Shown here: positions 1 through 64,000 of the stretch, piece by piece | How the letters are laid out: every line of letters begins with the position of its first letter | Position numbering within the stretch: the stretch's first letter is position 1 | Origin: Escherichia coli 042 | GTDB taxonomy: Bacteria > Pseudomonadota > Gammaproteobacteria > Enterobacterales > Enterobacteriaceae | NCBI RefSeq assembly: GCF_000027125.1 | Contig: NC_017626.1 | Reading direction: 5' to 3' (one strand) | DNA: 64,000 nt | Made by a program: the position numbers and the translations under genes | The notes under the pieces: model-generated | Databases searched by the model: none | What the model was told of the DNA's origin: nothing | Seen by the model: the letters and a program-made list of their open reading frames with translations, nothing else

Positions 1-583
1 CAGCTTCGTCCTGAGTAATGCCTACCCACGGCGCTTTTATCAATATCAACACTTCTTTGCCTTCATCCAGCCCCAGACGCGCGCCGCTTTGTGCGGTAAT
101 TGCGACTTTCAGGCGTGTTTTTCCATCAGCCAGTAAGACATCAACATGCTGTTGAACGTCATCATGATCGCGGGCGGTGATGGTACCGAACCACTGGTTA
201 CGGGCGCTGGTTTGCAGTGAAAAACGTGAGATCGCGGCCAGCAGGCTGTTCAGCGGCAGGGCGTCATCGTCACTTAACACATCAAAGGCTTTTTGCTGGA
301 TTTGCGCCAGTAAGTCATAGAGCTGAATCAGTCGCTGACCATAGCGGGTCAGTACTGCGCCGCCGCCACCTTTACCGCCTGTTGCGCGCTCGACCAGAAT
401 ATGCTCACTTAACTGATTCATCTCGTTAATGGCATCCCAGGCGCTTTTATAGCTGATACCGGCATCTTTCGCTCCCTGGCTAATGGAACCGGAAAGCGCA
501 ATGTGTTTTAGTAGCGAAATGCGGCGCGGGTCGGCGAATAATTTTTGTTGGAGCTTAAGGGTGAGAAGGATTTCGGCCTGCAT
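1..583 (-). CDS. modE: Molybdate-responsive regulator ModE, N-terminal ~194 codons; gene continues past the window start
   Basis: Reverse-strand frame open to window edge; start codon complement at 581-583; translation begins MQAEILLTLKLQQKLFADPRR as recalled for ModE; divergent from modABC. Confidence 0.9.
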   Translation of the reverse strand, partial: MQAEILLTLKLQQKLFADPRRISLLKHIALSGSISQGAKDAGISYKSAWDAINEMNQLSEHILVERATGGKGGGGAVLTRYGQRLIQLYDLLAQIQQKAFDVLSDDDALPLNSLLAAISRFSLQTSARNQWFGTITARDHDDVQQHVDVLLADGKTRLKVAITAQSGARLGLDEGKEVLILIKAPWVGITQDEA

Positions 584-693
584 AACAATGTCCTGGCAAA
601 AGTCTTATTGTGACGGAAAACGAACGCCACGCAAAGCTGACCGCACAAAAGGGGAGTGCTTTTCTGTGCTTAGCGGTTAGAATAGTCTCATGA

Positions 694-861
<168 letters not shown>

Positions 862-869
862 TTCCCTGA

Positions 870-896
870 ATGCCCGCTTAGTCGGGCATTTCTTTT
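870..896 (+). terminator. Rho-independent terminator after acrZ
   Basis: Hairpin TGCCCG-cttagt-CGGGCA followed by TTTCTTTT. Confidence 0.5.
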
Positions 897-983
897 GCTC
901 AACTTCCTGCTTTTCCTGCCGATATTTTTTCTCATCTACCTCACAAAGGTTAGCAATAACTGCTGGGAAAATTCTGAGTTAGC

Positions 984-1016
984 CGTTATATTGACGCCTA
1001 CATAACGTTACATTAA
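984..1016 (+). promoter_or_regulatory. modA promoter/ModE operator region
   Basis: CGTTATATTG-N-CCTACATAACGTTACAT just upstream of modA start; resembles the recalled ModE operator at modABC. Confidence 0.45.
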
Positions 1017-1026
1017 GGGGTTACCA

Positions 1027-1800
1027 ATGGCTCGTAAATGGTTGAACTTGTTTGCCGGGGCGGCACTCTCTTTCGCTGTTGCTGGCAATGCACTGGCAGA
1101 TGAAGGGAAAATCACGGTGTTCGCCGCCGCATCACTGACTAACGCAATGCAGGACATTGCTACGCAGTATAAAAAAGAGAAAGGCGTGGATGTGGTTTCT
1201 TCTTTCGCTTCGTCATCTACTTTGGCCCGTCAGATTGAAGCGGGTGCGCCTGCGGATCTGTTTATTTCTGCCGATCAGAAATGGATGGATTATGCGGTTG
1301 ATAAAAAAGCGATCGATACAGCTACACGTCAGACACTGCTCGGCAATAGCCTGGTCGTTGTAGCACCGAAAGCCAGCGAGCAGAAAGATTTCACCATCGA
1401 CAGCAAAACCAATTGGACTTCACTGCTGAATGGCGGTCGCCTGGCGGTTGGCGATCCGGAACATGTTCCCGCTGGCATTTATGCAAAAGAAGCACTGCAA
1501 AAACTGGGCGCATGGGATACGCTCTCCCCGAAACTGGCTCCGGCGGAAGATGTTCGTGGCGCGCTGGCGTTGGTCGAACGCAATGAAGCGCCGTTGGGCA
1601 TTGTTTACGGTTCTGACGCAGTTGCCAGCAAAGGGGTAAAAGTGGTTGCCACCTTCCCGGAAGATTCACATAAAAAAGTGGAATATCCGGTTGCTGTTGT
1701 GGAAGGGCATAACAATGCGACAGTGAAAGCATTTTATGATTATTTGAAAGGGCCGCAGGCTGCGGAAATCTTTAAACGTTACGGATTTACAACCAAGTAA
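1027..1800 (+). CDS. modA: Molybdate ABC transporter periplasmic binding protein
   Basis: 257-aa ORF with signal peptide; position and sequence as recalled for modA. Confidence 0.95.
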   Translation: MARKWLNLFAGAALSFAVAGNALADEGKITVFAAASLTNAMQDIATQYKKEKGVDVVSSFASSSTLARQIEAGAPADLFISADQKWMDYAVDKKAIDTATRQTLLGNSLVVVAPKASEQKDFTIDSKTNWTSLLNGGRLAVGDPEHVPAGIYAKEALQKLGAWDTLSPKLAPAEDVRGALALVERNEAPLGIVYGSDAVASKGVKVVATFPEDSHKKVEYPVAVVEGHNNATVKAFYDYLKGPQAAEIFKRYGFTTK

Positions 1801-2489
1801 TGATACTGACCGATCCAGAATGGCAGGCAGTTTTATTAAGCCTGAAAGTTTCTTCCCTGGCTGTGCTGTTTAGCCTGCCGTTTGGGATCTTTTTTGCCTG
1901 GTTACTGGTGCGTTGCACGTTTCCGGGCAAAGCTCTGCTCGACAGCGTACTGCATCTACCGCTGGTGTTACCGCCCGTGGTCGTCGGTTACTTATTATTA
2001 GTTTCGATGGGACGGCGCGGATTTATCGGTGAACGTCTGTATGACTGGTTTGGTCTTTCTTTCGCGTTTAGCTGGCGCGGTGCGGTTCTCGCTGCCGCTG
2101 TCATGTCTTTTCCGCTGATGGTGCGGGCGATTCGTCTGGCGCTGGAAGGTGTTGATATCAAACTGGAGCAGGCCGCAAGAACACTGGGGGCCGGGCGCTG
2201 GCGAGTTTTCTTTACTATCACGTTACCGCTGACCTTACCGGGCATTATTGTTGGTACGGTACTGGCTTTTGCTCGTTCTCTCGGTGAGTTTGGTGCAACC
2301 ATCACCTTTGTGTCGAACATTCCTGGCGAAACGCGAACTATTCCCTCTGCCATGTATACCCTGATCCAGACCCCCGGCGGGGAAAGTGGCGCGGCGAGAC
2401 TGTGCATTATTTCTATTGCGCTGGCGATGATCTCCCTGTTGATTTCAGAATGGCTGGCCAGAATCAGCCGTGAACGGGCGGGGCGCTAA
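1800..2489 (+). CDS. modB: Molybdate ABC transporter permease
   Basis: 229-aa hydrophobic ORF overlapping modA stop; ABC permease signature. Confidence 0.95.
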
Positions 2490-2491
2490 TC

Positions 2492-3550
2492 ATGCTGGAA
2501 CTGAATTTTTCCCAGACGTTGGGCAACCATTGCCTGACCATTAATGAAACGCTGCCCGCCAATGGCATCACTGCTATCTTTGGCGTCTCCGGTGCCGGAA
2601 AAACTTCGCTGATTAACGCCATCAGTGGACTGACGCGCCCGCAAAAAGGGCGGATTGTCCTCAATGGGCGGGTACTAAATGATGCCGAAAAAGGTATCTG
2701 CCTGACGCCGGAAAAGCGTCGCGTTGGCTATGTTTTTCAGGATGCGCGGCTGTTCCCGCATTACAAAGTGCGTGGCAATCTGCGCTACGGCATGTCGAAA
2801 AGTATGGTCGATCAGTTCGATAAGCTGGTGGCGCTTTTAGGCATTGAACCGTTGCTTGACCGTTTACCAGGCAGCCTGTCCGGAGGCGAAAAACAGCGCG
2901 TGGCGATTGGTCGGGCTTTGCTGACAGCACCGGAATTGCTGTTGCTGGATGAACCGCTGGCGTCACTGGATATTCCGCGTAAACGCGAACTGTTGCCTTA
3001 TCTGCAACGGCTGACACGGGAAATCAACATTCCGATGTTGTATGTCAGCCATTCGCTGGATGAGATCCTCCATCTGGCAGACAGAGTGATGGTACTGGAA
3101 AACGGTCAGGTGAAAGCCTTTGGCGCGCTGGAGGAAGTGTGGGGCAGTAGCGTGATGAATCCGTGGCTGCCGAAAGAGCAACAAAGTAGCATTCTGAAAG
3201 TGACGGTGCTTGAGCATCATCCGCATTACGCGATGACCGCGCTGGCGCTGGGCGATCAGCATTTGTGGGTCAATAAGCTGGACGAACCGCTGCAAGCTGC
3301 GCTACGTATCCGCATTCAGGCTTCCGATGTTTCTCTGGTTTTACAACCGCCGCAGCAAACCAGCATTCGTAACGTATTGCGGGCAAAAGTTGTTAATAGT
3401 TATGACGACAACGGCCAGGTGGAAGTGGAGCTGGAAGTCGGCGGTAAAACGCTGTGGGCGCGTATCAGCCCGTGGGCCAGGGATGAACTGGCGATCAAAC
3501 CAGGCCTGTGGCTGTACGCGCAAATTAAAAGTGTGTCGATAACCGCCTGA
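2492..3550 (+). CDS. modC: Molybdate ABC transporter ATPase
   Basis: 352-aa ORF with Walker [10 protein letters not shown] and ABC signature LSGGEKQR. Confidence 0.95.
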
Positions 3551-4369
3551 TTAAATCAGGTGGCTATAAATGAACCGGGCAATGCTGTCGGTGGTGTTAT
3601 CACCAATCACAATGTTGGCGCGCGCTTTTACCGCGTCATCGGCGTTGCCCATCGCCACGCCTGTACCAGCGGCTTCCAGCATACTGATATCATTAAAGTT
3701 ATCGCCGAATGCCACGACGTTTTCCATCGACCAACCTTGTGCCTCAACCCATTTCGTCAAACGTTTACCTTTGCTGTTGCCGCCGCGTGCAATATCAACC
3801 TGATCGTGCCAGGACCATTCACACTCCAGTCCCAGTTCATGTTCGACATGCTTACCAAAATGCTGCAATTGCGGCAGGTCATCGTGCGTCAGGGCGAACT
3901 TCCATACGGCGTTAACTTGTTGCGCCGTTTCAGCCAGAGAAGCGACTTGTGTGAAAGTCGGACGCTGTTCCGGCGGCAGGGTTTGCGCCCAGTTAGACGT
4001 GCGAATGACATGCCCGGTCGGGTGCTCATAGACCATTGCATCATCGACATACATCAGACCGTGAATGTGGTGTTCATTCAGCATCTCAATGAGTTGCAGG
4101 GCTTTATTAACGGGCATTGGGTCCGCTTCCAGCACGGTTTTTGCATGATAATCATACAAATAGGTGCCATTACAGCAAATAGCAGGTGTATCCAGCGCCA
4201 GCGCCTGATAAAAAGGATGAATAGCGACGTGATGGCGACCTGTGACGATGATTAATTGATAGCCTGCTTCGCGAGCGCGGGCCAGGGCTTCTATCGATGA
4301 TGGAAGCAAGGTCTTTTTCGGGGTCAATAAGGTGCCGTCTAAGTCGAGAGCAATCACGCGTGTGGTCAT
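3551..4369 (-). CDS. ybhA: HAD-family (Cof-like) sugar/pyridoxal phosphate phosphatase YbhA
   Basis: Track ORF trimmed to internal Met (MTTRVIALDLDGTLL, HAD motif I); 272 aa. Confidence 0.9.
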   Translation of the reverse strand: MTTRVIALDLDGTLLTPKKTLLPSSIEALARAREAGYQLIIVTGRHHVAIHPFYQALALDTPAICCNGTYLYDYHAKTVLEADPMPVNKALQLIEMLNEHHIHGLMYVDDAMVYEHPTGHVIRTSNWAQTLPPEQRPTFTQVASLAETAQQVNAVWKFALTHDDLPQLQHFGKHVEHELGLECEWSWHDQVDIARGGNSKGKRLTKWVEAQGWSMENVVAFGDNFNDISMLEAAGTGVAMGNADDAVKARANIVIGDNTTDSIARFIYSHLI

Positions 4370-4487
4370 GGCGTATTCCAGATTAAGGTTAAGAATTTTC
4401 TTCTGCGCGAATGGTACACCGATACCACTATCGGACAAAATTCTGCGTTTTAATTCAGCATTCACCGCCAAAAGCGACTAATTTTAG

Positions 4488-5519
<1,032 letters not shown>

Positions 5520-5531
5520 CCGCTGATTTAC

Positions 5532-5555
5532 CCGGCGCAGTCTCTTCTGCGCCGG
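5532..5555. terminator. Hairpin between convergent pgl and ybhD, possible bidirectional terminator
   Basis: CCGGCGCAG-tctctt-CTGCGCCGG perfect 9-bp stem; flanks only weakly U-rich. Confidence 0.35.
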
Positions 5556-5559
5556 TGTA

Positions 5560-6513
5560 TTAACCTATCTCCTGTAACGCATGTCTCTGGCGTTCGACGA
5601 TATTGGTCCACAAATTGTCTTTATCGTCAGTCCACAAATTAATCAGCAAGGCAAAAAAGCGTTCAGCTGCCGGAGAAAGCACGGCATCTTTGCGGCGAAT
5701 AATCCCCAATGTCCGACGTATAACCGGTTCCACCAGCGGGATACCAATAATCGAAGAGTAGGGCGCATGAGGCATTGCCAGGCCTGGAAGCGCCGAAATC
5801 CCTAGTCCTGCCTCCACCAGTCCTAATGACGTCGAAAGATGACGCACTTCGTAAAACCAGTCCAGCTTCCAGGGCTTGTCGGCTAGCTGTTGTTCTATCA
5901 ACAGTCGGTTGCCGCTGGAGGAGCGTACGCCAATCATTTTGTAACCCACTAACTCCTGCCATTCTACAAGCTGCTTTTTGGCCAATGGATGGTCACGCCG
6001 ACAGGCCAGCACGAACGGCTCGTTGACCAGGGGGGTAAAATCAATGGATGAATTTGTGACGTTGTTCATGTTTATGCCAAAGTCTGATTCGTTACACAGC
6101 ACCGATTCCATGCAATTATTCGTGCCTTGTTCCAGAATCCGCACTTTAATATTGGGATACAGCTCATTAAATTTACCAATTGCCAGTGGTAAAAAATAAA
6201 ATACTGCGGTCGGAATACACGCTAACGTCACCATACCACGATGATAAGCATTCATATCACGAATATTAAAAAGCGTTTCATCGAATTTCTTTATTAATTC
6301 CCGCGCCTCCGGGAGCAACCTTTTTCCTGCTTTTGTTAACGTAACCTTGCGAGTTGTACGCTCAAATAGTTGAATATGTAAATCCTCCTCCATCTTTTTT
6401 ATTCTTCGCGTTAATGCAGGTTGCGTAATATTGAGTAATTTAGCGGCATTGTTAAATGAACTGGACTCTGCCAGTATGACAAATGCCTTCATACTTGATA
6501 ATTCATGCTTCAT
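5560..6513 (-). CDS. ybhD: LysR-family transcriptional regulator YbhD
   Basis: Track ORF trimmed to Met at MKHELSSMKAFVILAESSSFNNAAKLLNITQPALTRRIKKME (LysR HTH); divergent from ybhH. Confidence 0.85.
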   Translation of the reverse strand: MKHELSSMKAFVILAESSSFNNAAKLLNITQPALTRRIKKMEEDLHIQLFERTTRKVTLTKAGKRLLPEARELIKKFDETLFNIRDMNAYHRGMVTLACIPTAVFYFLPLAIGKFNELYPNIKVRILEQGTNNCMESVLCNESDFGINMNNVTNSSIDFTPLVNEPFVLACRRDHPLAKKQLVEWQELVGYKMIGVRSSSGNRLLIEQQLADKPWKLDWFYEVRHLSTSLGLVEAGLGISALPGLAMPHAPYSSIIGIPLVEPVIRRTLGIIRRKDAVLSPAAERFFALLINLWTDDKDNLWTNIVERQRHALQEIG

Positions 6514-6696
6514 TATTACTCCGGAAAATGGAAGCGTCGATTTTGGGTGGCTGGCCGTTAAAAATTTTAACTGCATTTAGCCAACTTAAATTAATGAAAA
6601 AATGTTATTAATCGTTGAGCTAAAGTCATTAGAGATGCTTTGCCCTTAATGTAACCATATCGCAATAAGTTATGTTTTTAAATTGAGGGCATTATT

Positions 6697-7749
6697 ATGA
6701 AAAAAATACCCTGCGTGATGATGCGAGGTGGAACCTCGAGGGGCGCGTTCCTGTTAGCGGAACATTTACCCGAAGATCAAACGCAGCGCGATAAAATATT
6801 GATGGCAATTATGGGTTCCGGTAACGATTTGGAAATTGACGGTATTGGCGGCGGTAATCCGCTGACCAGTAAAGTCGCCATTATTAGCCATTCCAGCGAT
6901 CCGCGTGCTGATGTCGATTATCTGTTTGCTCAAGTTATCGTCCATGAGCAACGTGTCGATACCACGCCTAACTGCGGCAATATGCTGTCTGGCGTTGGGG
7001 CATTCGCCATTGAAAATGGTTTGATTGCAGCGACTTCGCCAGTTACCCGCGTACGTATCCGCAACGTCAATACGGGTACGTTCATCGAAGCTGATGTGCA
7101 AACGCCAAATGGTGTTGTCGAGTACGAGGGTAGCGCCAGAATTGACGGCGTACCGGGTACTGCCGCACCGGTTGCGCTCACTTTCCTGAATGCCGCCGGA
7201 ACCAAAACCGGAAAAATCTTCCCGACTGATAATCAGATTGATTATTTTGACGATGTCCCGGTGACCTGTATCGATATGGCGATGCCAGTTGTCATTATTC
7301 CTGCTGAATATCTGGGAAAAACAGGCTATGAATTACCGGCGGAGCTGGATGCCGACAAAGCATTATTAGCCCGCATTGAATCTATCCGTCTACAAGCGGG
7401 TAAAGCAATGGGCTTAGGCGATGTCAGTAATATGGTTATCCCTAAACCTGTGCTTATTTCTCCAGCGCAGAAAGGCGGAGCAATTAATGTGCGTTATTTT
7501 ATGCCGCATTCTTGCCATCGCGCGCTGGCGATAACCGGTGCTATTGCCATTTCCAGTAGTTGTGCATTGGAAGGCACCGTCACCCGACAAATCGTCCCTT
7601 CTGTAGGATACGGCAATATCAATATTGAACACCCCAGTGGTGCGCTCGACGTTCATTTAAGTAATGAAGGTCAGGATGCCACGACGTTACGCGCATCTGT
7701 TATTCGGACAACCAGAAAAATATTTTCCGGTGAAGTTTTTCTTCCCTGA
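6697..7749 (+). CDS. ybhH: PrpF/AcnD-accessory family isomerase YbhH
   Basis: 350-aa ORF; recalled YbhH sequence and gene order. Confidence 0.85.
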   Translation: MKKIPCVMMRGGTSRGAFLLAEHLPEDQTQRDKILMAIMGSGNDLEIDGIGGGNPLTSKVAIISHSSDPRADVDYLFAQVIVHEQRVDTTPNCGNMLSGVGAFAIENGLIAATSPVTRVRIRNVNTGTFIEADVQTPNGVVEYEGSARIDGVPGTAAPVALTFLNAAGTKTGKIFPTDNQIDYFDDVPVTCIDMAMPVVIIPAEYLGKTGYELPAELDADKALLARIESIRLQAGKAMGLGDVSNMVIPKPVLISPAQKGGAINVRYFMPHSCHRALAITGAIAISSSCALEGTVTRQIVPSVGYGNINIEHPSGALDVHLSNEGQDATTLRASVIRTTRKIFSGEVFLP

Positions 7750-7824
7750 AAAAATTCGTTGTCAGGATAAGGACAATCAATAAAGGACTTCTGTATGAGT
7801 CATACAGAAAGAACAGGATTTTAA

Positions 7825-9258
7825 ATGAATAAAAAATCGTTATGGAAGCTAATTCTGATATTAGCGATCCCATGTATTATTGGCTTTATGCCAGCTCCGG
7901 CAGGATTAAGCGAACTGGCGTGGGTGCTTTTTGGTATTTACCTGGCGGCCATTGTGGGGCTGGTTATCAAGCCTTTCCCGGAACCTGTCGTACTGTTAAT
8001 TGCCGTTGCTGCCTCAATGGTGGTGGTCGGTAACTTATCCGACGGTGCGTTTAAGACCACCGCCGTATTAAGTGGTTACTCTTCAGGTACCACCTGGCTG
8101 GTGTTCTCGGCGTTTACCTTAAGCGCCGCATTTGTGACCACCGGCTTAGGTAAACGTATAGCCTATCTGCTGATTGGTAAAATCGGTAACACCACGCTGG
8201 GTCTGGGTTACGTTACGGTATTCCTCGATCTGGTACTGGCTCCGGCAACACCGTCTAACACCGCGCGTGCGGGCGGCATTGTGTTACCGATCATCAACAG
8301 CGTGGCGGTGGCTTTGGGGTCAGAACCGGAAAAAAGCCCGCGTCGTGTTGGACATTACCTGATGATGTCCATTTACATGGTCACCAAAACCACCAGCTAT
8401 ATGTTCTTTACCGCAATGGCGGGGAACATTCTGGCGCTGAAAATGATCAACGATATTCTGCACCTGCAAATTAGCTGGGGTGGATGGGCGCTGGCCGCCG
8501 GATTGCCGGGTATCATTATGCTGCTGGTCACCCCGCTGGTGATTTACACCATGTATCCGCCAGAAATTAAGAAGGTGGATAACAAAACCATCGCCAAAGC
8601 GGGCCTTGCCGAACTGGGACCGATGAAAATCCGCGAAAAAATGCTGCTCGGTGTCTTCGTGCTGGCGCTGCTGGGCTGGATTTTCAGTAAGTCACTGGGG
8701 GTTGATGAATCCACCGTGGCAATCGTTGTTATGGCGACTATGCTGCTGCTGGGTATCGTTACCTGGGAAGACGTGGTTAAAAATAAAGGCGGCTGGAATA
8801 CCTTAATCTGGTACGGCGGTATTATCGGCTTAAGCTCCTTATTATCGAAAGTTAAATTCTTCGAATGGTTAGCTGAAGTCTTTAAAAATAACCTGGCATT
8901 TGATGGTCACGGTAACGTTGCTTTCTTCGTTATTATTTTCCTCAGCATTATCGTGCGTTATTTCTTCGCTTCCGGTAGTGCCTATATCGTTGCCATGTTA
9001 CCGGTATTTGCCATGCTGGCGAACGTCTCCGGCGCACCGTTAATGTTAACCGCGCTGGCACTGTTGTTCTCCAACTCCTATGGCGGCATGGTTACTCACT
9101 ATGGCGGCGCGGCAGGTCCGGTCATCTTTGGCGTGGGTTATAACGATATTAAATCCTGGTGGTTGGTCGGTGCGGTACTGACGATATTAACCTTCCTGGT
9201 GCATATCACCCTTGGCGTGTGGTGGTGGAATATGCTGATCGGCTGGAACATGCTGTAA
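7825..9258 (+). CDS. ybhI: DASS-family anion transporter YbhI
   Basis: 477-aa polytopic membrane ORF; gene order ybhH-ybhI-ybhJ. Confidence 0.85.
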   Translation: MNKKSLWKLILILAIPCIIGFMPAPAGLSELAWVLFGIYLAAIVGLVIKPFPEPVVLLIAVAASMVVVGNLSDGAFKTTAVLSGYSSGTTWLVFSAFTLSAAFVTTGLGKRIAYLLIGKIGNTTLGLGYVTVFLDLVLAPATPSNTARAGGIVLPIINSVAVALGSEPEKSPRRVGHYLMMSIYMVTKTTSYMFFTAMAGNILALKMINDILHLQISWGGWALAAGLPGIIMLLVTPLVIYTMYPPEIKKVDNKTIAKAGLAELGPMKIREKMLLGVFVLALLGWIFSKSLGVDESTVAIVVMATMLLLGIVTWEDVVKNKGGWNTLIWYGGIIGLSSLLSKVKFFEWLAEVFKNNLAFDGHGNVAFFVIIFLSIIVRYFFASGSAYIVAMLPVFAMLANVSGAPLMLTALALLFSNSYGGMVTHYGGAAGPVIFGVGYNDIKSWWLVGAVLTILTFLVHITLGVWWWNMLIGWNML

Positions 9259-9387
9259 ATATACTCGTCATACTTCAAGTTGCATGTGCTGCGTCTGCGT
9301 TCGCTCACCCCAGTCACTTACTTATGTAAGCTCCTGGGGATTCACTCGATTGTCGCCTTCCTGCAACTCGAATTATTTAGAGTATAT
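9259..9387. repeat. ERIC (IRU) enterobacterial repetitive intergenic element
   Basis: ~129 bp with imperfect terminal inverted repeats and the recalled ERIC core GTAAGCTCCTGGGGATTCAC / AAGTGACTGGGGTGAGCG. Confidence 0.7.
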
Positions 9388-9440
9388 CCATTTATTATCT
9401 TTCTGCGCACTTCTCGGTGCGCAGATATCTGGAGCATTTG

Positions 9441-11702
9441 ATGATCAAGTTATCTGAAAAAGGCGTGTTTCTCGCCAGTAATAACGAAATAATTGCCGAA
9501 GAACATTTCACCGGCGAAATTAAAAAAGAAGAAGCAAAAAAAGGCACTATTGCCTGGTCTATTCTCTCTTCTCATAATACGTCCGGAAATATGGATAAAC
9601 TTAAAATTAAGTTTGATTCATTAGCCTCTCACGATATTACCTTTGTTGGTATTGTACAGACCGCTAAAGCGTCCGGTATGGAACGTTTCCCGCTGCCGTA
9701 TGTGCTGACCAACTGCCATAACTCACTTTGCGCCGTCGGCGGCACCATTAACGGTGATGACCATGTTTTTGGTTTATCGGCGGCTCAGCGTTATGGCGGT
9801 ATTTTTGTGCCTCCGCATATTGCGGTCATCCATCAATATATGCGTGAGATGATGGCAGGCGGCGGCAAAATGATCCTCGGGTCAGACAGCCACACCCGTT
9901 ACGGTGCATTAGGGACAATGGCAGTCGGTGAGGGCGGCGGCGAGTTGGTAAAACAGCTGCTTAATGACACCTGGGATATCGACTATCCGGGAGTTGTTGC
10001 GGTGCATCTGACCGGAAAACCAGCGCCGTATGTGGGGCCACAGGATGTGGCGCTGGCTATCATCGGTGCCGTGTTCAAAAACGGCTACGTCAAAAACAAA
10101 GTGATGGAATTCGTAGGTCCCGGTGTTGCTGCGCTCTCTACCGATTTCCGTAACAGCGTTGACGTTATGACCACGGAAACGACCTGTTTAAGTTCTGTCT
10201 GGCAAACCGATGAAGAAGTCCATAACTGGCTGGCGCTGCACGGTCGCGGCCAGGATTACTGCCAGCTTAACCCTCAACCGATGGCGTACTACGATGGCTG
10301 CATCAGCGTTGATTTAAGCGCCATCAAACCAATGATTGCGCTGCCGTTCCACCCGAGCAACGTGTATGAAATCGACATGCTGAACCAGAACCTGACCGAC
10401 ATTCTGCGTGAGATTGAAATTGAGTCCGAACGCGTGGCGCACGGTAAAGCCAAACTCTCGCTGCTGGATAAAGTGGAAAATGGTCGCCTGAAAGTGCAGC
10501 AGGGGATTATCGCGGGCTGTTCTGGCGGTAACTACGAAAACGTCATCGCGGCGGCGAATGCACTGCGCGGTCAATCCTGTGGCAATGACACCTTCTCGTT
10601 AGCGGTTTACCCGTCATCACAGCCGGTGTTTATGGATTTAGCCAAAAAAGGCGTGGTAGCAGATTTGATTGGCGCAGGCGCAATCATCAGAACCGCGTTC
10701 TGCGGCCCATGCTTTGGCGCGGGCGATACGCCAATCAACAACGGTTTGAGTATTCGCCACACCACGCGTAACTTCCCGAACCGCGAAGGCTCTAAGCCAG
10801 CCAATGGGCAGATGTCAGCGGTGGCGTTGATGGACGCTCGTTCTATCGCTGCGACTGCGGCAAACGGTGGCTATTTAACCTCTGCCAGCGAACTTGATTG
10901 CTGGGACAACGTACCGGAGTACGCCTTCGATGTAACTCCGTATAAAAACCGTGTTTATCAGGGCTTTGTGAAAGGGGCGACCCAGCAACCATTGATTTAC
11001 GGACCGAACATAAAAGACTGGCCAGAATTGGGGGCGCTAACTGACAATATCGTCCTCAAAGTGTGCTCGAAGATCCTCGACGAAGTGACCACCACCGACG
11101 AACTGATCCCTTCCGGTGAAACCTCTTCTTATCGTTCAAATCCGATTGGTCTGGCGGAGTTTACCCTGTCACGCCGCGATCCAGGTTATGTTGGCAGAAG
11201 TAAAGCGACTGCTGAGCTGGAAAATCAGCGTCTGGCGGGGAATGTCAGCGAGCTGACAGAGGTGTTTGCGCGCATTAAGCAGATTGCTGGTCAGGAGCAT
11301 ATTGATCCGCTGCAAACTGAAATTGGCAGCATGGTCTATGCGGTGAAACCAGGCGATGGTTCAGCGCGTGAGCAGGCGGCGAGCTGCCAGCGTGTGATTG
11401 GCGGTCTGGCGAATATTGCCGAGGAGTACGCGACTAAACGCTACCGTTCTAACGTCATCAACTGGGGGATGTTACCGCTGCAGATGGCGGAAGCACCAAC
11501 GTTTGAAGTGGGGGATTACATTTACATCCCTGGCATTAAAGCAGCGCTGGATAATCCGGGTACGACGTTTAAAGGTTATGTGATCCATGAAGATGCGCCG
11601 GTAACGGAAATTACGCTTTACATGGAAAGCCTGACGGCCGAAGAGCGCGAGATTATCAAGGCGGGTAGTTTGATTAACTTCAATAAAAACCGTCAGATGT
11701 AA
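9441..11702 (+). CDS. ybhJ: Aconitase-family protein YbhJ
   Basis: Track ORF trimmed to [11 protein letters not shown]; 753 aa, aconitase-like. Confidence 0.85.
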
Positions 11703-11727
11703 AAAAGGCGCTATGAAATATAGCGCC
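11701..11727 (-). terminator. Rho-independent terminator for ybhC
   Basis: On the minus strand, hairpin GGCGCTAT-atttc-ATAGCGCC followed by TTTTTT. Confidence 0.55.
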
Positions 11728-11739
11728 CTGTTTCATTAA

Positions 11740-11770
11740 CCCGATGGTTCAGACTATCGGGTTTTCTTTT
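11740..11770 (+). terminator. Rho-independent terminator for ybhJ
   Basis: CCCGAT-N10-ATCGGG hairpin followed by TTTTCTTTT. Confidence 0.6.
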
Positions 11771-13054
11771 TTACTTCTTCGCCTCTGCAACCACTTTACT
11801 ACCCACGCCGCGGTTATTGTATTCCCACATGCGGTTGTAGTTAGTGTCATTCAGATTGCGTTGTATTTCGTCGCTATCGTCAACGCTGCCGGTGTTACCT
11901 GCGAATGGACGATTGGAAATCACCGCATCGGCCCACGGTTTCGCCGTGTTAAAACCTTCGTTGATGGCGCTATCACGGATCACCACCTGACCGTTGGTAT
12001 TGGCATCAACATCCAGCGAACGACCCAGTTGCGCCACGCCATCACCGGAAGCATTGAAACGGCTGTTTACGGCGAGGAAACCGTAATAGATGTTAGACAG
12101 CGTAGCCGGTGCAAACACATACGCTTCTTGCTGAGTACGTGAGTTCACCACGCGGAATTCGGTGTTATCGAACACCACTGCGCCGCGACCAGAAACGATA
12201 TCCACATCCCCTTCAATGTAACTGTTGGTCACCAGAGTACGCGGCTGACGGTTGGTTTCCAGACGGTTTTGCACACCACTGTTGGTGACAAAGAAGGTAT
12301 TTTGACGACCGAGAATGTTGACGTTATTGATCTGCACTTTGTCGCCATCAGTACGCAGTGCCACCGCCGGATGGTTACCTGCATCTACGCTATCGCCCAG
12401 CGTGTTTTCGATGGTCAGGTTTTGCAGTTGCAGGCCATTGTTTTGTGACCAGAAGACCGCAGAGCAGAGAACGCCGATACTGTCGCTGCGTTTGCTCTGG
12501 CAGCTATCGTACATATACCACGCTGGTTTACCTGGCATATATTTGCCGCGCGGGTTGACGTCATGACGCCAGTCGGCAGGGCTCATGCCCCCATCAAGGG
12601 AAAGCCCAATCTTCACATCAATCGGTTTTTCACCTGTACCGTACAGAGTAATTCCACCCGGAGCGGCAGGGACATATACCGTTCCCTGATACTCACCAGG
12701 CATCACGGCAATATACTGGCGCTTGTTGGTGCGCTTGATAATTGCCGCATCTACCGCCGCCTGAATCGTGGTATGCGTTACACCTTGAGTACCCGCCGGG
12801 CCGACAACAAAGTCAGGTTGCGCAGGCAGGGTAATCGGGGAAGGATTCCACGCTGCCGCACCTGGTGTCAGGGATGCAAAATAGTGTTGAGCATCGAAAT
12901 TCTGCGCTTCTTTTGCCGACAGAATCGGGCGAGAAGAGGTACCAGGCGCGGTTTGATCAGAAGGACGTTGATCGGGCGGTGTTGAGCTACAGGCGGTCAG
13001 CGTCACGCCAAAAGCCAATGCCAGCGCCAGACGGGAAACTGAAAATGTGTTCAC
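11771..13054 (-). CDS. ybhC: Outer-membrane lipoprotein YbhC, pectinesterase-like
   Basis: 427-aa ORF with lipoprotein signal LTAC; last chromosomal gene before attB-lambda. Confidence 0.9.
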   Translation of the reverse strand: MNTFSVSRLALALAFGVTLTACSSTPPDQRPSDQTAPGTSSRPILSAKEAQNFDAQHYFASLTPGAAAWNPSPITLPAQPDFVVGPAGTQGVTHTTIQAAVDAAIIKRTNKRQYIAVMPGEYQGTVYVPAAPGGITLYGTGEKPIDVKIGLSLDGGMSPADWRHDVNPRGKYMPGKPAWYMYDSCQSKRSDSIGVLCSAVFWSQNNGLQLQNLTIENTLGDSVDAGNHPAVALRTDGDKVQINNVNILGRQNTFFVTNSGVQNRLETNRQPRTLVTNSYIEGDVDIVSGRGAVVFDNTEFRVVNSRTQQEAYVFAPATLSNIYYGFLAVNSRFNASGDGVAQLGRSLDVDANTNGQVVIRDSAINEGFNTAKPWADAVISNRPFAGNTGSVDDSDEIQRNLNDTNYNRMWEYNNRGVGSKVVAEAKK

Positions 13055-13100
13055 AGGTTGCTCCGGGCTATGAAATAGAAAAATGAATCCGTTGAAGCCT

Positions 13101-13115
13101 GCTTTTTTATACTAA
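13101..13115. other. attL core (B-O-P') of lambda-type integration; P' arm follows to ~13188
   Basis: GCTTTTTTATACTAA followed by GTTGGCATTATAAAAAAGCATTGCTTATCAATTTGTTGCAACGAACAGGTCACTATCAGTCAAAATAAAATCATTATTTGATTTC, the recalled lambda P' arm. Confidence 0.95.
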
Positions 13116-13188
13116 GTTGGCATTATAAAAAAGCATTGCTTATCAATTTGTTGCAACGAACAGGTCACTATCAGTCAAAATAAAATCA

Positions 13189-14259
13189 TTATTTGATTTC
13201 AATTTTGTCCCACTCCCTGCCTCTGTCATCACGATACTGTGATGCCATGGTGTCCGACTTATGCCCGAGAAGATGTTGAGCAAACTTATCGCTTATCTGC
13301 TTCTCATAGAGTCTTGCAGACAAACTGCGCAACTCGTGAAATGTAGGCGGATCCCCTTCGAAGGAAAGACCTGATGCTTTTCGTGCGCGCATAAAATACC
13401 TTGATACTGTGCCGGATGAAAGCGGTTCACGACGAGTAGATGCAATTATGGTTTCTCCGCCAAGAATCTCTTTGCATTTATCAAGTGTTTCCTTCATTGA
13501 TATCCCGAGAGCATCAACATGCAATGTTGTAGGGATGGCAATTTTTACACCTGTTTTGCTTTGCTCGACATAAAGATATCCATCTACGATATCAGACCAC
13601 TTCATTTCGCATAAATCACCAACTCGCTGCCCGGTAACAACAGCCAGTTCCATTGCAAGTCTGAGCCAACATGGTGATGATTCTGCTGCTTGATAAATTT
13701 TCAGGTATTCGTCAGCCGTAAGTCTTGATCTCCTTACCTCTGATTTTGCTGCGCGAGTGGCAGCGACCGGGTTTGTTGTTATATGGCCTTCAGCTATTGC
13801 CTCTCGGAATGCATCGCTTAGTGTTGATCTGATTAACTTGGCTGACGCCGCCTTGCCCTCGTCTATGTATCCATTGAGCATTGCCGCAATTTCTTTTGTG
13901 GTGATGTTTTCAAGTGGAGCATCAGGCAGACCCCTCCTTATTGCTTTAATTTTGCTCATGTAATTTATGAGTGTCTTCTGCTTGATTCCTCTGTTGGCGA
14001 GGATTTTTTCGTAGCGATCAAGCCATGAATGTAACGTAACAGAATTATCACTGTTGATTCTCGCTGTCAGAGGCTTGTGTTTGTGTCCTGAAAATAACTC
14101 AATGTTGGCCTGTATAGCTTCAGTGATTGCTATCCTCCTGTCTCGGCCTAATCCAAACTCTTTACCCGTCCTTGGGTCCCTGTAGCAGTAATATCCATTG
14201 TTTCTTATATAAAGGTTAGGGGGTAAATCCCGGCGCTCATGACTTCGCCTTCTTCCCAT
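13189..14259 (-). CDS. int: Lambda integrase (tyrosine recombinase)
   Basis: 356 aa, MGRRRSHERRDLPPNLYIRNNGYYCYRDPRTGKEF..., essentially identical to recalled lambda Int. Confidence 0.97.
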   Translation of the reverse strand: MGRRRSHERRDLPPNLYIRNNGYYCYRDPRTGKEFGLGRDRRIAITEAIQANIELFSGHKHKPLTARINSDNSVTLHSWLDRYEKILANRGIKQKTLINYMSKIKAIRRGLPDAPLENITTKEIAAMLNGYIDEGKAASAKLIRSTLSDAFREAIAEGHITTNPVAATRAAKSEVRRSRLTADEYLKIYQAAESSPCWLRLAMELAVVTGQRVGDLCEMKWSDIVDGYLYVEQSKTGVKIAIPTTLHVDALGISMKETLDKCKEILGGETIIASTRREPLSSGTVSRYFMRARKASGLSFEGDPPTFHELRSLSARLYEKQISDKFAQHLLGHKSDTMASQYRDDRGREWDKIEIK

Positions 14260-14455
14260 TTCTGATCCTCTTCAAAAGGCTACCTGTTACTGGTCGATTT
14301 AAGTCAACCTTTACCGCTGATTCGTGGAACAGATACTCTCTTCCATCCTTAACCGGAGGAGGGAATATCCTGCATTCGCGCACCCATCGACGAACTGTTT
14401 CAAGGCTTCTTGGGCGCCGCTGGCGTGCGTTCCACTCCTGAAGTGTCAAGTACAT
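14237..14455 (-). CDS. xis: Lambda excisionase
   Basis: 72 aa, MYLTLQEWNARQRRPRSLETVRRWVRECRIFPPPVKDGREYLFHESAVKVDLNRP, matches recalled lambda Xis. Confidence 0.95.
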   Translation of the reverse strand: MYLTLQEWNARQRRPRSLETVRRWVRECRIFPPPVKDGREYLFHESAVKVDLNRPVTGSLLKRIRNGKKAKS

Positions 14456-14560
14456 CGCAAAGTCTCCGCAATTACACGCAAGAAAAGCCGCATTGATGCG
14501 GCGATGGTAGGTCTGGATATCTTGAGAAATGAACTGGCCTCATCGAGTGTGAGGCTGTGG

Positions 14561-14905
14561 TTAGTCCTTGCGTAGCTCACTGATTCTTCTGTAAGTCTCT
14601 GGTGCTTTGTTTCCGTGTATCTTCATTTCAGACTTCAACAGAGCAACGAGGGAATCCCATTCGTTGAGGATGCCTTTGAATGCCGGAACGCGCTTTGCAA
14701 CCTTGTCGAATGAATCTCTGATTTCTGGGATCTGCTCAACAAGTGCAACGCATCGTCGGAAATCGGCTGCGTCATGTGGAGCACCGAAGTGATGACCATA
14801 GATATTCTTTTTCAGTCCACATGCGATTGAGGCAAGAGTTGCGCTACTGATGCCGACATCGCCAGTTGATTGCCATTTCAAAACCTTCATAGCCAAATCT
14901 GACAT
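14561..14905 (-). CDS. Hypothetical protein (~114 aa) in the integrase-proximal accessory slot
   Basis: Track ORF trimmed to MSDLAMKVLKWQ...; preceded by RBS GGAGAC. Confidence 0.5.
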   Translation of the reverse strand: MSDLAMKVLKWQSTGDVGISSATLASIACGLKKNIYGHHFGAPHDAADFRRCVALVEQIPEIRDSFDKVAKRVPAFKGILNEWDSLVALLKSEMKIHGNKAPETYRRISELRKD

Positions 14906-14916
14906 TTCTTGTCTCC

Positions 14917-14940
14917 AATAAAAAACCGCCATCAGGCGGC
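14917..14940 (-). terminator. Rho-independent terminator immediately upstream of the 14905 start
   Basis: Minus-strand hairpin GCCGCCTGATGGCGG followed by TTTTTATT. Confidence 0.5.
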
Positions 14941-15005
14941 TTGGTGTTCTTTCAGTTCTTCAATTCGAATATTGGTTACATTGTTTTCATATATGAATAA
15001 ATAAA

Positions 15006-15218
15006 TTAGCTTTTTTCGTTGCCTTCGCTTTCTTTATTAATTTTAACAAACTCGTTTTTACCACGCTCTCCAAATGCGTCTTTAGAGTCGTTGTATCCGC
15101 AATCGCAGCACACATAATCTCCAGACCATCCACGCATTGTTTTTTCTTTTGCAATATTTCCAGAACCGCATTTTGGACAAGACATATCACTACCTCCAAA
15201 GCATGAGTGAGATGACAA
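15006..15218 (-). CDS. Small zinc-ribbon protein
   Basis: CPKCG...CCDCG four-cysteine motif; probable start at internal MSCPKCG. Confidence 0.45.
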   Translation of the reverse strand: MSSHSCFGGSDMSCPKCGSGNIAKEKTMRGWSGDYVCCDCGYNDSKDAFGERGKNEFVKINKESEGNEKS

Positions 15219-15281
15219 CGTAACATTGATTGGAGATTAACAATAGATTGCTGATGTAAAAGATATGTATAAGCTTCGCTT

Positions 15282-15986
15282 TCAAAGTGGAGGCTCTGGT
15301 AGCGGCATCCAGTGTGACGGCTCACATACCCCCTCAACACCGTTCATGTAAAAGAATTGAAATAACCCTTTACCTTTGTGAAACCCTACCATCTGCTCTT
15401 TTGTGTCTGAACAATAAACCAAAACATCTTCTTCGTTTGGCATTCGCTCACTACAGCTTATCCAACTATCCGGAGTTCCCGGAGAGTTGCCATTTACATC
15501 GAAGTTTGGCTCTGCGTCCTGAACCAGGAGAATGTAACCATTCTTGGCTGTATCAAGTTCTAACGCCTCGGTGACGGTGCCGAAATAGCGATTACCTAAA
15601 TCAGCATCACAAGTGCTTACATCAATGGAAACTTCCATGCCTTCGATTAATTCTGGCAAGTTGTAAGTTTGGCTTACAGGTTGGCTACCCTGAAGCATGG
15701 CGGCGCGGTGACACCAGATAATCCAGCCAAGCGCCATATCCCATGCCATGTATTCTCTATCGCCATTTTTTGCCCTACGGCGATCTACAGATTCCCCGAA
15801 ACGCTTCTCCATAAATAATTCATAGGCTGCTCGTTCATCCGATACTGCTGCCAGTGATGCCAGTGCAATTTTTAATGCGGTAAGCATGTTGTTTTGATCT
15901 TCATCGAGTCCGAACGGTATTTCATCCCGTGCTGACTCAATGCTGGTAATCGTGTTCTGTAACCATTCTTTGGTAAGAGTATTCAT
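15282..15986 (-). CDS. Phage protein with C-terminal DUF551-like domain
   Basis: C-terminal WISCSERMPNEED...HWMPLPEPP pattern recalled for DUF551 phage proteins. Confidence 0.5.
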   Translation of the reverse strand: MNTLTKEWLQNTITSIESARDEIPFGLDEDQNNMLTALKIALASLAAVSDERAAYELFMEKRFGESVDRRRAKNGDREYMAWDMALGWIIWCHRAAMLQGSQPVSQTYNLPELIEGMEVSIDVSTCDADLGNRYFGTVTEALELDTAKNGYILLVQDAEPNFDVNGNSPGTPDSWISCSERMPNEEDVLVYCSDTKEQMVGFHKGKGLFQFFYMNGVEGVCEPSHWMPLPEPPL

Positions 15987-15988
15987 AA

Positions 15989-16180
15989 CTATTTCACTTT
16001 AATCTCAATATTTCGCAGCTTTAGCTCTACTGGCAGGTCTGACTTTCCTGTTAATGCTAATGCGAGATTTTCAGGAGTAATGAGAGCAGTTATTGTTTTT
16101 CCCCTCGCCAGACGAATAATCATTCGTATCTCGCAATCGTCACATGCTCCCGGTCGAACAATTGAGATTTGTCCGTTCAT
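15989..16180 (-). CDS. Hypothetical small phage protein
   Basis: 63-aa ORF packed between neighbours in the same operon. Confidence 0.35.
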   Translation of the reverse strand: MNGQISIVRPGACDDCEIRMIIRLARGKTITALITPENLALALTGKSDLPVELKLRNIEIKVK

Positions 16181-16181
16181 C

Positions 16182-16808
16182 TCACTTCCCCTTCACACCA
16201 ATGTTGGCGGCGGCGCGCTCGGCTTCACTTTGTTCCCAAAACCACTTGTGAAGCGCCATAAGCTTTTCGTCAATCGGTGCATATTTGCGATTAAAGTAGG
16301 CCTGAGCATCTTTCTCAGATTCGTCCGGTAATTCGCCTGGGCCAAACAGTGTGTTATAAATCCATGCCAGTCCGCTTTTAGCGTCGCCAGTCGATTGCCA
16401 TTCGATAATGGCAGCCTGCATGACCAGAATGTTTTTCCCGATTAACAGGTCCAGTTCTTTGTACCGGTTGCGGATGTATGCATTCTCGCTTTGTAATTTT
16501 GCGTTGCGCTTCTCTGCGGCTTCCAGATCAACTCTCAGCTTCCCTACCGTTAGCGCAATATCCTCGTTCTCCTGGTCGCGGCGTTTGATGTATTGCTGGT
16601 TTCTTTCCCGTTCATCCAGTAGTGCCAGCACGGTTTCTGGTCCGGTCAGAAATTTGAAGGCGTTGAGCGCATCAATATCCACACCGTAATCCTTAAGTTC
16701 CTGTTCACTTAACAAATCATCATCAACTGGCAACATTAACAGGCGTTCCATTGCCGGAATTGCACGTTCTGCCGCCAGTCGCAGAGCCTGATAGTTAATC
16801 TCGCTCAC
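16182..16808 (-). CDS. Ead/Ea22-like early protein
   Basis: 208 aa, coiled-coil rich, position after xis; resembles Ea22-family proteins of lambdoid phages (from memory). Confidence 0.45.
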
Positions 16809-16988
16809 TGGTTGCCTCCTTTGCGCAACATCGCATTCAGATATTTGTTTTGATTCACTGATGGAAAAGAATTTCTCTTAAGCAATTCCTCTCTCGATGG
16901 CATTGGCTTTACGCGTTGGCGAATAATCATTTCTGCCGGAAGAATGCCGGGATTGTATGCAAGTCCTCTCATGGTAAATTCCTCTTTG

Positions 16989-17303
16989 TTAATTTATTCG
17001 TATGCCTGCTCTTTCTTCATCGAGTTTTTTTAGCTTGTATCGCATAGCTCTTACTGAATAAATTGAGCGGCAGGTTGCAATTGCTATTTCTTCTGCGGAG
17101 AACTTACCGAAAAGTGATACTTCGGCTCTTGTCCATCGTCTTCCACGAAGTCGGCTAACAATGTCAGCGCCAATCCTTGTTGCTTTCGCCATTACTGCTT
17201 TTTCAGTCCTTTCCAGTTTTTCAGCGATAACTTCAACTGGCATTGTCGCCGCCACTTCGCGCAAGAAATCGACTTCCCATTTCTCCCATGGAGTCTTTTT
17301 CAT
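16989..17303 (-). CDS. Hypothetical phage protein
   Basis: 104-aa ORF in early-left operon. Confidence 0.4.
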
Positions 17304-17314
17304 AGGCGATACCG

Positions 17315-17803
17315 TTATTTGATAAGAAGTGAAGGTTTCCCAACTTTGAGTTGAGCGCCGGGGATATTTATTCCTGCTTTTAGTTGGTGTTTGATTGCTA
17401 GTTTGTCGGCTTTAATTGTCGTTTCAAACTCAACGTATTCTTGAGGAAGGGCGCTTGAGTCGATGATTTCTACAGTTTCTGACGGTTTGCGGATTGTTAC
17501 CTGGTGAATACCTGCTCGAATCTTTTTCTTGCCAACCATTTCAAGCGATGACGCTATATATGATTTGATGCTGTCAATCTTATTTTGAATTACTGCGGCT
17601 CGCTCATTTAGTGACTTTGCCTCTTCCTTGAGGCGTTCAGCATAACCAGATTCATTTTTAATAATGGCGAGAAGTTGCTCTATTTTATCGGTAAATTCTC
17701 CTTCCATGCCTTCTATTGTGTCAGCAATCATCTCTGGCTCTAAATCTGAATCCATCAATTTTGCGTATTCATTGGCTATTTCATATAGTTTGCTCACTGG
17801 CAA
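17315..17803 (-). CDS. Gp157-like protein (RecT-associated family)
   Basis: 162 aa immediately downstream of recT; acidic coiled-coil protein of the type often adjacent to RecT/Erf. Confidence 0.4.
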   Translation of the reverse strand: MPVSKLYEIANEYAKLMDSDLEPEMIADTIEGMEGEFTDKIEQLLAIIKNESGYAERLKEEAKSLNERAAVIQNKIDSIKSYIASSLEMVGKKKIRAGIHQVTIRKPSETVEIIDSSALPQEYVEFETTIKADKLAIKHQLKAGINIPGAQLKVGKPSLLIK

Positions 17804-18692
17804 CCTCCAGTTTCGCTTTGCATTCTATGTAAATGGCTTGTACGTTCTGCTGCAATTTCATTCCAGATGTCAGGCGATATGCTTCTGCAAAATATCGCTT
17901 CAAATCATCCATGTTTTCTGCCTGAGCCATTTCATCGCAAAGAAGTTGTACTTTATCCATTATTTCCTGCTGGCGTTTCCGTTCATCTTCGCGGATATCT
18001 TCCTCTGATTTGTGCGGCATAACTGGTTCAGTCCACACACCTTCTTCTTCGTTTAGTACGTGAATAGCACTATCAAGACGTGATGCCTTAGGCCAATACT
18101 TGCTTGCACGCTTTACGACCGTCTTTCGCGCCATCTCATTCCAGTGATTTACCCATGGTCCTTTATCGCTGAATGCTGCCTTGCTTGTTTTCCTTACAGC
18201 CTCAATTTCAGCCAGACTCATCTCTTCCGTTAGATAATCACCTGCTGGCGTCTTAACTGTGCAGTAAACGCCAACGATATCACCACGATCACCGAAGGCG
18301 TTGTATTTATGGGTTGGTGCTTTATCAAGCCCGTTTGACTCATAGGTATCGTTAGCATGAACAAGTTTTGCCTGACCCCATGAGATAACACCAGACTCCA
18401 TTGCAATATGGAGCAATCCCATATAACTGATATCAAGGCAAACCATGCCGTCGCGCGGAACTAGATAAGCAAGTTTGCTGGCCGGGTTTAAGGTGATGCC
18501 GATCGCCGCAACATTGATGATGGCGTTCTGTGCGCTGGTTGGATTTGCCAGTGCCGTTTTAGCCAGGTAATCATTTTTCTGGAAATACTGAATTGCAAAC
18601 TGGCTTTCCTTAGCCCATGTCACCGTCTGTTCAGTCAATGCTCCGCAGAATAACTGCTCCTGCTGTTTAACGAATTCAACGATATTGCTCAT
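17781..18692 (-). CDS. recT: RecT-family single-strand annealing recombinase
   Basis: 303 aa with the recalled RecT pattern GPWVNHWNEMARKTVVKRASKYWP. Confidence 0.8.
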   Translation of the reverse strand: MSNIVEFVKQQEQLFCGALTEQTVTWAKESQFAIQYFQKNDYLAKTALANPTSAQNAIINVAAIGITLNPASKLAYLVPRDGMVCLDISYMGLLHIAMESGVISWGQAKLVHANDTYESNGLDKAPTHKYNAFGDRGDIVGVYCTVKTPAGDYLTEEMSLAEIEAVRKTSKAAFSDKGPWVNHWNEMARKTVVKRASKYWPKASRLDSAIHVLNEEEGVWTEPVMPHKSEEDIREDERKRQQEIMDKVQLLCDEMAQAENMDDLKRYFAEAYRLTSGMKLQQNVQAIYIECKAKLEVASEQTI

Positions 18693-19000
18693 GCAGCTTC
18701 TCCATAAATATGTCTGCGTTTGAATATTGCGAAGGCATATTCAGCCTTAACTCTTTCGGTTATTGCATCCCAGAACCATTCAGCGGCTTTTTCCTGATAG
18801 TTACAGTCATCATCTTCCAGCCAGTCGATAGCGTCCTTAGTGTGTTCATCTGGTTTATATGAGCGAAGCATTTCGCTTATTGGGTCGCAACGTTTGCAGA
18901 GGCGATCAACTTCACTGTTGATTCGTTCGTAATCTTCATCAGTAAAACTTGCGATTATTTGCGATATTTCACGCTTATCATTCAGAGTCAGAATCATCAT
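18689..19000 (-). CDS. Hypothetical early protein
   Basis: 103-aa ORF overlapping recT start codon. Confidence 0.4.
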   Translation of the reverse strand: MMILTLNDKREISQIIASFTDEDYERINSEVDRLCKRCDPISEMLRSYKPDEHTKDAIDWLEDDDCNYQEKAAEWFWDAITERVKAEYAFAIFKRRHIYGEAA

Positions 19001-19547
19001 CTTTCTCCTGTTCTTTGTGCTGATTGAGCATTTCTTTCATCTGACGAATGAATTCTTCGTCTGACCAGTTATCTGTAAAACTCATTTCCTGCGATACCAC
19101 GGAAGGTTGATCGCTGATTTCATCGCTTTATTTGCTTCAAGCCACATTTTTGAATCACCAATAAATCTGGCTATTACTGCTTTGTTCTGTGCAGCACGAA
19201 GCATCTGGTGATTGATGGCTATTTCATTGCGCATAACGCCTCCAGTTGTTTCTTTGCTGCTCTGATTAATTGTTTAACTCGGCGTGATAATTCAGATTCG
19301 TGCGGGTAGAAAGCGGACATGACGCCGCTACCCGCGAGCTGAAAGTGCATCATGGGTAACTCCTTATATTTGATTGCATAACGAAAACGCCTCGAATGAA
19401 GCGTTATTGGTATGCATATAAAAAGGCCCTCACACTGGAGGGCAAAGAAGATTTCCAATAATCAGAACAAGTCGGCTCCTGTTTAGTTACGAGCGACATT
19501 GCTCCGTGTATTCACTCGTTGGAATGAATACACAGTGCTTATTCGTA

Positions 19548-20018
19548 CTAATAAAATACCCAATTTTCTGTTTCTTGGTTGTGTCCAAAGTTATATTCAA
19601 TATCTGGTGTTGATGTATCAATATTCTTCATCCCATCAACAAGAGTTGATACAACAGCCAAATCTTGTTCTATTCTCATTAAATGGTATTTCTTCCGGCG
19701 CAATAAACTTTCAATAGCAAGTTTCTTCGTTGGGAATGCAAAAGATCTTTCTGCATTTTTTGCTACTTTCTTAATTGCATATCTATTTCTCCTTTGTTTC
19801 CATTCCTGTAACCACTGATTTGGTGCTGGTTTAAAATTAACAATCCAATGCGCAGGAACCAACCATGCATAATGCTCTGTCTGATGAAAAGCTATATATT
19901 GAAGTGCGAATATTTTTATCCCATCTTCTTCAACTGTCGCCTGGAATCTCCAGAAAACAGGCATTCCATCATGTTCAGTTTCTGATTCAGGAAAAGGTAC
20001 GCTCCATGATTTTGTCAT
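19548..20018 (-). CDS. Hypothetical protein, low-GC accessory gene upstream of N
   Basis: 156-aa ORF in AT-rich DNA; no recognised family. Confidence 0.5.
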   Translation of the reverse strand: MTKSWSVPFPESETEHDGMPVFWRFQATVEEDGIKIFALQYIAFHQTEHYAWLVPAHWIVNFKPAPNQWLQEWKQRRNRYAIKKVAKNAERSFAFPTKKLAIESLLRRKKYHLMRIEQDLAVVSTLVDGMKNIDTSTPDIEYNFGHNQETENWVFY

Positions 20019-20026
20019 ATCTCACC

Positions 20027-20353
20027 TCAAATAAGTGGTTTGCTGCCTAATTTCATTTTCTGTCGACCAACACAAGTCACACCAATTTCACTGCGTGGCT
20101 TGCTGTACCATGTGCGCTGATTCTTGCGCTCAATACGTTGCAGGTTGCTTTCAATCTGTTCGTGGTATTCAGCCAGCACCGTAAGGTCTATCGGATTCAG
20201 TGCGCTTTCTACTCGTGATTTCGGTTTGCGATTCAGCGAGAGAATAGGGCGGTTAACTGGCTTTGCGCTTACCCCAACCAACAGGGGATTTGCTGCTTTC
20301 CATTGAGCCTGTTTCTCTGCGCGACGTTCGCGGCGGCGTGTTTGTGCATCCAT
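20027..20353 (-). CDS. N: Antitermination protein N
   Basis: Track ORF trimmed to MDAQTRRRERRAEKQAQWKAANPLLVGVSAKPVNRPILSL..., matches recalled lambda N; 108 aa. Confidence 0.92.
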   Translation of the reverse strand: MDAQTRRRERRAEKQAQWKAANPLLVGVSAKPVNRPILSLNRKPKSRVESALNPIDLTVLAEYHEQIESNLQRIERKNQRTWYSKPRSEIGVTCVGRQKMKLGSKPLI

Positions 20354-20463
20354 CTGGATTCTCCTGTCAGTTAGCTTTGAGTAACGCGCCGTGATGCTTA
20401 TCTCCACGGTTGCTGTCTTGCAGCTGCATTTCGCGCTACTCAAAGCTTTCTGCTTTGAATGCT

Positions 20464-20494
20464 GCCCTTCTTCAGGGCTTAATTTTTAAGAGCG
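20464..20494 (-). promoter_or_regulatory. nutL (boxA + boxB)
   Basis: Minus-strand CGCTCTTA (boxA) and GCCCTGAAGAAGGGC (boxB hairpin) between pL and N. Confidence 0.85.
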
Positions 20495-20538
20495 TCACCT
20501 TCATGGTGGTCAGTGCGTCCTGCTGATGGCTTAAAATT

Positions 20539-20606
20539 ACAAGGAAGATTGTATGTTGTAAACAAGAAATATTGTAAAAAAGAGCGTGAAAAACAAATTC
20601 CATTGT
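20539..20606 (-). promoter_or_regulatory. OL operators / pL region, phage 434 type
   Basis: Three 14-bp sites ACAAGGAAGATTGT (20539-20552), ACAAGAAATATTGT (20562-20575), ACAAATTCCATTGT (20593-20606). Confidence 0.75.
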
Positions 20607-20656
20607 TTTTAAACGGAAAATAGTTTGTTTTTTGGTTGTCGAAATCGAGGTGAGGA

Positions 20657-22009
<1,353 letters not shown>

Positions 22010-22017
22010 GACATTCC

Positions 22018-22049
22018 CGCTCTTACACATCCCAGCCCTGAAAAAGGGC
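22018..22049 (+). promoter_or_regulatory. nutR (boxA + boxB)
   Basis: CGCTCTTA then GCCCTGAAAAAGGGC hairpin downstream of cro. Confidence 0.85.
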
Positions 22050-22128
22050 ATCAAATTAAACCACACCTATGGTGTATGCATTTATTTGCATACATTCAAT
22101 CAATTGTTATCTAAGGAAATACTTACAT

Positions 22129-22407
22129 ATGCAACTTACAAGTACTCGCAAGAAAGCGAATGCAATTACAAGCAACATCCTAAATCGAATTGCTGTACGT
22201 GGTCAGCGAAAGGTGGCCGACGCGTTAGGGATTAATGAATCGCAAATTTCACGATGGAAAGACAGCTTCATCCCAAAAATGGGAATGCTTCTGGCTGTTC
22301 TTGAATGGGGTGTTGAAGACGAGGAGTTGGCGGAACTGGCTAAGAAAGTAGCCAGAATGCTGACAAAAGAAAAAGCCCCGAAGAACGGCGAATTCTTCGA
22401 GGCCTGA
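22129..22407 (+). CDS. cII: cII transcriptional activator
   Basis: Trimmed to internal Met; ...QISRWK...PKMGMLLAVLEWGVEDEELAELAKKVARMLT parallels recalled lambda cII. Confidence 0.85.
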   Translation: MQLTSTRKKANAITSNILNRIAVRGQRKVADALGINESQISRWKDSFIPKMGMLLAVLEWGVEDEELAELAKKVARMLTKEKAPKNGEFFEA

Positions 22408-22589
22408 TGTAGAAAGACTGGATCAATCCACAGGAGTAATTATGACAAAACGTCGTAAGAAATACCAGGAAAAAGAAGAGATTCGACACCCTGATTCACC
22501 TGAGGGATTAGTGGTAGCCGCAGCAAATAACAGGGCGTTCGCAGAGCGCCTTGTTGGTGTTTACAGACTAGCCAAAGCAGGAGTGAAAC

Positions 22590-32459: not shown

Positions 32460-34189
32460 GCCGGAAATCTTACCCCAACGTAAATGCTGCCAATCAGTAT
32501 GCCCGGGATGTCGTGCGCGGAAAGATTGTGGCCTGCCAGTTTGTGATTCAGGCCTGCCAGCGCCATCTTGATGACCTGATGGAGGAAAAAAGTAAGTCGT
32601 TTCGTTACCGCTTCGACAAGGACCTGGCTGAACGGGCCGCGAAATTTATTCAGCTGTTGCCGCACACCAAGGGTGAGTGGGCATTCAAACGGATGCCCAT
32701 CACGCTGGAGCCGTGGCAGCTATTTGTGATCTGCTGTGCGTTTGGCTGGGTCAATAAAGGCACCCGGTTGCGCCGCTTCCGGGAGGTGTATACCGAAATC
32801 CCCCGTAAGAACGGCAAATCAGCAATCTCTGCCGGTGTCGCCCTGTATTGTTTTGCCTGTGATAACGAGTTCGGCGCGGAAGTGTATTCCGGTGCCACGA
32901 CAGAGAAACAGGCATGGGAAGTCTTTCGTCCGGCAAGACTGATGTGTAAACGCACACCCATGCTGACGGAAGCGTTCGGGATTGAGGTTAACGCCTCAAA
33001 CATGAACCGTCCGGAGGATGGTGCGCGTTTTGAACCGCTGATCGGTAACCCCGGTGATGGTTCATCACCCCACTGTGCGGTGGTGGATGAATATCACGAG
33101 CACGCCACAGATGCGCTTTACACCACGATGCTTACCGGGATGGGGGCGCGACGTCAGCCACTGATGTGGGCTATCACTACCGCCGGGTACAACATTGAGG
33201 GGCCGTGCTACGACAAACGGCGGGAAGTCATCGAGATGCTCAACGGCTCGGTGCCTAACGATGAACTGTTCGGGATCATCTATACCGTTGATGAAGGTGA
33301 CGACTGGACCGACCCGCAGGTGCTGGAAAAAGCCAATCCAAATATTGGCGTGTCGGTTTATCGCGAATTTTTGTTAAGTCAGCAGCAGCGTGCGAAAAAT
33401 AACGCCCGTCTGGCAAACGTCTTTAAAACAAAACACCTCAATATCTGGGTGTCGGCGCGTTCGGCGTATTTCAACCTGGTGAGCTGGCAGAGCTGCGAGG
33501 ATAAATCACTGTCCCTTGAGCAGTTCGAGGGGCAGCCGTGCATTCTGGCCTTTGACCTGGCGCGTAAACTGGATATGAACAGCATGGCGCGACTTTATAC
33601 CCGCGAGATTGACGGTAAAACGCATTACTACAGTGTAGCCCCGCGTTTCTGGGTACCGTATGACACGGTGTACAGCGTCGAGAAAAATGAAGATCGACGG
33701 ACAGCCGAACGCTTTCAGAAATGGGTGGAAATGGGCGTTCTGACCGTTACCGATGGTGCGGAGGTGGATTATCGCTACATCCTCGAGGAGGCCAAAGCGG
33801 CGAACAAAATCAGCCCGGTCAGTGAGTCACCCATCGACCCCTTCGGGGCGACCGGGTTGTCACATGACCTTGCTGATGAAGACCTGAACCCCATCACTAT
33901 CATTCAGAACTACACCAACATGTCCGACCCGATGAAAGAGCTGGAAGCGGCAATTGAATCGGGGCGCTTTCATCATGACGGCAATCCCATCATGACCTGG
34001 TGTATCGGCAACGTGGTCGGCAAAACCATTCCGGGTAACGATGATGTGGTGAAACCCGTCAAAGAGCAGGCGGAAAACAAAATCGATGGTGCAGTTGCGC
34101 TGATTATGGCGGTTGGCAGAGCCATGCTGTACGAGAAAGAAGACACGCTGTCTGACCACATTGAGTCCTACGGGATCCGCTCGCTTTAA
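32456..34189 (+). CDS. Terminase large subunit
   Basis: 577 aa; ATPase and nuclease motifs; position before portal. Confidence 0.9.
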
Positions 34190-34200
34190 CTGAGGTAATT

Positions 34201-34383
34201 ATGATCATGCTGATTCTCGCGCCTCTGGTGGGCGTGCTGGGTGCGCTTTTGCTGGCATATGGTGCCTGGCTGATTTATCCCCCGGCGGGTTTTGTTGTTG
34301 CCGGGGCGCTGTGCCTGTTCTGGTCGTGGCTGGTGGCGCGATATCTCGATCGTACACAGCTGTCTGTCGGCGGAGGTAAATAG
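34201..34383 (+). CDS. Small hydrophobic protein
   Basis: 60-aa ORF between terminase and portal. Confidence 0.35.
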
Positions 34384-35624
34384 TGTTCTTTTCGGGATTA
34401 TTTCAACGAAAAAGTGACGCACCGGTGACCACGCCAGCAGAGCTGGCGGATGCCATCGGGTTGTCCTACGACACCTATACCGGAAAGCAGATCAGCAGCC
34501 AGCGGGCCATGCGACTGACGGCGGTTTTTTCCTGTGTCAGGGTGCTGGCGGAGTCGGTCGGGATGTTGCCCTGCAACCTGTATCACCTGAACGGCAGCCT
34601 GAAGCAGAGAGCCACCGACGAACGTCTGCATAAGCTGATCTCCACGCATCCCAATGGCTATATGACGCCGCAGGAGTTCTGGGAGCTGGTGGTCACCTGT
34701 CTGTGCCTGCGGGGAAACTTTTACGCCTACAAAGTGAAAGCATTTGGCGAAGTGGCTGAACTGCTGCCCGTCGATCCCGGCTGTGTGGTACCGAAGCTTA
34801 ACAGTAGCTGGGAGCCGGTCTATCAGGTCACATTCCCGGATGGCTCCACGGATGTACTGAGCCAGGAGGATATCTGGCATGTGCGCACGCTGACGCTGGA
34901 CGGTCTGGTGGGACTGAATCCCGTCGCCTATGCCCGTGAGGCAATATCGCTGGCAGCTGCGACCGAAGAGCACGGGGCCAGACTGTTCAGCAATGGCGCG
35001 GTGACGTCGGGTGTGTTGCGTACAGAACAGACGCTGTCGGATCAGGCTTATGAGCGCCTGAAGAAAGATTTTGAGGAGCGTCACACCGGGCTTGGTAATG
35101 CTCACCGCCCGATGATCCTTGAGATGGGGCTGGACTGGAAGTCGATGGCGCTGAACGCCGAGGACAGCCAGTTCCTGGAAACCCGCAAGTTTCAGCTTGA
35201 AGAAATCTGTCGTCTGTTCCGGGTGCCGTTGCACATGGTGCAGAACACCGATCGCGCCACCTTCAACAATATCGAAGAGCTGGGGCTGGGATTTATCAAC
35301 TATTCACTGGTGCCGTATCTGACCCGCATCGAACAGCGGATCAACACCGGACTGGTACGAAAAAGTAAGCAGGGCGTTTATTACGCCAAATTTAACGCCG
35401 GGGCGTTACTGCGCGGGGATATGAAGTCCCGTTTTGAAGCCTACGCCACCGGGATCAACTGGGGAATTTACTCTCCCAATGACTGCCGCGATCTGGAAGA
35501 TATGAATCCGCGTCCCGGTGGTGATGTCTATCTCACACCGATGAACATGACCACGAAACCCTCCGATGGCAGTAAAGCCGGTAAGCAGAAGGATAACGCC
35601 AATGCAGACGAAACAACGTCTTGA
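34383..35624 (+). CDS. Portal protein (HK97 family)
   Basis: 413 aa in terminase-portal-protease-capsid order. Confidence 0.85.
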   Translation: MFFSGLFQRKSDAPVTTPAELADAIGLSYDTYTGKQISSQRAMRLTAVFSCVRVLAESVGMLPCNLYHLNGSLKQRATDERLHKLISTHPNGYMTPQEFWELVVTCLCLRGNFYAYKVKAFGEVAELLPVDPGCVVPKLNSSWEPVYQVTFPDGSTDVLSQEDIWHVRTLTLDGLVGLNPVAYAREAISLAAATEEHGARLFSNGAVTSGVLRTEQTLSDQAYERLKKDFEERHTGLGNAHRPMILEMGLDWKSMALNAEDSQFLETRKFQLEEICRLFRVPLHMVQNTDRATFNNIEELGLGFINYSLVPYLTRIEQRINTGLVRKSKQGVYYAKFNAGALLRGDMKSRFEAYATGINWGIYSPNDCRDLEDMNPRPGGDVYLTPMNMTTKPSDGSKAGKQKDNANADETTS

Positions 35625-36252
35625 TGTACCGCTGAGTCTGAAGTCTGTCAGTGACTCCGGTGAGTTTGAAGGGTATGGCTCCGTCTTTGGTGTAAAGGAC
35701 AGCCACGATGATGTGGTGATGTCCGGGGCATTTGCCGCCTCCCTGCGGGCGTGGAGTGACAGAAAAGCGTTACCTGCGCTGCTCTGGCAGCACCGCATGG
35801 ATGAGCCCATCGGTGTTTACACCGAAATGAAGGAAGACGATGTCGGGCTTTACGTCAGGGGGCGGTTGCTCATTGATGATGATCCCCTGGCAAAACGCGC
35901 ACATGCACACATGAAGGCCGGTTCGTTAACCGGCCTTTCTATTGGGTACGTCCTGAAAGACTGGGAATACGACCGGACGAAAGAAGCCTTTCTGCTAAAA
36001 GAAATCGACCTCTGGGAAGTCAGTCTGGTGACGTTCCCGTCTAACGACGAGGCACGGATCAGCGACGTCAAGAACGCGCTGGCCCGCGGGGAAATCCCCG
36101 AACAGAAAAAAATCGAAAGAGTCCTGCGTGATGTCGGACTCTCCCGTACCCAGGCCAAAGCATTCATGGCCGGGGGCTATAGCGCACTGTCCCTGCGCGA
36201 CGCTGAGGATGTGAGCTCTGCACTGAATGCACTGAAAAATCTGAACTTCTAA
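35602..36252 (+). CDS. Prohead protease (HK97 family)
   Basis: Trimmed to Met after RBS AAGGATAA; between portal and capsid. Confidence 0.8.
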   Translation: MQTKQRLDVPLSLKSVSDSGEFEGYGSVFGVKDSHDDVVMSGAFAASLRAWSDRKALPALLWQHRMDEPIGVYTEMKEDDVGLYVRGRLLIDDDPLAKRAHAHMKAGSLTGLSIGYVLKDWEYDRTKEAFLLKEIDLWEVSLVTFPSNDEARISDVKNALARGEIPEQKKIERVLRDVGLSRTQAKAFMAGGYSALSLRDAEDVSSALNALKNLNF

Positions 36253-36266
36253 TCAGGAGAAATACG

Positions 36267-37472
36267 ATGGCGGTAGATATTAAAGATGTCGAACAGGTCG
36301 CGCAGGAGCTGCAGCAGAAGTTTGACGACTTCAAAGCAAAGAACGACAAGCGCGTGGAGGCGATTGAGCAGGAAAAAGGCAAACTTGCCGGGCAGGTGGA
36401 AACCCTGAACGGAAAACTCAGCGAGCTGGAAAATCTCAAAAGCGACCTTGAAAAAGAGCTGCTTGAGCTGAAACGTCCGGCAGGTGGTGCGCAAAATAAA
36501 CTGGCCACCGAGCATAAAGAGGCGTTTGTGGGTTTTCTGCGTAAAGGCCGTGAAGACGGTCTGCGCGATCTGGAGCGTAAGGCATTGCAGGTGGGCACCG
36601 ATGAAGACGGTGGCTACGCCGTGCCGGAAGAACTGGATCGCAACATTCTCAACCTGCTGAAAGATGAAGTGGTGATGCGTCAGGAAGCCACGGTGATCAC
36701 CGTTGGCGGTTCCGACTACAAAAAACTGGTGAATCTGGGCGGTACGGCTTCCGGATGGGTGGGGGAAACGGATACGCGATCCCAGACTGCCACCTCCAGA
36801 CTGGAGCTGATTGAACCTCTCATGGGGGAAATCTACGGTAACCCGCAGGCCACCCAGAAAATGCTGGACGATGCCTTTTTCAACGTGGAGGCCTGGATCA
36901 ACAGCGAGCTGGCAACCGAATTTGCCGAACAGGAAGAAATTGCCTTTACCTCCGGCGATGGCACCAAGAAGCCAAAAGGGTTCCTGGCGTATGAATCCAC
37001 CGATGAAACCGATAAGGTCCGGGCGTTCGGCAAACTTCAGCATATTGTATCCGGCGAAGCGACGGCGGTGACCGCAGACGCCATTATCAAACTGATTTAC
37101 ACGCTGCGTAAGGCACACCGCACTGGCGCGAAATTCATGATGAACAACAACAGCCTGTTTGCCATCCGTCTGCTGAAAGACAGCGAGGGTAACTATCTGT
37201 GGCGTCCGGGGCTGGAACTGGGGCAGCCGTCCTCTCTGGCGGGTTACGGTATCGCTGAAAACGAACAGATGCCGGATATCGCCGCTGATGCGAAAGCCAT
37301 TGCATTTGGTAACTTCAAACGGGGTTACACCATCGTTGACCGTATCGGCACCCGCATTCTGCGTGACCCGTACACCAATAAACCGTTTGTCGGTTTTTAT
37401 ACCACCAAGCGCACCGGCGGGATGCTGGTCGATTCGCAGGCCATCAAACTGCTGAAGATTGCAGCGGCGTAA
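36267..37472 (+). CDS. Major capsid protein (HK97 fold) with N-terminal delta domain
   Basis: 401 aa; N-terminal coiled coil then capsid domain. Confidence 0.88.
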   Translation: MAVDIKDVEQVAQELQQKFDDFKAKNDKRVEAIEQEKGKLAGQVETLNGKLSELENLKSDLEKELLELKRPAGGAQNKLATEHKEAFVGFLRKGREDGLRDLERKALQVGTDEDGGYAVPEELDRNILNLLKDEVVMRQEATVITVGGSDYKKLVNLGGTASGWVGETDTRSQTATSRLELIEPLMGEIYGNPQATQKMLDDAFFNVEAWINSELATEFAEQEEIAFTSGDGTKKPKGFLAYESTDETDKVRAFGKLQHIVSGEATAVTADAIIKLIYTLRKAHRTGAKFMMNNNSLFAIRLLKDSEGNYLWRPGLELGQPSSLAGYGIAENEQMPDIAADAKAIAFGNFKRGYTIVDRIGTRILRDPYTNKPFVGFYTTKRTGGMLVDSQAIKLLKIAAA

Positions 37473-37521
37473 TCACTCAGGGGCGCGGAACCGCGCCCCC
37501 TGTTCTGACGGGTGAAGAATC

Positions 37522-37722
37522 ATGATCCTGAAACAAGATCTGAAATGGTCACCGGACGGTATGCGTGTTGAGGTCATTCGGGCCGGTGAGTATGACGACG
37601 GGGCGCTTCCTGCCCGGGTGCAGGAGATTGCACTTCAGGCCGGGTTAGCAGAGCGCGGAACCAGTGCAAAAAGCAGTAAAGCGACAAAAGAGAAAAAAGC
37701 CACGACCAGTAAAGAGGGCTGA
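37522..37722 (+). CDS. Hypothetical small head-region protein
   Basis: 66-aa ORF with Lys/Ser-rich tail. Confidence 0.35.
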   Translation: MILKQDLKWSPDGMRVEVIRAGEYDDGALPARVQEIALQAGLAERGTSAKSSKATKEKKATTSKEG

Positions 37723-37724
37723 GT

Positions 37725-38048
37725 ATGCTTCTGACAATGGAAGAGATTAAAGCCCAACTCCGGCTGGATGAGGATTTTGATGCTGATGACCGCCATCTGC
37801 AACTGCTGGCCTGTGCGGCGCAAAAGCGGACGGAAACGTATCTGAACCGGAAGCTCTATGCACCGGATGAAACCATTCCGGACAGCGATCCGGACGGGCT
37901 GCACCTGCCGGATGATATTCGTCTGGGGATGCTGATGCTTATCAGCCATTTTTACGAAAACCGCTCGTCGGTTACGGAAGTGGAGAAACTCGACATGCCG
38001 CAGAGTTTTGGCTGGCTTGTCGGCCCGTACAGGTACTTTCCGCAATGA
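37725..38048 (+). CDS. Head-tail connector (gp6-like)
   Basis: 107 aa; position after capsid. Confidence 0.65.
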   Translation: MLLTMEEIKAQLRLDEDFDADDRHLQLLACAAQKRTETYLNRKLYAPDETIPDSDPDGLHLPDDIRLGMLMLISHFYENRSSVTEVEKLDMPQSFGWLVGPYRYFPQ

Positions 38049-38455
38049 AAATTCGTCAGGCGCAGACCAGCGCAACCTACATTCTGCCGGACCCCGGTGA
38101 ACTGAATAAACGCGTCCTGATCCGCCAGCGGGTGGATATGCCCGCGGATAACTTTGGCGTGGAGCATCAATACCCGGTTACGTTCCGGACATGGGCGAAG
38201 GTTATCCAGACCAGTGCCACCACCTGGCAGGAAACCGCGCAGACTGGAGACGCCATCACCCATTACATCACCATTCGCTACCGCCGGGGGATCACCGCTG
38301 ATTATGAGGTGGTCTGCGGTGACAGTGTGTACCGGGTGAAACGTCAGCGCGATCTGAACGGGGCGCGGCGCTTTCTGCTGCTGGAGTGTACGGAACTGGG
38401 CGAATTTACGCAGAGTCACGGAGGCAGCAATGGCGACTCCCTTTTTTCACGTTGA
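38045..38455 (+). CDS. Head closure / head-tail adaptor protein
   Basis: 136 aa, overlapping neighbours in head-tail joining block. Confidence 0.55.
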   Translation: MKIRQAQTSATYILPDPGELNKRVLIRQRVDMPADNFGVEHQYPVTFRTWAKVIQTSATTWQETAQTGDAITHYITIRYRRGITADYEVVCGDSVYRVKRQRDLNGARRFLLLECTELGEFTQSHGGSNGDSLFSR

Positions 38456-38936
38456 TGTTCAGCAGCCCGCGGAGATGCGCTTTAACCGCGCCCGTGTCCG
38501 GCGGGCGTTTGTCACGATTGGGCAGCGTCATATGCGTGATGCCCGTCGGCTGGTGATGCGCCGTGCGCGGTCGGCACCGGGTGAAAATCCCGGTTATCAG
38601 ACCGGACGTCTGGCTCGTTCGATTGGTTACATGGTGCCGAGAGCCAGTAAAAAGCGAGCCGGTTTTATGACACGCATTGCCCCTAACCAGCGCAACGGGA
38701 AGGGGAACCGGATGATCTCTGGTGACTTCTATCCGACGTTTCTGTTTTTTGGTGTCCGGGGAGGAGCAAAACGTCGTCGTAGCCATCATCGTGGTGCATC
38801 CGGTGGCAGCGGCTGGCGGCTGGCTCCACGTAATAACTTTATGGTGGAAACTCTTGAAAAGAACCGCAGCTGGACACGCTATTTTCTGGCGCGGGAATTG
38901 CGTAAATCACTGAAGTCGGAGCGACGACGCAGATGA
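38430..38936 (+). CDS. Head-tail joining protein
   Basis: 168-aa basic protein in neck gene block. Confidence 0.5.
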   Translation: MATPFFHVDVQQPAEMRFNRARVRRAFVTIGQRHMRDARRLVMRRARSAPGENPGYQTGRLARSIGYMVPRASKKRAGFMTRIAPNQRNGKGNRMISGDFYPTFLFFGVRGGAKRRRSHHRGASGGSGWRLAPRNNFMVETLEKNRSWTRYFLARELRKSLKSERRRR

Positions 38937-39493
38937 AACTGACGCCTGTTATTGCTGCGCTGCGTGCCCGCTGCCCGTATTTTGAAAACCGGGTGGCAGG
39001 CGCGGCACAGTTCAAAAATCTGCCGGAGGTCGGAAAGCTGAGACTCCCGGCGGCGTATGTGGTACCGGGTGATGACTCTCCGGGAGAAAACAAAAGCCAG
39101 ACCGACTACTGGCAGGAGCTGAAAGAGGGCTTCTCCGTGGTTGTCATACTGAGTAACGGGCGTGATGAGCGCGGTCAGTTTGCTTCGTATGATGTGGTGG
39201 ACGATGTCCGGCAGATGCTCTTTAAGGCCCTGCTGGGCTGGACCCCGGAAGCGTGCGGTAACCCGATTACCTATGACGGCGGCACGCTGCTGGATCTGAA
39301 TCGTCATGAGCTGATTTATCAGTTCGATTTTTCGGTCATCAGCGAGCTGACCGAAGACGATACCCGCCAGCAGGATGAGCTGAACAGTCTGGATGAACTG
39401 CGAACGCTGGCGATTGATGTTGATTATTTCGATCCCGGTAACGGGCCTGACGGCGATATCGAACATCACACCGAAATAACCCTTCCTTCCTGA
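38933..39493 (+). CDS. Tail completion / neck protein
   Basis: 186-aa ORF immediately upstream of sheath gene. Confidence 0.5.
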   Translation: MKLTPVIAALRARCPYFENRVAGAAQFKNLPEVGKLRLPAAYVVPGDDSPGENKSQTDYWQELKEGFSVVVILSNGRDERGQFASYDVVDDVRQMLFKALLGWTPEACGNPITYDGGTLLDLNRHELIYQFDFSVISELTEDDTRQQDELNSLDELRTLAIDVDYFDPGNGPDGDIEHHTEITLPS

Positions 39494-39501
39494 GAATCTT
39501 C

Positions 39502-39672
39502 ATGTTTGTGAAACCTGTTAAAGGGCGGTCAGTGCCTGACCCTGCCCGCGGTGACCTTTTGCCCACCGAAGGGCGAAATGTTGACGAGAACAACTACTGG
39601 CTGCGCCGTGAAGCAGCGGGTGATATCCGGCGCGTGAATAAAAAGGTGAACACCGATGACGACAAGCTTTAA
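39502..39672 (+). CDS. Small hypothetical protein overlapping sheath start
   Basis: 56 codons from ATG 39502 to TAA 39670-39672; below track cutoff. Confidence 0.3.
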   Translation: MFVKPVKGRSVPDPARGDLLPTEGRNVDENNYWLRREAAGDIRRVNKKVNTDDDKL

Positions 39673-41152
39673 CACCATTCCGTCGAATACGCTGGTTCCG
39701 CTGTTTTATGCGGAAATGGATAACCAGGCGGCGAATACTGCACAGGACAGCGGGGCATCGTTGCTGATTGGTCACGCCAATAACGGTGCAGAGATTGTTG
39801 CCAACAGTCTGGTGCTGATGCCGTCGGCAGACTATGCACGCCAGATTTGTGGTGCGGGAAGTCAGCTGGCGCGTATGGTTGAGGCTTATCGCCAGACCGA
39901 CCCGTTTGGTGAGCTGTATGTGATTGCCGTTCCTGAATCCACGGGCGCGGCGGCAACAGTTACGCTGACGGTGACCGGGGCGGCAACCGAAACCGGCACG
40001 GTGAATGTTTATGTGGGACGTACCCGCGTGCAGGCACCGGTGACCAACGGCGATAACGTCGCGACCATTGCCAGCAGTATCCAGGATGCCATCAATGCCG
40101 TTCCGACTCTGCCGTTTACAGCTTCATCTTCGGCTGGTGTGGTCACGCTGACCGCGCGTCATAAGGGGCTTTGCGGGAATGAAATTCCTGTCAGCCTCAA
40201 TTACTACGGCTTCGGTGGGGGCGAAGTGCTGCCAGCGGGCGTACAGATTGCCGTGGCGACGGGGACCGCCGGAACGGGCGCTCCGGTTCTCACCGGCGCG
40301 GTGGCTGCAATGGCGGATGAGCCGTTTGATTATATCGGCCTGCCGTTCAACGACACGGCCTCCGTTAACACGCTGGTGACCGAGATGAACGATACCAGCG
40401 GTCGCTGGAGCTATGCGCGTCAGCTGTATGGTCATGTGTATACGGCAAAGACCGGTACGCTGTCAGAACTGGTGACCGCAGGTGACCAGTTTAACCAGCA
40501 GCACATTACCCTGGCGGGGTACGAAAAAGAGACCCAGACGCCTGCCGACGAACTGGCGGCAAGCCGTACCGCCCGCGCAGCGGTGTTTATTCGCAACGAT
40601 CCGGCACGTCCCACGCAGACCGGTGAGCTGGTGGGTATGCTGCCTGCGCCGAAGGGGAAACGGTTCACGATGACCGAACAACAGACCCTGCTGTCTCATG
40701 GCGTGGCAACGGCGTATGTCGAAAGCGGGGTACTGCGCATTCAGCGTGATGTCACCACGTACAGGAAAAACGCTTACGGGGTTGCGGATAACAGCTACCT
40801 AGACAGCGAGACGCTGCATACCAGCGCGTATGTACTGCGCAAACTGAAATCCGTCATTACCAGTAAGTACGGGCGTCACAAGCTTGCCAGCGACGGTACC
40901 CGCTTTGGTCCCGGTCAGGCGATTGTCACACCGGCGGTGATCAAAGGGGAACTGCTGGCAACCTACCGTCAGCTTGAGCGTGCGGGGATCGTGGAAAACT
41001 ACGAACTGTTTAAGCAGTACCTGGTTGTGGAGCGTGATGCCAGCGATCCGAACCGCCTGAACACGCTGTTCCCGCCTGACTATGTTAACCAGTTGCGTGT
41101 CTTTGCCGTGGTTAACCAGTTCCGTCTTCAGTATTCAGAGGAGTCTGCATAA
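39656..41152 (+). CDS. Contractile tail sheath protein (Mu L-like)
   Basis: 498 aa followed by tube, chaperone, tape measure. Confidence 0.85.
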   Translation: MTTSFNTIPSNTLVPLFYAEMDNQAANTAQDSGASLLIGHANNGAEIVANSLVLMPSADYARQICGAGSQLARMVEAYRQTDPFGELYVIAVPESTGAAATVTLTVTGAATETGTVNVYVGRTRVQAPVTNGDNVATIASSIQDAINAVPTLPFTASSSAGVVTLTARHKGLCGNEIPVSLNYYGFGGGEVLPAGVQIAVATGTAGTGAPVLTGAVAAMADEPFDYIGLPFNDTASVNTLVTEMNDTSGRWSYARQLYGHVYTAKTGTLSELVTAGDQFNQQHITLAGYEKETQTPADELAASRTARAAVFIRNDPARPTQTGELVGMLPAPKGKRFTMTEQQTLLSHGVATAYVESGVLRIQRDVTTYRKNAYGVADNSYLDSETLHTSAYVLRKLKSVITSKYGRHKLASDGTRFGPGQAIVTPAVIKGELLATYRQLERAGIVENYELFKQYLVVERDASDPNRLNTLFPPDYVNQLRVFAVVNQFRLQYSEESA

Positions 41153-41508
41153 TGGCCCGTATCGGGGGAACCTGTTATTTCAAAATTGACGGTCAGCAGC
41201 TATCGCTGACCGGCGGCATTGAGGTGCCCATGAACAGGACGGTCAATGATGACATCATCGGCCTGGACGGTTCAGTGGACCGCAAGGAAACTCACCGTGC
41301 GCCTTATGTCAAAGGGACCTTCAAGGTGCCGAAGAATTTTCCGGTGAGCAAAATCACCTCGTCTGATGAGATGACCATCACTGCCGAGCTGGCGAACGGT
41401 CAGGTCTATGTATTGTCGTCAGCCTGGCTGCACGGCGAAGCGAACCATAATGCCGAAGAAGGCACAGTCGATCTTGAGTTCCACGGTGAAGAAGGGGATT
41501 ACCAGTAA
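41152..41508 (+). CDS. Tail tube protein (Mu M-like)
   Basis: 118 aa directly after sheath. Confidence 0.8.
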   Translation: MARIGGTCYFKIDGQQLSLTGGIEVPMNRTVNDDIIGLDGSVDRKETHRAPYVKGTFKVPKNFPVSKITSSDEMTITAELANGQVYVLSSAWLHGEANHNAEEGTVDLEFHGEEGDYQ

Positions 41509-41777
41509 TGAAAGAGCTTGAGTTAAAGAAACCGATTATTGCTCATGGCGAGACACTCTCCGTACTGGAGTTTGATGAACCCACCGGGAAGGATGTCCGC
41601 GAGCTGGGGTATCCCTACCAGATGAATCAGGATGAGTCCGTCAGACTTCTGGCGCATGTGGTGTCGAAATACATTGTGCGGCTGGCGAAAGTGCCGCAAA
41701 GCTCTGTCGACCAGATGTCTCCGGCAGACCTGAATGCAGCGGCGTGGCTTGTGGCTGGTTTTTTCCTCCAGGCCTGA
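41508..41777 (+). CDS. Tail assembly chaperone
   Basis: 89 aa before tape measure; slippery heptamer T_TTT_TTC at 41759-41765. Confidence 0.75.
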   Translation: MKELELKKPIIAHGETLSVLEFDEPTGKDVRELGYPYQMNQDESVRLLAHVVSKYIVRLAKVPQSSVDQMSPADLNAAAWLVAGFFLQA

Positions 41778-41926
41778 CGGCTGAATACCTCACTGATCGC
41801 TTCTTTGACTGCGCCAGCTACTGGCGCATTAATCCCTTCGAATTGCTGAATATGCCGATCAGTGAAATTCCCTTGCTGGTCAGTCAGGCAAACAGGATAG
41901 AGCAGGAGAAACGCACACATGGCTGA
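41744..41926 (+). CDS. Predicted -1 frameshift extension of the tail assembly chaperone
   Basis: -1 frame ORF overlapping the chaperone 3' end and running to 41926, just before tape measure start. Confidence 0.55.
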   Translation: MACGWFFPPGLTAEYLTDRFFDCASYWRINPFELLNMPISEIPLLVSQANRIEQEKRTHG

Positions 41927-43751
41927 ATTTGAGCTTAAGGCGTTGATCACCGGTGTCGACAGGCTTTCTCCCGCGCTGTCGAAAATGCAAAAGAAAATCC
42001 GGGGATTTAAACGCCAGGCGGAAGAAGCGTCACAGGGTGGGCTGGCGCTTGGTGGCGGACTGGCAGCGGGGCTGACGCTTTCCCTGAAATCTTATGCCGA
42101 TCAGGAAAACGCCGCTACCGGGCTGAAAGTCGCCATGATGGATGCGAACGGCGAGGTTGGAAAGCGCTTTCAGGACATCAATAAACTGGCTATTGGCCTG
42201 GGTAACCAGCTACCCGGTACAACGGCTGATTTCCAGAACATGATGCAGATGCTGGTGCGTCAGGGGATCCCGGCAGAAAACATCCTGGGTGGTGTGGGTA
42301 AAGCGACAGCTTATCTTGCGGTACAACTGAAAAAAACACCGGAAGCGGCTGCTGAGTTTGCTGCAAAGATGCAGGATGCTACCGGAACGGCTTCAGAAGA
42401 CATGATGGGGCTGTTCGACACTATCCAGAAGGCGTTTTATCTGGGCGTTGACGATACCAACATGTTGTCCTTCTTCACTAAAACCAGTTCTGTTCTGAAG
42501 ATGGTGAACAAGGACGGTCTTCAGGCTGCACAGAGCCTTGCCCCTATCAGCGTCATGATGGATCAGATGGGGATGAACGGGGAGTCGGCAGGTAATGCCC
42601 TGCGAAAAGTTATCCAGTCCGGATTAAGCGTTAAGAAAATCAGGGACGTCAATAAAGTCATGGCCCGCCAGAAACTCGGGGTACAGCTCGATTTTACTGA
42701 CGGCAAAGGGAGTTTTGGCGGTCTTGATAACATGTTTAAGCAACTGGCAAAGCTGCGAAAACTGACCGACGTTAAGCGAACAGGTGTACTTAAGGCAATA
42801 TTTGGTGATGATGCCGAAACCCTTCAGGTGGTCAATGCTCTGATCGATAAAGGAAAGGATGGTTACGATCAGATCCAGCAGAAGATGAATAAACAGGCCA
42901 GCCTGAATAAACGTGTTCAGGCACAGCTTGGTACGCTGTCCAACCTGTGGGAGGCAATGACGGGGACCGCAACTAACGGTCTTGCAGCTATTGGCGGCGC
43001 ATTTTCTGGTGACGCTAAAAATATCACGCAATGGTTGGGGGCGTTGGGGGAAAAATTCACGAAGTTTGCGGATGAAAATCCCCGGGTTATTCGCGGCGTC
43101 GTCGGGCTTGCTGCCGGTCTTGCGATTCTGAAACTGGGATTGATGGGCGTTGGCGGTGCCATCAGTATTGTCAGCAGGATCATGTCGATGACGCCGATTG
43201 GCATGATTGCGACGGCGATAGCCCTGGCTGCGGGATTAATTATCACTAACTGGGATGTTGTCGGACCTTATTTTAAGAAACTCTGGGAAACCATTGGTCC
43301 TTATTTTGAGGCTGGCTGGGAACTCCTAAAGAAAGTTTTTGCCTGGTCGCCGCTGGGGATGGTGATCAATAACTGGGGACCGGTTGTTAAGTGGTTTCAG
43401 GATATGTGGGACAAGCTGAAGCCAATTATTGAGTGGTTTACCGACAGTTCCGGTGACACGGTCGATGCCATTAACTCTGCGCAGTGGGGCGCGGGTGCTT
43501 ATGATGCTTATGGGACGGGAATACCGGCGCGGGGATACACACCTTATCCGGCGGTGGATCCGGCTCAGTCAAACAACGCCTCCGATGCCACAGGCCCGAA
43601 TCCCTTCATGATTAACAAAGCTTCTGCGCCAAAAGTTGATGGCGAGATCAAGGTTTCATTTATGAATATGCCACCAGGTATGCGGGTTACGGAAACACGT
43701 TCCAGTGGCATTGATATTAATCACGATGTTGGGTACACCAGATTTAGGTAA
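41919..43751 (+). CDS. Tail tape measure protein
   Basis: 610 aa, Ala/Gly-rich helical with TM-like segments. Confidence 0.88.
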   Translation: MAEFELKALITGVDRLSPALSKMQKKIRGFKRQAEEASQGGLALGGGLAAGLTLSLKSYADQENAATGLKVAMMDANGEVGKRFQDINKLAIGLGNQLPGTTADFQNMMQMLVRQGIPAENILGGVGKATAYLAVQLKKTPEAAAEFAAKMQDATGTASEDMMGLFDTIQKAFYLGVDDTNMLSFFTKTSSVLKMVNKDGLQAAQSLAPISVMMDQMGMNGESAGNALRKVIQSGLSVKKIRDVNKVMARQKLGVQLDFTDGKGSFGGLDNMFKQLAKLRKLTDVKRTGVLKAIFGDDAETLQVVNALIDKGKDGYDQIQQKMNKQASLNKRVQAQLGTLSNLWEAMTGTATNGLAAIGGAFSGDAKNITQWLGALGEKFTKFADENPRVIRGVVGLAAGLAILKLGLMGVGGAISIVSRIMSMTPIGMIATAIALAAGLIITNWDVVGPYFKKLWETIGPYFEAGWELLKKVFAWSPLGMVINNWGPVVKWFQDMWDKLKPIIEWFTDSSGDTVDAINSAQWGAGAYDAYGTGIPARGYTPYPAVDPAQSNNASDATGPNPFMINKASAPKVDGEIKVSFMNMPPGMRVTETRSSGIDINHDVGYTRFR

Positions 43752-43781
43752 AGACGAACAGGGAGGGCCGCCCTCCCTGAA

Positions 43782-44193
43782 CTTACTGTGCGAACACGCA
43801 ATTTCGGCCTGATGGGGAGCCGACAATTCTGGACATTTTTTCGCAAATAACAGTTACTTGTTCTCCTTTTTTAAGAGCAGCAGCTGTTGATTTTTCAGAG
43901 TCTTGCATCTCCATTCTTGCTGGCATGAATTCATTTTCAGTTCTGAATTTAATAATTATAGAGTCAGTAAAGTCCTTATCAATGGATTGTACGATACCTC
44001 TAACGGCGATTAATTTACCTTTTAACTGTTCATCGGTAGCGACTTCATTTTCTTCATACTCTTTAAACAGCTGTCGAGCAGTAGTGTTGTAGATTTCTTT
44101 TTGCGGTGCCGCAGCTTCCGTATCGGATGAGTATGAAGAATTAGAGCCTTTATCGTTACCAGTAAATATTACTACTGATAATAAATATGGGAC
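43782..44193 (-). pseudogene. Decayed OB-fold-like gene (no start codon, one frameshift) in an AT-rich island
   Basis: Minus-strand reading frame split between two frames around an A-run near 43980; no ATG/GTG/TTG in the upstream part. Confidence 0.4.
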
Positions 44194-44197
44194 TTAT

Positions 44198-45523
44198 ATG
44201 ACGTGGAAAGACAGACTTCAGGACGCGTCATTTCGCGGCGTGCCGTTTAAGGTTGAAGAAGAAAGTGCGGGAACCGGTCGCCGTGTGGAAACACATGAAT
44301 ACCCGAACCGCGACAAACCCTATACCGAAGACCTGGGGAAAATCACTTTTCGCCCGTCCATCACGGCTTATGTGGTGGGAGATGACTGCTTTGACCAGCG
44401 CGATCGCCTGATTGACGCGCTGAATAAACCCGGTCCCGGCACGCTTGTCCATCCGACATACGGTGAGCTGAAAGTCTGTGTTGACGGAGAAGTTCGGGTC
44501 AGCACATCGAAGAGTGAAGGGCGTATTGTCCGCTTTGACCTGAAGTTTGTCGAAGCGGGAGAACTCTCTTACCCCACTTCAGGTGCGGCGACGGCGCAGA
44601 CGCTGATGTCATCCTGTTCTGCACTGGATGACTGCATCAGTGACAGCTTCAGAGGTTTCAGTATCGATGGCGTGGCGGATTTCGTGCAGAACGACGTCGT
44701 CGGTAATGTCAGCACAATGCTTGGGTATGTTTCTGATGCGATGAAAGTGGTGGATTCTGCCGTATCGGATGCTGCCAGGCTGTTGCAGGGGGATATCTCG
44801 GTACTTCTGCCGCCACCATCGTCAGGCAAAAATCTCGTTGAGCAGGTGCAGAAAATGTGGCGTACCGGGAAACGCCTTTATGGTAACGCCAGCGACCTGG
44901 TCACCATGATCAAAACGCTTTCCGGTGTCAGCCTCGGCAGCGATCTGCAACCGCGCGGCGTCTGGAAAACGGACAGTAAAACCACCGCCACGGCTACGCA
45001 GCAGCGTAACGTGGTTGCCAGCACCCTTCGTACGACCGCAATCAGCGAAGCGGCGTATGCCGTCACCCGATTGCCTGCGCCAACAACTTCCGCGGTGATG
45101 CAGAATGCCGCAGTGGGGCAGGCAACAACACCTGCGCAGAGCACTGGCTGGCCTTCCGTCACGCATCCGGCACTGAACAATGCACCGACGGTGAAAAACA
45201 CAGTTGACCTGCCGACGTGGGAAGAACTGACTGACATTCGCGACACACTGAATACGGCAATTGATAAGGAGTTGTCCCGTACAACCAGTGATGCGCTGTT
45301 TCTGGCGCTGCGCCGGGTGAAAGCAGATCTGAATGCGGATATCAACACGCGCCTTGAACAGTCTGCACGGATCATTCAGCGCACGCCGGATGAGGTTTTA
45401 CCCGCGCTGGTGCTGGCGGCGACCTGGTTTGATAACGCGGCGCGTGACGCGGACATTATCCGGCGTAATGCCATTACGCATCCCGGATTTGTGCCGGTGA
45501 TCCCTCTGAAGGTGCCAGTGTAA
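44198..45523 (+). CDS. Mu N-like DNA circularisation/tail protein
   Basis: 441 aa; N-terminus WKDRLQDASFRGVPFKVEE...HEYPNRDKPY; position after tape measure. Confidence 0.75.
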   Translation: MTWKDRLQDASFRGVPFKVEEESAGTGRRVETHEYPNRDKPYTEDLGKITFRPSITAYVVGDDCFDQRDRLIDALNKPGPGTLVHPTYGELKVCVDGEVRVSTSKSEGRIVRFDLKFVEAGELSYPTSGAATAQTLMSSCSALDDCISDSFRGFSIDGVADFVQNDVVGNVSTMLGYVSDAMKVVDSAVSDAARLLQGDISVLLPPPSSGKNLVEQVQKMWRTGKRLYGNASDLVTMIKTLSGVSLGSDLQPRGVWKTDSKTTATATQQRNVVASTLRTTAISEAAYAVTRLPAPTTSAVMQNAAVGQATTPAQSTGWPSVTHPALNNAPTVKNTVDLPTWEELTDIRDTLNTAIDKELSRTTSDALFLALRRVKADLNADINTRLEQSARIIQRTPDEVLPALVLAATWFDNAARDADIIRRNAITHPGFVPVIPLKVPV

Positions 45524-46602
45524 TGAACGATAACGTCACGCTACGGGTAAATGGCCGGGAGTGGAATGGCTGGACATCGGTGCGCATCGGTGCCGGTGTT
45601 GAACGACTGGCGCGGGATTTCAGTGTGGAGATCACTCGCCAGTGGCCGGGAGATGAGGGTATCACCACGCTTCAGCCGCGCATTAAAAACGGTTCAAAAG
45701 TGGAAGTGCTGATTGGTGATGAGCTGGTGATCACCGGCTGGGTGGAGGCGACTCCCGTTCGTTACGATGCCCGTTCGGTCAGCACCGGTATTGCCGGACG
45801 TAGTCTGACGGCTGACCTGATTGACTGTGCAGCCGAACCGACACAGTTTAACGGACGCTCGCTGGTGCAGATTGCGCAGGCGCTTGCTGCGCCTTTCGGC
45901 ATTGAGGTGGTGAACAGCGGTGCGCCGTCGGGTGTTATTCCTGATGTTCAGCCTGATCACGGTGAAACGGTGATTGAGGTAATCAACAAAATACTCGGTC
46001 AGCAGCAGGCGCTGGCTTATGACGACCCGCACGGCAGGCTGGTGATTGGTGGTATTGGCTCAACGCGGGCACATACCGCGCTGGTACTCGGGGAAAACAT
46101 CCTTTCCTGCGATACGGAGAAGAGTATCCGGGAGCGGTTTTCTGTTTACCAGGTGGCGGGGCAGCGTGCCGGAAACGACGATGATTTCGGTGAGGCCACC
46201 ACCACCGCGCTGCGGGCCCGCACAGAGGACGCATTTATTGCCCGTTACCGTCCGATGTATATCAGGCAGACAGGACAGGCTACGGGGGCTGGCTGTATTG
46301 CCCGTGCGGACTTTGAAGCCCGACAACGGGCGGCGCGGACGGATGAAACCACCTATGTGGTGCAGGGCTGGCGACAGGGTAACGGTACGCTGTGGCAGCC
46401 CAACCAGCGGGTGATTGTCTTTGATCCGGTCTGTGGTTTCGACAACACCGAACTGCTTGTTTCGGAAGTCACGTTTACTCAGGACCAGAACGGCACCCTG
46501 ACGGAAATCCGTGTCGGCCCACCAGATGCTTATCTGCCTGAACCCGAAGCCCCCGGCGCGCGGAAAAAGAAAAAAGCCAGAGTACAGGAGGACCCGTTCT
46601 GA
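45523..46602 (+). CDS. Baseplate hub protein (Mu P-like)
   Basis: 359 aa in Mu-like baseplate gene order. Confidence 0.7.
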   Translation: MNDNVTLRVNGREWNGWTSVRIGAGVERLARDFSVEITRQWPGDEGITTLQPRIKNGSKVEVLIGDELVITGWVEATPVRYDARSVSTGIAGRSLTADLIDCAAEPTQFNGRSLVQIAQALAAPFGIEVVNSGAPSGVIPDVQPDHGETVIEVINKILGQQQALAYDDPHGRLVIGGIGSTRAHTALVLGENILSCDTEKSIRERFSVYQVAGQRAGNDDDFGEATTTALRARTEDAFIARYRPMYIRQTGQATGAGCIARADFEARQRAARTDETTYVVQGWRQGNGTLWQPNQRVIVFDPVCGFDNTELLVSEVTFTQDQNGTLTEIRVGPPDAYLPEPEAPGARKKKKARVQEDPF

Positions 46603-47150
46603 TGAGGACGATTGAAGCCATGCAGCGACAACTCCTCGGCCTGATTGGGCGGGCCGTGGTGAAAAGCATCAGTGCCGCCACGAAATGTCAGACCGTGGAT
46701 GTGTCCCTGATTGCCGGTGAACCCAAAGCCGGGGTTGAACATCTTGAACCCTACGGTTTTACTGCAAGGGCAAACATCGGTGCGGAAGCGGTGGTGTTGT
46801 TTCCGGATGGCGACCGTTCTCATGCGGTGGTTGTTACGGTGTCGGACCGTCGCTACCGCCTGAAAGGGCTGCAGACGGGGGAGGTGGCTGTCTATGACGA
46901 TCAGGGGCAGTCCGTGACGCTGACCCGGGAGGGGATTGTGGTGGACGGTGCAGGTAAAACGATCACGTTTCGCAATGCACCTGAAGCACGTTTTGAAATG
47001 GACCTGGAAGTGACAGGACAGGTGAAAGACCTGTGCGACTCCGGCGGCACCACCATGTCAGCGATGCGGCTTGCCTATAACGGGCATCGTCACAGAGAGA
47101 ACGGTCAGGGCAGTAACACCGACAAACCTGATAAATCGATGGAGGCATGA
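46602..47150 (+). CDS. Baseplate spike/assembly protein V-like
   Basis: 182 aa. Confidence 0.7.
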   Translation: MRTIEAMQRQLLGLIGRAVVKSISAATKCQTVDVSLIAGEPKAGVEHLEPYGFTARANIGAEAVVLFPDGDRSHAVVVTVSDRRYRLKGLQTGEVAVYDDQGQSVTLTREGIVVDGAGKTITFRNAPEARFEMDLEVTGQVKDLCDSGGTTMSAMRLAYNGHRHRENGQGSNTDKPDKSMEA

Positions 47151-47575
47151 TGGAACTGTGGCTGACGGTGAACGGTAAACGCACCTGCGCCAGCGCACCG
47201 CTGGATCCGCTGACCCGCGCCGTGGTGATTTCCCTGTTTACCTGGCGGCGGGCGGAGCCTGATGACAATGCCGACGTCCCGATGGGATGGTGGGGGGATA
47301 CCTGGCCTGAGGTACAGAATGACCGTTACGGCTCCCGACTGTGGCTGCTTCAGCGCAGCAAACTGACCAATCAACTGGTGCAGACGGTAAGGGGGTATAT
47401 CCGCGAATGCCTGCAATGGATGATTGATGACGGCGTGGTGTCCCGTATTGATCTGGATATCCGCCGCACCGGGATTAATGAACTGGGTAACAGTATCACT
47501 CTCTGGCGTCGTGACGGACCGGTAATGATTTCTTTTGATGATCTGTGGAGTGCGATAACGCATGGCGGACAGTGA
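47147..47575 (+). CDS. Baseplate protein (Mu gp46 / W-like)
   Basis: 142 aa. Confidence 0.65.
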   Translation: MMELWLTVNGKRTCASAPLDPLTRAVVISLFTWRRAEPDDNADVPMGWWGDTWPEVQNDRYGSRLWLLQRSKLTNQLVQTVRGYIRECLQWMIDDGVVSRIDLDIRRTGINELGNSITLWRRDGPVMISFDDLWSAITHGGQ

Positions 47576-48620
47576 ATTTCAGCGCCCGACGCTGGCAGAA
47601 AATATCAGTATGCTCCGTAACGATTTATTCGCCAGGCTGGACGTCAGCGACACGCTCCGGCGCATGGATGAAGACGTGCGGGCAAAGGTGTATGCGGCGG
47701 CGCTGCATACGGTTTACGGGTACATCGATTATCTGGCAATGAACATGCTGCCTGACCTGTGCGATGAGTCCTGGCTGGCGCGACATGCTGCGATGAAACG
47801 GTGTCCGCGCAAGGGGGCCACGGCTGCCAGCGGGTATATGCGCTGGGAAGGTGTCAGCGATGGCCTGAAGGTGACCGCCGGAAGTGTTATTCAGCGCGAT
47901 GACCTGGTTCAGTACACGGCAACTGCCGATGCAACCAGCACCGGTGGTGTCCTGCGCGTGCCGATCGCCTGCTCAAGTGCAGGCGCGGTCGGTAACGCTG
48001 ACGACGGTACGTCATTAATCCTGGTCACGCCGGTTAATGGTCTGCCGTCTTCCGGCGAGGCAGATACCCTGACAGGTGGATTTGATACTGAAGAGCTGGA
48101 AACGTGGCGCGCCCGCGTCATTGAGCGGTATTACTGGACGCCTCAGGGCGGGGCTGACGGGGACTATGTCGTCTGGGCTAAAGAAGTGCCCGGCATTACC
48201 CGCGCATGGACATACCGACACTGGATGGGAACGGGGACTGTCGGTGTGATGATTGCCAGCAGTGACCTGATTAACCCCATTCCGGAAGAATCAACGGAAA
48301 CGGCGGCAAGACAACATATCGAGCCACTGGCCCCGGTGGCAGGCTCTGATTTGTATGTATTCAGGCCGGTGGCGCACAAAGTGGATTTTCATATCCGCGT
48401 GACGCCGGACACACCGGAAATACGGGCTGCCATCACCGCGGAGTTGCGTTCATTCCTGCTGCGTGATGGTTATCCGCAGGGAGAGCTTAAGGTATCGCGT
48501 ATCAGTGAAGCGATTTCCGGTGCGAACGGGGAATACAGCCATCAGTTGCTTGCTCCGGCGGACAATATCTCCATTGCAAAAAATGAACTGGCGGTTCTGG
48601 GGACGATTTCATGGACGTGA
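47562..48620 (+). CDS. Baseplate J-like protein
   Basis: 352 aa. Confidence 0.75.
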
Positions 48621-49195
48621 CAAACGATGATTACATCCGTCTGTTGTCGGCACTGTTGCCCCCTGGTCCGGCGTGGTCAGCCAGCGATCCGGCGATTGCC
48701 GGTGCGGCACCGTCATTAACCCGTGCTCATCAGCGTGCGGATGCCCTGATGCGGGAGCTGGATCCGCGCACCACCACCGAACTGATAAACCGCTGGGAGC
48801 GTCTGTGCGGCCTGCCGGATGAATGTATTCCGGCAGGGACGCAGACCCTTCGCCAGCGTCAGCAACGGCTGGATGCGAAGGTTAACCTGGCGGGTGGCAT
48901 CAATGAGGATTTTTACCTTGCGCAGCTTGCTGCCCTGGGCAGACCAGATGCCACCATCACGCGATACGACAAAAGCACGTTCACCTGCTCATCGGCCTGT
49001 ACTGACGCGGTGAATGCGCCGGAATGGCGGTATTACTGGCAGGTCAATATGCCAGCTGCCACCAACACCACCTGGATGACATGTGGCGATCCCTGTGATT
49101 CCGCACTGCGTATCTGGGGGGACACCGTTGTCGAGTGCGTGCTTAACAAACTCTGCCCGTCGCATACCTACGTAATTTTTAAATATCCGGAGTAA
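48611..49195 (+). CDS. Tail protein (Mu gp48 / P2 I-like)
   Basis: 194 aa. Confidence 0.65.
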
Positions 49196-49198
49196 TTC

Positions 49199-50131
49199 AT
49201 GCATCGTATAGACACGAAAACCGCGCAGAAGGATAAGTTCGGCGCGGGTAAGAACGGTTTTACCCGTGGTAACCCCCAGACCGGCACGCCTGCCACCGAT
49301 CTGGATGATGACTACTTTGACATGTTGCAGGAGGAGCTTTGCAGCGTGGTGGAGGCATCCGGTGCCAGCCTGGAGAAGGGGCGGCATGACCAGTTGCTTA
49401 CAGCGCTTCGTGAGCTGCTGTTAAGCCGCAAGAATCCGTTTGGCGATATCAAATCGGATGGCACGGTGAAAACGGCTCTCGAAAACCTTGGTTTGGGAGA
49501 TGGCTCGGGGCGTTACAGCAAAACTGTCGTTTTTTCATCGTCGGGTTCATATACGTGGCCAGCTGACGTAAAACGAATTGACGTTATTCTGACTGCGGCG
49601 GGCGGCGGTGGCGGTGGATGTAACGCGGAGAACGCAAATCAGACATTTTCAGGGGCTGGCGGAGGAGCCGGAGGTACTGTTTTTGCCACTATTTATGCGA
49701 CAGACAACGATGCCGGGCCAGGAACCTATACAGTGACAATTGGCAGCGGTGGTAGTGGTGCCAATGGGGCAGGGTCTGGAAATAATGGCGGTAATAGTTC
49801 GTTCATGACATTAACTGCGCTCGGCGGCCAGGGTGGGCAATGGGGCGGCGCTACAAATACCGCTGGCGGGCGCGGTGGCTCAGGCTCTGGCGGTTATAAA
49901 ACTGAACAAGGCGGAGACGGTTCAGACGGACAGGCGGGCCAGGCGCTATTAGTAGGCAATGGGGCATCGAGCTATTGGGGTGGCGGCGGCCGCGCTGGGC
50001 AACTGAGCGGTAATCCTGGAGTTTGCTCTGGCTCCGGCGGCGGGGGTGCATACGATAATAGCTATTCACACACGTCAGGACGTGGCGGGCACGGAGCTAA
50101 TGGCGTGCTGGTAATTCGGGAGTACATGTAA
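49199..50131 (+). CDS. Tail fiber protein with glycine-rich C-terminal domain
   Basis: 310 aa; conserved N-terminal region then Gly-rich low-complexity C-terminus. Confidence 0.8.
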
Positions 50132-50536
50132 ATGAATGATGTTTATGCAGTTGTTGATAATAACGTTGTTATTAATGTCATTATCTGGGACGGAATTTCT
50201 GAATGGAAACCAGAGGCTGGTAATTTAGTTCCGTTAAACGGCGATGCTGGCATCGGTTGGTCATATTCAGACGGAGTATTTACCGCGCCACCTCCCCCAG
50301 AACGCTCTCACAACGCGTTAGTTGCGGAGGCTGAGCTGCAGAAATCAGCACTACTGACCGTAGCAAATAACGCAATAGCACCGCTGCAGGATGCCGTTGA
50401 TTTGGAAATGGCGACAGACGATGAACAGACGTTACTGCTGGCGTGGAAAAAATACAGGGTACTGCTGAACCGTGTTGATACCTCAGCGGCACCCGAAATA
50501 GAGTGGCCTACGCAACCGGGGGAGCGGGCCAGTTGA
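50132..50536 (+). CDS. Tail fiber assembly chaperone (Tfa)
   Basis: 134 aa with Tfa C-terminal motif [28 protein letters not shown]. Confidence 0.8.
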
Positions 50537-50657
50537 TATCAGGCGCAGGGGCAGCATCAACTGCTGTCACTGCGTCGATGTAGTCGAGTACCGCATTCAG
50601 CCGCCTTTTTTCATCATCAGTCAGTTTGCGGCCTACACCTCTCCGTTGACATCTTTG
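50511..50657 (-). pseudogene. Relic of a second, inverted tail-fiber-assembly gene (C-terminal 49 codons, no start)
   Basis: Minus-strand open frame ...[39 protein letters not shown] mirrors the Tfa C-terminal motif; overlaps tfa 3' end convergently. Confidence 0.45.
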
Positions 50658-50834
50658 TTATATGGTACAACTGCGCAGAGGCCTGTCTCTCCAACTGTGC
50701 CAGTTGAATACTACGATACAACGCTCGGCCTTCCTATTTGGTGGAACATAACCACATCCACATGGAAAAGAGCTGATGGTGCAGATGTATAATTCTGGTG
50801 CCGCGCATGCGGCACCAATAAAAAACATATTAAA

Positions 50835-52310
50835 CTAAAGTGAATCTATTCCATTTTTCCAAATAAGAACTTTTTTGTCTTGTATTTTATGAGTGCTATC
50901 AGGCTGCCCAAACTGTTTTATGGCCTTTTCCTCTTGCTCTACATCATCAGCAATTAAAAAATTAGCTCCTTTTTGGTACCATTCTTTTTTTGATAACCAA
51001 TTATATGGTGTGAATCTATCACCATACGACTCAAATGGAGCTACGTTGATATCACTAAATCCAGCAACAGATGATGCAAACCAAAATGATGCATAACCTC
51101 TTTGTAGTTTATTTTTTATTAAGAAATCTCTTAATTCTATTGTAATATCATTTTTATTAACAATGTTTTTTGTTGTTGCCATCGTTGGCAACGATAACGC
51201 AATAACGATTAATGATATTAGTAAATTTGTCTTCACTGGTAAGGAGAAAGAATTTCTAGCAATCACAATTGACATGAAAATAAATGTTGGGACTATGTAT
51301 CTAATTGAGAAAAGATTTGTTGGCCTGTCACTTGAAACATAGGCAATCAACATGACTAATGATGATACAATAAGAACCTGGTCAATAAAATCAATTTCTT
51401 TAAATTTAAGAATGTTTTTATAAGATAAAAATAAGAATACAAAAATGAAAAACACCTTTATCATGGTGAATAATGAGTTAAAGCTACCTATCTCCATTCC
51501 AAACGCGTACCCACCAAAAAATTTGAATACGCCCATGATAACAAGAGATATGTTGCTTGTTATTTGTTGAAACTCTACTATGTGAGGTTTGGTTATGCCT
51601 GGCAGGTTAAATCCACCAAGCTTAATGAATATAAATGATATGATCTCAGCAATAAATATAGATGATATAGTGAAAACCAACAATAACAAATCATTAGTAT
51701 TCAACGAATCTCTTTTCATTAGAGAAGCATACATTCTATATATGCAAACAAAAACTATAGGTATTATAAAGGCATATTTAGATATATCATCACTAAAAAC
51801 AAGCAACGATAACATAAATACATATGGAAAAAGTAATTTTAAATCATTTTTCTTTCTGTATCTATCTATTATTAGTATGATCGCCAGCATGTAAATGTAC
51901 GCACCAATATGTATACATGCTATAAGCATTATACTTGATGAGAAAACCGTTGGAATTCCAAATACAGAAAGAACAGGCCATAACGATGCCCTACTTTTAG
52001 TATGAGAGATATATAGCGATAGTGTTACTAATATAGACATGAAAACTCCAGGCACAATATAGTACAGATTTTCATTAAATCCTATTATTTTTATCGCTAT
52101 AGCATATGGTATTATTTCTGTGAAATAGAATGATACAGTTGATAAATCCCACCCACTGAGAAAAATATTTCCTTCAGTAATATCCCTTGCCTCTCTGAAT
52201 GAAGACATGACATCTGAGTTTGGAATTATGTTTTTAGCAATCATTGAGTAAATTATTGATAATACAATAAATGTTGCCAGCCAATATAAAAGCTCAAGCT
52301 TCTTGCTCAT
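50835..52310 (-). CDS. Serotype-specific O-antigen glucosyltransferase (GtrC-type)
   Basis: 491-aa polytopic membrane protein, strongly AT-rich, downstream of gtrA-gtrB in same operon. Confidence 0.75.
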
Positions 52311-53224
52311 TTTTTACCCTTAAGTACATACTTTGGACGCTGCTTAACTTCAATGTAAATTCTACCAATATACTCACCGAGCACTCCAATCCCAATTAAC
52401 TGGATGCCGCCAAGAAATAATATTGATACAAGAATTGAAGGGTATCCAGGTACATTATTACCAAAAATTAATTTATCAATTATCATCCATGAACCGTATG
52501 TAAATGATATACATGCAATAAATAACCCAATATAGGTCCACATGCGAAGCGGGAATGTTGAGAAGCTAGTGATCCCTTCCAGCGCCAAGTTCCATAGCTT
52601 CCATCCATTGAACTTTGTGCTTCCTGCAACGCGTTCTGCTCGCGCATATTCTACGACATCGGTTCGACCACCAACCCAGCTCAGCACACCCTTCATAAAC
52701 AGGTTTCGTTCTGGCATGAGCTTAATATTTTCTACTACTTCGCGAGACATGAGCCGGAAGTCGCCAACATTCTCTTCTATCTGAGGGTTGCTGATTTTGT
52801 TATGAAGTTTATAGAACCACTCAGCAGATTTACGCTTCAGCCTGCTGTCAGTGGAGCGGTCAGAGCGTTTAGCCAGAACCATATCTGCACCGGCCTGCCA
52901 TTTCTCTATCAAGTGAGGAATAACTTCGATAGGGTCTTGCAGATCAACGTCAATCGGGATAATTGCCTCCCCGGTAGCATGGTCCAGACCTGCGAACAGG
53001 GCGGGTTCTTTGCCGAAGTTACGTGTGAACGACAGCGAAACCACAAGCGGGTCGGCAACAGCGAGCTCGTTGATAATTGATTCTGTAGCGTCTTTGCTGC
53101 CATCGTTTATGAAGACTATCTCGACTTCATGCTGCTGAAGCCCTTCAAATTCGCGCACAGTTTTATAAAAAATAGGTATCGTGGCCTCTTCGTTAAAGAC
53201 CGGAACGACTAAAGAAATTTTCAT
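52307..53224 (-). CDS. gtrB: Bactoprenol glucosyltransferase GtrB
   Basis: 305 aa; GT2 N-terminal domain ([13 protein letters not shown]...DGSKD) plus C-terminal TM helices. Confidence 0.9.
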
Positions 53225-53583
53225 TTCGCATCCCTAAAGACAATGAACTTTGAATAGACGAAACCGCACACCAGGCTGATGGCGGAGAAGGTGACAAGAG
53301 TTATCATCGGGGGAAGTGCGCATCTATCAGCAGCCCATCCAACAGTAGCACTGAGTGTTCCCATGAACCCGACATATAACATGTAGCGCATCGTTGTAGT
53401 TGATGCTTTGAATGTGAATTTTGCATTCGCGAAGAAGCTAAAACTCACAGCCACAACGAAACCTGCGAAGTTTGCCAGAGCCTGATTGGTATGCGCGGCA
53501 TAGATACATACACCAAAAACCACCCAGTGTATAAGTGTGTTCAGCACACCAATCGAGGTGTACCTTGCAAATATATTTAACAT
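53221..53583 (-). CDS. gtrA: GtrA flippase-like small membrane protein
   Basis: 120 aa, four TM segments, first gene of gtr operon. Confidence 0.88.
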
Positions 53584-53926
53584 TTATTTAATCAATGAGT
53601 TCTGAAAGGTATGAAGTCTATCATCCAAGTCTCAATCGATCGATACTTGCGGTAGTTGATGAGGAAAACTCTGGTACACAAAGCTTTGCACTGGACTGCA
53701 AGGTGTTGTGCTTCTCTGGAGTGCGATATGTTTGATGACAAAAAATTAGCGCAAGAGGACAAAAAATCACCTTGCGCTAATGCTCTGTCTCAGGTCACTA
53801 ATACCATCTAAGTAGTTGATTCATAGTGACTGGATATGTTGTGTTTTGTAGTATCATGCAGTCTATTTTTTAGACTAAATTTATTTTAAAACATTGATAT
53901 TATTGGCTTTTGCTGTTTCGCGTTCA

Positions 53927-53941
53927 GCTTTTTTATACTAA
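53927..53941. other. attR core (P-O-B'); lambda P arm lies at ~53770-53926
   Basis: Second copy of GCTTTTTTATACTAA followed by bacterial CTTGAGCG; upstream CAGGTCACTAATACCATCTAAGTAGTTGATTCATAGTGACTGGATATGTTGTGTTTT matches recalled lambda P arm. Confidence 0.95.
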
Positions 53942-54031
53942 CTTGAGCGAAACGGGAAGGTAAAAAGACAAAAAGTTGTTTTTAATACCTTTAAGTGATA
54001 CCAGATGGCATAGCGCCATCTGGCAGAGTGA

Positions 54032-54508
54032 TTAACTAAACATCGCAGTAATCGAGGCGCTTGCCAGAGAATGGAAATGGACGTTAAACCCGACCATCGC
54101 GCCGCTGGCACCTTCATCGACATCAATACGTTCTACATCCAGCGCGTGAACGGTAAAAATGTAGCGATGGGTTTCGCCTTTCGGCGGCGCTGCACCATCG
54201 TACCCGGTTTTACCAAAGTCGGTACGCGTCTGCAAAACGCCGTCTGGCATTGCTACCAGACCAGAGCCAAACCCTTGCGGTAATACGCGGGTATCAGCGG
54301 GTAAATTAACAACTACCCAGTGCCACCAGCCGGAGCCGGTTGGCGCATCCGGGTCGTAGCAGGTGACAACAAAACTTTTCGTTCCCGCAGGAACATCATC
54401 CCACGCCAGATGCGGTGAAACATTATCGCCATCGTAACCCATGCCGTTAAAGACATGACGATGTGGCAACTTATCGCCATCGCGCAGATCATTACTGATG
54501 AGTTTCAT
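54032..54508 (-). CDS. ybhB: PEBP-family protein YbhB
   Basis: 158 aa; first chromosomal gene right of attB-lambda. Confidence 0.9.
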   Translation of the reverse strand: MKLISNDLRDGDKLPHRHVFNGMGYDGDNVSPHLAWDDVPAGTKSFVVTCYDPDAPTGSGWWHWVVVNLPADTRVLPQGFGSGLVAMPDGVLQTRTDFGKTGYDGAAPPKGETHRYIFTVHALDVERIDVDEGASGAMVGFNVHFHSLASASITAMFS

Positions 54509-54566
54509 GAACCCTCCTTTCTAGTTTGCAGAAAGTGTAGCCAGAAACCCTCACGCTGACTTCCCG

Positions 54567-55856
54567 TTATTGGCAAAAAAATGTTTCATCCTGCACCGCA
54601 CGATTAACCGCTGCGGTCAGACGCTGCAACTGTTGCGGGAGAATAATATAGGGCGGCATCAGGTAAATCAGTTTGCCAAAAGGCCGGATCCAGACACCCT
54701 GTTCGACAAAGAATTTTTGCAGCGCTGCCATATTCACCGGACGAGTGGTTTCGACCACGCCAATGGCCCCTAGCACGCGCACATCGGCAACCATTTTGGC
54801 ATCACGGGCTGGTGCCAGTTGCTCGCGCAGTTGTACTTCAATAGCCACCACCTGCTGCTGCCAGTCGCCAGATTCGAGAATCGCCAGGCTGGCGTTTGCT
54901 GCCGCGCAGGCTAGCGGATTGCCCATAAAAGTTGGCCCATGCATAAAGCAACCGGCTTCGCCGTTACTGATGGTTTCCGCAACCTCGCGCGTGGTGAGTG
55001 TGGCGGAAAGGGTCATTGTACCGCCGGTTAAGGCTTTACCGAGGCACAAAATGTCCGGCGCGATATCTGCATGTTCACAGGCAAACAGTTTGCCAGTACG
55101 ACCAAATCCGGTGGCGATCTCGTCGGCAATCAGCAAGATACCTTCGCGATCGCACATTTTGCGGATTCGTTTTAACCATTCCGGATGGTAGATGCGCATC
55201 CCGCCTGCGCCCTGGACAATCGGTTCAATGATCACCGCCGCGATTTCATGACGATGCGCCGCCATCAGGCGGGCAAAGCCCACCATATCGCGCTCATCCC
55301 ATTCACCATCCATGCGGCTTTGCGGGGCGGGAGCAAACAAGTTTTCTGGCAGATAGCCTTTCCACAGACTGTGCATTGAGTTATCCGGATCGCACACCGA
55401 CATCGCGCCAAAGGTATCGCCATGATAACCATTGCGGAAGGTCAGAAAACGCTGGCGCGCTTCGCCTTTGGCTTGCCAGTACTGCAACGCCATTTTCATC
55501 GCCACTTCCACCGCTACGGAACCGGAGTCCGCGAGAAAAACGCATTCCAGCGGTTGCGGCGTCATTGCCACCAGTTTGCGGCACAGCTCAATGGCTGGCG
55601 CATGGGTGATACCGCCAAACATCACATGCGACATGGCATCAATTTGCGACTTCATCGCCGCATTAAGCTGCGGGTGATTGTAACCGTGGATCGCCGCCCA
55701 CCAGGACGACATACCGTCAACCAGGCGTCTGCCGTCAGACAAAATTAGCTCGCAACCTTCGGCGCTCGCCACCGGATAAACCGGTAGCGGGGAGGTCATG
55801 GATGTGTATGGGTGCCAGATATGGCGTTGGTCAAAGGCAAGATCGTCCGTTGTCAT
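54567..55856 (-). CDS. bioA: Adenosylmethionine-8-amino-7-oxononanoate aminotransferase
   Basis: Track ORF trimmed to [20 protein letters not shown]; 429 aa; divergent from bioBFCD. Confidence 0.95.
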
Positions 55857-55864
55857 AATCGACT

Positions 55865-55898
55865 TGTAAACCAAATTGAAAAGATTTAGGTTTACGAG
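55865..55898. promoter_or_regulatory. bio operator (BirA binding site) with divergent bioA/bioB promoters
   Basis: Imperfect palindrome TTGTAAACC-N-GGTTTACGA between bioA and bioB starts. Confidence 0.75.
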
Positions 55899-55942
55899 TC
55901 TACACCGAATTAACAACAAAAAACACGTTTTGGAGAAGCCCC

Positions 55943-56983
55943 ATGGCTCACCGCCCACGCTGGACATTGTCGCAAGTCACAGAATTATTTGAAAAACCGT
56001 TGCTGGATCTGCTGTTTGAAGCGCAGCAGGTGCATCGTCAGCATTTCGATCCACGTCAGGTGCAGGTCAGCACTTTGCTGTCAATTAAGACCGGAGCTTG
56101 TCCGGAAGATTGCAAATACTGCCCGCAAAGCTCGCGCTACAAAACCGGGCTGGAAGCCGAGCGGTTGATGGAAGTTGAACAGGTGCTGGAGTCGGCGCGC
56201 AAAGCGAAAGCGGCAGGATCGACGCGCTTCTGCATGGGCGCGGCGTGGAAGAATCCCCACGAACGCGATATGCCCTACCTGGAACAAATGGTGCAGGGAG
56301 TAAAAGCGATGGGGCTGGAGGCGTGTATGACGCTGGGTACGTTGAGTGAATCTCAGGCGCAGCGCCTTGCGAATGCCGGGCTGGATTACTACAACCACAA
56401 CCTCGACACCTCGCCGGAGTTTTACGGCAATATCATCACCACACGCACTTATCAGGAACGCCTCGATACGCTGGAAAAAGTGCGCGATGCCGGGATCAAA
56501 GTCTGCTCAGGTGGCATTGTGGGTTTAGGCGAAACGGTAAAAGATCGCGCCGGATTATTACTGCAACTGGCAAACCTGCCGACGCCGCCGGAAAGCGTGC
56601 CAATCAACATGCTCGTGAAGGTGAAAGGTACTCCACTGGCAGATAACGATGATGTCGATGCCTTTGATTTTATTCGCACCATTGCCGTAGCGCGGATCAT
56701 GATGCCGACCTCTTACGTGCGCCTTTCTGCCGGACGCGAGCAGATGAACGAACAGACTCAGGCGATGTGCTTTATGGCCGGGGCTAACTCGATTTTCTAC
56801 GGTTGCAAACTGCTAACCACGCCGAATCCGGAAGAAGATAAAGACCTGCAACTGTTCCGCAAACTGGGGCTAAATCCACAGCAAACTGCCGTGCTGGCAG
56901 GGGATAACGAACAACAGCAGCGTCTGGAGCAGGCACTGATGACCCCGGACACTGACGAATATTACAACGCGGCAGCACTATGA
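55943..56983 (+). CDS. bioB: Biotin synthase
   Basis: 346 aa; radical-SAM CxxxCxxC (CPEDCKYC). Confidence 0.97.
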
Positions 56984-58134
56984 GCTGGCAGGAGAAAATC
57001 AACGCGGCGCTCGATGCGCGGCGTGCTGCCGATGCCCTGCGTCGCCGTTATCCGGTGGCGCAAGGGGCCGGACGCTGGCTGGTGGCGGATGATCGCCAGT
57101 ATCTGAACTTTTCCTGCAATGATTACCTCGGCTTAAGCCATCATCCGGACATCATTCGTGCATGGAAGCAGGGAGCGGAGCAATTTGGCGTCGGTAGCGG
57201 CGGTTCCGGTCACGTCAGCGGTTATAGCGTGGCGCATCAGGCGCTGGAAGAAGAACTGGCCGAGTGGCTGGGCTATTCGCGGGCACTGCTGTTTATCTCT
57301 GGTTTTGCCGCTAACCAGGCAGTTATTACCGCGATGACGGCGAAAGAGGACCGTATTGTTGCCGATCGGCTGAGTCACGCCTCATTGCTGGAAGCTGCCA
57401 GTTTAAGCCCGGCGCAGCTTCGCCGTTTTACCCATAACGATGTCGCTCATCTGGCGCGACTGCTTGCTTCCCCCTGTCCGGGGCAGCAACTGGTGGTGAC
57501 AGAAGGCGTGTTCAGCATGGACGGCGATAGTGCGCCACTGGCGGAAATCCAGCAGGTAACGCAACAGCACAATGGCTGGTTGATGGTCGATGATGCCCAC
57601 GGCACGGGCGTTATCGGGGAGCAGGGGCGCGGCAGCTGCTGGTTGCAAAAGGTAAATCCAGAATTGCTGGTGGTGACTTTTGGCAAAGGATTTGGCGTCA
57701 GCGGGGCAGCGGTGCTTTGCTCCGATGCGGTGGCGGATTATCTACTGCAATTTGCCCGCCATCTTATTTACAGCACCAGTATGCCGCCCGCTCAGGCGCA
57801 GGCATTACGTGCGTCGCTGGCGGTCATTCGCAGTGATGAGGGTGATGCACGGCGCGAAAAACTGGCGGCACTCATTACGCGTTTTCGTGCCGGAGTACAG
57901 GATTTGCCGTTTACGCTTGCTGATTCATGCAGCGCCATCCAGCCATTGATCGTCGGTGATAACAGCCGTGCGTTACAACTGGCAGAAAAACTGCGCCAGC
58001 AAGGCTGCTGGGTCACGGCGATTCGCCCACCAACCGTACCTGCTGGTACTGCGCGACTGCGCTTAACACTAACCGCCGCGCATGAAATGCAGGATATCGA
58101 CCGTCTGCTGGAGGTGCTGCATGGCAACGGTTAA
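56980..58134 (+). CDS. bioF: 8-amino-7-oxononanoate synthase
   Basis: 384 aa, PLP aminotransferase class II. Confidence 0.97.
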
Positions 58135-58876
58135 TAAACAAGCCATTGCAGCGGCATTTGGTCGGGCAGCCGCGCACTATGAGCAACATGCGGATCTACA
58201 GCGCCAGAGTGCTGACGTCTTACTGGCAATGCTTCCACAGCGTAAATACACCCACGTACTGGACGCGGGTTGTGGACCTGGCTGGATGAGCCGCCACTGG
58301 CGGGAACGTCACGCGCAGGTGACGGCGTTAGATCTCTCGCCGCCAATGCTTGTTCAGGCACGCCAGAAGGATGCCGCAGACCATTATCTGGCGGGAGATA
58401 TCGAATCCCTGCCGTTAGCGACTGCAACCTTCGATCTTGCATGGAGCAATCTCGCGGTGCAGTGGTGCGGTAATTTATCCACGGCACTCCGCGAGCTATA
58501 CAGGGTGGTGCGCCCCGGAGGCGTGGTCGCGTTTACCACGCTGGTGCAGGGATCGCTCCCTGAATTACATCAGGCGTGGCAGGTGGTGGACGAGCGCCCG
58601 CATGCTAATCGCTTTTTACCGCCAGATAAAATCGAACAGTCGCTGAACGGCCTGCATTATCAACATCATATTCAGCCCATCACGCTGTGGTTTGATGATG
58701 CGCTCAGTGCCATGCGTTCGCTGAAAGGCATCGGTGCCACGCATCTTCATGAAGGGCGCGACCCGCGAATATTAACGCGTTCGCAGTTGCAGCGATTACA
58801 ACTGGCCTGGCCGCAACAACAGGGGCGATATCCTCTGACGTATCATCTTTTTTTGGGAGTAATTGCTCGTGAGTAA
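58121..58876 (+). CDS. bioC: Malonyl-ACP O-methyltransferase
   Basis: Trimmed to [17 protein letters not shown]; SAM-binding motif LDAGCGPG. Confidence 0.95.
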
Positions 58877-59546
58877 ACGTTATTTTGTCACCGGAACAGA
58901 TACCGAAGTGGGGAAAACTGTCGCCAGTTGTGCACTTTTACAAGCCGCGAAGGCAGCAGGTTATCGGACGGCAGGTTATAAACCGGTCGCCTCTGGCAGC
59001 GAAAAGACCCCGGAAGGCTTACGTAATAGTGACGCGCTGGCGTTACAGCACAACAGCAGCCTGCAGCTGGATTACGCAACGGTAAATCCTTACACCTTCG
59101 CAGAACCCACTTCGCCGCACATCATCAGCGCACAAGAGGGCAGGCCGATAGAATCATTGGTAATGAGCGCCGGATTACGCGGGCTTGAACAACAGGCTGA
59201 CTGGGTGTTAGTGGAAGGTGCTGGCGGCTGGTTTACGCCGCTTTCTGACACTTTCACTTTTGCGGATTGGGTAACACAGGAACAACTGCCGGTGATACTG
59301 GTAGTTGGTGTGAAACTCGGCTGTATTAATCACGCGATGTTGACGGCACAGGCAATACAACACGCCGGGCTGACTCTGGCGGGTTGGGTGGCGAATGATG
59401 TCACGCCTCCGGGAAAACGTCACGCTGAATATATGACCACGCTCACCCGCATGATTCCCGCGCCGCTGCTGGGAGAGATCCCCTGGCTTGCAGAAAATCC
59501 AGAAAATGCGGCAACCGGAAAGTACATAAACCTTGCCTTGTTGTAG
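58869..59546 (+). CDS. bioD: Dethiobiotin synthetase
   Basis: Probable GTG start giving (M)[17 protein letters not shown]-loop; overlaps bioC stop. Confidence 0.93.
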
Positions 59547-59705
59547 CCATCCTGTATTTGGTTAAATTGCGAGCGAGATCGCGTCTTCGATTGACTGCAA
59601 TTTAACCAATTAAATTCTAAAATAATCACGAAAAAAATTTTACTTCCGCATCATGCGATGTATGTGGGAATTGCCCAGGCGGCGGGGGATAGGGGCTGCA
59701 GACAG

Positions 59706-59728
59706 TTATCCACTATTCCTGTGGATAA
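59706..59728. promoter_or_regulatory. Inverted pair of DnaA boxes in the bioD-uvrB intergenic region
   Basis: TTATCCACT (59706-59714) and TGTGGATAA (59720-59728), the latter a perfect TTATCCACA box. Confidence 0.6.
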
Positions 59729-60032
59729 CCATGTGTATTAGAGTTAGAAAACACGAGGCAAGCGAGAGAATACGCGGCTTGCACGCGAATTGGCGTTAAA
59801 GACGGCTCAAAGAAATATCTTTTATTTTTTAACTGGTTAGATAATTGCAATGGCAGTCACTGAAGAGGCATCTCTTGCCATAAAACTGTCATCACTCATC
59901 TTGACAAATGTTAAAAAAGCCGTTGCTTTGGGGATAACCCGGTAAGGCCGGAGTTTTATCTCGCCACAGAGTAAATTTTGCTCATGTTTGACAGCGGAGT
60001 TTACGCTGTAACAGAAATATTATGGTGAGAAA

Positions 60033-60055
60033 CTGTTTTTTTATCCAGTATAATT
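60033..60055 (+). promoter_or_regulatory. uvrB LexA box and -10 element
   Basis: CTGTTTTTTTATCCAG (CTGT-N8-ACAG-like) followed by TATAAT. Confidence 0.75.
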
Positions 60056-60124
60056 TGTTGGCATAATTAAGTACGACGAGTAAAATTACATACCTGCCCG
60101 CCCAACTCCTTCAGGTAGCGACTC

Positions 60125-62146
60125 ATGAGTAAACCGTTCAAACTGAATTCCGCTTTTAAACCTTCTGGCGATCAGCCAGAGGCGATTCGACGTCTCGAAG
60201 AGGGGCTGGAAGATGGCCTGGCGCACCAGACGTTACTTGGCGTGACTGGCTCCGGGAAAACCTTCACCATTGCCAATGTCATTGCTGATCTTCAGCGCCC
60301 TACCATGGTACTTGCGCCCAACAAAACGCTGGCGGCCCAGTTGTATGGCGAAATGAAAGAGTTCTTCCCGGAAAACGCGGTGGAATATTTCGTCTCCTAC
60401 TACGACTACTATCAGCCGGAAGCCTATGTACCGAGTTCCGACACCTTCATTGAGAAAGATGCCTCGGTTAACGAACATATTGAACAGATGCGTTTGTCCG
60501 CCACCAAAGCGATGCTGGAGCGGCGTGATGTGGTTGTGGTGGCGTCTGTTTCCGCGATTTATGGTCTGGGCGATCCTGATTTATATCTCAAGATGATGCT
60601 CCATCTCACGGTCGGCATGATTATCGATCAGCGCGCGATCCTGCGCCGACTGGCGGAGCTGCAATACGCTCGTAATGATCAGGCATTCCAGCGTGGTACT
60701 TTCCGCGTTCGTGGTGAGGTGATTGATATCTTCCCAGCAGAATCGGATGACATTGCACTTCGCGTGGAGCTGTTTGACGAGGAAGTGGAACGATTGTCGT
60801 TATTTGACCCGCTCACCGGGCAGATTGTTTCCACTATTCCACGTTTTACCATCTACCCGAAAACGCACTACGTCACGCCGCGCGAGCGCATCGTACAGGC
60901 GATGGAAGAGATCAAAGAAGAACTGGCCGCCAGACGCAAAGTGCTGTTGGAGAATAACAAACTGCTGGAAGAGCAGCGGCTGACCCAGCGTACCCAGTTT
61001 GATCTGGAGATGATGAACGAGCTGGGCTACTGTTCCGGGATTGAGAACTACTCGCGCTTCCTCTCCGGTCGTGGACCGGGTGAGCCACCGCCGACGCTGT
61101 TTGATTACCTGCCTGCCGATGGGCTGCTGGTGGTCGATGAATCACACGTCACCATTCCGCAAATTGGCGGCATGTATCGCGGTGACCGGGCGCGTAAAGA
61201 GACGCTGGTGGAGTACGGCTTCCGCCTGCCATCAGCGCTGGATAACCGTCCGCTGAAATTTGAAGAGTTCGAAGCATTAGCGCCGCAAACCATCTATGTT
61301 TCGGCGACGCCGGGTAATTACGAGCTGGAAAAATCGGGCGGCGATGTGGTGGATCAGGTGGTGCGTCCAACCGGATTGCTGGATCCGATTATCGAAGTGC
61401 GGCCAGTGGCGACACAGGTCGATGATCTTCTATCGGAGATTCGTCAGCGAGCGGCAATTAACGAACGCGTACTGGTTACAACTCTGACCAAGCGAATGGC
61501 GGAAGATCTCACGGAATATCTCGAAGAACACGGCGAGCGCGTGCGTTATCTTCACTCCGATATCGACACCGTCGAGCGTATGGAGATTATCCGCGACTTG
61601 CGTCTGGGCGAGTTCGACGTGCTGGTGGGGATCAACTTACTGCGCGAAGGTCTGGATATGCCGGAGGTTTCGCTGGTGGCGATCCTCGACGCCGACAAAG
61701 AAGGCTTCCTGCGTTCTGAACGTTCGTTAATCCAGACTATTGGTCGTGCGGCGCGTAACGTTAACGGTAAAGCGATTCTCTACGGCGATAAGATCACCCC
61801 GTCAATGGCGAAAGCGATTGGCGAAACCGAACGTCGTCGCGAGAAACAGCAGAAGTACAACGAGGAACACGGTATTACGCCGCAGGGCTTGAACAAGAAA
61901 GTGGTCGATATCCTGGCGCTGGGGCAGAACATTGCTAAAACCAAAGCGAAGGGCAGAGGAAAATCGCGACCGATTGTTGAGCCGGATAATGTGCCGATGG
62001 ATATGTCGCCTAAAGCGTTGCAGCAGAAGATCCATGAACTGGAAGGGTTGATGATGCAACACGCGCAGAATCTGGAGTTCGAAGAAGCGGCGCAAATTCG
62101 TGACCAGTTGCATCAGCTGCGTGAATTGTTCATTGCCGCGTCGTGA
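60125..62146 (+). CDS. uvrB: Excinuclease ABC subunit B
   Basis: 673 aa; helicase motifs [12 protein letters not shown]. Confidence 0.97.
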
Positions 62147-62152
62147 CAAGAT

Positions 62153-62183
62153 GAAAAAGCCGGAATGTTCTTCCGGTTCAGAT
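62153..62183 (-). terminator. Terminator hairpin between uvrB and ybhK, likely bidirectional
   Basis: GCCGGAA-tgttc-TTCCGGT stem; on minus strand followed by CTTTTTCATC. Confidence 0.45.
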
Positions 62184-62292
62184 TAACGATCAAGTCAAAA
62201 AAGTGCTCGAACGGTCCCCTCGTCCCTCCGGGGAGAGGGTGAGGGGAACAGGTCGCATTGCACCAGAAGCCTGGTCAGCAATCTCGGCCACA

Positions 62293-63261
<969 letters not shown>

Positions 63262-63454
63262 TTAACCTGCCAATATTGAGGATACAAACTATTTTCTTCT
63301 ACCTCTAAAGGATGAAGCACGCTATGCCTCTCTGATGATGTATATCAAAGTAAAACCGCCATTTTCCCTTATTCTGTAGCGAAATAGCACGATCATGACG
63401 CTATATACATGATTACATAGCGAAAGTGTGGATGGTAAAAATCTCATTTACACG

Positions 63455-63597
63455 CTAGTATCGGCTTAACCACTAAACACTCTAGCCTCTGCACCTGGGT
63501 CAACTGATACGGTGCTTTGGCCGTGACAATGCTCGTAAAGATTGCCACCAGGGCGAAGAAAGAAATGACTTCGCCTCCCGTATCTGGAAAGGTGTAC
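63455..63597 (+). ncRNA. Candidate Moco riboswitch in the moaA leader
   Basis: 5' UTR ending ...CGCCTCCCGTATCTGGAAAGGTGTAC ATG with potential RBS-sequestering pairing; moaA is known to carry a Moco RNA element. Confidence 0.45.
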
Positions 63598-64000
63598 ATG
63601 GCTTCACAACTGACTGATGCATTTGCGCGTAAGTTTTACTACTTGCGCCTGTCGATTACTGATGTGTGTAACTTTCGTTGCACCTACTGCCTGCCGGATG
63701 GCTACAAACCGAGCGGCGTCACCAATAAAGGCTTTCTTACCGTCGATGAAATTCGCCGGGTTACGCGCGCCTTTGCCAGTCTGGGCACCGAAAAAGTGCG
63801 CCTGACAGGCGGTGAGCCGTCTTTACGCCGCGACTTTACCGATATCATCGCCGCTGTGCGGGAAAACGACGCTATCCGCCAGATTGCGGTCACCACCAAT
63901 GGTTACCGTCTGGAACGCGATGTGGCGAACTGGCGCGATGCGGGACTTACTGGCATCAACGTCAGCGTTGATAGCCTTGACGCTCGCCAGTTTCATGCCA
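63598..64000 (+). CDS. moaA: GTP 3',8-cyclase MoaA, N-terminal part (runs off window end)
   Basis: [35 protein letters not shown] radical-SAM motif; no stop before window end. Confidence 0.95.

What the first reader, a model, noticed from the sequence alone, without database searches (positions are those of the whole stretch)
7790..7808. Perfect 19-bp palindrome in front of ybhI
TCTGTATGA-G-TCATACAGA is a perfect 9+1+9 palindrome 17 bp upstream of the ybhI start. It has CTGT...ACAG ends like a LexA box but with a 9-nt rather than 8-nt spacer. It could be a regulator site or an mRNA hairpin affecting ybhI translation.
Basis: seen in the sequence. Interest (0 to 1): 0.3.

Follow-up and report, generated by a model that had tools for sequence, protein, structure and literature searches.

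The report
Conserved stem-loop before ybhI ribosome site
The palindrome in front of the E. coli transporter gene ybhI is real and conserved in Escherichia, Salmonella and part of Citrobacter; it is not a LexA (DNA-damage) box, and most likely forms an mRNA hairpin tied to the gene's ribosome-binding site, though an operator for an unknown regulator is not excluded.

Summary
TCTGTATGA-G-TCATACAGA lies at 7790-7808 and extends to a perfect 10+1+10 palindrome (7789-7809), in the 75-nt gap between ybhH (PrpF-type isomerase) and ybhI (DASS anion transporter).

It is single-copy and nearly invariant in 5,333 complete E. coli genomes. In 13 lineages of Escherichia, Salmonella and Citrobacter the arms TCTGTA/TACAGA do not change, while the 6-7 central bases are almost random. 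The 5 bases to the Shine-Dalgarno CAGGA never change in number, although the rest of the spacer cannot be aligned between genera.

The only arm substitution is A->G. It arose twice, gives a U·G wobble on the sense strand, and sits between the stem's two G-C pairs. One lineage has a shorter loop but keeps the stem.

LexA is not supported: the spacing is CTGT-N9-ACAG, S. enterica carries ACGG, and no promoter overlaps the site. A published Nac ChIP-seq peak at ybhI +21 fits an ATA-N9-TAT site at 7829-7843, not the palindrome. YbhD ChIP-exo found no site here.

Best reading (about 0.45): a sense-strand mRNA stem-loop that is part of the ybhI translation-initiation region. Main rival (about 0.3): an operator for an unidentified dimeric regulator. 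The element is unannotated, and I found no paper that contains its sequence.

The parts
7789..7809 (+). Perfect 10+1+10 inverted repeat TTCTGTATGA-G-TCATACAGAA. Predicted sense-strand RNA hairpin with a 9-bp stem and AGU loop, about -8 to -9 kcal/mol.
7790..7795 (+). Conserved core of the left arm, TCTGTA, invariant in 13 lineages.
7796..7802 (+). Central 7 nt (TGAGTCA in E. coli). Hypervariable between lineages, and 6 nt long in Citrobacter sp. MGH106.
7803..7808 (+). Conserved core of the right arm, TACAGA. The only variant is TACGGA (U·G wobble), in S. enterica and in Citrobacter sp. MGH106.
7814..7818 (+). CAGGA, the Shine-Dalgarno of ybhI. It always lies 5 nt after TACAGA (1 flanking base plus 4 variable bases), whereas the distance from the Shine-Dalgarno to ATG varies from 6 to 8 nt.
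7825..9258 (+). ybhI, a DASS-family anion transporter (Pfam Na_sulph_symp).
6697..7749 (+). ybhH, a PrpF-family isomerase, the upstream cistron. The gap to ybhI is 75 nt.
7829..7843 (.). ATAAAAAATCGTTAT (ATA-N9-TAT) inside the first codons of ybhI. It fits the published Nac motif and lies 10 bp from the published Nac ChIP-seq summit. It is a neighbour of the palindrome, not part of it.
7795..7824 (+). Nine-codon mini-ORF (MSHTERTGF*) starting inside the left arm, with its stop abutting the ybhI ATG. It is lost in E. albertii, Escherichia sp. MOD1-EC7003, Salmonella and Citrobacter, so it is not the conserved feature.

Best explanation
The inverted repeat is a stem-loop in the sense (ybhH-ybhI) mRNA and forms one unit with the ybhI ribosome-binding site: a 6-10 bp stem, a freely varying loop, exactly 5 nt, then the Shine-Dalgarno CAGGA. 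I infer that it acts after transcription. One possibility is that it sets the 5' edge of the ribosome landing site and keeps the Shine-Dalgarno from pairing with upstream sequence. Another is that it acts as a barrier to exonucleolytic decay between the enzyme cistron and the transporter cistron. Either would set how much YbhI is made relative to YbhH. Shown here: the palindrome, its conservation pattern, the wobble substitutions, the fixed spacing to the Shine-Dalgarno, and the absence of LexA, Nac or promoter features. Inferred: that the RNA rather than the DNA is the active form, and which of the two post-transcriptional roles applies.
For: (1) The hairpin is predicted in every lineage that has the repeat, at -4.5 to -9.3 kcal/mol. 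It is the main feature of the RNAalifold consensus, and its core pairing probability is 0.9-0.99 in 7 of 9 sequences modelled. (2) The only substitution in the 12 core arm positions over 13 lineages is A->G in the right arm. It gives a U·G pair on the sense strand and would give C·A on the antisense strand. It arose twice: S. enterica has G while S. bongori has A, and Citrobacter MGH106 has G while other Citrobacter have A. It lies at the one pair flanked by both G-C pairs, where a wobble costs least. (3) Loop length is free at 3, 4, 5 or 7 nt. MGH106 lost one central base, which changes half-site spacing but keeps a 7-bp stem. (4) The inner pairs behave like a stem end. Pair 8 is U-A, U·G or open. 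Pair 9 is G-C in E. coli, U-A in E. albertii and G/A in intermediate lineages. (5) The distance from stem to CAGGA is identical in all 13 lineages, although indels occurred between the Shine-Dalgarno and ATG (6-8 nt) and the upstream spacer cannot be aligned between E. coli and Salmonella. (6) No promoter-like site lies in the spacer on the + strand, and no similar dyad lies in the ybhD-ybhH promoter region of any lineage. (7) Paralogous DASS transporter genes carry a different hairpin at the same kind of position, between an AcnB-like gene and the transporter, and 6 of its 13 pairs show compensatory changes.
Against: There is no statistically supported covariation. The core pairs never vary, and the shuffle controls are not exceeded. 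Sequence-invariant arms with a hypervariable centre, across genera whose flanks are saturated, is the classic signature of a dimeric DNA-binding site. A purely structural RNA stem would be expected to show some full compensatory changes. In two sequences (E. coli SCPM-O-B-8794 and C. youngae) the hairpin competes with other folds. The C. gillenii clade, C. sedlakii, Klebsiella, Edwardsiella, Enterobacter and Pseudocitrobacter manage without it. No expression, structure-probing or RNA-end data for this site could be found.
Confidence: 0.45

Rival explanations
1. The repeat is a DNA operator for an unidentified homodimeric transcription factor. Each monomer would read TCTGTA, and the 7-bp centre would not be contacted. 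The factor would control ybhI from an internal promoter or act as a roadblock.
For: The half-sites are invariant and the spacer hypervariable across three genera, with N7 spacing fixed in 12 of 13 lineages. The geometry TGTA-N7-TACA (15 bp, odd length) resembles LysR-type boxes and RpiR-family sites: RccR TGTAGT-N3-ACTACA and HexR TTGT-N7-8-ACAA (PMC5489143). A LysR-type gene, ybhD, is adjacent, and YbhD represses ybhH (PMC9068703). That paper's table lists 'ybhH, ybhI' as predicted YbhD sites but gives no sequence. Another LysR-type protein, Nac, does bind about 40 bp away.
Against: No sigma-70-like promoter lies in the spacer, and the -35-like hexamers upstream sit at different distances in E. 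coli and Salmonella. There is no second copy of the dyad at the operon promoter or elsewhere in the cluster in any lineage. The conserved blocks in the ybhD-ybhH region are different, ATTAAT-N11-ATTAAT and AAAGTCATTAG. YbhD ChIP-exo found one site, at yihQ (PMC8464067). The MGH106 variant changes the spacing yet keeps the arms. A fixed distance to the Shine-Dalgarno has no obvious meaning for a DNA site. The E. coli HexR target region at zwf (TTGTAATTTTCTTACGG) does not resemble the site.
Confidence: 0.3
2. The repeat is a LexA (SOS) box, making ybhI damage-inducible.
For: The ends are CTGT...ACAG. From memory, the sequence equals the recA SOS box TACTGTATGAGCATACAGTA with one extra central base; this was not checked here.
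Against: The family motif is CTGT-N8-ACAG (PMC4951493). This site has N9, and selection has kept N9 in 12 of 13 lineages. S. enterica has ACGG, and the only N8 variant (MGH106) also has ACGG. No promoter overlaps the site, whereas the real uvrB box in this window is fused to its -10 TATAAT. None of the papers retrieved for ybhI, ybhH or ybhD appeared from its listed title or abstract to concern LexA or the SOS response; their texts were not searched for LexA.
Confidence: 0.02
3. The repeat is the Nac-binding site, or the second weaker half of a tetrameric Nac site, behind the published Nac ChIP-seq peak at ybhI.
For: A Nac ChIP-seq peak (coverage 46) lies at +21 from the ybhI start. ybhI RNA was 0.38-fold after Nac induction (PMC5217608, Additional file 3). 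Nac is a LysR-type protein, and such proteins can occupy two sites about 30-40 bp apart.
Against: The Nac motif is ATAagnaaaanttAT (PMC9853098). ATAAAAAATCGTTAT at 7829-7843 fits it and is centred 10 bp from the summit. The palindrome is centred 47 bp away and contains no ATA-N9-TAT. The two elements have different distributions: most Citrobacter have the palindrome but no ATA-N9-TAT, while Edwardsiella and Intestinirhabdus have the reverse.
Confidence: 0.04
4. The ATG inside the left arm starts a translated 9-codon upstream ORF that is coupled to ybhI (TAA-ATG), and the palindrome is incidental to it.
For: ATG 7795 is preceded by AAGGA at a 7-nt spacing, and its stop abuts the ybhI ATG. The ORF is kept, with amino-acid changes, in E. 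coli, E. whittamii and two cryptic Escherichia lineages.
Against: The start codon or the frame is lost in E. albertii, Escherichia sp. MOD1-EC7003, all Salmonella and all Citrobacter that keep the palindrome. Nothing is annotated there in RefSeq K-12.
Confidence: 0.03
5. The repeat is a chance palindrome without function, conserved through low divergence.
For: About a dozen perfect 10-bp-arm palindromes are expected per genome by chance (extrapolated). Several clades have lost it without losing the gene cluster.
Against: Eleven of 12 arm columns are invariant, against none of the non-Shine-Dalgarno columns around them, in the 9-sequence alignment. The arms survive between genera whose remaining spacer is unalignable.
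Confidence: 0.08

Closest known systems
Intercistronic mRNA stem-loops that set relative expression within operons (for example the REP hairpin of malE-malF, the papB-papA hairpin, the puf operon hairpins). Recalled from general knowledge, not tested here.
   Same: It is a stable hairpin between two cistrons of one operon, here enzyme then membrane transporter. It has no U-tract, so it is not a terminator, and its loop sequence is free.
   Different: It is single-copy and AU-rich with only 2-3 G-C pairs, and it is not a REP or BIME repeat. It is locked at 5 nt from the downstream Shine-Dalgarno, which suggests a role in translation initiation rather than only 3'-end protection. No RNA-end data are available.
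LexA / SOS box of Gammaproteobacteria (CTGT-N8-ACAG).
   Same: The CTGTAT half-sites are in inverted orientation.
   Different: The spacer is 9 rather than 8 nt, and this is conserved. There is no overlapping promoter. S. enterica has ACGG. It lies in an intercistronic spacer.
LysR-type and RpiR-type dyad operators (T-N11-A boxes such as ATAC-N7-GTAT; RccR TGTAGT-N3-ACTACA; HexR TTGT-N7-8-ACAA).
   Same: It is a 15-bp interrupted dyad, TGTA-N7-TACA, of odd length, with half-site centres one helical turn apart. LysR-type genes (ybhD, nac) act on this locus.
   Different: It is not in the divergent promoter region. Its sequence is unrelated to the conserved blocks there and to the Nac motif. No ChIP support exists for YbhD at this locus.
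Hairpin upstream of paralogous DASS transporter genes in Enterobacter, Lelliottia, Raoultella, Phytobacter, Mixta and others
   Same: It occupies the same place, between an aconitase-family or related enzyme gene and a YbhI-like transporter gene, and it has no U-tract.
   Different: That hairpin is longer and G+C-rich, lies 40-60 nt from the start codon, and shows real covariation (6 of 13 pairs). The ybhI stem is short and sequence-invariant. The two share no sequence homology.

Membership tests
LexA (SOS) box, Gammaproteobacteria | Dyad CTGT-N8-ACAG (16-bp core) | tested here: not met
   The spacer is 9 nt in E. coli and in 12 of 13 lineages. The motif is taken from PMC4951493.
LexA (SOS) box, Gammaproteobacteria | CTGT and ACAG conserved in orthologous sites | tested here: not met
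   S. enterica (salamae and enterica) and Citrobacter MGH106 have ACGG.
LexA (SOS) box, Gammaproteobacteria | Overlaps or adjoins a promoter it can occlude | tested here: not met
   No promoter-like site lies on the + strand in 6400-9600 near the site. By contrast the uvrB box at 60033-60048 abuts TATAAT.
LexA (SOS) box, Gammaproteobacteria | LexA binding and damage-inducible expression | not testable with these tools
   No ChIP or expression data for LexA at ybhI were found.
Nac-binding site | Match to ATA-N9-TAT (ATAagnaaaanttAT) | tested here: not met
   The palindrome contains no ATA-N9-TAT. The match is at 7829-7843.
Nac-binding site | Coincides with the in-vivo Nac peak | tested here: inconclusive
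   The peak summit is at +21 (window about 7846). The palindrome centre at 7799 is 47 bp away, and the ATA-N9-TAT centre at 7836 is 10 bp away.
LysR-type (YbhD) operator | Interrupted dyad with T-N11-A in the regulator/target divergent promoter region | tested here: not met
   The site is 1.1 kb from the ybhD-ybhH promoter. No similar dyad lies there in 13 lineages. The conserved blocks there are different.
LysR-type (YbhD) operator | Bound by YbhD in vivo | tested here: not met
   The published YbhD ChIP-exo lists a single site, at yihQ (PMC8464067, supplement). This covers one growth condition only.
Intrinsic (Rho-independent) terminator | G+C-rich stem followed by a U-tract | tested here: not met
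   On the + strand the stem is followed by AAGAACAGGA. The - strand was flagged weakly, with 3 G-C pairs and tail TCCTTTATTG, but that flank is not conserved.
Repetitive extragenic elements (REP/BIME and similar) | Many copies per genome | tested here: not met
   The median is one place per genome in 5,333 E. coli genomes.
Any Rfam family | Covariance-model match | tested here: not met
   Nothing was found at the site at E<=1, and nothing at the gathering threshold in 14 related loci.
Structured cis-regulatory mRNA hairpin | Pairing kept across species, including through changes | tested here: inconclusive
   Pairing is kept in all 13 lineages. There are U·G wobbles on the sense strand and one G-C/U-A exchange at pair 9. 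The core never varies, and the shuffle controls are not exceeded.
Structured cis-regulatory mRNA hairpin | Lies on the transcribed strand inside a transcript | tested here: inconclusive
   ybhH and ybhI are on the same strand, 75 nt apart, with no terminator or promoter between them. Co-transcription itself is not shown: the EcoCyc operon column in PMC5217608 lists ybhH and ybhI separately.
Structured cis-regulatory mRNA hairpin | Effect on translation or stability | not testable with these tools
   This requires reporter fusions or RNA-end mapping.

The most novel reading that the evidence does not exclude
The element is a three-part translational switch. The left arm (UUCUG) is an anti-Shine-Dalgarno, the right arm (ACAGAA, or ACGGAA in S. 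enterica) is a Shine-Dalgarno mimic that normally occupies it, and the real CAGGA lies 5 nt downstream. A trans-acting factor that binds or removes the right arm, such as a small RNA, a nuclease cut or a protein, would let the left arm capture the Shine-Dalgarno and shut off the transporter independently of the enzyme. The invariant C of CAGGA, which a Shine-Dalgarno does not need, would pair with the G of the left arm.
Probability: 0.1. Interest if true: 0.55.

Novelty: new member of a known kind. Interest (0 to 1): 0.3.

Why it matters
ybhD-ybhHIJ is an uncharacterised but widely conserved enterobacterial cluster: a LysR regulator, a PrpF isomerase, a DASS transporter and an aconitase-family hydratase, probably for a tricarboxylate. 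This work identifies a discrete, strongly constrained cis-element that controls, or is coupled to, expression of the transporter. It also separates that element from the nearby Nac site. That gives whoever studies the cluster a precise 21-bp target for mutagenesis, and it removes ybhI from the list of candidate SOS genes. It is a useful annotation rather than a surprise.

Tried and rejected
- **Rfam:** no match at the site or in related loci.
- **HexR (YebK):** the TGTA-N7-TACA geometry resembles RpiR-family sites. The E. coli zwf-yebK region shows TTGTAATTTTCTTACGG, which is unlike the palindrome. HexR is described as a local zwf regulator in Enterobacteriales (PMC5343134).
- **YbhD:** there is no ChIP-exo peak at the locus. 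The supplements of PMC9068703 held as text give no motif.
- **Nac:** the published peak is explained by ATA-N9-TAT at 7829-7843.
- **Mini-ORF:** not conserved.
- **Long-range helix between the ybhH stop region and the Shine-Dalgarno:** RNAalifold proposed CCCUGA pairing with CAGG, suggesting translational coupling. Both sides are invariant for other reasons, and Salmonella keeps the palindrome with a different stop context, GGAAUAA.
- **Anti-Shine-Dalgarno switch:** blocking the right arm in silico lowers Shine-Dalgarno accessibility in 4 of 13 lineages only. I kept this only as the novel case.
- **Covariation statistics:** not significant.
- **Replacement hairpin in the C. gillenii clade (ATCGCGAA...TTCGCGAT):** present, but the spacer does not fold better than shuffles.
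- **Transcription start sites:** two look-ups in the Cappable-seq supplements by coordinate prefix found nothing, and the files may be truncated.
- **Literature search for the sequence itself:** no paper contains it.
- **Motif search elsewhere:** there is no second TCTGTA-N7-TACAGA in the window beyond a 2-mismatch chance-level hit, and none in about 0.5 Mb of related loci.

Full report
**Observation**

Window 7790-7808 reads TCTGTATGAGTCATACAGA, a perfect 9+1+9 inverted repeat. One further pair on each side (T7789, A7809) makes it 10+1+10. It lies in the 75-nt spacer between two ORFs on the + strand, 6697-7749 and 7825-9258. RefSeq annotates these as ybhH and ybhI. Pfam assigns them to the PrpF and Na_sulph_symp (DASS transporter) families. 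The divergent LysR gene ybhD lies upstream, and the aconitase-family gene ybhJ lies downstream.

The window is E. coli but not K-12, at 98.7% identity over this stretch. A perfect palindrome with 10-bp arms is rare in the window: 2 are seen against 0.17 expected. Extrapolated to a whole genome, about a dozen are expected by chance, so the repeat needs further evidence to count as a feature.

**Conservation within E. coli**

The 31 bases around the repeat occur once per genome in 5,333 of 5,426 complete genomes. No feature is annotated under them.

Two alleles account for nearly all genomes, and they differ at C/A 7788, just outside the repeat. Comparing the identity bands of the two searches shows that at most 17 genomes carry any further difference in 7784-7814. 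In four strains aligned directly, seven positions of the spacer vary but none lies in the repeat.

**Conservation between species**

A scan of species-representative genomes gave the cluster ybhD / ybhH-ybhI-ybhJ in Escherichia, Citrobacter, Intestinirhabdus, Edwardsiella, the Klebsiella oxytoca group and Entomohabitans. A protein search followed by contig look-ups added five more groups:
- Salmonella bongori
- S. enterica subsp. salamae and some subsp. enterica
- C. freundii
- Pseudocitrobacter
- Enterobacter hormaechei and K. aerogenes

Thirteen lineages share one architecture:
- TCTGTA, then 7 nt (6 nt in Citrobacter sp. MGH106), then TAC(A/G)GA
- one flanking base plus four variable bases
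- CAGG(A/G)
- 6-8 nt, then ATG

These lineages are five Escherichia, S. bongori, two S. enterica, C. youngae, C. freundii, two unnamed Citrobacter and C. koseri.

The pattern of variation is sharp:
- The centre is almost random: TGAGTCA, TGAATAA, CTAACCA, TTAACAA, TTTAATA, TTACCCG, CTTAATA, TAACGAA and others.
- The four bases before CAGGA vary.
- The rest of the spacer cannot be aligned between E. coli and Salmonella.
- The twelve core arm positions show a single kind of change.
- In the nine-sequence alignment, 11 of 12 arm columns are invariant, as is CAGG, and no other column is.

The repeat is degenerate in C. sedlakii. It is replaced by unrelated sequence in the C. gillenii clade. It is absent from Klebsiella, Edwardsiella, Intestinirhabdus, Enterobacter and Pseudocitrobacter. 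The element is therefore real, under purifying selection, and confined to the Escherichia-Salmonella-Citrobacter group.

**What it is not**

*LexA box.* The gammaproteobacterial LexA motif is CTGT-N8-ACAG (PMC4951493). This site has N9, and the N9 spacing is what has been conserved. S. enterica carries ACGG. The only N8 version (MGH106) also has ACGG. No promoter-like hexamers overlap the site. The same window holds the genuine uvrB SOS box, CTGTTTTTTTATCCAG, fused to a TATAAT. The half-sites do resemble LexA half-sites. From memory, the sequence equals the recA box plus one central base, but this was not checked, and the defining spacing fails.

*Nac site.* A published Nac ChIP-seq table lists a peak of coverage 46 at +21 from the ybhI start. 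It also gives a 0.38-fold ybhI RNA ratio after Nac induction (PMC5217608, Additional file 3). The Nac motif is ATAagnaaaanttAT (PMC9853098). ATAAAAAATCGTTAT at 7829-7843 fits it and is centred 10 bp from the summit. The palindrome is centred 47 bp away and lacks the motif. The two elements also have different species distributions.

*YbhD operator.* There is no support for this. YbhD ChIP-exo found one site, at yihQ (PMC8464067). The conserved blocks of the ybhD-ybhH region are ATTAAT-N11-ATTAAT and AAAGTCATTAG. No TCTGTA-type dyad occurs there in any lineage.

*Other rejected readings.*
- It is not a terminator on the + strand and not a repeat family.
- It matches no Rfam family.
- The 9-codon ORF that starts in the left arm is not conserved.
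- No paper in the library contains the sequence.
- K-12 RefSeq annotates nothing there.

**RNA hairpin or DNA operator**

*For an RNA hairpin on the sense strand:*
- The stem is predicted in every lineage at -4.5 to -9.3 kcal/mol. It is the main feature of the consensus fold.
- Loop length varies between 3, 4, 5 and 7 nt. MGH106 lost a central base, which alters half-site spacing but leaves a 7-bp stem.
- The only arm substitution is A->G, which turns U-A into U·G on the sense strand (C·A on the other strand).
- That substitution arose independently in S. enterica (S. bongori keeps A) and in MGH106.
- It affects the one pair flanked by both G-C pairs, where a wobble is cheapest. In a stem this short and AU-rich, other single changes would abolish the hairpin, which may explain why nothing else is seen.
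- Pair 8 is U-A, U·G or open. Pair 9 is G-C in E. coli, U-A in E. albertii, and mismatched in intermediate lineages.
- The stem ends exactly 5 nt before CAGGA in all 13 lineages, although indels occurred between CAGGA and ATG. This ties the element to the ribosome-binding site rather than to any promoter, and no promoter is evident.
- By analogy, paralogous DASS transporter genes carry another hairpin between an AcnB-like gene and the transporter gene. There, 6 of 13 pairs show compensatory change.

*For a DNA operator:*
- Invariant 6-bp arms with a free 7-bp centre, across genera whose flanks are saturated, is what a dimeric helix-turn-helix site looks like.
- A purely structural stem should by now show at least one full compensatory exchange in its core, and it does not. 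The formal covariation measures are not above the controls.
- The geometry TGTA-N7-TACA resembles LysR-type and RpiR-type sites.

*Weighing.* I put the RNA reading at about 0.45 and the operator at about 0.3. The remainder is spread over a Nac-related role, the mini-ORF, chance, LexA (0.02), and possibilities not listed.

**Mechanism**

The shown facts are the repeat, its conservation pattern, the sense-strand wobble, the loop freedom, and the locked distance to the Shine-Dalgarno. That the RNA is the active form is an inference.

I infer one or both of two roles. The hairpin may fix the 5' boundary of the ybhI ribosome landing site and insulate its Shine-Dalgarno from upstream sequence. Or it may act as a barrier to exonucleases between the enzyme and transporter cistrons, setting their ratio. 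Which role applies cannot be decided here.

I tested two more elaborate ideas:
- A helix between the ybhH stop region (CCCUGA) and CAGG was proposed by RNAalifold. Salmonella does not support it, because it keeps the palindrome with a different stop context.
- A switch in which the left arm acts as an anti-Shine-Dalgarno once the right arm is occupied. This is thermodynamically possible in 4 of 13 lineages only. I keep it as the most novel reading not excluded.

**Novelty and value**

The element is unannotated, and I found no description of it in the searchable literature. It belongs to well-known kinds, either an intercistronic or ribosome-site-proximal stem-loop or a dyad operator. It gives a precise handle on the expression of an uncharacterised transporter, it separates the element from the adjacent Nac site, and it removes a false SOS candidate. 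Interest is modest.

Noticed in passing
window 7829-7843: ATAAAAAATCGTTAT (ATA-N9-TAT) in codons 2-7 of ybhI fits the published Nac motif. It lies 10 bp from a published Nac ChIP-seq summit (ybhI +21, coverage 46; ybhI RNA 0.38-fold on Nac induction). It is present in Escherichia, C. koseri, Intestinirhabdus and Edwardsiella, and absent from most Citrobacter.
   Followed up: yes
window 7795-7824: Nine-codon ORF MSHTERTGF* with its own AAGGA. Its start codon lies inside the left arm and its stop TAA abuts the ybhI ATG. It is kept only in E. coli and its closest relatives.
   Followed up: yes
L024, L027, L028, L030, L033, L034, L025, L054, L032, about 3945-3980 in each locus: Paralogs of ybhI (about 60% identity) have a long G+C-rich hairpin between an AcnB-like aconitase gene (886 aa in L027) and the transporter gene. 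Six of its 13 pairs show compensatory changes. In the Enterobacter group it is followed by the invariant ATTCAGGGACCCTTTTCTCATGGGTGAGATATG. It matches no Rfam family.
   Followed up: partly
window 9264-9387 (- strand): A sub-threshold Rfam match to V_AS5 (49.7 bits, E 4e-9) fills most of the ybhI-ybhJ spacer. In L006 and L007 the ybhJ match starts 115-125 nt closer to ybhI than in this window, in K-12, and in E. albertii and E. whittamii. The stretch therefore looks like an inserted repeat element, possibly ERIC-like (a guess from memory).
   Followed up: no
window 8290-8541 (- strand): A sub-threshold Rfam match to Ysr283 (41.8 bits), antisense inside ybhI. It probably reflects coding-sequence similarity.
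   Followed up: no
window 6590-6612 and 6622-6632: The ybhD-ybhH promoter region holds two blocks conserved from Escherichia to Edwardsiella: ATTAAT-N11-ATTAAT and AAAGTCATTAG. They are candidate YbhD operator sequences and are unrelated to the ybhI palindrome.
   Followed up: partly
window 24000-30000, and 60031-60050 / 60126: A lambdoid prophage (HK97/CUS-3-like replication, nin and Q region, 95-97% identity) lies between ybhI and uvrB. It puts the uvrB SOS box (AACTGTTTTTTTATCCAGTATAAT) and the uvrB start 52 kb from ybhI. In K-12, from memory of the uvrB position, the distance is about 12 kb.
   Followed up: partly
window 22973-22991, 37480-37499, 43759-43779: Three other perfect palindromes with arms of 9-10 bp: ATTAGCCGAGTCGGCTAAT, GGGGCGCGGAACCGCGCCCC and CAGGGAGGGCCGCCCTCCCTG.
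   Followed up: no
window 52499-52513: This is the only other exact TGTA-N7-TACA in the window (TGTAAATGATATACA). Two matches were seen against 0.54 expected.
   Followed up: no
L004 2093-3097: In E. coli strain VG888-46E9 an IS1 element sits just after a shortened ybhH. The palindrome and the 5' part of ybhI are missing.
   Followed up: no
L045 (C. koseri NCTC10786): ybhD, ybhI and ybhJ give only fragmentary protein matches and ybhH gives none, so the cluster looks degraded. The palindrome, CAGGG and ATG are still in place.
   Followed up: no

Follow-up and report, generated by a model that had tools for sequence, protein, structure and literature searches.

A full-length ERIC element between ybhI and ybhJ in Escherichia coli

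The ERIC repeats of the Enterobacteriaceae, also known as IRU, were reportedly described by Sharples and Lloyd in 1990 and by Hulton, Higgins and Sharp in 1991. Two other kinds of bacterial repeat resemble them in their setting and in the effects ascribed to them. The REP/BIME sequences of E. coli are likewise intergenic, palindromic, co-transcribed and credited with effects on mRNA stability, but they consist of GC-rich units of ~35 bp, which are usually clustered and have an unrelated sequence. The Correia/NEMIS elements of Neisseria are, according to reviews, MITEs that share with ERIC the TA duplication, the long terminal inverted repeats (TIRs), co-transcription and processing by a ribonuclease, whereas their sequence is unrelated, their nuclease is RNase III instead of RNase E, and promoters or IHF sites occur in some of them. 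For ERIC itself, reviews state that Yersinia copies can affect mRNA stability, and present a model in which the effect depends on orientation and on RNase E: a cleavage site for this enzyme lies in the 3' TIR of the Yersinia ERIC, and its unmasking lowers the level of the upstream relative to the downstream transcript.

Here, we describe the repeat that separates ybhI from ybhJ in E. coli 042. All coordinates refer to a window of 64,000 nucleotides (64 kb) of contig NC_017626.1, which is the whole stretch of DNA that was analyzed, unless another record is named. The feature is a full-length copy of ERIC/IRU, a non-autonomous MITE of ~127 bp, and an ordinary member of its family (probability about 0.97). 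It is an element of an already known kind, which shows no departure from the family described in 1990–91: the likeness extends to everything that we tested, and nothing of substance sets it apart.

Identity and insertion site of the element

The gene ybhI (7825–9258, + strand) encodes a DASS-family anion permease of 477 amino acids, and ybhJ (from the ATG at 9441 to 11702, + strand) encodes an aconitase-family hydratase of 753 amino acids. Both names had been assigned in a preliminary description of this DNA, made from the letters alone, and both are those of the RefSeq annotation in matching E. coli genomes. The element is intergenic, lying between the stop codon of ybhI and the start codon of the co-oriented ybhJ. 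That it directly follows the ybhI stop, as the same description had it, is correct to within a base: the TAA occupies 9256–9258 and the unit starts at 9260, leaving one base between them. The canonical ERIC unit, TATACTC...GAGTATA, comprises 127 bp (9260–9386) and lies on the - strand in the conventional orientation of the consensus, as judged by the primer directions, while its + strand is the strand copied by transcription from ybhI. The imperfect palindrome of ~129 bp previously noticed at 9259–9387 consists of this unit and one flanking base per side; A9259 and T9387 are outside the unit and pair fortuitously.

The central conserved core (9302–9345, 44 bp) is formed by the abutting sites of the two standard ERIC-PCR primers, whose sequences and names agree with a published paper, and it holds an inner inverted repeat (9308–9321/9326–9339). 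Both primers match exactly, ERIC1R (ATGTAAGCTCCTGGGGATTCAC) at 9324–9345 on the + strand and ERIC2 (AAGTAAGTGACTGGGGTGAGCG) at 9302–9323 on the - strand, so the ERIC core named in the preliminary description is indeed there. Each primer has one match in the 64 kb when up to three mismatches are allowed, where none is expected by chance. No second ERIC was found within the 64-kb window, and therefore no ERIC-to-ERIC PCR product is possible from it. On either side of the core are the two TIRs. The left one (9260–9284) forms the outer hairpin stem, with compensatory changes in helices 1–3, and the right one (9362–9386) contains the AU-rich GAAUUAUUUAGAG in the + strand RNA.

For comparison with the family, we derived a consensus from 12 independent loci, namely the ERIC that separates cusC from cusF in E. 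coli B C2566 and eleven diverse copies from a plasmid collection, which together span six genera (Escherichia, Salmonella, Proteus, Serratia, Rahnella and a Klebsiella-type plasmid segment). This alignment, proposed beforehand as the check on the assignment, was far from poor: 120 of the 127 positions (94.5%) match, and all 7 differences fall in the less conserved internal segments. One substitution is private to the ybhI–ybhJ copy, which has A at 9349 where every other copy examined has C. One of the independent relatives, the cusC–cusF copy (record L009, 5002–5128), is 99.2% identical to the element in the window. It has the same orientation with respect to its upstream gene, starts 5–6 nt past the cusC stop codon and is likewise flanked by co-oriented genes of one cluster, but it occupies another locus, and at its right terminus TA has degenerated to TG. 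The plasmid collection as a whole yielded 307 records with ERIC-like matches of 73–99% identity, from Escherichia, Salmonella, Klebsiella, Proteus, Serratia, Rahnella and other genera. Among them, the IncN KPC plasmid pKPC-e3ee (L066, 401–525) carries an ERIC-like copy of 80% identity in a divergent ilvY–ilvC regulatory region; this is a chromosomal segment on a plasmid, and the copy takes up an unusual 5'-side position ~30 nt upstream of ilvC.

Five further matches, on contigs classed as viral in IMG/VR (L003–L007), were set aside as independent copies, since all of them represent the same chromosomal locus. They carry ybhI, the ERIC and ybhJ, presumably as host flank included in prophage calls. 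We take the lambda attB site to lie just beyond ybhC, which would explain host flank near the lambda attachment site on these contigs.

The repeat is also dispersed within the species. Counted as places detectable by megablast, which makes the figures a lower bound, ERIC copies occur at 28,334 places in 5,425 E. coli genomes; the median genome has 5, and none has more than 11. Length, core, sequence similarity, TIRs and hairpin, TA termini with their duplication, and multiple copies are thus all those of ERIC/IRU. K-12 MG1655 has the same copy at 803322–803448 of NC_000913.3, and the K-12 reference annotation that was examined lists no repeat feature at this spot.

The insertion can be read directly from alleles that lack the element. 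A probe made of 28 bp of left flank and 28 bp of right flank was compared with 5,426 complete E. coli genomes and matched exactly one of them, that of GF4-3. The empty site is shorter than the filled one by exactly 125 bp, the length of the unit (127 bp) less one copy of TA: GF4-3 reads TAAATAT/CCCTTC, whereas the window reads TAAATAT(ACTC...GAGTATAT)CCATTT. The TA in question, inside ATAT, is found once in the empty sites of GF4-3 and of the Escherichia lineage SCPM-O-B-8794, and twice in the filled site, with the left copy at 9260–9261 and the right copy at 9385–9386. Insertion took place at the TA that lies one base past the stop codon of ybhI, and this TA was duplicated in the process. The comparison places the 127-bp unit at 9260–9386, and it agrees with a review table that characterizes ERIC as a MITE with 5'-TA-3' termini and a target-site duplication. 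The stop codon of ybhI is present in the ERIC-less alleles, and so the element does not supply it.

Hairpin, covariation and related RNA families

The outer arms of the palindrome (9259–9284 and 9362–9387, 26 nt each) are 81% complementary and the inner arms (9308–9321 and 9326–9339) 79%. As RNA, the + strand folds with -41.7 kcal/mol (z = -5.65) and the - strand with -50.5 kcal/mol (z = -7.76), and none of 200 shuffles did as well for either strand, in keeping with the palindrome noticed in the preliminary description. The better fold belongs to the - strand and not to the + strand that transcription from ybhI would yield. In a 15-sequence alignment, the consensus hairpin has 32 pairs with 94.5% of the cells paired, and 16 of the 32 pairs show compensatory changes. 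None of five hairpin measures was reached in 500 shuffles, and when the register was slid only 25–43% of the cells remained paired. The hairpin is supported by covariation.

Compensatory changes fit a symmetry of the DNA as well as the pairing of RNA, and an action at the DNA level, with the element serving as a cruciform, a protein-binding site or a recombination site in a manner comparable to REP/BIME, would also suit the observation that the boundary of a recombination patch in GF4-3 coincides exactly with the element (see below). Against this, a review gives no known protein-binding motif for ERIC beyond the TIRs, and 19 cells of the alignment hold G.U pairs that are tolerated on the + strand, a weak point in that the structure had been predicted on that same strand. 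For the same reason, we discarded the asymmetry between 19 G.U and 7 A.C cells as a test of the strand under selection, since it is biased. We consider a DNA-level role very improbable.

Searches of RNA families gave two matches of some note. The Rfam model V_AS5 (RF02818, Vibrio RNA AS5) aligned over its full length (model positions 1–129) with the - strand of the element, scoring 49.7 bits (E = 2e-9), and isrH (RF01391) aligned over model positions 151–218 of 280 only, with 17.5 bits (E = 0.034). Such matches are what a gene for a small or antisense RNA, like V_AS5 in Vibrio or isrH in Salmonella, would produce, but both scores fall far short of the gathering thresholds (96 and 45, respectively), the alignments cover the ERIC core and arms, and no promoter was predicted on either strand in a scan of the spacer region. 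Neither membership was therefore accepted, and a small-RNA gene is extremely improbable. The element has its core and arms in common with V_AS5, which is however a Vibrio-specific model, so that we regard the element as a homologous repeat rather than a family member; most simply, the two matches mean that these families were built on loci holding an ERIC-type repeat. A further match, to RAGATH-13 at 9756–9834 inside ybhJ, was at chance level (E = 0.77) and was dismissed.

Spacer architecture and possible action on the ybhI–ybhJ transcript

Downstream of the element, the spacer continues with an AU-rich linker of 14 nt on the + strand (CCAUUUAUUAUCUU, 9388–9401), which in the centroid fold is predicted to be single-stranded between two hairpins. 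The second of these is a small, perfect inverted repeat with a stem of 10 bp (TCTGCGCAC-ttctcg-GTGCGCAGA, 9402–9425, + strand), which is followed after 6 nt by the Shine-Dalgarno sequence GGAG of ybhJ (9432–9435). The centroid fold consists of two independent domains, the ERIC hairpin and the 9402–9425 hairpin, and leaves both the linker and the Shine-Dalgarno sequence unpaired. The small hairpin is not part of ERIC and, because the ERIC-less alleles have it, it predates the element. Its stem is invariant in all Escherichia alleles while the loop reads TTCTCG, TTCACG, TTTACG or TTAACG, and hairpins stand at the same place in Citrobacter youngae (9 bp, of different sequence) and in Citrobacter sp. 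FP75 (7 bp, with a G.U pair). This repeat could be an RNA hairpin or the operator of a transcription factor.

Beyond ybhJ, the spacer to ybhC is polymorphic as well. It measures 68 bp in the window (11703–11770) and in GF4-3, where it has two terminator-like hairpins and no repeat, and 233 bp in K-12 (L002, 6766–6998), where it includes two REP/BIME-like units (GCCGGATAAGGCGTTTACGCCGCATCCGGCA). A presence/absence polymorphism of REP thus adjoins the fixed ERIC.

Within 9100–9560, neither a sigma-70 promoter nor an intrinsic terminator was predicted on the + strand, and the ancestral, ERIC-less spacer is only ~57 nt long, compared with 182 nt for the whole present spacer; for these reasons, ybhI and ybhJ are expected to be co-transcribed. 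One paper speaks against this expectation in that it groups ybhHI as a cluster and mentions ybhJ separately; ybhH is reported to be de-repressed when ybhD is deleted. Such a division would suit a hairpin that acts as a transcription terminator or attenuator parting ybhHI from ybhJ, as would the great stability of the + strand fold and the U-rich AUCCAUUUAUUAUCUUUCU behind it. However, the scan of the spacer found no + strand terminator, the stem has an AU-rich base, and the run of U's is broken and does not adjoin a GC-rich stem; a GC-rich stem directly followed by a U run is absent from 9100–9560 on the + strand, and the only terminator-like site in the scan is on the - strand, inside ybhJ. 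Moreover, the same element resides inside the cusCFBA cluster, between cusC and cusF. We therefore find termination at the element quite improbable.

An effect of the element on the decay of the ybhI–ybhJ transcript has, in our estimation, close to an even chance. It is proposed by analogy with the ERICs of Yersinia enterocolitica, which belong to the same repeat family and, according to reviews, share the configuration seen here, a position next to a stop codon combined with a 3' TIR rich in A and U; the difference is that the effect is reported from there, in another genus, whereas for ybhI–ybhJ it would hold by analogy. The general remark in the preliminary description that ERIC copies can affect the mRNA stability of flanking genes likewise goes back to the work in Yersinia. 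The mechanism that we envisage starts from co-transcription, through which the element would be carried within the mRNA as a long imperfect hairpin, followed by the AU-rich single-stranded linker and then by the older hairpin. Since the left arm begins one base past the stop codon, terminating ribosomes would open the base of the stem and thereby expose the AU-rich right arm with GAAUUAUUUAGAG. This stretch, which we take to fit the sequence preferences of RNase E, is a candidate entry site for the enzyme, and the opposite orientation of the element would offer a less AU-rich arm. The outcome would be a modest tuning of ybhH–ybhI relative to ybhJ mRNA levels, and no on/off switch.

In the study of Y. 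enterocolitica by De Gregorio et al. in 2005, the ERICs with an effect are said to overlap or adjoin stop codons, and a primary study in Yersinia is said to have found the ERIC effect abolished by chloramphenicol. Among the eight retrieved copies adjacent to a stop codon, six have the same orientation relative to the upstream gene, namely those after ybhI, cusC, narK, zapB, a Serratia regulator gene and a Rahnella ABC-transporter gene; this tally agrees with the model, but it comes from a sample chosen by similarity and is statistically non-significant.

Distribution, rate of change and meaning of the locus

Of the 5,426 complete E. coli genomes, 5,332 contain the element with both of its flanks. 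A match to the 3' end of ybhI exists in 5,352 and is missing from the remaining 74, E. coli B C2566 included, and in about 19 genomes part of this 3' end is retained but the element does not show with both flanks. The preliminary description had held that ERIC copies vary in presence between strains, and had suggested a comparison of this intergenic region across genomes. Such a comparison does reveal an empty site, in GF4-3, but it is the only one among ~5,350 E. coli genomes that keep the locus, and the expected variation does not apply to this copy. The ybhI–ybhJ ERIC is effectively fixed in E. coli, where it behaves as an old and immobile resident, and as such it is useless as a strain marker.

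Among the odd cases that were inspected, two keep the element. In FY10 (L060, 1–533), where the match came in two pieces, the element is intact and ybhI has lost 38 bp close to its 3' end; the resulting frameshift leads past the normal stop, so that the annotated ybhI is 488 amino acids long and ends inside the ERIC, an accidental fusion of gene and repeat. In RM14721, an IS1-associated deletion has removed ybhH together with most of ybhI, of which the last 55 bp remain, and both the ERIC and ybhJ are kept.

The one empty allele in E. coli appears to have come from elsewhere. GF4-3 is an ordinary E. coli that is ~2% divergent from K-12 at the locus, and at the three informative sites nearest to the gap (9219, 9390 and 9393) it has the alleles of SCPM-O-B-8794, while at the next ones outward (9198 and 9461) it is E. 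coli-like; the background of SCPM-like sites is 18 of 211. The spacer of GF4-3 equals that of SCPM-O-B-8794 up to one base just before the ybhJ ATG. Because the sites at the gap are SCPM-like and those outside it E. coli-like, the empty allele was most likely imported on a recombination patch of less than 265 bp, or else represents an old polymorphism, and it does not resemble a fresh excision. Elsewhere in GF4-3, six consecutive SCPM-like sites inside ybhJ (corresponding to 10535–10586) suggest another short patch from a divergent Escherichia lineage.

Outside the well-sampled E. coli genomes, we scanned relatives of YbhI in one genome per species, which returned 50 loci. E. whittamii, E. albertii and 'E. 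coli' E69, a lineage that is 5% divergent, carry the element at the same TA. The spacer is cleanly empty in SCPM-O-B-8794 (7% divergent), and there is no element in the seven Citrobacter loci with an adjacent ybhJ, in Intestinirhabdus or in Edwardsiella hoshinae. In Escherichia sp. MOD1-EC7003, the stop codon of ybhI is followed by TAA/TTATTTAAAAATAT/CC, which is similar to the right end of the element, GAA/TTATTTAGAGTATAT/CC, and this strain has the derived CCATTT flank of the element-bearing alleles, where ...TTC... is found in the empty allele and in Citrobacter. On account of the terminal likeness and the derived flank, its spacer probably holds a deletion remnant of 14 nt, a reading in which we have moderate confidence. 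The sequence after the ybhI stop of E. hoshinae, TAA/TTATTTGCGAGTAAT, also resembles the right terminus TTATTTAGAGTATAT, which may be coincidence. In the simplest history of these alleles, the element would have inserted once, early in Escherichia when Citrobacter had already branched off, and would have been lost occasionally thereafter; alternatively, filled alleles may have introgressed between Escherichia lineages. The E. albertii element is identical at 126 of 127 positions, while its flanking genes are 8.9% divergent, and the spacers of E. albertii and E69 are identical over 194 bp, the longest such run in the locus. Identical runs of 116–155 bp also exist inside ybhJ, so the 194-bp run is no clear outlier and does not decide for or against recent transfer between species as the explanation of the identity.

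Rates of change were compared by counting variable columns among five element-bearing lineages. The element has 5 variable columns among 127 (3.9%) and the spacer outside it 4 among 54 (7.4%), as against 14.3% for all coding positions, 37.2% for third codon positions, and 2.9% for first and second codon positions. It is thus about tenfold less variable than third codon positions (Fisher p = 1e-17) and about as constrained as the positions that determine amino acids. The non-ERIC spacer is conserved as well, which means that the constraint is not specific to the element. Three of the five variable columns are adjacent (9331–9333) and stem from E. whittamii (L026, 4436–4562), in which a change from GCTCC to GTGAC makes the central palindrome perfect (CCCCAGTCACTTAC ttat GTAAGTGACTGGGG). 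This triple change looks like a single event of hairpin-templated correction.

These observations bear on the main rival to the RNA-decay reading, namely that the repeat is a genuine ERIC but inert, a selfish relic that was fixed by drift or hitch-hiking in an ancestor of Escherichia and is kept uniform by properties of the palindrome itself, for example hairpin-templated correction, and not by selection for a function in the host; the terminator, the small-RNA gene and the DNA-level action are each unlikely. The E. whittamii change perfects the central palindrome just as templated correction would, and alleles without ERIC retain intact flanking genes, the downstream hairpin and the Shine-Dalgarno sequence. 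Indeed, the element is dispensable, since ybhI and ybhJ are intact in the ERIC-less GF4-3, SCPM-O-B-8794 and all Citrobacter loci. An inert relic is less easily reconciled with an element as invariant as first and second codon positions next to third positions that vary at 37%, or with pairing kept by compensatory changes across independent copies. Palindromes between direct repeats are generally deletion-prone, and yet one empty allele is all that ~5,350 E. coli genomes contain. On balance, we take the inert relic to be a serious possibility that falls well short of even odds.

The RNA-decay reading can be extended to the spacer as a whole, although we think this extension unlikely. The 182 nt would then be a domesticated RNA-processing module under purifying selection, made up of the ERIC hairpin at the stop codon, the AU-rich linker and the older hairpin before the ribosome-binding site of ybhJ, and would set the ratio of ybhI to ybhJ through translation-dependent cleavage by RNase E. 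The presence or absence of its element would be exchanged between Escherichia lineages by short-patch homologous recombination and not by transposition.

As a discovery, this ERIC copy is of small value, and the locus is useful mainly as a natural series of alleles. The effect of ERIC on the stability of flanking mRNA has so far been examined only in Yersinia, and the filled, empty and probable-remnant alleles described here, which come from closely related genomes and have a REP polymorphism nearby, would lend themselves to an isogenic comparison that asks if ERIC acts on mRNA stability in E. coli too.

Follow-up and report, generated by a model that had tools for sequence, protein, structure and literature searches.

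A probable exo-xis/ea accessory block in a lambdoid prophage of Escherichia coli 042, with a conserved terminator-like hairpin before ORF114

The genes lying between the recombination genes and the integrase of a lambdoid prophage raise two questions at this locus: whether they include exclusion or anti-defence functions, as a preliminary description of this DNA had suggested, and how a gene placed directly behind a terminator-like hairpin could be expressed. The window, the whole stretch of 64,000 nucleotides of E. coli 042 that we analysed, holds a lambdoid prophage of 40.8 kb inserted at lambda attB. From RecT and Gp157, which are the recombination genes of this prophage, down to ORF114, xis and int, all genes are on the minus strand, and the cluster sits between the recombination genes and xis-int. 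The ORFs found there are the following.

14561-14905, minus strand: 114-aa ORF (ORF114).
15006-15185, minus strand: eaG, encoding a 59-aa Cys4 zinc ribbon (CxxC...CxxC).
15282-15986, minus strand: DUF551 protein of 234 aa, EaA-like (PF04448, E=2e-18).
15989-16180, minus strand: 63-aa ORF, the HkaF of HK620 (90% identity; phrog_1222).
16182-16808, minus strand: Ead/Ea22-like protein of 208 aa (PF13935, E=1.4e-28).
16805-16972, minus strand: DUF2737 ORF of 55 aa, the orf56 of P22 and HkaI of HK620, belonging to the same cluster.
16989-17303, minus strand: 104-aa ORF with a weak helix-turn-helix-like match.

The five minus-strand ORFs of the preliminary description, from ORF114 to the Ea22-like gene, were all confirmed at their coordinates, as were the zinc-ribbon, DUF551 and Ea22-like identities, and the assignment to an integrase-proximal variable accessory region of a lambdoid phage was supported. 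The ORFs between xis and the recombination genes number seven, however, and not five, the DUF2737 ORF and the 104-aa ORF having been omitted. The 104-aa ORF (16989-17303) occupies the position of abc2 in HK620, HK022 and P22. From DUF2737 to DUF551 the genes are close-packed or overlapping, and the stop of the DUF2737 ORF overlaps the GTG start of the Ea22-like gene (GTGA).

The Ea22-like protein scored 100.7 bits against PF13935, whose gathering cutoff is 27; over its N-terminal ~110 aa it shares 53% identity with lambda Ea22, and its C-terminal domain is of another type. Ea22 proteins have been described as sharing an N-terminal coiled coil, carrying exchangeable C-terminal domains and favouring lysogeny (PMC10834534, PMC7093339). 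The DUF551 protein reached 67.4 bits against a PF04448 cutoff of 22 over residues 174-233, and resembles P22 EaA over its C-terminal 70 aa only (39%). EaG is 100% identical to HK620 HkaD and 93% identical to P22 EaG. We rejected EaG as a Lar restriction-alleviation protein (PF14354), as it scored 23.1 bits, below the cutoff of 28.6, in a match confined to the generic zinc-ribbon part. Each of the five proteins has a catalogued counterpart among the ea or exo-xis proteins of lambdoid phages or P22, the outcome that the preliminary description had linked to the absence of defence functions, provided that the matching proteins were characterised; catalogued they all are, but most of them are themselves uncharacterised. 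P22 and HK620 have their genes in syntenic order. We conclude that the region is probably an ordinary accessory block of the exo-xis (lambda) or ea (P22) type, at the promoter-distal end of the pL operon in a lambdoid prophage of mosaic make-up. The cluster is of an already known kind, in which early-left accessory genes catalogued from lambdoid phages and P22 appear in one more mosaic combination, and its five proteins are non-essential accessory products.

The boundaries and control elements of the prophage are of lambda type.

13101-13115: att core, repeated at 53927-53941; these lambda att cores bound the prophage.
13189-14259, minus strand: int, lambda-type.
14237-14455, minus strand: xis, lambda-type.
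14468-14481, minus strand: cII box TTGC-N6-TTGC of a lambda-type pI promoter, read from the sequence and overlapping the xis leader.
~20027-20353: N, lambda-type.
20464-20478, minus strand: nutL boxB GCCCTGAAGAAGGGC, with boxA CGCTCTTAA immediately upstream.

Upstream of the cluster lie the lambda-type N, nutL boxA/boxB, kil and cIII, and nutR is also present in the prophage. The cII box of pI has the same sequence in lambda and is annotated in phage 434. A consensus promoter scan, from which weak or activator-dependent promoters could escape, found no sigma-70-like promoter on the minus strand between 13230 and 17694, and an Rfam scan of 13000-21000 returned no RNA family.

In lambda, the exo-xis genes (ea8.5, ea22, orf61, orf63, orf60a and ORF55) lie on the same strand and at the same place between the recombination genes and xis, with the same pL/N control elements, an identical hairpin and linker, and the related Ea22 N-terminal domain. 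The lambda exo-xis region is transcribed from pL (PMC4195576). The present prophage differs from lambda in having eaG in place of ORF55/ea8.5 and RecT/Gp157 in place of exo/bet/gam; lambda moreover is without ORF114, its hairpin abutting pI directly and overlapping the stop codon of ORF55. The ea region of P22 and HK620 (orf56, eaD, eaI, eaA, eaG, eaC; hkaD-hkaI) has the gene order seen here, together with highly similar EaG and HkaF proteins, the same hairpin after eaG, and the same RBS and first two codons in the gene that follows the hairpin. The slot of ORF114 holds EaC in P22, a protein unrelated to ORF114, and is empty in HK620.

The genes occupy the minus strand and would be read from pL, in the order DUF2737, Ea22/EaD-like, HkaF-like, EaA-like DUF551, EaG, hairpin, ORF114, hairpin, pI, xis and int. 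ORF114 thus comes last in the cluster, ahead of xis; the terminator that had been placed before the first gene lies within the cluster, between eaG and ORF114. The elements around ORF114 are, in the direction of transcription:

14943-14979, minus strand: linker on the 5' side of the hairpin, conserved, and here a remnant of non-coding DNA behind eaG.
14917-14942, minus strand: intrinsic-terminator-like hairpin, with the stem at 14942-14923 and the T-tract at 14922-14917.
14913-14916, minus strand: Shine-Dalgarno GGAG of ORF114, 7 nt before the ATG at 14905.
14537-14555, minus strand: stem-loop GCCTCACACTCGATGAGGC, just past the ORF114 stop and without a T-tract.
14483-14502, minus strand: second terminator-like hairpin GCCGCATCAATGCGGC followed by TTTT, directly upstream of pI, with the stem at 14502-14487.

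The hairpin and T-tract reported 12 nt before the ORF114 start are real, but the RBS is not contained in the hairpin: the GGAG lies just 3' of the T-tract, outside it. The 8-bp stem (14942-14923) has 5 G-C pairs and a UGAU loop and is followed by T6; it folds at -13 kcal/mol (z = -3.8), and none of 200 shuffles folds equally well. It was the first site listed in a terminator scan of 13000-20000, and it has the make-up of an intrinsic terminator, with a G+C-rich stem-loop running straight into a T-tract on the transcribed strand. Lambda, P22, HK620 and E. coli A39 have the identical hairpin, which is also conserved in 434 and HK022 and recurs unchanged in at least 120 IMG/VR contigs; its identity in lambda, P22, HK620 and these contigs is far beyond chance. 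Base for base, it is the lambda hairpin just upstream of pI/xis, which two programs predicted as the minus-strand terminator t5-lambda (PMC4195576). The leader ATTGGAGACAA(G/T)AAATGTCAG of ORF114 also precedes eaC in P22, and the counterpart of the linker 14943-14979 in lambda, 434 and HK022 is the 3' end of the ORF55 coding sequence.

Considering that no minus-strand promoter-like site was found and that the prophage carries a lambda-type N and nutL, dependence on antitermination is the most reasonable reading, and N-dependent read-through is the likely route of ORF114 expression. Polymerase from pL would be modified by N at nutL and would read through the hairpin terminators, with ORF114, xis and int expressed as delayed-early genes, while unmodified polymerase would stop at the hairpins. 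Such a stop would insulate ORF114, xis and int from stray upstream transcription and would keep ORF114 silent in the lysogen. The ORF114 cassette, placed between the conserved hairpin and pI as in 434 and HK022, would have brought the second terminator along.

The second hairpin (14502-14487) folds at -10.5 kcal/mol (z -4.2), and the stem-loop at 14555-14537, which is kept together with the ORF114 module, at -8.6 kcal/mol (z -2.4); as both follow ORF114, the gene is bracketed by hairpins. The integrase promoter and the t'I terminator of lambda and 434 were reportedly described in 1983 by Benedik, Mascarenhas and Campbell, in what is probably the reference given in the 434 record. Across phages, ORF114 is usually followed on its 3' side by a second hairpin and T-tract just before the RBS of the next gene, and three hairpin sequences were seen there. 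The second hairpin of our prophage is labelled a terminator in the record of phage 434 (which cites PMID 6305007). At 95-100% identity, ORF114 is found upstream of xis with the same flanking hairpins in 434, HK022, mEp043, mEp213 and Stx phages such as 1717; in 434 and HK022 the gene upstream of the module is ORF55, whereas here it is eaG. Phage morons are likewise single genes at a module junction with their own terminator behind. We rejected ORF114 as a moron: it has a terminator downstream (14502-14487), but no promoter-like site of its own and a terminator 12 nt before its start, so that, unlike morons, it would depend on the antiterminated transcript of the operon.

Comparison of 134 loci revealed what may follow the hairpin: the next gene was the lambda xis in 39, the HK620 TorI-type xis in 38, ORF114 in 34, a 71-aa membrane ORF in 6, EaC in 4 and a 94-aa ORF in 3. 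Upstream lies ORF55 or eaG, in every combination, and divergence starts at the end of the T-tract. The hairpin marks a conserved mosaic junction before six alternative genes, and its ~60-nt linker gives the lambdoid phages a sharply defined junction, at which alternative downstream modules may be exchanged by homologous recombination. That the linker is almost identical from phage to phage could be due to recent recombination instead of functional selection.

This joining of upstream and downstream modules in all combinations also fits a different reading, in which the hairpin is not mainly a leftward terminator, but is kept for terminating a rightward antisense RNA, like the aI RNA of P22, or simply as a recombination linker. 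Indeed the P22 record, unlike our reading, gives the same exact hairpin sequence as the terminator of the antisense aI RNA on the opposite strand, and the terminator scan lists the plus-strand reading as terminator-like too. The plus-strand tail (CTTGGTGTTC) is, however, T-poor compared with the T6 on the minus-strand side, the promoter scan found no plus-strand promoter-like site in or near ORF114, and the two predictions for the lambda copy are for the minus strand. Moreover, hairpins of other sequence, all with a T-tract on the minus strand, stand at the equivalent place before other xis genes, which argues for selection on leftward termination. We regard the antisense or linker reading as unlikely, although the assignment in P22 suggests that the main role of the hairpin may differ between phages.

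The product of the gene behind the hairpin is the ORF114 of phage 434 and the gp32 of HK022, is 100% identical in mEp043 and matches phrog_1229 (E=7e-52). It has been on record since the int-xis entries of 434 and HK022 (M60848, X51962) and has never been studied, no experimental report having been found in the literature, and is a reasonable target for knockout or structure work. Profile and structure searches, which the preliminary description had proposed, yielded no Pfam, NCBIfam, PADLOC or PDB relative of ORF114, and a 61-sequence family profile found nothing among PDB sequences and Pfam. Its AF2 model (pLDDT 93.5) is all-helical, with seven helices, and no structural relative of this fold was found in the PDB.

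The ORF114 family is large, comprising 2814 clusters at 50% identity (E<=1e-3), and is without a curated model or a solved fold. Its invariant residues are W11, S20, P43, D45, D48, R51, C52 and W83, and the protein is net basic (charges counted by eye). Thirty multi-domain members were scanned, and Pfam domains above cutoff appeared in one only, a CCA-adding enzyme with an HD domain; the extensions are unrelated and do not cluster, except for tandem ORF114 repeats and one shared C-terminal extension. Family members lie near int in temperate phages, adjoin RdgC in Nonanavirus-like phages, and also occur in phages whose sampled regions have no integrase gene; in Vibrio phage K73 the relative is a lone, oppositely oriented gene amid tail genes. 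A homolog of 33% identity in Mannheimia phage 1152AP2 is arranged as ORF114 is here, in the order terminator, RBS, gene, terminator, RBS, small ORF, int. No constant partner gene emerged across the phage contexts, and the metagenomic contexts, on short contigs, gave no functional clue. Within the window, a family HMM found nothing beyond ORF114 in the six-frame translation. A kinship with the Ea22 C-terminal domain through a common WQSTGD was rejected, the match spanning 9 residues only. ORF114, a small basic all-helical protein, is most likely a protein- or nucleic-acid-binding modulator with a role early in lytic growth.

A more specific proposal sees ORF114 as a portable, terminator-bracketed anti-defence or host-takeover cassette that antitermination restricts to lytic growth. 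The slot between the hairpin and xis does carry alternative cargo (ORF114, EaC, the 71-aa membrane ORF, or nothing), hairpins bracket ORF114 in enterobacterial phages as well as in the Mannheimia phage, and the size of the family, its invariant residues, its occurrence outside int regions (regions without integrase, K73 tail genes) and its joining to many unrelated extensions, once to the CCA-adding enzyme, all point in this direction. On the other hand, the database searches and the literature offered nothing in its favour, the net basic charge argues against a DNA mimic, and the fusion evidence comes from a single protein. The lambda anti-restriction gene ral adjoins N; ORF114, some 5.7 kb from pL, would be late among the early genes, unlike ral. 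We hold this proposal to be doubtful, a little more so than the antisense or linker reading of the hairpin. There is an equally slim chance that ORF114 is the founding, uncurated member of a widespread phage domain with S20, D45, D48, R51 and C52 as its active or binding site, terminator-bracketed in lambdoids and the Mannheimia phage, made only from antiterminated transcripts, and serving as an early host-takeover or anti-defence effector.

The exclusion or anti-defence content expected for the cluster as a whole found no credible homology. PADLOC returned a single match, to 'DpdH' (E=6e-37), which falls in the C-terminal domain of the Ea22-like protein; it gave nothing for the other four proteins, and no other Dpd component was hit. 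We rejected this match as a probable labelling artefact: all 1176 homologs of the domain are prophage Ea22-like proteins, and the genuine DpdH has been described as belonging to a BrxC-like factor. That a superinfection-exclusion or defence gene of the cluster is expressed from the prophage is highly improbable, its support consisting of the 'DpdH' match and the reputation that variable prophage regions have in general. Against it stand these homologs, the BrxC-like nature of DpdH, the missing Dpd partners, the lack of a promoter-like site, the upstream terminators and the location of the genes in the repressed pL operon; a gene such as ORF114, which terminators would shut off and which has no promoter-like site of its own, is a poor candidate for such exclusion. 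The PADLOC 'DpdH' model (PDLC02890) appears to catch the C-terminal domains of prophage Ea22 proteins, and could give false defence calls.

The region upstream of xis is a standard lambdoid exo-xis/ea region, already known as such, whose mosaic junction carries the lambda t5 hairpin, and its preliminary description was essentially correct apart from small errors. It belongs to a lambdoid prophage of 40.8 kb that occupies lambda attB and has the following features:

end at 13054: ybhC-like host gene
13101-13115 and 53927-53941: repeated 15-bp att core, GCTTTTTTATACTAA
13189-14259, minus: lambda-type int
14237-14455, minus: lambda-type xis
14502-14487, minus: second hairpin plus T-tract, abutting the cII box of the pI promoter
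14555-14537, minus: stem-loop after ORF114
14561-14905, minus: ORF114 (114 aa)
14916-14913, minus: GGAG ribosome-binding site (RBS) of ORF114
14942-14923, minus: hairpin stem (8 pairs, 5 of them G-C; loop UGAU), followed by a T6 tract
15006-15185, minus: zinc ribbon (59 aa)
15282-15986, minus: DUF551 protein (234 aa)
15989-16180, minus: 63-aa ORF
16182-16808, minus: Ea22-like protein (208 aa)
16805-16972: DUF2737 ORF, between cluster and recombination genes
16989-17303: 104-aa ORF, between cluster and recombination genes
beyond the cluster, farther along the minus strand: RecT/Gp157 recombination module
beyond the cluster, minus: kil and cIII
minus: lambda-type N, with boxA and an exact nutL boxB (20464-20478)
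22035-22049: nutR

The stretch from about 19000 on, through N, cI, cro, cII, O, P and the nin region, matches HK446 and HK97-like phages. In this lambdoid layout the cluster forms the distal end, seen from the promoter, of the leftward early (pL) operon.

All five ORFs of the cluster are present as first described, their family labels hold, and every one of them is a catalogued phage gene. In Pfam, the DUF551 protein matched PF04448 (E=2e-18) and the Ea22-like protein PF13935 (Ead/Ea22, E=1.4e-28), the Cys4 zinc ribbon matched the Lar and HVO_2753 zinc-finger models only below threshold, and the 114-aa and 63-aa ORFs had no match. The zinc ribbon is EaG (100% identical to HK620 HkaD, 93% to P22 EaG), the 63-aa ORF is HK620 HkaF (90% identical), and the DUF551 protein resembles P22 EaA in its C-terminal 70 residues only. 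The Ea22-like protein shares 53% identity with lambda Ea22 over its N-terminal ~110 residues and carries a C-terminal domain of another kind. Ea22 proteins have a conserved coiled-coil N-terminus and swappable C-terminal domains (PMC10834534), and the make-up of the 208-aa protein fits this picture.

Five ORFs had been counted between xis and the recombination genes; these five stand and the count does not, the DUF2737 and 104-aa ORFs having been left out. The gene order (DUF2737, EaD/Ea22, small ORF, EaA-like, EaG, hairpin, the slot before xis, xis, int) equals that of P22 and HK620, and from DUF2737 through DUF551 neighbouring genes overlap or lie 1-2 nt apart, as expected for one operon. 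The lambda counterpart is the region called exo-xis, described in the literature as pL-driven, non-essential and affecting lysogenisation and induction. The 104-aa ORF belongs to phrog_11492, with a weak helix-turn-helix-like match and no PADLOC match; abc2 (anti-RecBCD) holds its position in HK620, HK022 and P22, whereas here it adjoins a Gp157/RecT module in place of Erf or Exo/Bet.

The hairpin upstream of ORF114 is real. It was the first site listed in a terminator scan of 13000-20000 and folds at -13 kcal/mol (z = -3.8), with none of 200 shuffles folding as well. The RBS, previously placed inside it, falls just after the T-tract. Lambda, HK620, E. coli A39 and P22 all carry the identical sequence, AACACCAAGCCGCCTGATGGCGGTTTTTT; the lambda copy overlaps the ORF55 stop codon and runs directly into the pI cII box and then xis. 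This exact lambda sequence is the predicted terminator t5-lambda, called by both Erpin and RNAmotif (PMC4195576). A caveat to the reading as a leftward terminator is a possible role in antisense RNA: in the P22 record this hairpin belongs to aI, an antisense RNA of the opposite strand. The plus-strand tail, however, has few Ts, and the scan gave no plus-strand promoter-like site nearby.

To survey the junction, IMG/VR was scanned with an exact 29-mer (at least 120 contigs) and reference phages were added. Among the matches listed and the reference phages, divergence starts where the T-tract ends, and the gene that follows is lambda xis (39 loci), the HK620 TorI-type xis (38), ORF114 (34), a 71-aa membrane ORF (6), P22 EaC (4) or a 94-aa ORF (3). 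Upstream lies either ORF55 or eaG, and every combination of upstream and downstream modules was seen. The shared hairpin, the divergence past its T-tract and the free combination of modules indicate that the hairpin and its ~60-nt linker are a conserved mosaic junction. ORF114, which has its RBS and first two codons in common with eaC, is one of several cargos that alternate in this slot, between hairpin and xis. The ~37 nt preceding the hairpin on its 5' side (window 14943-14979) correspond to the 3' end of lambda ORF55 (lambda stretch compared, 1719-1886), which has its TGA stop in the hairpin loop. In the window this stretch is a non-coding remnant after eaG, and therefore the recombination that joined eaG to the linker cut inside ORF55.

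On the transcribed strand ORF114, proposed to be the cluster's first gene, comes last, directly before xis. Only 17 nt separate the T-tract from its ATG, and a promoter scan of the minus strand found no sigma-70-like site from 13230 to 17694, so there is no room for an ORF114 promoter after the terminator. The suggested dependence on antitermination is thus the likely route of expression, and the presence of lambda N and nutL leads us to infer N-dependent read-through. Most likely, by analogy with established lambda biology, pL polymerase modified by N would pass both hairpins and express three delayed-early genes, ORF114, xis and int. Polymerase not modified by N would halt at the hairpins, which would shield xis and int from stray transcription and keep ORF114 silent in the lysogen. 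Two more minus-strand terminator-like hairpins near cIII (19386-19443) resemble the tL2 cluster annotated in HK620, and fit a pL operon studded with terminators for N to override.

In most ORF114 loci the gene's own hairpin plus T-tract lies directly ahead of the RBS of the gene that follows. Hairpins of three different sequences occupy this position, ahead of several different downstream genes, and the second hairpin of the window is annotated as a terminator in the phage 434 record. Because unlike sequences share shape and place, this argues that leftward termination in front of xis may be under selection. A distant parallel supports this: the Pasteurellaceae phage vB_MhS_1152AP2 of Mannheimia (3940-4420) has an ORF114 homolog, 33% identical, in the same layout of terminator, RBS, gene, terminator, RBS, small ORF and integrase.

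The ORF114 family, never studied, is the only loose end deserving a bench experiment. The protein is ORF114 of phage 434 (M60848) and HK022 gp32, is 100% identical in mEp043, and also occurs in mEp213, several Stx phages, g341c and thousands of E. coli genome entries, always annotated as hypothetical. An exhaustive profile search collected 2814 clusters (50% identity) at E<=1e-3 and 623 at E<=1e-10, with W11, S20, P43, D45, D48, R51, C52 and W83 invariant. ORF114 is net basic by count from its sequence, and AlphaFold gave a confident seven-helix model (pLDDT 93.5, pTM 0.87) with no solved relative (best Foldseek E against the PDB, 4.3). No match came from a profile search of PDB sequences or from Pfam, NCBIfam and PADLOC models, and BFVD matches were uncharacterised phage proteins only. 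Homologs occur in 277 phage records, with hosts including Vibrio, Salmonella, Klebsiella, Mannheimia, Aeromonas and Arthrobacter. The gene neighbourhood varies: int is close by in temperate phages, RdgC is the neighbour in Nonanavirus-like phages, and in one Vibrio phage the homolog stands among tail genes.

The extensions that the domain carries differ widely and are uninformative, except for some tandem duplications (three proteins among P0067, P0102, P0141 and P0168) and one fusion, P0168, in which the domain follows the C-terminus of a CCA-adding enzyme/poly(A) polymerase that has an HD domain. This fusion is a lone and weak pointer to a connection with tRNA or RNA 3' ends. Some database entries (cluster P0001, 138 members) hold a 123-aa version starting at ATG 14932 in the hairpin loop; the GGAG RBS and the leader common to P22 eaC support 14905 as the probable start.

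The idea that the cluster carries exclusion or anti-defence genes found no backing: PADLOC had no match for four of the five proteins, and we distrust the fifth. This is DpdH (PDLC02890, E=6e-37), matched by residues 96-197 of the Ea22-like protein; all 1176 homologs of this domain are prophage Ea22-like proteins (one bearing the old label enterohemolysin 2), no other Dpd component is present, and a BrxC-like DpdH is ill-suited to a 127-position model, DpdH/DpdI being BrxC-like according to a recent preprint. The PDLC02890 label looks unreliable and could yield false defence calls in prophages. EaG was likewise rejected as Lar, the resemblance being below the Pfam cutoff and confined to the zinc ribbon. 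ORF114 might still have an early-acting anti-defence role, at a low probability.

Two ORFs elsewhere in the prophage were also considered. The N-cIII interval, which holds ral and sieB in lambda and an anti-restriction gene in HK446, here holds a 156-aa ORF (19548-20018; phrog_1636, E=1e-111) with no PADLOC match. A 158-aa ORF (20657-21133) with a signal-peptide-like N-terminus and no PADLOC match directly follows the cI-like repressor (21058-21690) and shares its strand; it matches phrog_2651 and has as its positional counterpart HK446 gp39, the annotation of which notes similarity to Sf6 gene 38. Because rexA/rexB take this position in lambda, a function expressed from the prophage is more plausible for the 158-aa ORF than for any gene of the cluster.

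Follow-up and report, generated by a model that had tools for sequence, protein, structure and literature searches.

A RecT–Gp157 recombination module without an exonuclease gene in a lambdoid prophage of Escherichia coli 042

The prophage and its early-left operon

The window analyzed here is a stretch of 64,000 nucleotides from Escherichia coli 042 (contig NC_017626.1). It contains a lambdoid prophage of 40.8 kb, integrated at the lambda att site and apparently intact. The prophage is delimited by two copies of the att core, the left one adjoined by lambda-like int (13189-14259) and xis (14237-14455) genes:

13101..13115, plus strand: attL core, left prophage boundary, an exact match to the lambda att core GCTTTTTTATACTAA
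53927..53941, plus strand: attR core, right prophage boundary, the second copy of the lambda att core

The recombination (Rec) module belongs to the early-left operon, which is transcribed from pL, and lies downstream of an N-like antiterminator gene. It contains, in order, genes for a 103-aa protein, RecT, Gp157, a 104-aa protein and DUF2737, and is flanked by kil and cIII on one side and by DUF2737 and ea genes on the other. The features discussed below are as follows:

18978..19100, minus strand: acidic ORF of 35-40 aa (PHROG 17766/2123), located between the 103-aa gene and kil; its N-terminal motif, WSDEEFI, is Arf-like
18689..19000, minus strand: 103-aa acidic protein, predicted to be all-helical, PHROG 3486, in the lambda 'gam slot'
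17781..18692, minus strand: RecT-family single-strand annealing protein, 303 aa (Pfam, PHROG and NCBIfam profiles)
17805..17942, minus strand: RecT C-terminal domain, residues 251-296 (46 residues), a candidate Gp157-docking module from the co-occurrence of this tail with Gp157
17315..17797, minus strand: Sipho_Gp157-family protein, 160 aa, in the slot held by exo in lambda (Pfam PF05565, PHROG 253)
16989..17303, minus strand: 104-aa basic protein with two HTH repeats, Abc1/Mu gp9-like (PHROG 323; profile and repeat alignment)

The minus-strand genes abut or overlap: the stop codon of the 103-aa gene lies over the ATG of RecT, the RecT and Gp157 genes overlap by 17 nt, and a gap of 11 nt precedes the 104-aa gene. 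The Gp157 ORF spans 17315-17803 on the minus strand. Translation probably begins at a GTG (17797) that follows a GGAGG by six bases, giving the 160-aa product annotated by RefSeq. Coding density on this strand is essentially complete, and there is no space for an overlooked gene. The nin region of the same prophage encodes two further proteins relevant to recombination:

25325..25765, plus strand: NinB (Orf), recombination mediator (Pfam PF05772, E 1.1e-54)
27720..28082, plus strand: RusA Holliday-junction resolvase (Pfam PF05866, E 1.1e-16)

The module is approximately 98% identical to those of the plaque-forming phages mEpX1, HK140, Kapi1, Gally, Louie and Dewey, and was found at a coverage of at least 80% in 263 of 5426 complete E. 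coli genomes. In comparison with HK140 and mEpX1, there is essentially no difference inside the module: gene order and content are as here, nucleotide identity is about 98%, protein identity is 99% for RecT and 97% for Gp157, and a nuclease and an SSB are absent. Outside the module, the prophage is a different mosaic from HK140/mEpX1, with lambda int/att, an SfII-like myovirus late region and gtr genes.

RecT without an exonuclease gene

By its profile matches, the product of 17781-18692 is a RecT-family annealing protein. It matches Pfam PF03837 (E 3.3e-32, 112 bits against a cut-off of 24), PHROG 148 'RecT-like ssDNA annealing protein' (E 6e-92) and NCBIfam TIGR00616 (82.4 bits, above the cut-off of 52.65). 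Its score falls under the equivalog cut-off for Rac RecT (101.7 vs 296), which marks it as a member of the RecT family and not as a Rac RecT orthologue. Its match to the solved RecT of a Listeria phage (7ub2) is weak, and it is 99.3% identical to RecT of mEpX1 and Kapi1. A first-pass annotation of this DNA had named a RecT protein and an adjoining Gp157-like protein, and both assignments hold (E 5e-38 to PF05565 for the latter).

The same annotation had seen no lambda-Exo or RecE-like ORF nearby, and this observation now extends to the whole window. The ORFs of the early-left operon scanned between 14561 and 20443 gave no nuclease family match in Pfam or PHROGs. When the whole window was scanned in six frames (1241 stop-to-stop segments) with nine nuclease queries of the Exo/YqaJ and RecE types, the best match (E 0.03, 10 bits) was at the level of noise, ruling out a hidden nuclease of these types on either strand. 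The module thus differs from lambda Red and RecET, in which an exonuclease gene lies beside that of the annealing protein. The slot order (small protein, annealing protein, partner) is the same as in lambda Red (gam-bet-exo), TL-2011c, Cronobacter ENT47670 and Aeromonas vB_AsaM-56, and the RecT proteins paired with Exo have cores 52-78% identical to that of this RecT; the difference is that here the exo slot is filled by Gp157 and the RecT tail is of a different type.

Might a cryptic exonuclease be the partner of RecT, in the form of a flanking small ORF, as the first-pass annotation had proposed, or of Gp157 itself? The sole argument for it is positional, in that Gp157 occupies the position of Exo in related RecT modules. 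Against it, an alignment of 122 diverse Gp157 sequences has one invariant residue, a lysine, and is without a conserved set of Asp, Glu and His residues for a catalytic metal, and the predicted Gp157 fold combines one long helix with a small beta domain. Of the two flanking ORFs, 18689-19000 encodes an acidic protein predicted to be all-helical and 16989-17303 encodes two HTH repeats, and neither matched a nuclease in a profile search. Searches with the module proteins in Pfam, PHROGs, NCBIfam and PDB gave no nuclease match. A cryptic exonuclease is accordingly regarded as extremely improbable.

Equally slight is the likelihood that decay has left the module nonfunctional and without an exonuclease gene that it once had. 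Prophage decay is frequent, and a related RecT gene is truncated by an IS element in an Stx2a phage. However, all ORFs of the module are intact and tightly coupled, RecT and Gp157 carry no inactivating mutations relative to the phage copies (96-99% identity), and plaque-forming phages have the same arrangement. HK639, Pantoea PA-1, Klebsiella KO-TP1 and phages of Aeromonas, Vibrio and Pseudomonas also keep the arrangement, with protein identities of 50-70%, and a RecT tail confined to Gp157-paired genes argues for selection and not loss.

The first-pass annotation had treated the arrangement as unusual; it is in fact common, already catalogued and largely ordinary. Among 246 lambdoid Rec modules, 84 are without a nuclease gene, and the P22 functional type, in which an annealing protein is combined with an anti-RecBCD protein and a nuclease is missing, comprises 46 phages (Zheng et al., 2025, Genome Res; PMC12315714). 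HK140 is described in the same study as a combination of SAP-4 (RecT-type) and 'MuGam' anti-RecBCD, without nuclease or SSB. [quoted passage not shown] The earlier suggestion that the module may rely on the host agrees with the standard reading of P22-type modules (Zheng et al., 2025).

The comparison with P22 itself (arf-erf-abc1-abc2) shows both likeness and difference. Common to the two are an annealing protein alongside a separate anti-RecBCD function (presumed here), the lack of a phage exonuclease, the presence of small accessory genes, a location with kil on one side and DUF2737/ea genes on the other, which is also that in HK97, and membership of the 104-aa protein and Abc1 in PHROG 323. 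In contrast, the annealing protein is Erf in P22 and RecT here, the order of the accessory genes is unlike, and Abc2 of P22 binds RecC and redirects RecBCD, whereas the corresponding protein here is presumed to be the end binder Gp157.

Gp157 and the RecT C-terminal domain

The match of Gp157 to PF05565 (Sipho_Gp157; 131 bits vs a gathering score of 28.6) covers profile positions 1-162 of 162, and the protein falls in PHROG 253, 'Mu Gam-like end protection'. Its AF2 model consists of a short helix, a 67-residue helix and then a small beta-rich C-domain. The Mu Gam/Ku end-binding proteins (PF07352; PDB 2p2u) resemble Gp157 in length, in having a long helix followed by a C-terminal beta domain, and in occurring beside annealing proteins in the same slot. 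When alignments of Gp157 and Mu Gam were compared with hhalign, a collinear match over 124 columns was obtained (probability 57%, P 1e-4), and the C-domain of Gp157 alone gave P 7e-5; the controls gave 0.42 for the reversed alignment and 0.002 for the best of 30 column shuffles. This profile-profile likeness is suggestive, not decisive. On the other hand, the two belong to separate Pfam families and PHROGs (Mu Gam, 491; Gp157, 253), no match of Gp157 to Phage_Mu_Gam (PF07352) was found in Pfam even at E up to 10, and no fold-search match was obtained. Gp157 is probably a Mu-Gam-like DNA-end-binding, anti-RecBCD protein. The prophage contains just 3 Chi sites, as expected of phages with an anti-RecBCD function, and this was counted for the anti-RecBCD reading.

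The Gp157 family is large (8217 proteins in representative clusters at E up to 0.001), and its members regularly adjoin annealing proteins of four families (RecT, Erf, Sak and Sak4) in Proteobacteria and Firmicutes. One slot beside erf and sak4 was reported to be taken by either Mu gam or sipho_gp157 genes (Steczkiewicz, 2021; PMC8093625). Distant homologues were found beside RecT, Sak or Sak4 without Exo. In Pseudomonas phage PMG1, the Gp157 gene adjoins an exonuclease gene, so that Gp157 is not simply a substitute for Exo. The literature searched yielded no experimental study of the family.

Gp157 could instead be a phage-resistance or superinfection-exclusion protein, as the description of its Pfam family would have it, acting apart from recombination. 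That family takes its name from a resistance-linked gene of a Streptococcus thermophilus phage, and some records label homologues 'resistance protein'. The original resistance phenotype is reportedly ascribed to a non-coding origin element and not to the protein. A PADLOC search gave no match for the module proteins, and the proximity of Gp157 homologues to RecT, Erf, Sak and Sak4 genes across two phyla also speaks against a role outside recombination, which is therefore considered highly improbable.

The type of RecT tail, i.e., the C-terminal 100 or so residues, was found to track the downstream partner and not the RecT core. Tail identity to this RecT is 37-56% in Gp157-paired genes vs 20-32% in Exo-paired genes. 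A tblastn search with the tail returned 26 phage records, all of which (26/26) contain a Gp157 homologue, and the two genes are neighbours in every coordinate pair compared. Within the tail, residues 251-296 share 57% identity (E 7e-15) with the C-terminal end of an annealing protein of the ERF family from Pantoea phage PdC23, the gene of which likewise lies upstream of a Gp157 gene. In lambda, the C-terminal domain of Beta binds Exo. The pattern suggests that the 46-residue domain common to this RecT and an Erf-family protein is a docking domain for Gp157. The genes concerned are adjacent DNA, and the co-occurrence could reflect co-inheritance instead of physical contact. The novel lead suggested by the analysis is this RecT domain, confined in the 26 phage records to the neighbourhood of Gp157 and present also on an Erf-family protein.

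Accessory proteins and the proposed mechanism

The 104-aa protein scores E 2.8e-20 against PHROG 323, compared with 1.3e-23 for P22 Abc1 and 5e-29 for Mu gp9, and its two-repeat structure is seen in the alignment. It is related to Mu gp9 (BLASTP E 5e-5; hhalign P 2e-5) and more distantly to Abc1 (hhalign P 1.8e-3). BLASTP of the flanking ORFs against P22 Abc1, Abc2 and Arf returned no similarity, and the kinship of the 104-aa protein with Abc1 is thus remote. The label 'Anti-RecBCD protein 1' carried by the homologue in Gally is acceptable as a statement of remote homology only, not of demonstrated function. A pairing of gp9-like and Gam proteins as a general rule was rejected: among 42 non-identical Mu-like loci, just 10 have a gp9-like gene ahead of gam, and these all belong to close relatives of Mu. 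The 35-40-aa ORF weakly resembles two phage proteins, with an N-terminus in common with HK97 gp42 and a 7-residue motif in common with P22 Arf, which has the same genomic position.

The 103-aa protein (pI 4.65, five helices predicted) gave no family or fold match in Pfam or Foldseek, and PDB sequence searches with the small proteins returned no significant match. The best fold match of its model, to T4 UvsY, was not significant (E 4.2, TM 0.29), and this likeness was discarded. In Pantoea PA-1, Cronobacter ENT47670 and Erwinia Midgardsormr38, a homologue immediately precedes RecT, and in SEN22 one is found upstream of a PD-(D/E)xK nuclease. Dewey has lambda-Gam in the same slot, and HK639 and TL-2011c have GamL.

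The position of the 103-aa gene raises a further reading, in which its product is the true inhibitor of RecBCD or of another nuclease, an analogue of Gam, and Gp157 has a different role, e.g., as a RecT-loading mediator. The gene sits exactly where lambda has gam (cIII-kil-gam-bet-exo), in a slot used for Gam or GamL in the phages just named; its stop codon overlaps the RecT start, its homologues precede Exo-paired as well as Gp157-paired RecT genes, and its product is acidic and helical, as is the DNA mimic Gam. BLASTP also aligned it with Dewey Gam over 22 residues at an equivalent C-terminal position (50% identity, E 2e-4), but the aligned stretch is brief and enriched in acidic residues. 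Comparison by hhalign was not significant for lambda Gam (P 0.15) or for GamL (P 0.06, non-collinear) and did not support homology to either; the relatives of lambda Gam retrieved were all at least 96% identical, which made them useless for profile building. Pfam gave no Gam match at E up to 10, and Foldseek gave no significant match for the model. Furthermore, HK639 and Dewey carry a Gam-type gene and Gp157 together, so that the slot argument leaves the anti-RecBCD reading of Gp157 standing. The Gam-analogue reading is considered unlikely, with somewhat more in its favour than the other alternatives above.

The best explanation, considered fairly probable, is a nuclease-less Rec module of a lambdoid prophage in which Gp157 protects DNA ends and RecT anneals ssDNA from the host or from replication, with help from NinB and RusA. 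Gp157, probably a dimer formed through its long helix, would bind dsDNA ends in the manner of Mu Gam and shield injected or replicating phage DNA from RecBCD. RecT would coat ssDNA and anneal complementary strands, the ssDNA coming either from replication forks or from the host, through resection by residual RecBCD or by RecQ/RecJ. It may be tethered to Gp157 by its C-terminal 46-residue domain, analogously to the lambda Beta C-terminal domain and Exo. NinB and RusA, from the nin region of the prophage, would aid loading and junction resolution, and the 103-aa and 104-aa proteins would be non-catalytic accessories comparable to the Arf and Abc1 that flank P22 erf. The outcome would be recombinants and the concatemers required for packaging. 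Counting against a combination of end protection with host-derived ssDNA, a Ku-like end binder would impede host resection too.

A bolder version goes beyond passive end protection and is put forward tentatively, at rather less than an even chance. Gp157 would serve annealing proteins as a dedicated partner without nuclease activity, standing in the place of Exo and recruiting RecT to DNA ends, with resection left to a host nuclease. The RecT tail would be a portable dock shuffled between the RecT and Erf families, only beside Gp157 genes, and the 103-aa protein would be either a RecT cofactor or a host-nuclease inhibitor of a novel type.

As it stands, the module documents a common, catalogued route by which lambdoid phages recombine without an exonuclease of their own, which is helpful for annotation and unsurprising. 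If the RecT/Erf C-terminal domain docks Gp157, the targeting of DNA ends by modules that lack a nuclease would be accounted for. Docking would further provide a rule for which partner each annealing protein needs, relevant to the porting of recombineering to new hosts, and would predict sensitivity to defence systems, e.g., Gabija, that sense RecBCD-shielded DNA ends.

The RecT-Gp157 module and its prophage

The RecT-Gp157 module lies within the minus-strand early-left operon of a 40.8-kb prophage in the E. coli chromosome. Lambda-like int and xis genes occupy the left end of this prophage, and its late region is ~96% identical to SfII and SfI, which are Shigella serotype-converting myoviruses.

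Early-left operon, in order of transcription
20027-20443, minus: N-like antiterminator, first in the operon
19548-20018, minus: conserved 156-aa ORF (PHROG 1636)
minus: cIII, between the 156-aa ORF and kil
19082-19234, minus: kil
18978-19100, minus: acidic ORF of 35-40 aa
18689-19000, minus: 103-aa ORF, directly before RecT
17781-18692, minus: RecT
17315-17797, minus: Gp157
16989-17303, minus: 104-aa ORF
minus: DUF2737, Ead/Ea22 (16182-16808) and DUF551, in that order

Other prophage features
13101-13115 and 53927-53941: att core copies GCTTTTTTATACTAA, exact lambda att core matches bounding the prophage
14561-14932, minus: 123-aa conserved early-left gene (PHROG 1229)
25325-25765: NinB
25702-26607, plus: PAPS-reductase-like 301-aa gene, nin region
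26946-27455, plus: NUMOD4 + HNH_3 homing-type endonuclease, nin region
27720-28082: RusA
50835-52310, minus: 491-aa gene, no Pfam match
52307-53224, minus: gtrB (GT2)
53221-53583, minus: gtrA (PF04138)

RecT matches PF03837 (E 3.3e-32), PHROG 148 and TIGR00616 (above the curated cut-off), and the Gp157 gene matches PF05565 (Sipho_Gp157) along the entire profile (E 5e-38). The latter likely starts at the GTG at 17797, with GGAGG six bases earlier, giving 160 aa as in RefSeq. No nuclease family was matched among the early-left ORFs scanned. When all six-frame segments of the window were compared with nine Exo/YqaJ and RecE-type nucleases drawn from lambda and related RecT modules, the best match was at the level of noise (E 0.03, 10 bits). 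Moreover, the module genes abut or overlap, leaving no room for an overlooked ORF. These data demonstrate the gene content of the module and the absence of a nuclease, and bear out the first-pass annotation, which had described a RecT-family protein next to a Gp157-like protein with no lambda-Exo or RecE-like nuclease nearby.

The 2.6-kb region is ~98% identical to counterparts in phages mEpX1, HK140, Kapi1, Gally, Louie and Dewey, and was found at ≥80% coverage in 263 of 5426 complete E. coli genomes; the arrangement is kept in viable phages. Nuclease-less modules have been catalogued (84 of 246; Zheng et al., 2025, PMC12315714), as has a P22 functional type of 46 members that combines an anti-RecBCD and an annealing protein, and the module itself is therefore already known. 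The same survey states that phages carrying anti-RecBCD functions have few Chi sites. The window contains 13 copies of Chi (GCTGGTGG), where about 2 would be expected; ten lie in the flanking chromosome (23 kb) and three in the prophage (34329, 34685 and 40627, all on the plus strand), the last count being in agreement with this rule.

Several further features of the prophage were observed. The 156-aa gene also has a counterpart after N in Dewey and HK97, and neither it nor the 123-aa gene matched Pfam, NCBIfam or PADLOC. The homing-type endonuclease and PAPS-reductase-like genes lie between NinB/NinE and RusA. Residues 96-197 of the Ead/Ea22-like protein, its C-terminal half, match the PADLOC model 'DpdH' (E 6e-37), an unexpected tie of a lambdoid ea-region protein to a listed component of Dpd DNA-modification defence; a prophage neighbour may perhaps have served as the source of the model. 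Next to attR lies an O-antigen modification cluster of low GC (about 0.39-0.41; 50835-53583, minus), whose 491-aa gene presumably encodes the serotype-specific glucosyltransferase. This cluster agrees with the SfII/SfI-like late region, indicating that the prophage is probably serotype-converting.

Small proteins flanking the module

The proposal that one of the flanking small ORFs might be a hidden partner nuclease found no support: neither ORF matched any nuclease family. The 103-aa protein is acidic (pI 4.65), belongs to the narrow enterobacterial family PHROG 3486, and showed no significant match in Pfam, NCBIfam, PDB sequences or Foldseek. Five helices were predicted by AlphaFold2 (mean pLDDT 77); a small protein modelled as all-helical is not a plausible exonuclease. 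Its gene sits in lambda's gam slot: upstream of RecT, this slot is filled by lambda-Gam in Dewey and by GamL in HK639 and TL-2011c, and homologues of the 103-aa gene directly precede RecT in PA-1, ENT47670 and Midgardsormr38. In Salmonella phage SEN22 (its coordinates 1588-3600), a 97%-identical 103-aa copy stands ahead of a PD-(D/E)xK (DUF3799) nuclease, which together with a 189-aa protein takes the place of RecT-Gp157, followed by an annotated 104-aa homologue. The 103-aa and 104-aa genes thus frame an exchangeable central cassette.

The neighbouring 35-40-aa ORF has an N-terminus in common with HK97 gp42 and shares a (W/F)SDEEFI motif with the Erf cofactor Arf of P22, which is encoded at the corresponding genomic site; the ORF could represent a remnant or a cofactor of Arf type. 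The database protein P0145 (69 aa) looks like the N-terminus of the ORF fused to the 103-aa protein's C-terminal half.

The 104-aa protein is basic and contains two tandem HTH-type repeats, with three in its relatives. Together with P22 Abc1 and Mu gp9 it falls into PHROG 323, and hhalign gave P 2e-5 against gp9 and 1.8e-3 against Abc1. Judged from its sequence, it is a DNA-binding-type accessory protein and not a nuclease. In phage Mu (its coordinates 5482-6325), gp9 lies directly upstream of gam, an adjacency that only close Mu relatives show (10 among 42 non-identical Mu-like loci).

Gp157 and its possible relation to Mu Gam

RecT relatives are followed by Gp157 in HK639, Pantoea PA-1, Klebsiella KO-TP1, Aeromonas phiA005, Vibrio 1.247 and Pseudomonas 15b, and by an Exo/PD-(D/E)xK nuclease, frequently accompanied by SSB, in TL-2011c, Vibrio 1.071.A, Aeromonas vB_AsaM-56, Cronobacter ENT47670, Pseudoalteromonas SL25, Erwinia Midgardsormr38 and Yersinia vB_YenM_22. 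As relatives carry either one or the other after RecT, Gp157 holds lambda's exo slot. Distant Gp157 homologues adjoin annealing proteins of several families, namely RecT (in the order RecT-Gp157-SSB), Sak, Sak4 accompanied by DUF669, and Erf, and Exo is absent from these loci. In Pseudomonas phage PMG1 (its coordinates 1758-2998), a 33%-identical Gp157 homologue directly follows an exonuclease gene, no annealing-protein gene separating the two; the presence of Gp157 thus does not exclude that of an exonuclease.

PHROGs labels the Gp157 family 'Mu Gam-like end protection', although Mu Gam itself belongs to a different PHROG and Pfam family and HMMER gave no cross-match between the two. Alignments of 122 diverse Gp157 sequences, from an exhaustive search (8217 representatives, E ≤ 0.001), and of 42 Mu Gam sequences were compared with hhalign. 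The match was collinear over 124 columns (probability 57%, P 1e-4; C-domain of Gp157 alone, P 7e-5), against controls of 0.42 (reversed) and 0.002 (best among 30 column shuffles). In Firmicutes phages, Mu gam and sipho_gp157 are found at one and the same position next to erf-ssb and sak4 (Steczkiewicz et al., 2021, PMC8093625). A Mu-Gam-like nature of Gp157 is moderately supported, but unproven. Only one residue, a lysine, is invariant across the 122 sequences, and no acidic or histidine set is conserved among them, which counts against a catalytic role.

The RecT tail as a candidate docking domain

Across the Gp157-paired and Exo-paired sets, RecT is 51-82% identical in its core, which extends to the YWP motif. 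The C-terminal tail tracks the partner: its identity is 37-56% in Gp157-paired genes and 20-32% in Exo-paired ones, even where the core reaches 78%. With nothing but the tail as query, tblastn retrieved 26 phage records, all of which also encode a Gp157 homologue (at least 52% identity). The tail and Gp157 genes were neighbours in all coordinate pairs compared, and as neighbouring DNA the two may simply be co-inherited. Pantoea phage PdC23 has an annealing protein of the ERF family (PF04404, E 6e-44) whose final 46 residues share 57% identity with RecT residues 251-296 (E 7e-15); a Gp157 gene lies downstream, with an inserted HNH gene between. The co-occurrence of one small C-terminal domain, on two annealing-protein families, always with Gp157, suggests a novel lead, namely that the RecT C-terminal domain is a candidate Gp157-docking domain. 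An analogue is lambda Beta, whose C-terminal domain binds Exo. The PMG1 Gp157-exonuclease pair is a caution against the docking reading. Partner-domain shuffling was named as likely, without analysis, by Zheng et al. (2025, PMC12315714). In the Stx2a-converting phage JNE110649 (its coordinates about 2730-3950), RecT is shortened at its C-terminus by an apparent IS insertion (two transposase-like ORFs on the opposite strand), with loss of the tail and anything after it.

In the proposed mechanism, Gp157 would bind DNA ends and shield them from RecBCD, and RecT, touching Gp157 through its C-terminal domain, would anneal single strands that arise through resection by the host or become accessible at replication forks, with NinB and RusA possibly assisting. 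The module encodes no exonuclease, and its dependence on a host nuclease, as initially put forward, is plausible. Within this known module, the 103-aa gam-slot protein and the testable docking-domain hypothesis are the remaining points of interest.

Follow-up and report, generated by a model that had tools for sequence, protein, structure and literature searches.

Three overlapping small genes, cIII, kil and an ORF without RefSeq annotation, in the pL operon of a lambdoid prophage of Escherichia coli 042

We find that the minus strand between positions 18978 and 19458 of the window (the whole 64,000-nucleotide stretch of E. coli 042 contig NC_017626.1 that was analysed) carries three small genes, each overlapping the next, from the early-left (pL) operon of a lambdoid prophage. 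These are a cIII gene of the HK022 class encoding 44 residues (19219-19353, minus strand), a kil gene encoding 50 residues (19082-19234, minus strand) and a 35-residue open reading frame that we call ORF3 (18978-19085, minus strand). The locus as a whole is very probably a cIII-kil-small ORF segment within the N-antiterminated pL operon of a mosaic lambdoid prophage, with coupled translation of the three genes. The literature has contained a cIII and a Kil of exactly this sequence since 1989, and how the lambda counterparts work is understood. The finding is thus real but mostly ordinary, with ORF3 as a modest gain in annotation.

A preliminary description of this DNA had proposed a stack of overlapping minus-strand mini-ORFs in the kil/cIII position and quoted two peptides from it. 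Both are present as written, one of 35 residues at 18978-19085 and one of 50 residues at 19082-19234, and the proposed position was well chosen: the quoted 50-residue frame is Kil and a 44-residue frame in the interval is cIII, each identical to the corresponding HK022 and HK97 protein. The suggestion that the quoted peptides are Kil-like or cIII-like holds for the 50-residue frame but not for the other (MSFTDNW..., our ORF3), which is neither Kil nor cIII and is instead a conserved gene occupying the place that arf has in P22. The comparison with the Kil and cIII families that had been recommended gives 72.6 bits against PF06301 and 104.7 bits against PF08134. The presence of open reading frames alone is within chance expectation here, as 69 ORFs of at least 20 residues overlap the 3.5-kb stretch. 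The three mini-ORFs stand above chance because of their homology and conservation and, where the preliminary description had allowed that no frame might be conserved, all three are.

The surrounding genes define the operon. Upstream of the mini-ORFs lies a lambda-type N antiterminator gene (20027-20350, minus strand; PF11438, 92 bits), whose product we take to match the lambda N sequence, and beyond it, at 20464-20478, the palindrome GCCCTTCTTCAGGGC, presumably the complement of the lambda nutL boxB (GCCCTGAAGAAGGGC). Because N and the nutL boxB are both upstream, we place the mini-ORFs within an N-antiterminated pL operon. The gene between N and the cIII leader, previously noted as a low-GC gene, encodes a 156-residue homolog of HK97 gp45 (19548-20018, minus strand; phrog_1636, E 1e-111; named from the HK97 annotation). 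Downstream of the mini-ORFs are a 103-residue ORF (18689-19000, minus strand; phrog_3486, no Pfam match) and the gene for a RecT-family single-strand annealing protein (17781-18692, minus strand; PF03837, 112 bits), the first gene of the recombination module. Successive genes overlap throughout this series, by 16 nt for cIII/kil, 4 nt (ATGA) for kil/ORF3, 23 nt for ORF3 and the 103-residue ORF, and 4 nt for the 103-residue ORF and recT. A Pfam scan also identifies Gp157 after RecT (17315-17803), an integrase (13189-14259), Ea22-like and DUF551 proteins among the neighbors, and an S24/HTH repressor (21058-21690); cII lies at 22069-22407 on the plus strand (PF05269, 142.9 bits). No NCBIfam model matches any of the five proteins searched. 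The prophage is highly mosaic. In megablast searches no complete E. coli genome covers at least 80% of the 12-kb stretch around the locus, so that the prophage has no single annotated twin among complete E. coli records, and some part of the 1.1-kb core is matched in 2,264 of 5,426 genomes.

Several features of these flanks merit separate mention. The 103-residue ORF is translationally coupled to recT and always accompanies the same RecT type (in loci L090, L091 and L094). In the recombination module RecT is followed by Gp157, and no exonuclease partner for RecT is apparent there. A 158-residue ORF (20657-21133, minus strand) with a hydrophobic N-terminal segment and no Pfam match is located between the S24 repressor gene and pL/nutL. 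Since this is the position of rexAB in lambda, the ORF may be a moron expressed in the lysogen.

The 44-residue cIII product, MMHFQLAGSGVMSAFYPHESELSRRVKQLIRAAKKQLEALCAMK (MMHFQLAGSG...CAMK), matches the Pfam 'cIII protein family' PF08134 over residues 2-38 (E 2e-30, against a cut-off of 25 bits) and also phrog_550. It is 100% identical over its 44 residues to HK022 cIII (CAA34220, from X16093) and to HK97 gp44. Record X16093 is the 1989 sequence of the HK022 immunity region (Oberto et al. 1989) and annotates a cIII of 44 residues and a kil of 50. Two classes of cIII gene have been described, lambda-type and HK022-type, with identical sequences in HK022, HK97 and H-19B (Kobiler et al. 2007, PMC1838920). 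The earlier remark that none of the frames matches lambda cIII is correct as a pairwise statement, BLASTP giving no alignment between the two proteins and the lambda-type model PF02061 (Lambda_CIII) scoring 12.4 bits, below its cut-off of 25.7 (E 0.17), but it was misleading, the frame being a cIII of the HK022 class. The gene is placed as expected within the pL operon, immediately upstream of kil, which it overlaps, with cII encoded in the same prophage, and a Shine-Dalgarno sequence, AAGGAG, is found 6 nt before its ATG. Lambda cIII has been shown to inhibit FtsH competitively by means of an amphipathic helix and to protect CII (Kobiler et al. 2007, PMC1838920). Going by the identity to HK022 cIII and the analogy to lambda cIII, we infer that the protein, translated from its own strong Shine-Dalgarno sequence, would competitively inhibit the host protease FtsH through an amphipathic helix; this would stabilize the CII of the prophage and favor lysogeny. 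The translation-initiation region of cIII does not fold into significant structure (z only -1.9), and for this reason we make no claim of lambda-like alternative mRNA structures.

The 5' limit of cIII needs some consideration, as the right-hand end given in the preliminary description, 19458, is the TTG start of a 79-residue frame of which cIII is the 3' part, beginning at the ATG at 19353. The frame is indeed open upstream as far as 19458, and the record of phage Kapi1 annotates a cIII of 61 residues, so that the true protein could in principle be one of these longer forms. We consider this extremely improbable. The extension would run across a terminator-like hairpin at 19426-19443 (minus strand; GCCCTC-CAGTGT-GAGGGC and then a T-run), which lies some 73 nt upstream of cIII and corresponds to the annotated 'putative terminator' of HK97. 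The Pfam cIII model begins at residue 2 of the 44-residue form, whose ATG has the strong AAGGAG 6 nt ahead of it, and the HK022 and HK97 records both annotate 44 residues. In the diverged operon L094 an in-frame stop is present two codons upstream of the cIII ATG, and a terminator-like hairpin of different sequence occupies the same relative position, about 78 nt upstream of the gene. The 79- and 61-residue frames were rejected on account of the terminator hairpin within the extension and the L094 in-frame stop. Because of that hairpin and that stop, 19354-19458 is not coding; it is a 5' leader containing a terminator hairpin. Taken in full, the leader that separates cIII from the gp45-like gene (19354-19547) is much more strongly folded than its shuffled versions (z -4.85) and contains, besides the terminator-like hairpin with its U-run, a perfect 12-bp hairpin, GUGUAUUCAUUC-CAAC-GAGUGAAUACAC. 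A search of Rfam over 16000-23000 at E values up to 1 returned no RNA family, and hence no known sRNA or riboswitch lies behind the structured leader.

The assignment of the second gene as kil is straightforward. RefSeq labels the 50-residue ORF, MRNEIAINHQ...WYRRK, as kil, the protein is matched by PF06301 'Lambda_Kil' (cut-off 27.6 bits) and over its full length by phrog_2055 (E 1.2e-35), and it is 100% identical to HK022 Kil, HK97 gp43 and Sf6 gene 31. BLASTP aligns it to lambda Kil with 17 of 30 residues identical (57% over a 30-residue core, E 3e-9), and the alignment includes the FIGD-centered helix-turn-helix core (IA-FIGD-KM; ..IA-FIGD-KM..EA..) that is essential in lambda Kil (Naha et al. 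2025, PMC11762379). The same study reports an RSK/RSSK C-terminal motif in almost every homolog of lambda Kil; the C-terminus here (...PWYRRK) is basic but is not RSK/RSSK. A Shine-Dalgarno sequence, GGAGG, is present 5 nt before the ATG. Lambda Kil blocks FtsZ (PMC3961180, PMC11762379), preventing Z-ring assembly in a ZipA-dependent manner (Haeusser et al. 2014, PMC3961180). Extrapolating from these homologs, the prophage Kil, which has its own Shine-Dalgarno sequence, would be expected to block assembly of the FtsZ ring and so to cause filamentation after induction.

The third gene, ORF3, encodes MSFTDNWSDEEFIRQMKEMLNQHKEQEKDDDSDSE (MSFTDNW...DSDSE), of 35 residues from its ATG or 40 residues from an upstream GTG; the 40-residue in-frame extension was used as the query in searches for homologs. 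ORF3 is not annotated by RefSeq in E. coli genomes. It is annotated in phage Kapi1, where Kapi1_014 differs from it at 2 of 35 residues. The PHROG families matched by ORF3 are phrog_17766 (E 7.5e-16) and, along the first 21 residues, phrog_2123, the latter including HK97 gp42.1 and Sf6 gene 30, whereas Pfam searches with ORF3 and 16 relatives yield only noise (GPI2, E 0.17-0.19). Exhaustive profile searching among 1.84 billion representative proteins recovers 28 representatives of the ORF3 family at 50% identity. IMG/VR contains 522 confirmed loci with ORF3 relatives, and one cluster of relatives is found on at least 1,000 contigs. The family is small overall, yet frequent in enterobacterial prophages. 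All of its members have the motif M-S-[FI]-[TA]-D-[NT]-W-[ST]-[DE]-[ED]-x-F-[IV]-R-x-M, which is followed by tails that are variously short and acidic, long and of a Salmonella type, or of the HK97 type, many of them frameshifted. AlphaFold2 models ORF3 as a single helix over residues 9-31 with a disordered acidic tail (mean pLDDT 70.5). We did not run a fold search since a single helix makes such a search meaningless.

Two further observations concern the HK97-type members. In-frame 21-nt tandem duplications, in which EFIRQMK is repeated two to three times, are present in P0097, P0099, P0103, P0105, P0113, P0114 and P0118. In addition, gp42.1 and gp42 form one fused frame in HK97 (L002, 2116-2367) and two overlapping genes in different frames in Sf6 (L006, 1350-1599).

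The ORF3 start overlaps the kil stop codon (ATGA) and has no usable Shine-Dalgarno sequence. In homologs the start and the preceding stop overlap as ATGA or GTGA, whether the gene before them is kil, a P22-type c3 or an unrelated 54-residue gene, and no Shine-Dalgarno sequence was found at any start of the family in any of the contexts compared. On this basis we propose that ORF3 is translated by reinitiation coupled to the upstream gene. On the downstream side, ORF3 homologs precede genes for three types of recombinase, RecT, Erf and AAA_24. The L095 locus (183-1313) provides the example of the last type: a 53-residue family member, whose GTG start overlaps the stop of a P22-type c3, is directly followed by a gene for an AAA_24 (Sak4-like) protein, and the small ORF is thus tied to a third, unrelated recombinase type.

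DNA identity to HK97, HK022 and H-19B ends exactly after codon 18 of ORF3 (at about 19031/19032), which places a mosaic joint inside the ORF3 coding sequence. The joint links the cIII/kil block to the RecT module, with the conserved N-terminal codons as the shared homology. This location raises the question of whether ORF3 encodes a functional protein at all, or whether its approximately 18 conserved codons are a linker or joint for module swaps, or a bridge that passes ribosomes on from kil. Several observations fit the latter ideas. Besides the exact position of the joint, the C-terminal tails of the family are wholly different between module types and often frameshifted, the lack of a Shine-Dalgarno sequence extends to every context, RefSeq does not call the ORF, and among close relatives amino-acid changes equal or outnumber silent ones, the comparison with L091 giving no synonymous and five non-synonymous differences. 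So few sites vary among the 80 closest IMG/VR loci that dN/dS is uninformative there, and because these close relatives are too similar to decide the matter a diverged operon had to be used, for which we took L094 (gene order cIII-kil-ORF3-orf102-orf70-recT). Between the prophage and L094, ORF3 has a pS of 0.77 and a pN of 0.31, compared with 0.74 and 0.25 for kil, 0.76 and 0.32 for recT, and 0.91 and 0.34 for the 103-residue ORF. In this comparison purifying selection acts just as strongly on the ORF3 frame as on kil and recT. Over the first 26 ungapped codons the two ORF3 sequences differ 7, 3 and 15 times at codon positions 1, 2 and 3, respectively, and the other two reading frames across ORF3 show no synonymous excess against L094 and contain stops. 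Among six diverged ORF3 sequences the corresponding numbers of variable columns are 11, 4 and 16 of 19. In diverged ORF3 DNA, then, most changes fall at third codon positions and the pattern of the peptide is kept, a bias that a pure DNA recombination site would not yield. The replacements seen in the family are S/T, D/E and I/V exchanges, with W7, F12, R14 and M16 invariant, and the acidic tail is retained in the 46%-identical L094 homolog despite a different sequence. A role as a ribosome bridge is difficult to generalize, as about 100 nt separate the ORF3 stop from erf in L007 and downstream coupling is consequently not a general property. We regard it as quite unlikely that ORF3 is only a joint or a bridge, and conclude from the substitution pattern that it appears to be a translated gene under purifying selection.

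As for the role of such a protein, the closest guide is phage P22. There the arf gene, encoding 47 residues, fills the slot between kil and erf, and its product is described in the account of Poteete et al. 1991 given in PMC12315714 as aiding Erf-dependent recombination by an unknown mechanism. ORF3 occupies the equivalent slot, between kil or c3 and an annealase gene, in the prophage and in L007, L090, L091, L094 and L095. Arf, like ORF3, is small (47 versus 35 residues) and acidic, and the start of arf likewise overlaps kil, again with no Shine-Dalgarno sequence. The N-termini, MQHEFSDEEFIALIS in Arf and MSFTDNWSDEEFIRQMK in ORF3, share a [F/W]SDEEFI motif with an acidic stretch after it (BLASTP, 6/10 identities, E 0.008). 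ORF3 also gives an E value of 0.045 with phrog_2445 (Arf), and one public record names an ORF3 homolog 'accessory recombination function protein'. These similarities would be explained if ORF3 were a true ortholog of P22 Arf that stimulates the phage annealase in the same way, but this is doubtful. PF17585 (Arf), which 42 of 42 Arf homologs carry, matches neither ORF3 nor any of 17 family members at E values up to 10. In hhalign comparisons of the ORF3 family with Arf the P values are 0.0014 and 0.00084, but no more than 17-21 columns align and the probability is just 17-24%. The core that is invariant in Arf (VEQQINLAAERQN...WDEFAGYYS; VEQQINLAAERQN ... G..YYS) is absent from ORF3 and its family, the conserved C-terminal two-thirds of Arf being missing, and the profile search of 1.84 billion representatives that started from the ORF3 family reached no Arf and found no bridge between the two families. 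Furthermore, ORF3 family genes have recT, erf or AAA_24 (Sak4-like) genes as neighbors and not only erf, and the molecular function of Arf itself is unknown (PMC12315714). On present sequence evidence ORF3 resembles Arf in its position, its size and charge, and a single short motif, with membership of the Arf family not established. A broader possibility, which we raise tentatively and hold to be somewhat improbable as formulated, is that the ORF3 family is a widespread and mostly unannotated group of accessory proteins whose helix and acidic tail serve whichever annealing protein is encoded downstream (RecT, Erf or Sak4-like AAA_24), as a distant, generalized counterpart of Arf that might act, for example, through a common host partner and not through the annealase itself.

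Taking the genes together, the pL transcript would pass the terminator located ~73 nt upstream of cIII and continue as a single mRNA, from which the three small proteins could be made as a chain of coupled translation. Within this chain, ribosomes that terminate kil at the ATGA overlap would reinitiate on ORF3 and make what is probably a real protein, in which a conserved N-terminal helix (W-S-D-E-E-F-I-R-x-M) precedes a disordered, acidic tail. ORF3 is located at the junction with the recombination module, where P22 has arf, and we speculate that it most likely serves this phage module as a small accessory factor in the way Arf does.

Current annotation captures this segment imperfectly. RefSeq PGAP labels the HK022-class cIII 'hypothetical protein' and omits ORF3 (NZ_CP091020.1, our L001, positions 1848-1982 and 2116-2223), and the Kapi1 record (L003, 1417-1602) gives cIII an over-extended 61-residue start. 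If ORF3 is an Arf-like helper of recombinases, it would open a way into the study of Arf, an accessory function known for 35 years that still lacks a mechanism, and might bear on RecT-based recombineering systems.

The 44-residue cIII is the same protein as that of HK022, HK97 and H-19B (PF08134), with no difference at the protein level, and these phages also have it in the same slot of the pL operon overlapping kil, with a terminator upstream and cII in the same prophage. Lambda cIII (PF02061) belongs to a separate sequence class, and gene 32 of Sf6 is a natural chimera that joins a lambda-like center to the HK022-like C-terminus LCAMK. Lambda Kil shares with the prophage Kil its FIGD-centered core and the same overlap architecture with cIII, but has an N-terminus shorter by 7 residues and a tail containing RSSK where the prophage protein has YRRK; moreover, kil is followed by gam in lambda and by ORF3 in the prophage. 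As for ORF3 itself, its first 18-28 residues recur in HK97 gp42.1, Sf6 gene 30 and Kapi1_014 (PHROG 2123 / 17766), whose starts likewise overlap the kil stop (ATGA). Beyond this shared part, the proteins of HK97 and Sf6 have another, longer tail (LIGNEGD...) and are associated with an Erf module, whereas the ORF3 of the prophage has a short acidic tail and is tied to the 103-residue ORF and RecT.

Follow-up and report, generated by a model that had tools for sequence, protein, structure and literature searches.

HK97 gp45 and its relatives: a catalogued hypothetical gene that appears to travel as an accessory cassette of lambdoid early-left operons

Background

The interval between the antiterminator gene N and cIII in the early-left (pL) operons of lambdoid phages is a variable one. 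Phage lambda fills it with ral, orf28 and sieB, non-essential pL accessory genes that stand between the 3' part of N on one side and a segment bearing a hairpin and a terminator on the other. Lambda transcripts that are made independently of N stop before ral, and the tL2 terminator cluster lies in the interval between ral and ea10; a literature search on the lambda tL2/ral terminators found no supporting paper. P22-type gp17, labelled 'superinfection exclusion protein' by PGAP, is another cassette of the N-cIII interval. A further occupant, catalogued as HK97 gp45 or 933W L0079, is already known and widespread: it has been 'hypothetical' since phages H-19B, 933W and HK97 were deposited, yet it is found in about one in nine complete Escherichia coli genomes and in most of the sequenced Stx1/Stx2 phages that share this region. 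No paper on the gene was found in the literature, whichever of its names or accession numbers was used, and its homologues among 5.8 billion clustered proteins are all named 'hypothetical' or 'prophage protein' (AFDB labels two as 'transposase', which looks like noise in the annotation).

Here we describe a copy of this gene, an open reading frame (ORF) of 156 codons, in a stretch of E. coli 042 DNA of 64,000 nucleotides (the window). The protein is apparently made along with N and ahead of all other delayed-early functions. Such early synthesis, together with good conservation and the lack of a recognisable fold, makes a role in host takeover or counter-defence reasonable to consider, and its function could bear on the induction and host range of Stx phages. 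The gene is also one of many uncharacterised lambdoid accessory genes, and nothing found here marks it as exceptional among them.

The prophage and its early-left operon

The window contains a lambdoid prophage that extends from an integrase gene (13189-14259) to the gtrABC O-antigen conversion genes (50835-53583) and includes a contractile tail sheath. Its early-left operon lies on the minus strand and reads, in order, pL/nutL, N, the 156-aa ORF, a hairpin, a terminator, cIII, kil, a 103-aa ORF, RecT and a Gam-like protein (Table 1). N is nearly that of lambda (98.6% nucleotide identity over 20097-20379 by blastn), as is the pL-nutL segment, where 20441-20528 corresponds to lambda 35496-35583 with a 98.9% match and the boxB hairpin maps onto the lambda feature 'Nutl' at 35518-35534. 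N and cIII thus flank the 156-aa ORF within the pL operon, in the gene order of HK97, 933W and phi24B. An earlier note on this DNA had put it upstream of N; on the transcribed strand it lies downstream.

Table 1. Features of the early-left region of the prophage, in window coordinates
Feature	Coordinates	Strand	Basis and remarks
kil	19082-19234	-	after cIII; PHROG 2055 (Kil), E=1.2e-35
cIII	19219..19353	-	PHROG 550, E=2.6e-13; next gene of the pL operon
Intrinsic terminator, GCCCTC-CAGTGT-GAGGGC then CTTTTTATAT	19417..19443	-	terminator scan (19443-19426, T-run)
Hairpin of the earlier note, GTGTATTCA-N10-TGAATACAC	19506..19533	-	lambda backbone, outside the cassette
Mosaic cassette in place of lambda ral-orf28-sieB	19539..20096 (approximate)	.	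blastn and lambda annotation
156-aa ORF (HK97 gp45 / 933W L0079 / phi24B vb_24B_11c family, PHROG 1636)	19548..20018	-	ORF listing; ATG start
Ribosome-binding site GAGGTGAG	20021..20028	-	overlaps N stop codon (20029-20027); ORF ATG 20018-20016; sequence reading
N, lambda-type antiterminator gene	20027..20353	-	108 aa from MDAQTRRRERR; PHROG 271 'anti-termination protein N-like', E=1e-25
nutL boxB hairpin	20464..20478	-	GCCCTGAAGAAGGGC on minus strand; inverted repeat detected

At the other end of the prophage a gtrA/gtrB pair and a 491-aa serotype-specific gene occupy 50835-53583 on the minus strand, and the windows of lowest GC in the whole 64 kb fall at about 50500-52000, within this gtr region. 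The genes for the contractile tail sheath (39656-41152) and for a major head protein with a match to PHROG 10 (36267-37472) complete what is presumably a resemblance to SfV-like O-antigen-converting phages. Nearer to pL, an ORF of 134 aa at 20657-21061 on the minus strand has a signal-peptide-like N-terminus and an ATG that overlaps the cI stop codon (ATGA); it matches PHROG 2651, which has no functional annotation, and takes the position of lambda rexAB, between cI and pL. Because of this site it is probably expressed along with the repressor in lysogens, and as an exclusion or conversion factor made by the lysogen it is a stronger candidate than the 156-aa ORF.

A conserved gene of low GC content

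The 156-aa protein certainly belongs to the HK97 gp45 / PHROG 1636 family, matching the latter over residues 1-156 of 156 with E=1e-111, though the PHROG itself has no functional annotation. Proteins 98-99% identical are HK97 gp45, 933W L0079 (ST933Wp19), phi24B vb_24B_11c, an unannotated ORF of H-19B and a copy in phage Dewey, with tblastn giving 98.7% to HK97 gp45 and 99.4% to 933W. Where the earlier note had recognised no family, there is therefore one of long standing. The gene occurs in 83 phage records by tblastn, mostly of Stx1/Stx2 converting phages. Of 5426 complete E. coli genomes, 597 have it by megablast, with up to four copies per genome; farther full-length homologues of 55-84% identity are found in Salmonella, Cronobacter, Pectobacterium, Brenneria and Rosenbergiella. 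It is a true coding gene on which purifying selection acts, dN/dS being about 0-0.25 among seven distinct E. coli alleles. Its Shine-Dalgarno sequence, GAGGTGA, places the GAGG core 6 nt 5' of the ATG, and 8 nt separate the N stop codon from the start of the ORF. In a decayed prophage of E. coli E2865 (1501-2098) the gene is intact beside an N that is reduced to an annotated fragment of 69 bp, a single case that could hint at retention independent of N.

The gene is as AT-rich as had been claimed for it. Its GC content is 35.7% (46, 35 and 26% at the three codon positions, GC3 being 25.6%), against means for windows of equal size of 50.2% over the whole window and 44.8% (sd 3.8) over the early-left region at 13189-24000; values as low occur in the lowest 0.7% of early-left windows and in 2.4% of all windows. 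Across the family, GC lies 3-6 points under that of the flanks in 11 of the 14 loci checked, and the E. coli and Salmonella copies lie 9-10 points under theirs. The low GC is therefore in part intrinsic to the family and in part the sign of an origin in DNA of lower GC. The earlier note had named beforehand two observations that would tell against its account of a foreign accessory gene, homology to a housekeeping phage protein and a GC content like that of the neighbours, and neither was found.

A mosaic cassette and its junctions

The limits of the acquired DNA were mapped by blastn of the window against the loci of lambda, HK97, 933W, H-19B, Dewey and E. coli E06. Homology to lambda stops at 19538 and restarts at 20097, within the 3' part of N, and because it breaks off at both edges the DNA between is best described as a cassette that replaces ral-orf28-sieB of lambda. 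The drop in GC coincides with the two breakpoints at about 19539 and 20096, and the cassette is linked to two different N alleles in different phages. The suggestion of a horizontally exchanged accessory gene where lambda has ral and sieB is borne out on both counts, for these sharp breakpoints lie between flanks that in lambda enclose ral-orf28-sieB itself.

Beyond the left-hand breakpoint follows a segment of 123 bp (19416-19538) that is 97.6% identical to lambda 33923-34045, located 3' of ral and 5' of ea10, and that holds both the hairpin and the terminator. Because it lies within this segment, the hairpin is conserved backbone that was not acquired with the gene, to which it had previously been tied. 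Both edges of the segment have been used more than once. At the 19415/19420 junction a P22 gp17-like cassette is inserted in H-19B and E. coli E06, and ea10 follows in lambda and 933W; at the 19539/19545 junction two small ORFs are inserted in phage Dewey. By sequence comparison these are reused recombination junctions, and the segment with its hairpin and terminator behaves as a portable linker.

On the side of N, the phages HK97 and 933W have a spacer of 58 bp between N and gp45 that is non-coding and finds its homologue in the 3'-terminal coding sequence of the window's N (the homology pairs window 20019-20096 with HK97 3720-3781). This suggests that the spacer is the fossil of an earlier linkage between a lambda-type N and gp45, from which the cassette was later recombined behind another N allele. 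Judged from such alignments, the 156-aa gene is a mobile accessory cassette of lambdoid early-left operons, swappable between phages.

Signals around the gene and its expression

The perfect 9-bp hairpin is present exactly as the earlier note had given it. Read as minus-strand RNA it forms a stem of 12 bp (with one G-U pair) closed by a 4-nt loop, 15 nt past the stop codon of the ORF, and an identical hairpin is found in lambda 3' of ral. The window holds 13 distinct perfect hairpins of at least 9 bp where shuffled sequence leads one to expect 2.7, so this one is probably not due to chance. It was rejected as a Rho-independent terminator: no U-tract follows the stem, after which comes GGAGCAAUGUCG, and the terminator scan made no call there. 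The scan did call the intrinsic terminator of Table 1, which is the first such site 3' of pL in this phage; the same site is annotated in HK97 as 'putative terminator' of gene 45 and is also present in lambda, between ral and ea10. About 20 nt past it and before cIII, a second terminator-like hairpin (19386-19405, minus strand; AACGCTTCATTCGAGGCGTT then TTCGTT) gives two stops in tandem that precede the delayed-early genes. Neither the hairpin nor the terminator matched a known RNA family when 18500-22500 was scanned against Rfam with E up to 1.

Upstream of these signals, the terminator scan found no terminator-like site on the minus strand between nutL and the ORF stop codon, and a scan of that strand from pL to the ORF, including N, found no sigma-70-like hexamer pair even at 8 of 12 matches (a scan against the consensus only). 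Because neither terminator nor promoter intervenes between N and the ORF, the gene should be co-transcribed with N from pL as far as the first terminator, and it would then be an immediate-early product that is silent in the repressed prophage. Rho-dependent termination between the two genes might nevertheless occur.

The protein and its predicted fold

With an overall pI of 8.0, the protein divides into an acidic N-terminal part of 60 residues, a strongly basic centre (residues 61-130, pI 10.6) and an acidic tail. It has no hydrophobic or membrane segment, the maximum Kyte-Doolittle mean over 19 residues being 0.56, and is predicted to be soluble. Given an alignment of 79 sequences, AlphaFold returned a model with pLDDT 95.3 and pTM 0.82 (with 22 close homologues only, pLDDT was 57 and the model unusable). 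It consists of three long strands (19-30, 33-46 and 50-55), two short helices, a beta-hairpin at about 83-95, a helix of 33 residues (98-130) and an ordered C-terminal tail. The checks that the earlier note had proposed, by remote homology and by structure prediction, were in this sense productive, yielding relatives and a confident model, but no characterised family or solved fold was matched by either. No fold among solved structures matches the model, a sequence search of the PDB with two profiles gave nothing below E=0.19, Pfam (searched with the query and the 79 aligned relatives) and NCBIfam gave no meaningful match, and neither a helix-turn-helix nor another known regulatory fold was found. 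A PD-(D/E)XK nuclease built on E46 and K87 was considered and rejected, since the E. coli clade does not keep the acid (it has QTE, not ET) and no fold matched.

What is conserved is charge. Basic residues at positions 24, 75, 83, 84, 87, 92 and 109 are kept in 66 distant relatives of about 20% identity. Over the 79 aligned sequences the median net charge is +10 for residues 76-118 (range +4 to +14) and the median charge is -4 beyond residue 119, and nearly all members end in an aromatic-x-aromatic-acid motif.

Distant relatives and the company they keep

An HMMER profile search of 1.84 billion representative proteins gave 87 matches, among them about 65 distant relatives of 130-160 aa; two multi-repeat matches (P0059 and P0080) were discarded as low-complexity or repeat artefacts. 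The distant relatives fall in PHROGs 13631, 25384 and 28215, none of them functionally annotated, and their hosts or phages include Cellulophaga (Bacteroidota), Vibrio, Achromobacter and Erwinia. Members occur in N4-like and Ackermannviridae-type phages, which are virulent.

At every locus examined the gene is co-oriented with its neighbours within an early operon of recombination, replication and DNA-modification genes, among which RecT, YqaJ, RecE, SSB, RdgC, DNA methylase, PolA and helicase are represented. A metagenomic phage has RecT, YqaJ and CsrA near its copy, in a Vibrio phage the gene adjoins RecE, and in Salmonella phage NX263 a copy of 63% identity is the first gene of the operon. 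Another locus surrounds it with PolA, dCTP deaminase, an exonuclease, a PD-(D/E)XK protein and an SNF2 helicase. Among marine and other prophages one has RdgC with DNA methylases and another has YqaJ, RNase T, SSB and CsrA. In Pectobacterium and Brenneria, RecT or YqaJ lies upstream and xis-int directly downstream; in a metagenomic prophage a DNA methylase lies upstream and AlpA-int directly downstream. No partner gene recurs across the loci examined, so the family protein would appear to act alone, and only in the E. coli lambdoids does the gene lie next to N.

In all three distant prophages with long flanks (Marinobacterium, Pseudomaricurvus and a metagenome), the operon of the family member also contains a gene for a C5 DNA methyltransferase, no more than about 2 kb away; this proximity may be a coincidence, such operons being rich in methylases.

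What the protein may do

The explanation that we prefer, tentatively and with rather less than even confidence, is a soluble, stand-alone accessory protein of the early lytic phase that binds nucleic acid. Infected or induced cells would make it alongside N within the first minutes, ahead of any need for antitermination by N. The conserved basic face at its centre, formed by the beta-hairpin and long helix (residues about 75-118), would bind a polyanion, most likely DNA or RNA, and its acidic tail with the aromatic end would serve as a regulatory or partner-docking element. The role would then belong to host takeover, the protection of phage nucleic acid or recombination, and not to lysogen immunity. 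Three points favour such a binder: expression early in the lytic cycle, a protein that is soluble and stands alone, and a basic face that is conserved among phages of different bacterial phyla. The retention of that face in very distant hosts argues for nucleic acid as the ligand and against a host protein specific to one lineage, and the operon company of recombination, replication, DNA-modification and host-takeover genes fits a role of this kind. An acidic protein or a membrane could just as well be the target of the basic patch. Furthermore, the argument for immediate-early expression is a positional one and is not universal: in Pectobacterium, Brenneria and the metagenomic prophage the gene sits at the xis-int end.

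A bolder reading, which we consider doubtful, is that the gp45/L0079 family founds a structurally unprecedented class of early proteins, common to temperate phages (those with Shiga toxin among them) and virulent phages of distant phyla, that neutralises a widespread host barrier or reprogrammes nucleic-acid metabolism by an undescribed mechanism and is expressed in lambdoids alongside N as an immediate-early product.

Counter-defence by protein-protein inhibition in the manner of Ral, whereby a host restriction or abortive-infection component would be neutralised or redirected early in infection, seems unlikely. The gene does replace ral-orf28-sieB between the same flanks, and its slot neighbours elsewhere are counter-defence or takeover genes (the gp17-like gene in H-19B and E06; gam, kil and cIII), but the protein resembles neither Ral nor gp17 nor any anti-restriction family in Pfam. 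The pI of the protein and that of its basic centre, together with the lack of a Pfam match, speak against a DNA mimic of the Ocr/ArdA type. Co-transcription with N and a foreign composition would suit a counter-defence gene, as would the fact that it is non-essential, being missing from lambda and, of the lambdoid records with the same flanks, from about three in four (335 vs 83 records). Against these stand the basic residues kept across very distant hosts, which would be unusual in inhibitors of lineage-specific defence, and the very low diversity within E. coli, where copies are always at least 95% identical at the nucleotide level (602 records) and not diversified as in an arms race.

Quite unlikely, in our judgement, is a regulator internal to the phage or a helper of recombination or replication, acting in the lysis-lysogeny decision, in excision or with a Red/RecT-type system and comparable with the small genes between exo and xis of lambda. 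Members of the family are always in early-left operons beside recombination genes, yet they have no conserved partner gene and no fixed position there, and lambda and most lambdoids with the same recombination modules lack the gene. Direct contact with xis or AlpA-int in three prophages and with RecE in the Vibrio phage gives this possibility some substance, and the basic face is compatible with DNA binding, although not by way of a helix-turn-helix or other known regulatory fold.

Very unlikely is a superinfection-exclusion or abortive-infection factor of the SieB type, expressed by the prophage for the protection of the lysogen, and the exclusion factor that the earlier note had offered as one reading of the gene loses ground here. 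The slot is that of lambda sieB and the AT-rich composition is moron-like; the ORF, however, lies inside the repressed pL operon with no promoter-like site of its own, and its product has no membrane segment, no PADLOC match and no match to the annotated SieB ORF of lambda. The intact ORF of the E2865 prophage, with its fragmentary N, would accord with a function in the lysogen, but the relatives in virulent-type phages would not.

That the ORF is a chance or decaying one without function is effectively refuted, despite some frameshifted or truncated copies (E06 and partial proteins), by purifying selection, by homologues that extend over the full length even at 20% identity and share a confident fold, and by a strong ribosome-binding site.

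Comparison with known systems

Set beside lambda, the locus shares the slot and differs in its content. Ral has 66 aa, the protein in the window 156 aa, and there is no similarity between them by sequence or profile: hhalign gave a probability of 0.1% against lambda Ral and of 0.6% against the lambda ORF annotated as SieB, an annotation that is a GeneMark prediction on the plus strand and makes the test only as good as itself. Unlike lambda, with its stop before ral, the operon here shows no intrinsic terminator ahead of the ORF. The P22-type gp17 is likewise distinct (hhalign probability 1%), and in H-19B and E06 the gp17-like gene lies immediately 3' of the terminator segment of the ORF, so that the two co-occur and do not replace one another. 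The only match in PADLOC-DB v2, to Cas1_II with E=0.017 over 45 residues, was treated as noise. The anti-restriction function that had been proposed is neither supported nor contradicted: the protein has no homology to Ral, the SieB ORF, gp17, a Pfam or NCBIfam family or a PADLOC model.

Closer to the 156-aa protein are the PHROGs 13631, 25384 and 28215, from Achromobacter N4-like, Erwinia Ackermannviridae-type, Cellulophaga, Vibrio and Pseudomonas phages or prophages, which by profile and predicted fold belong to the same superfamily. They have a similar length (130-160 aa), the same basic centre and the same aromatic and acidic C-terminus, but they are only about 20% identical and lie elsewhere in early operons. 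Closest of all are HK97, 933W and phi24B, whose genes, all annotated 'hypothetical', agree with this one in their length of 156 aa and in their site, with N on one side and the terminator before cIII/ea10 on the other; the window differs in joining the gene to a lambda-type N across a gap of 8 nt, where HK97 and 933W have a different N allele and the 58-bp spacer.
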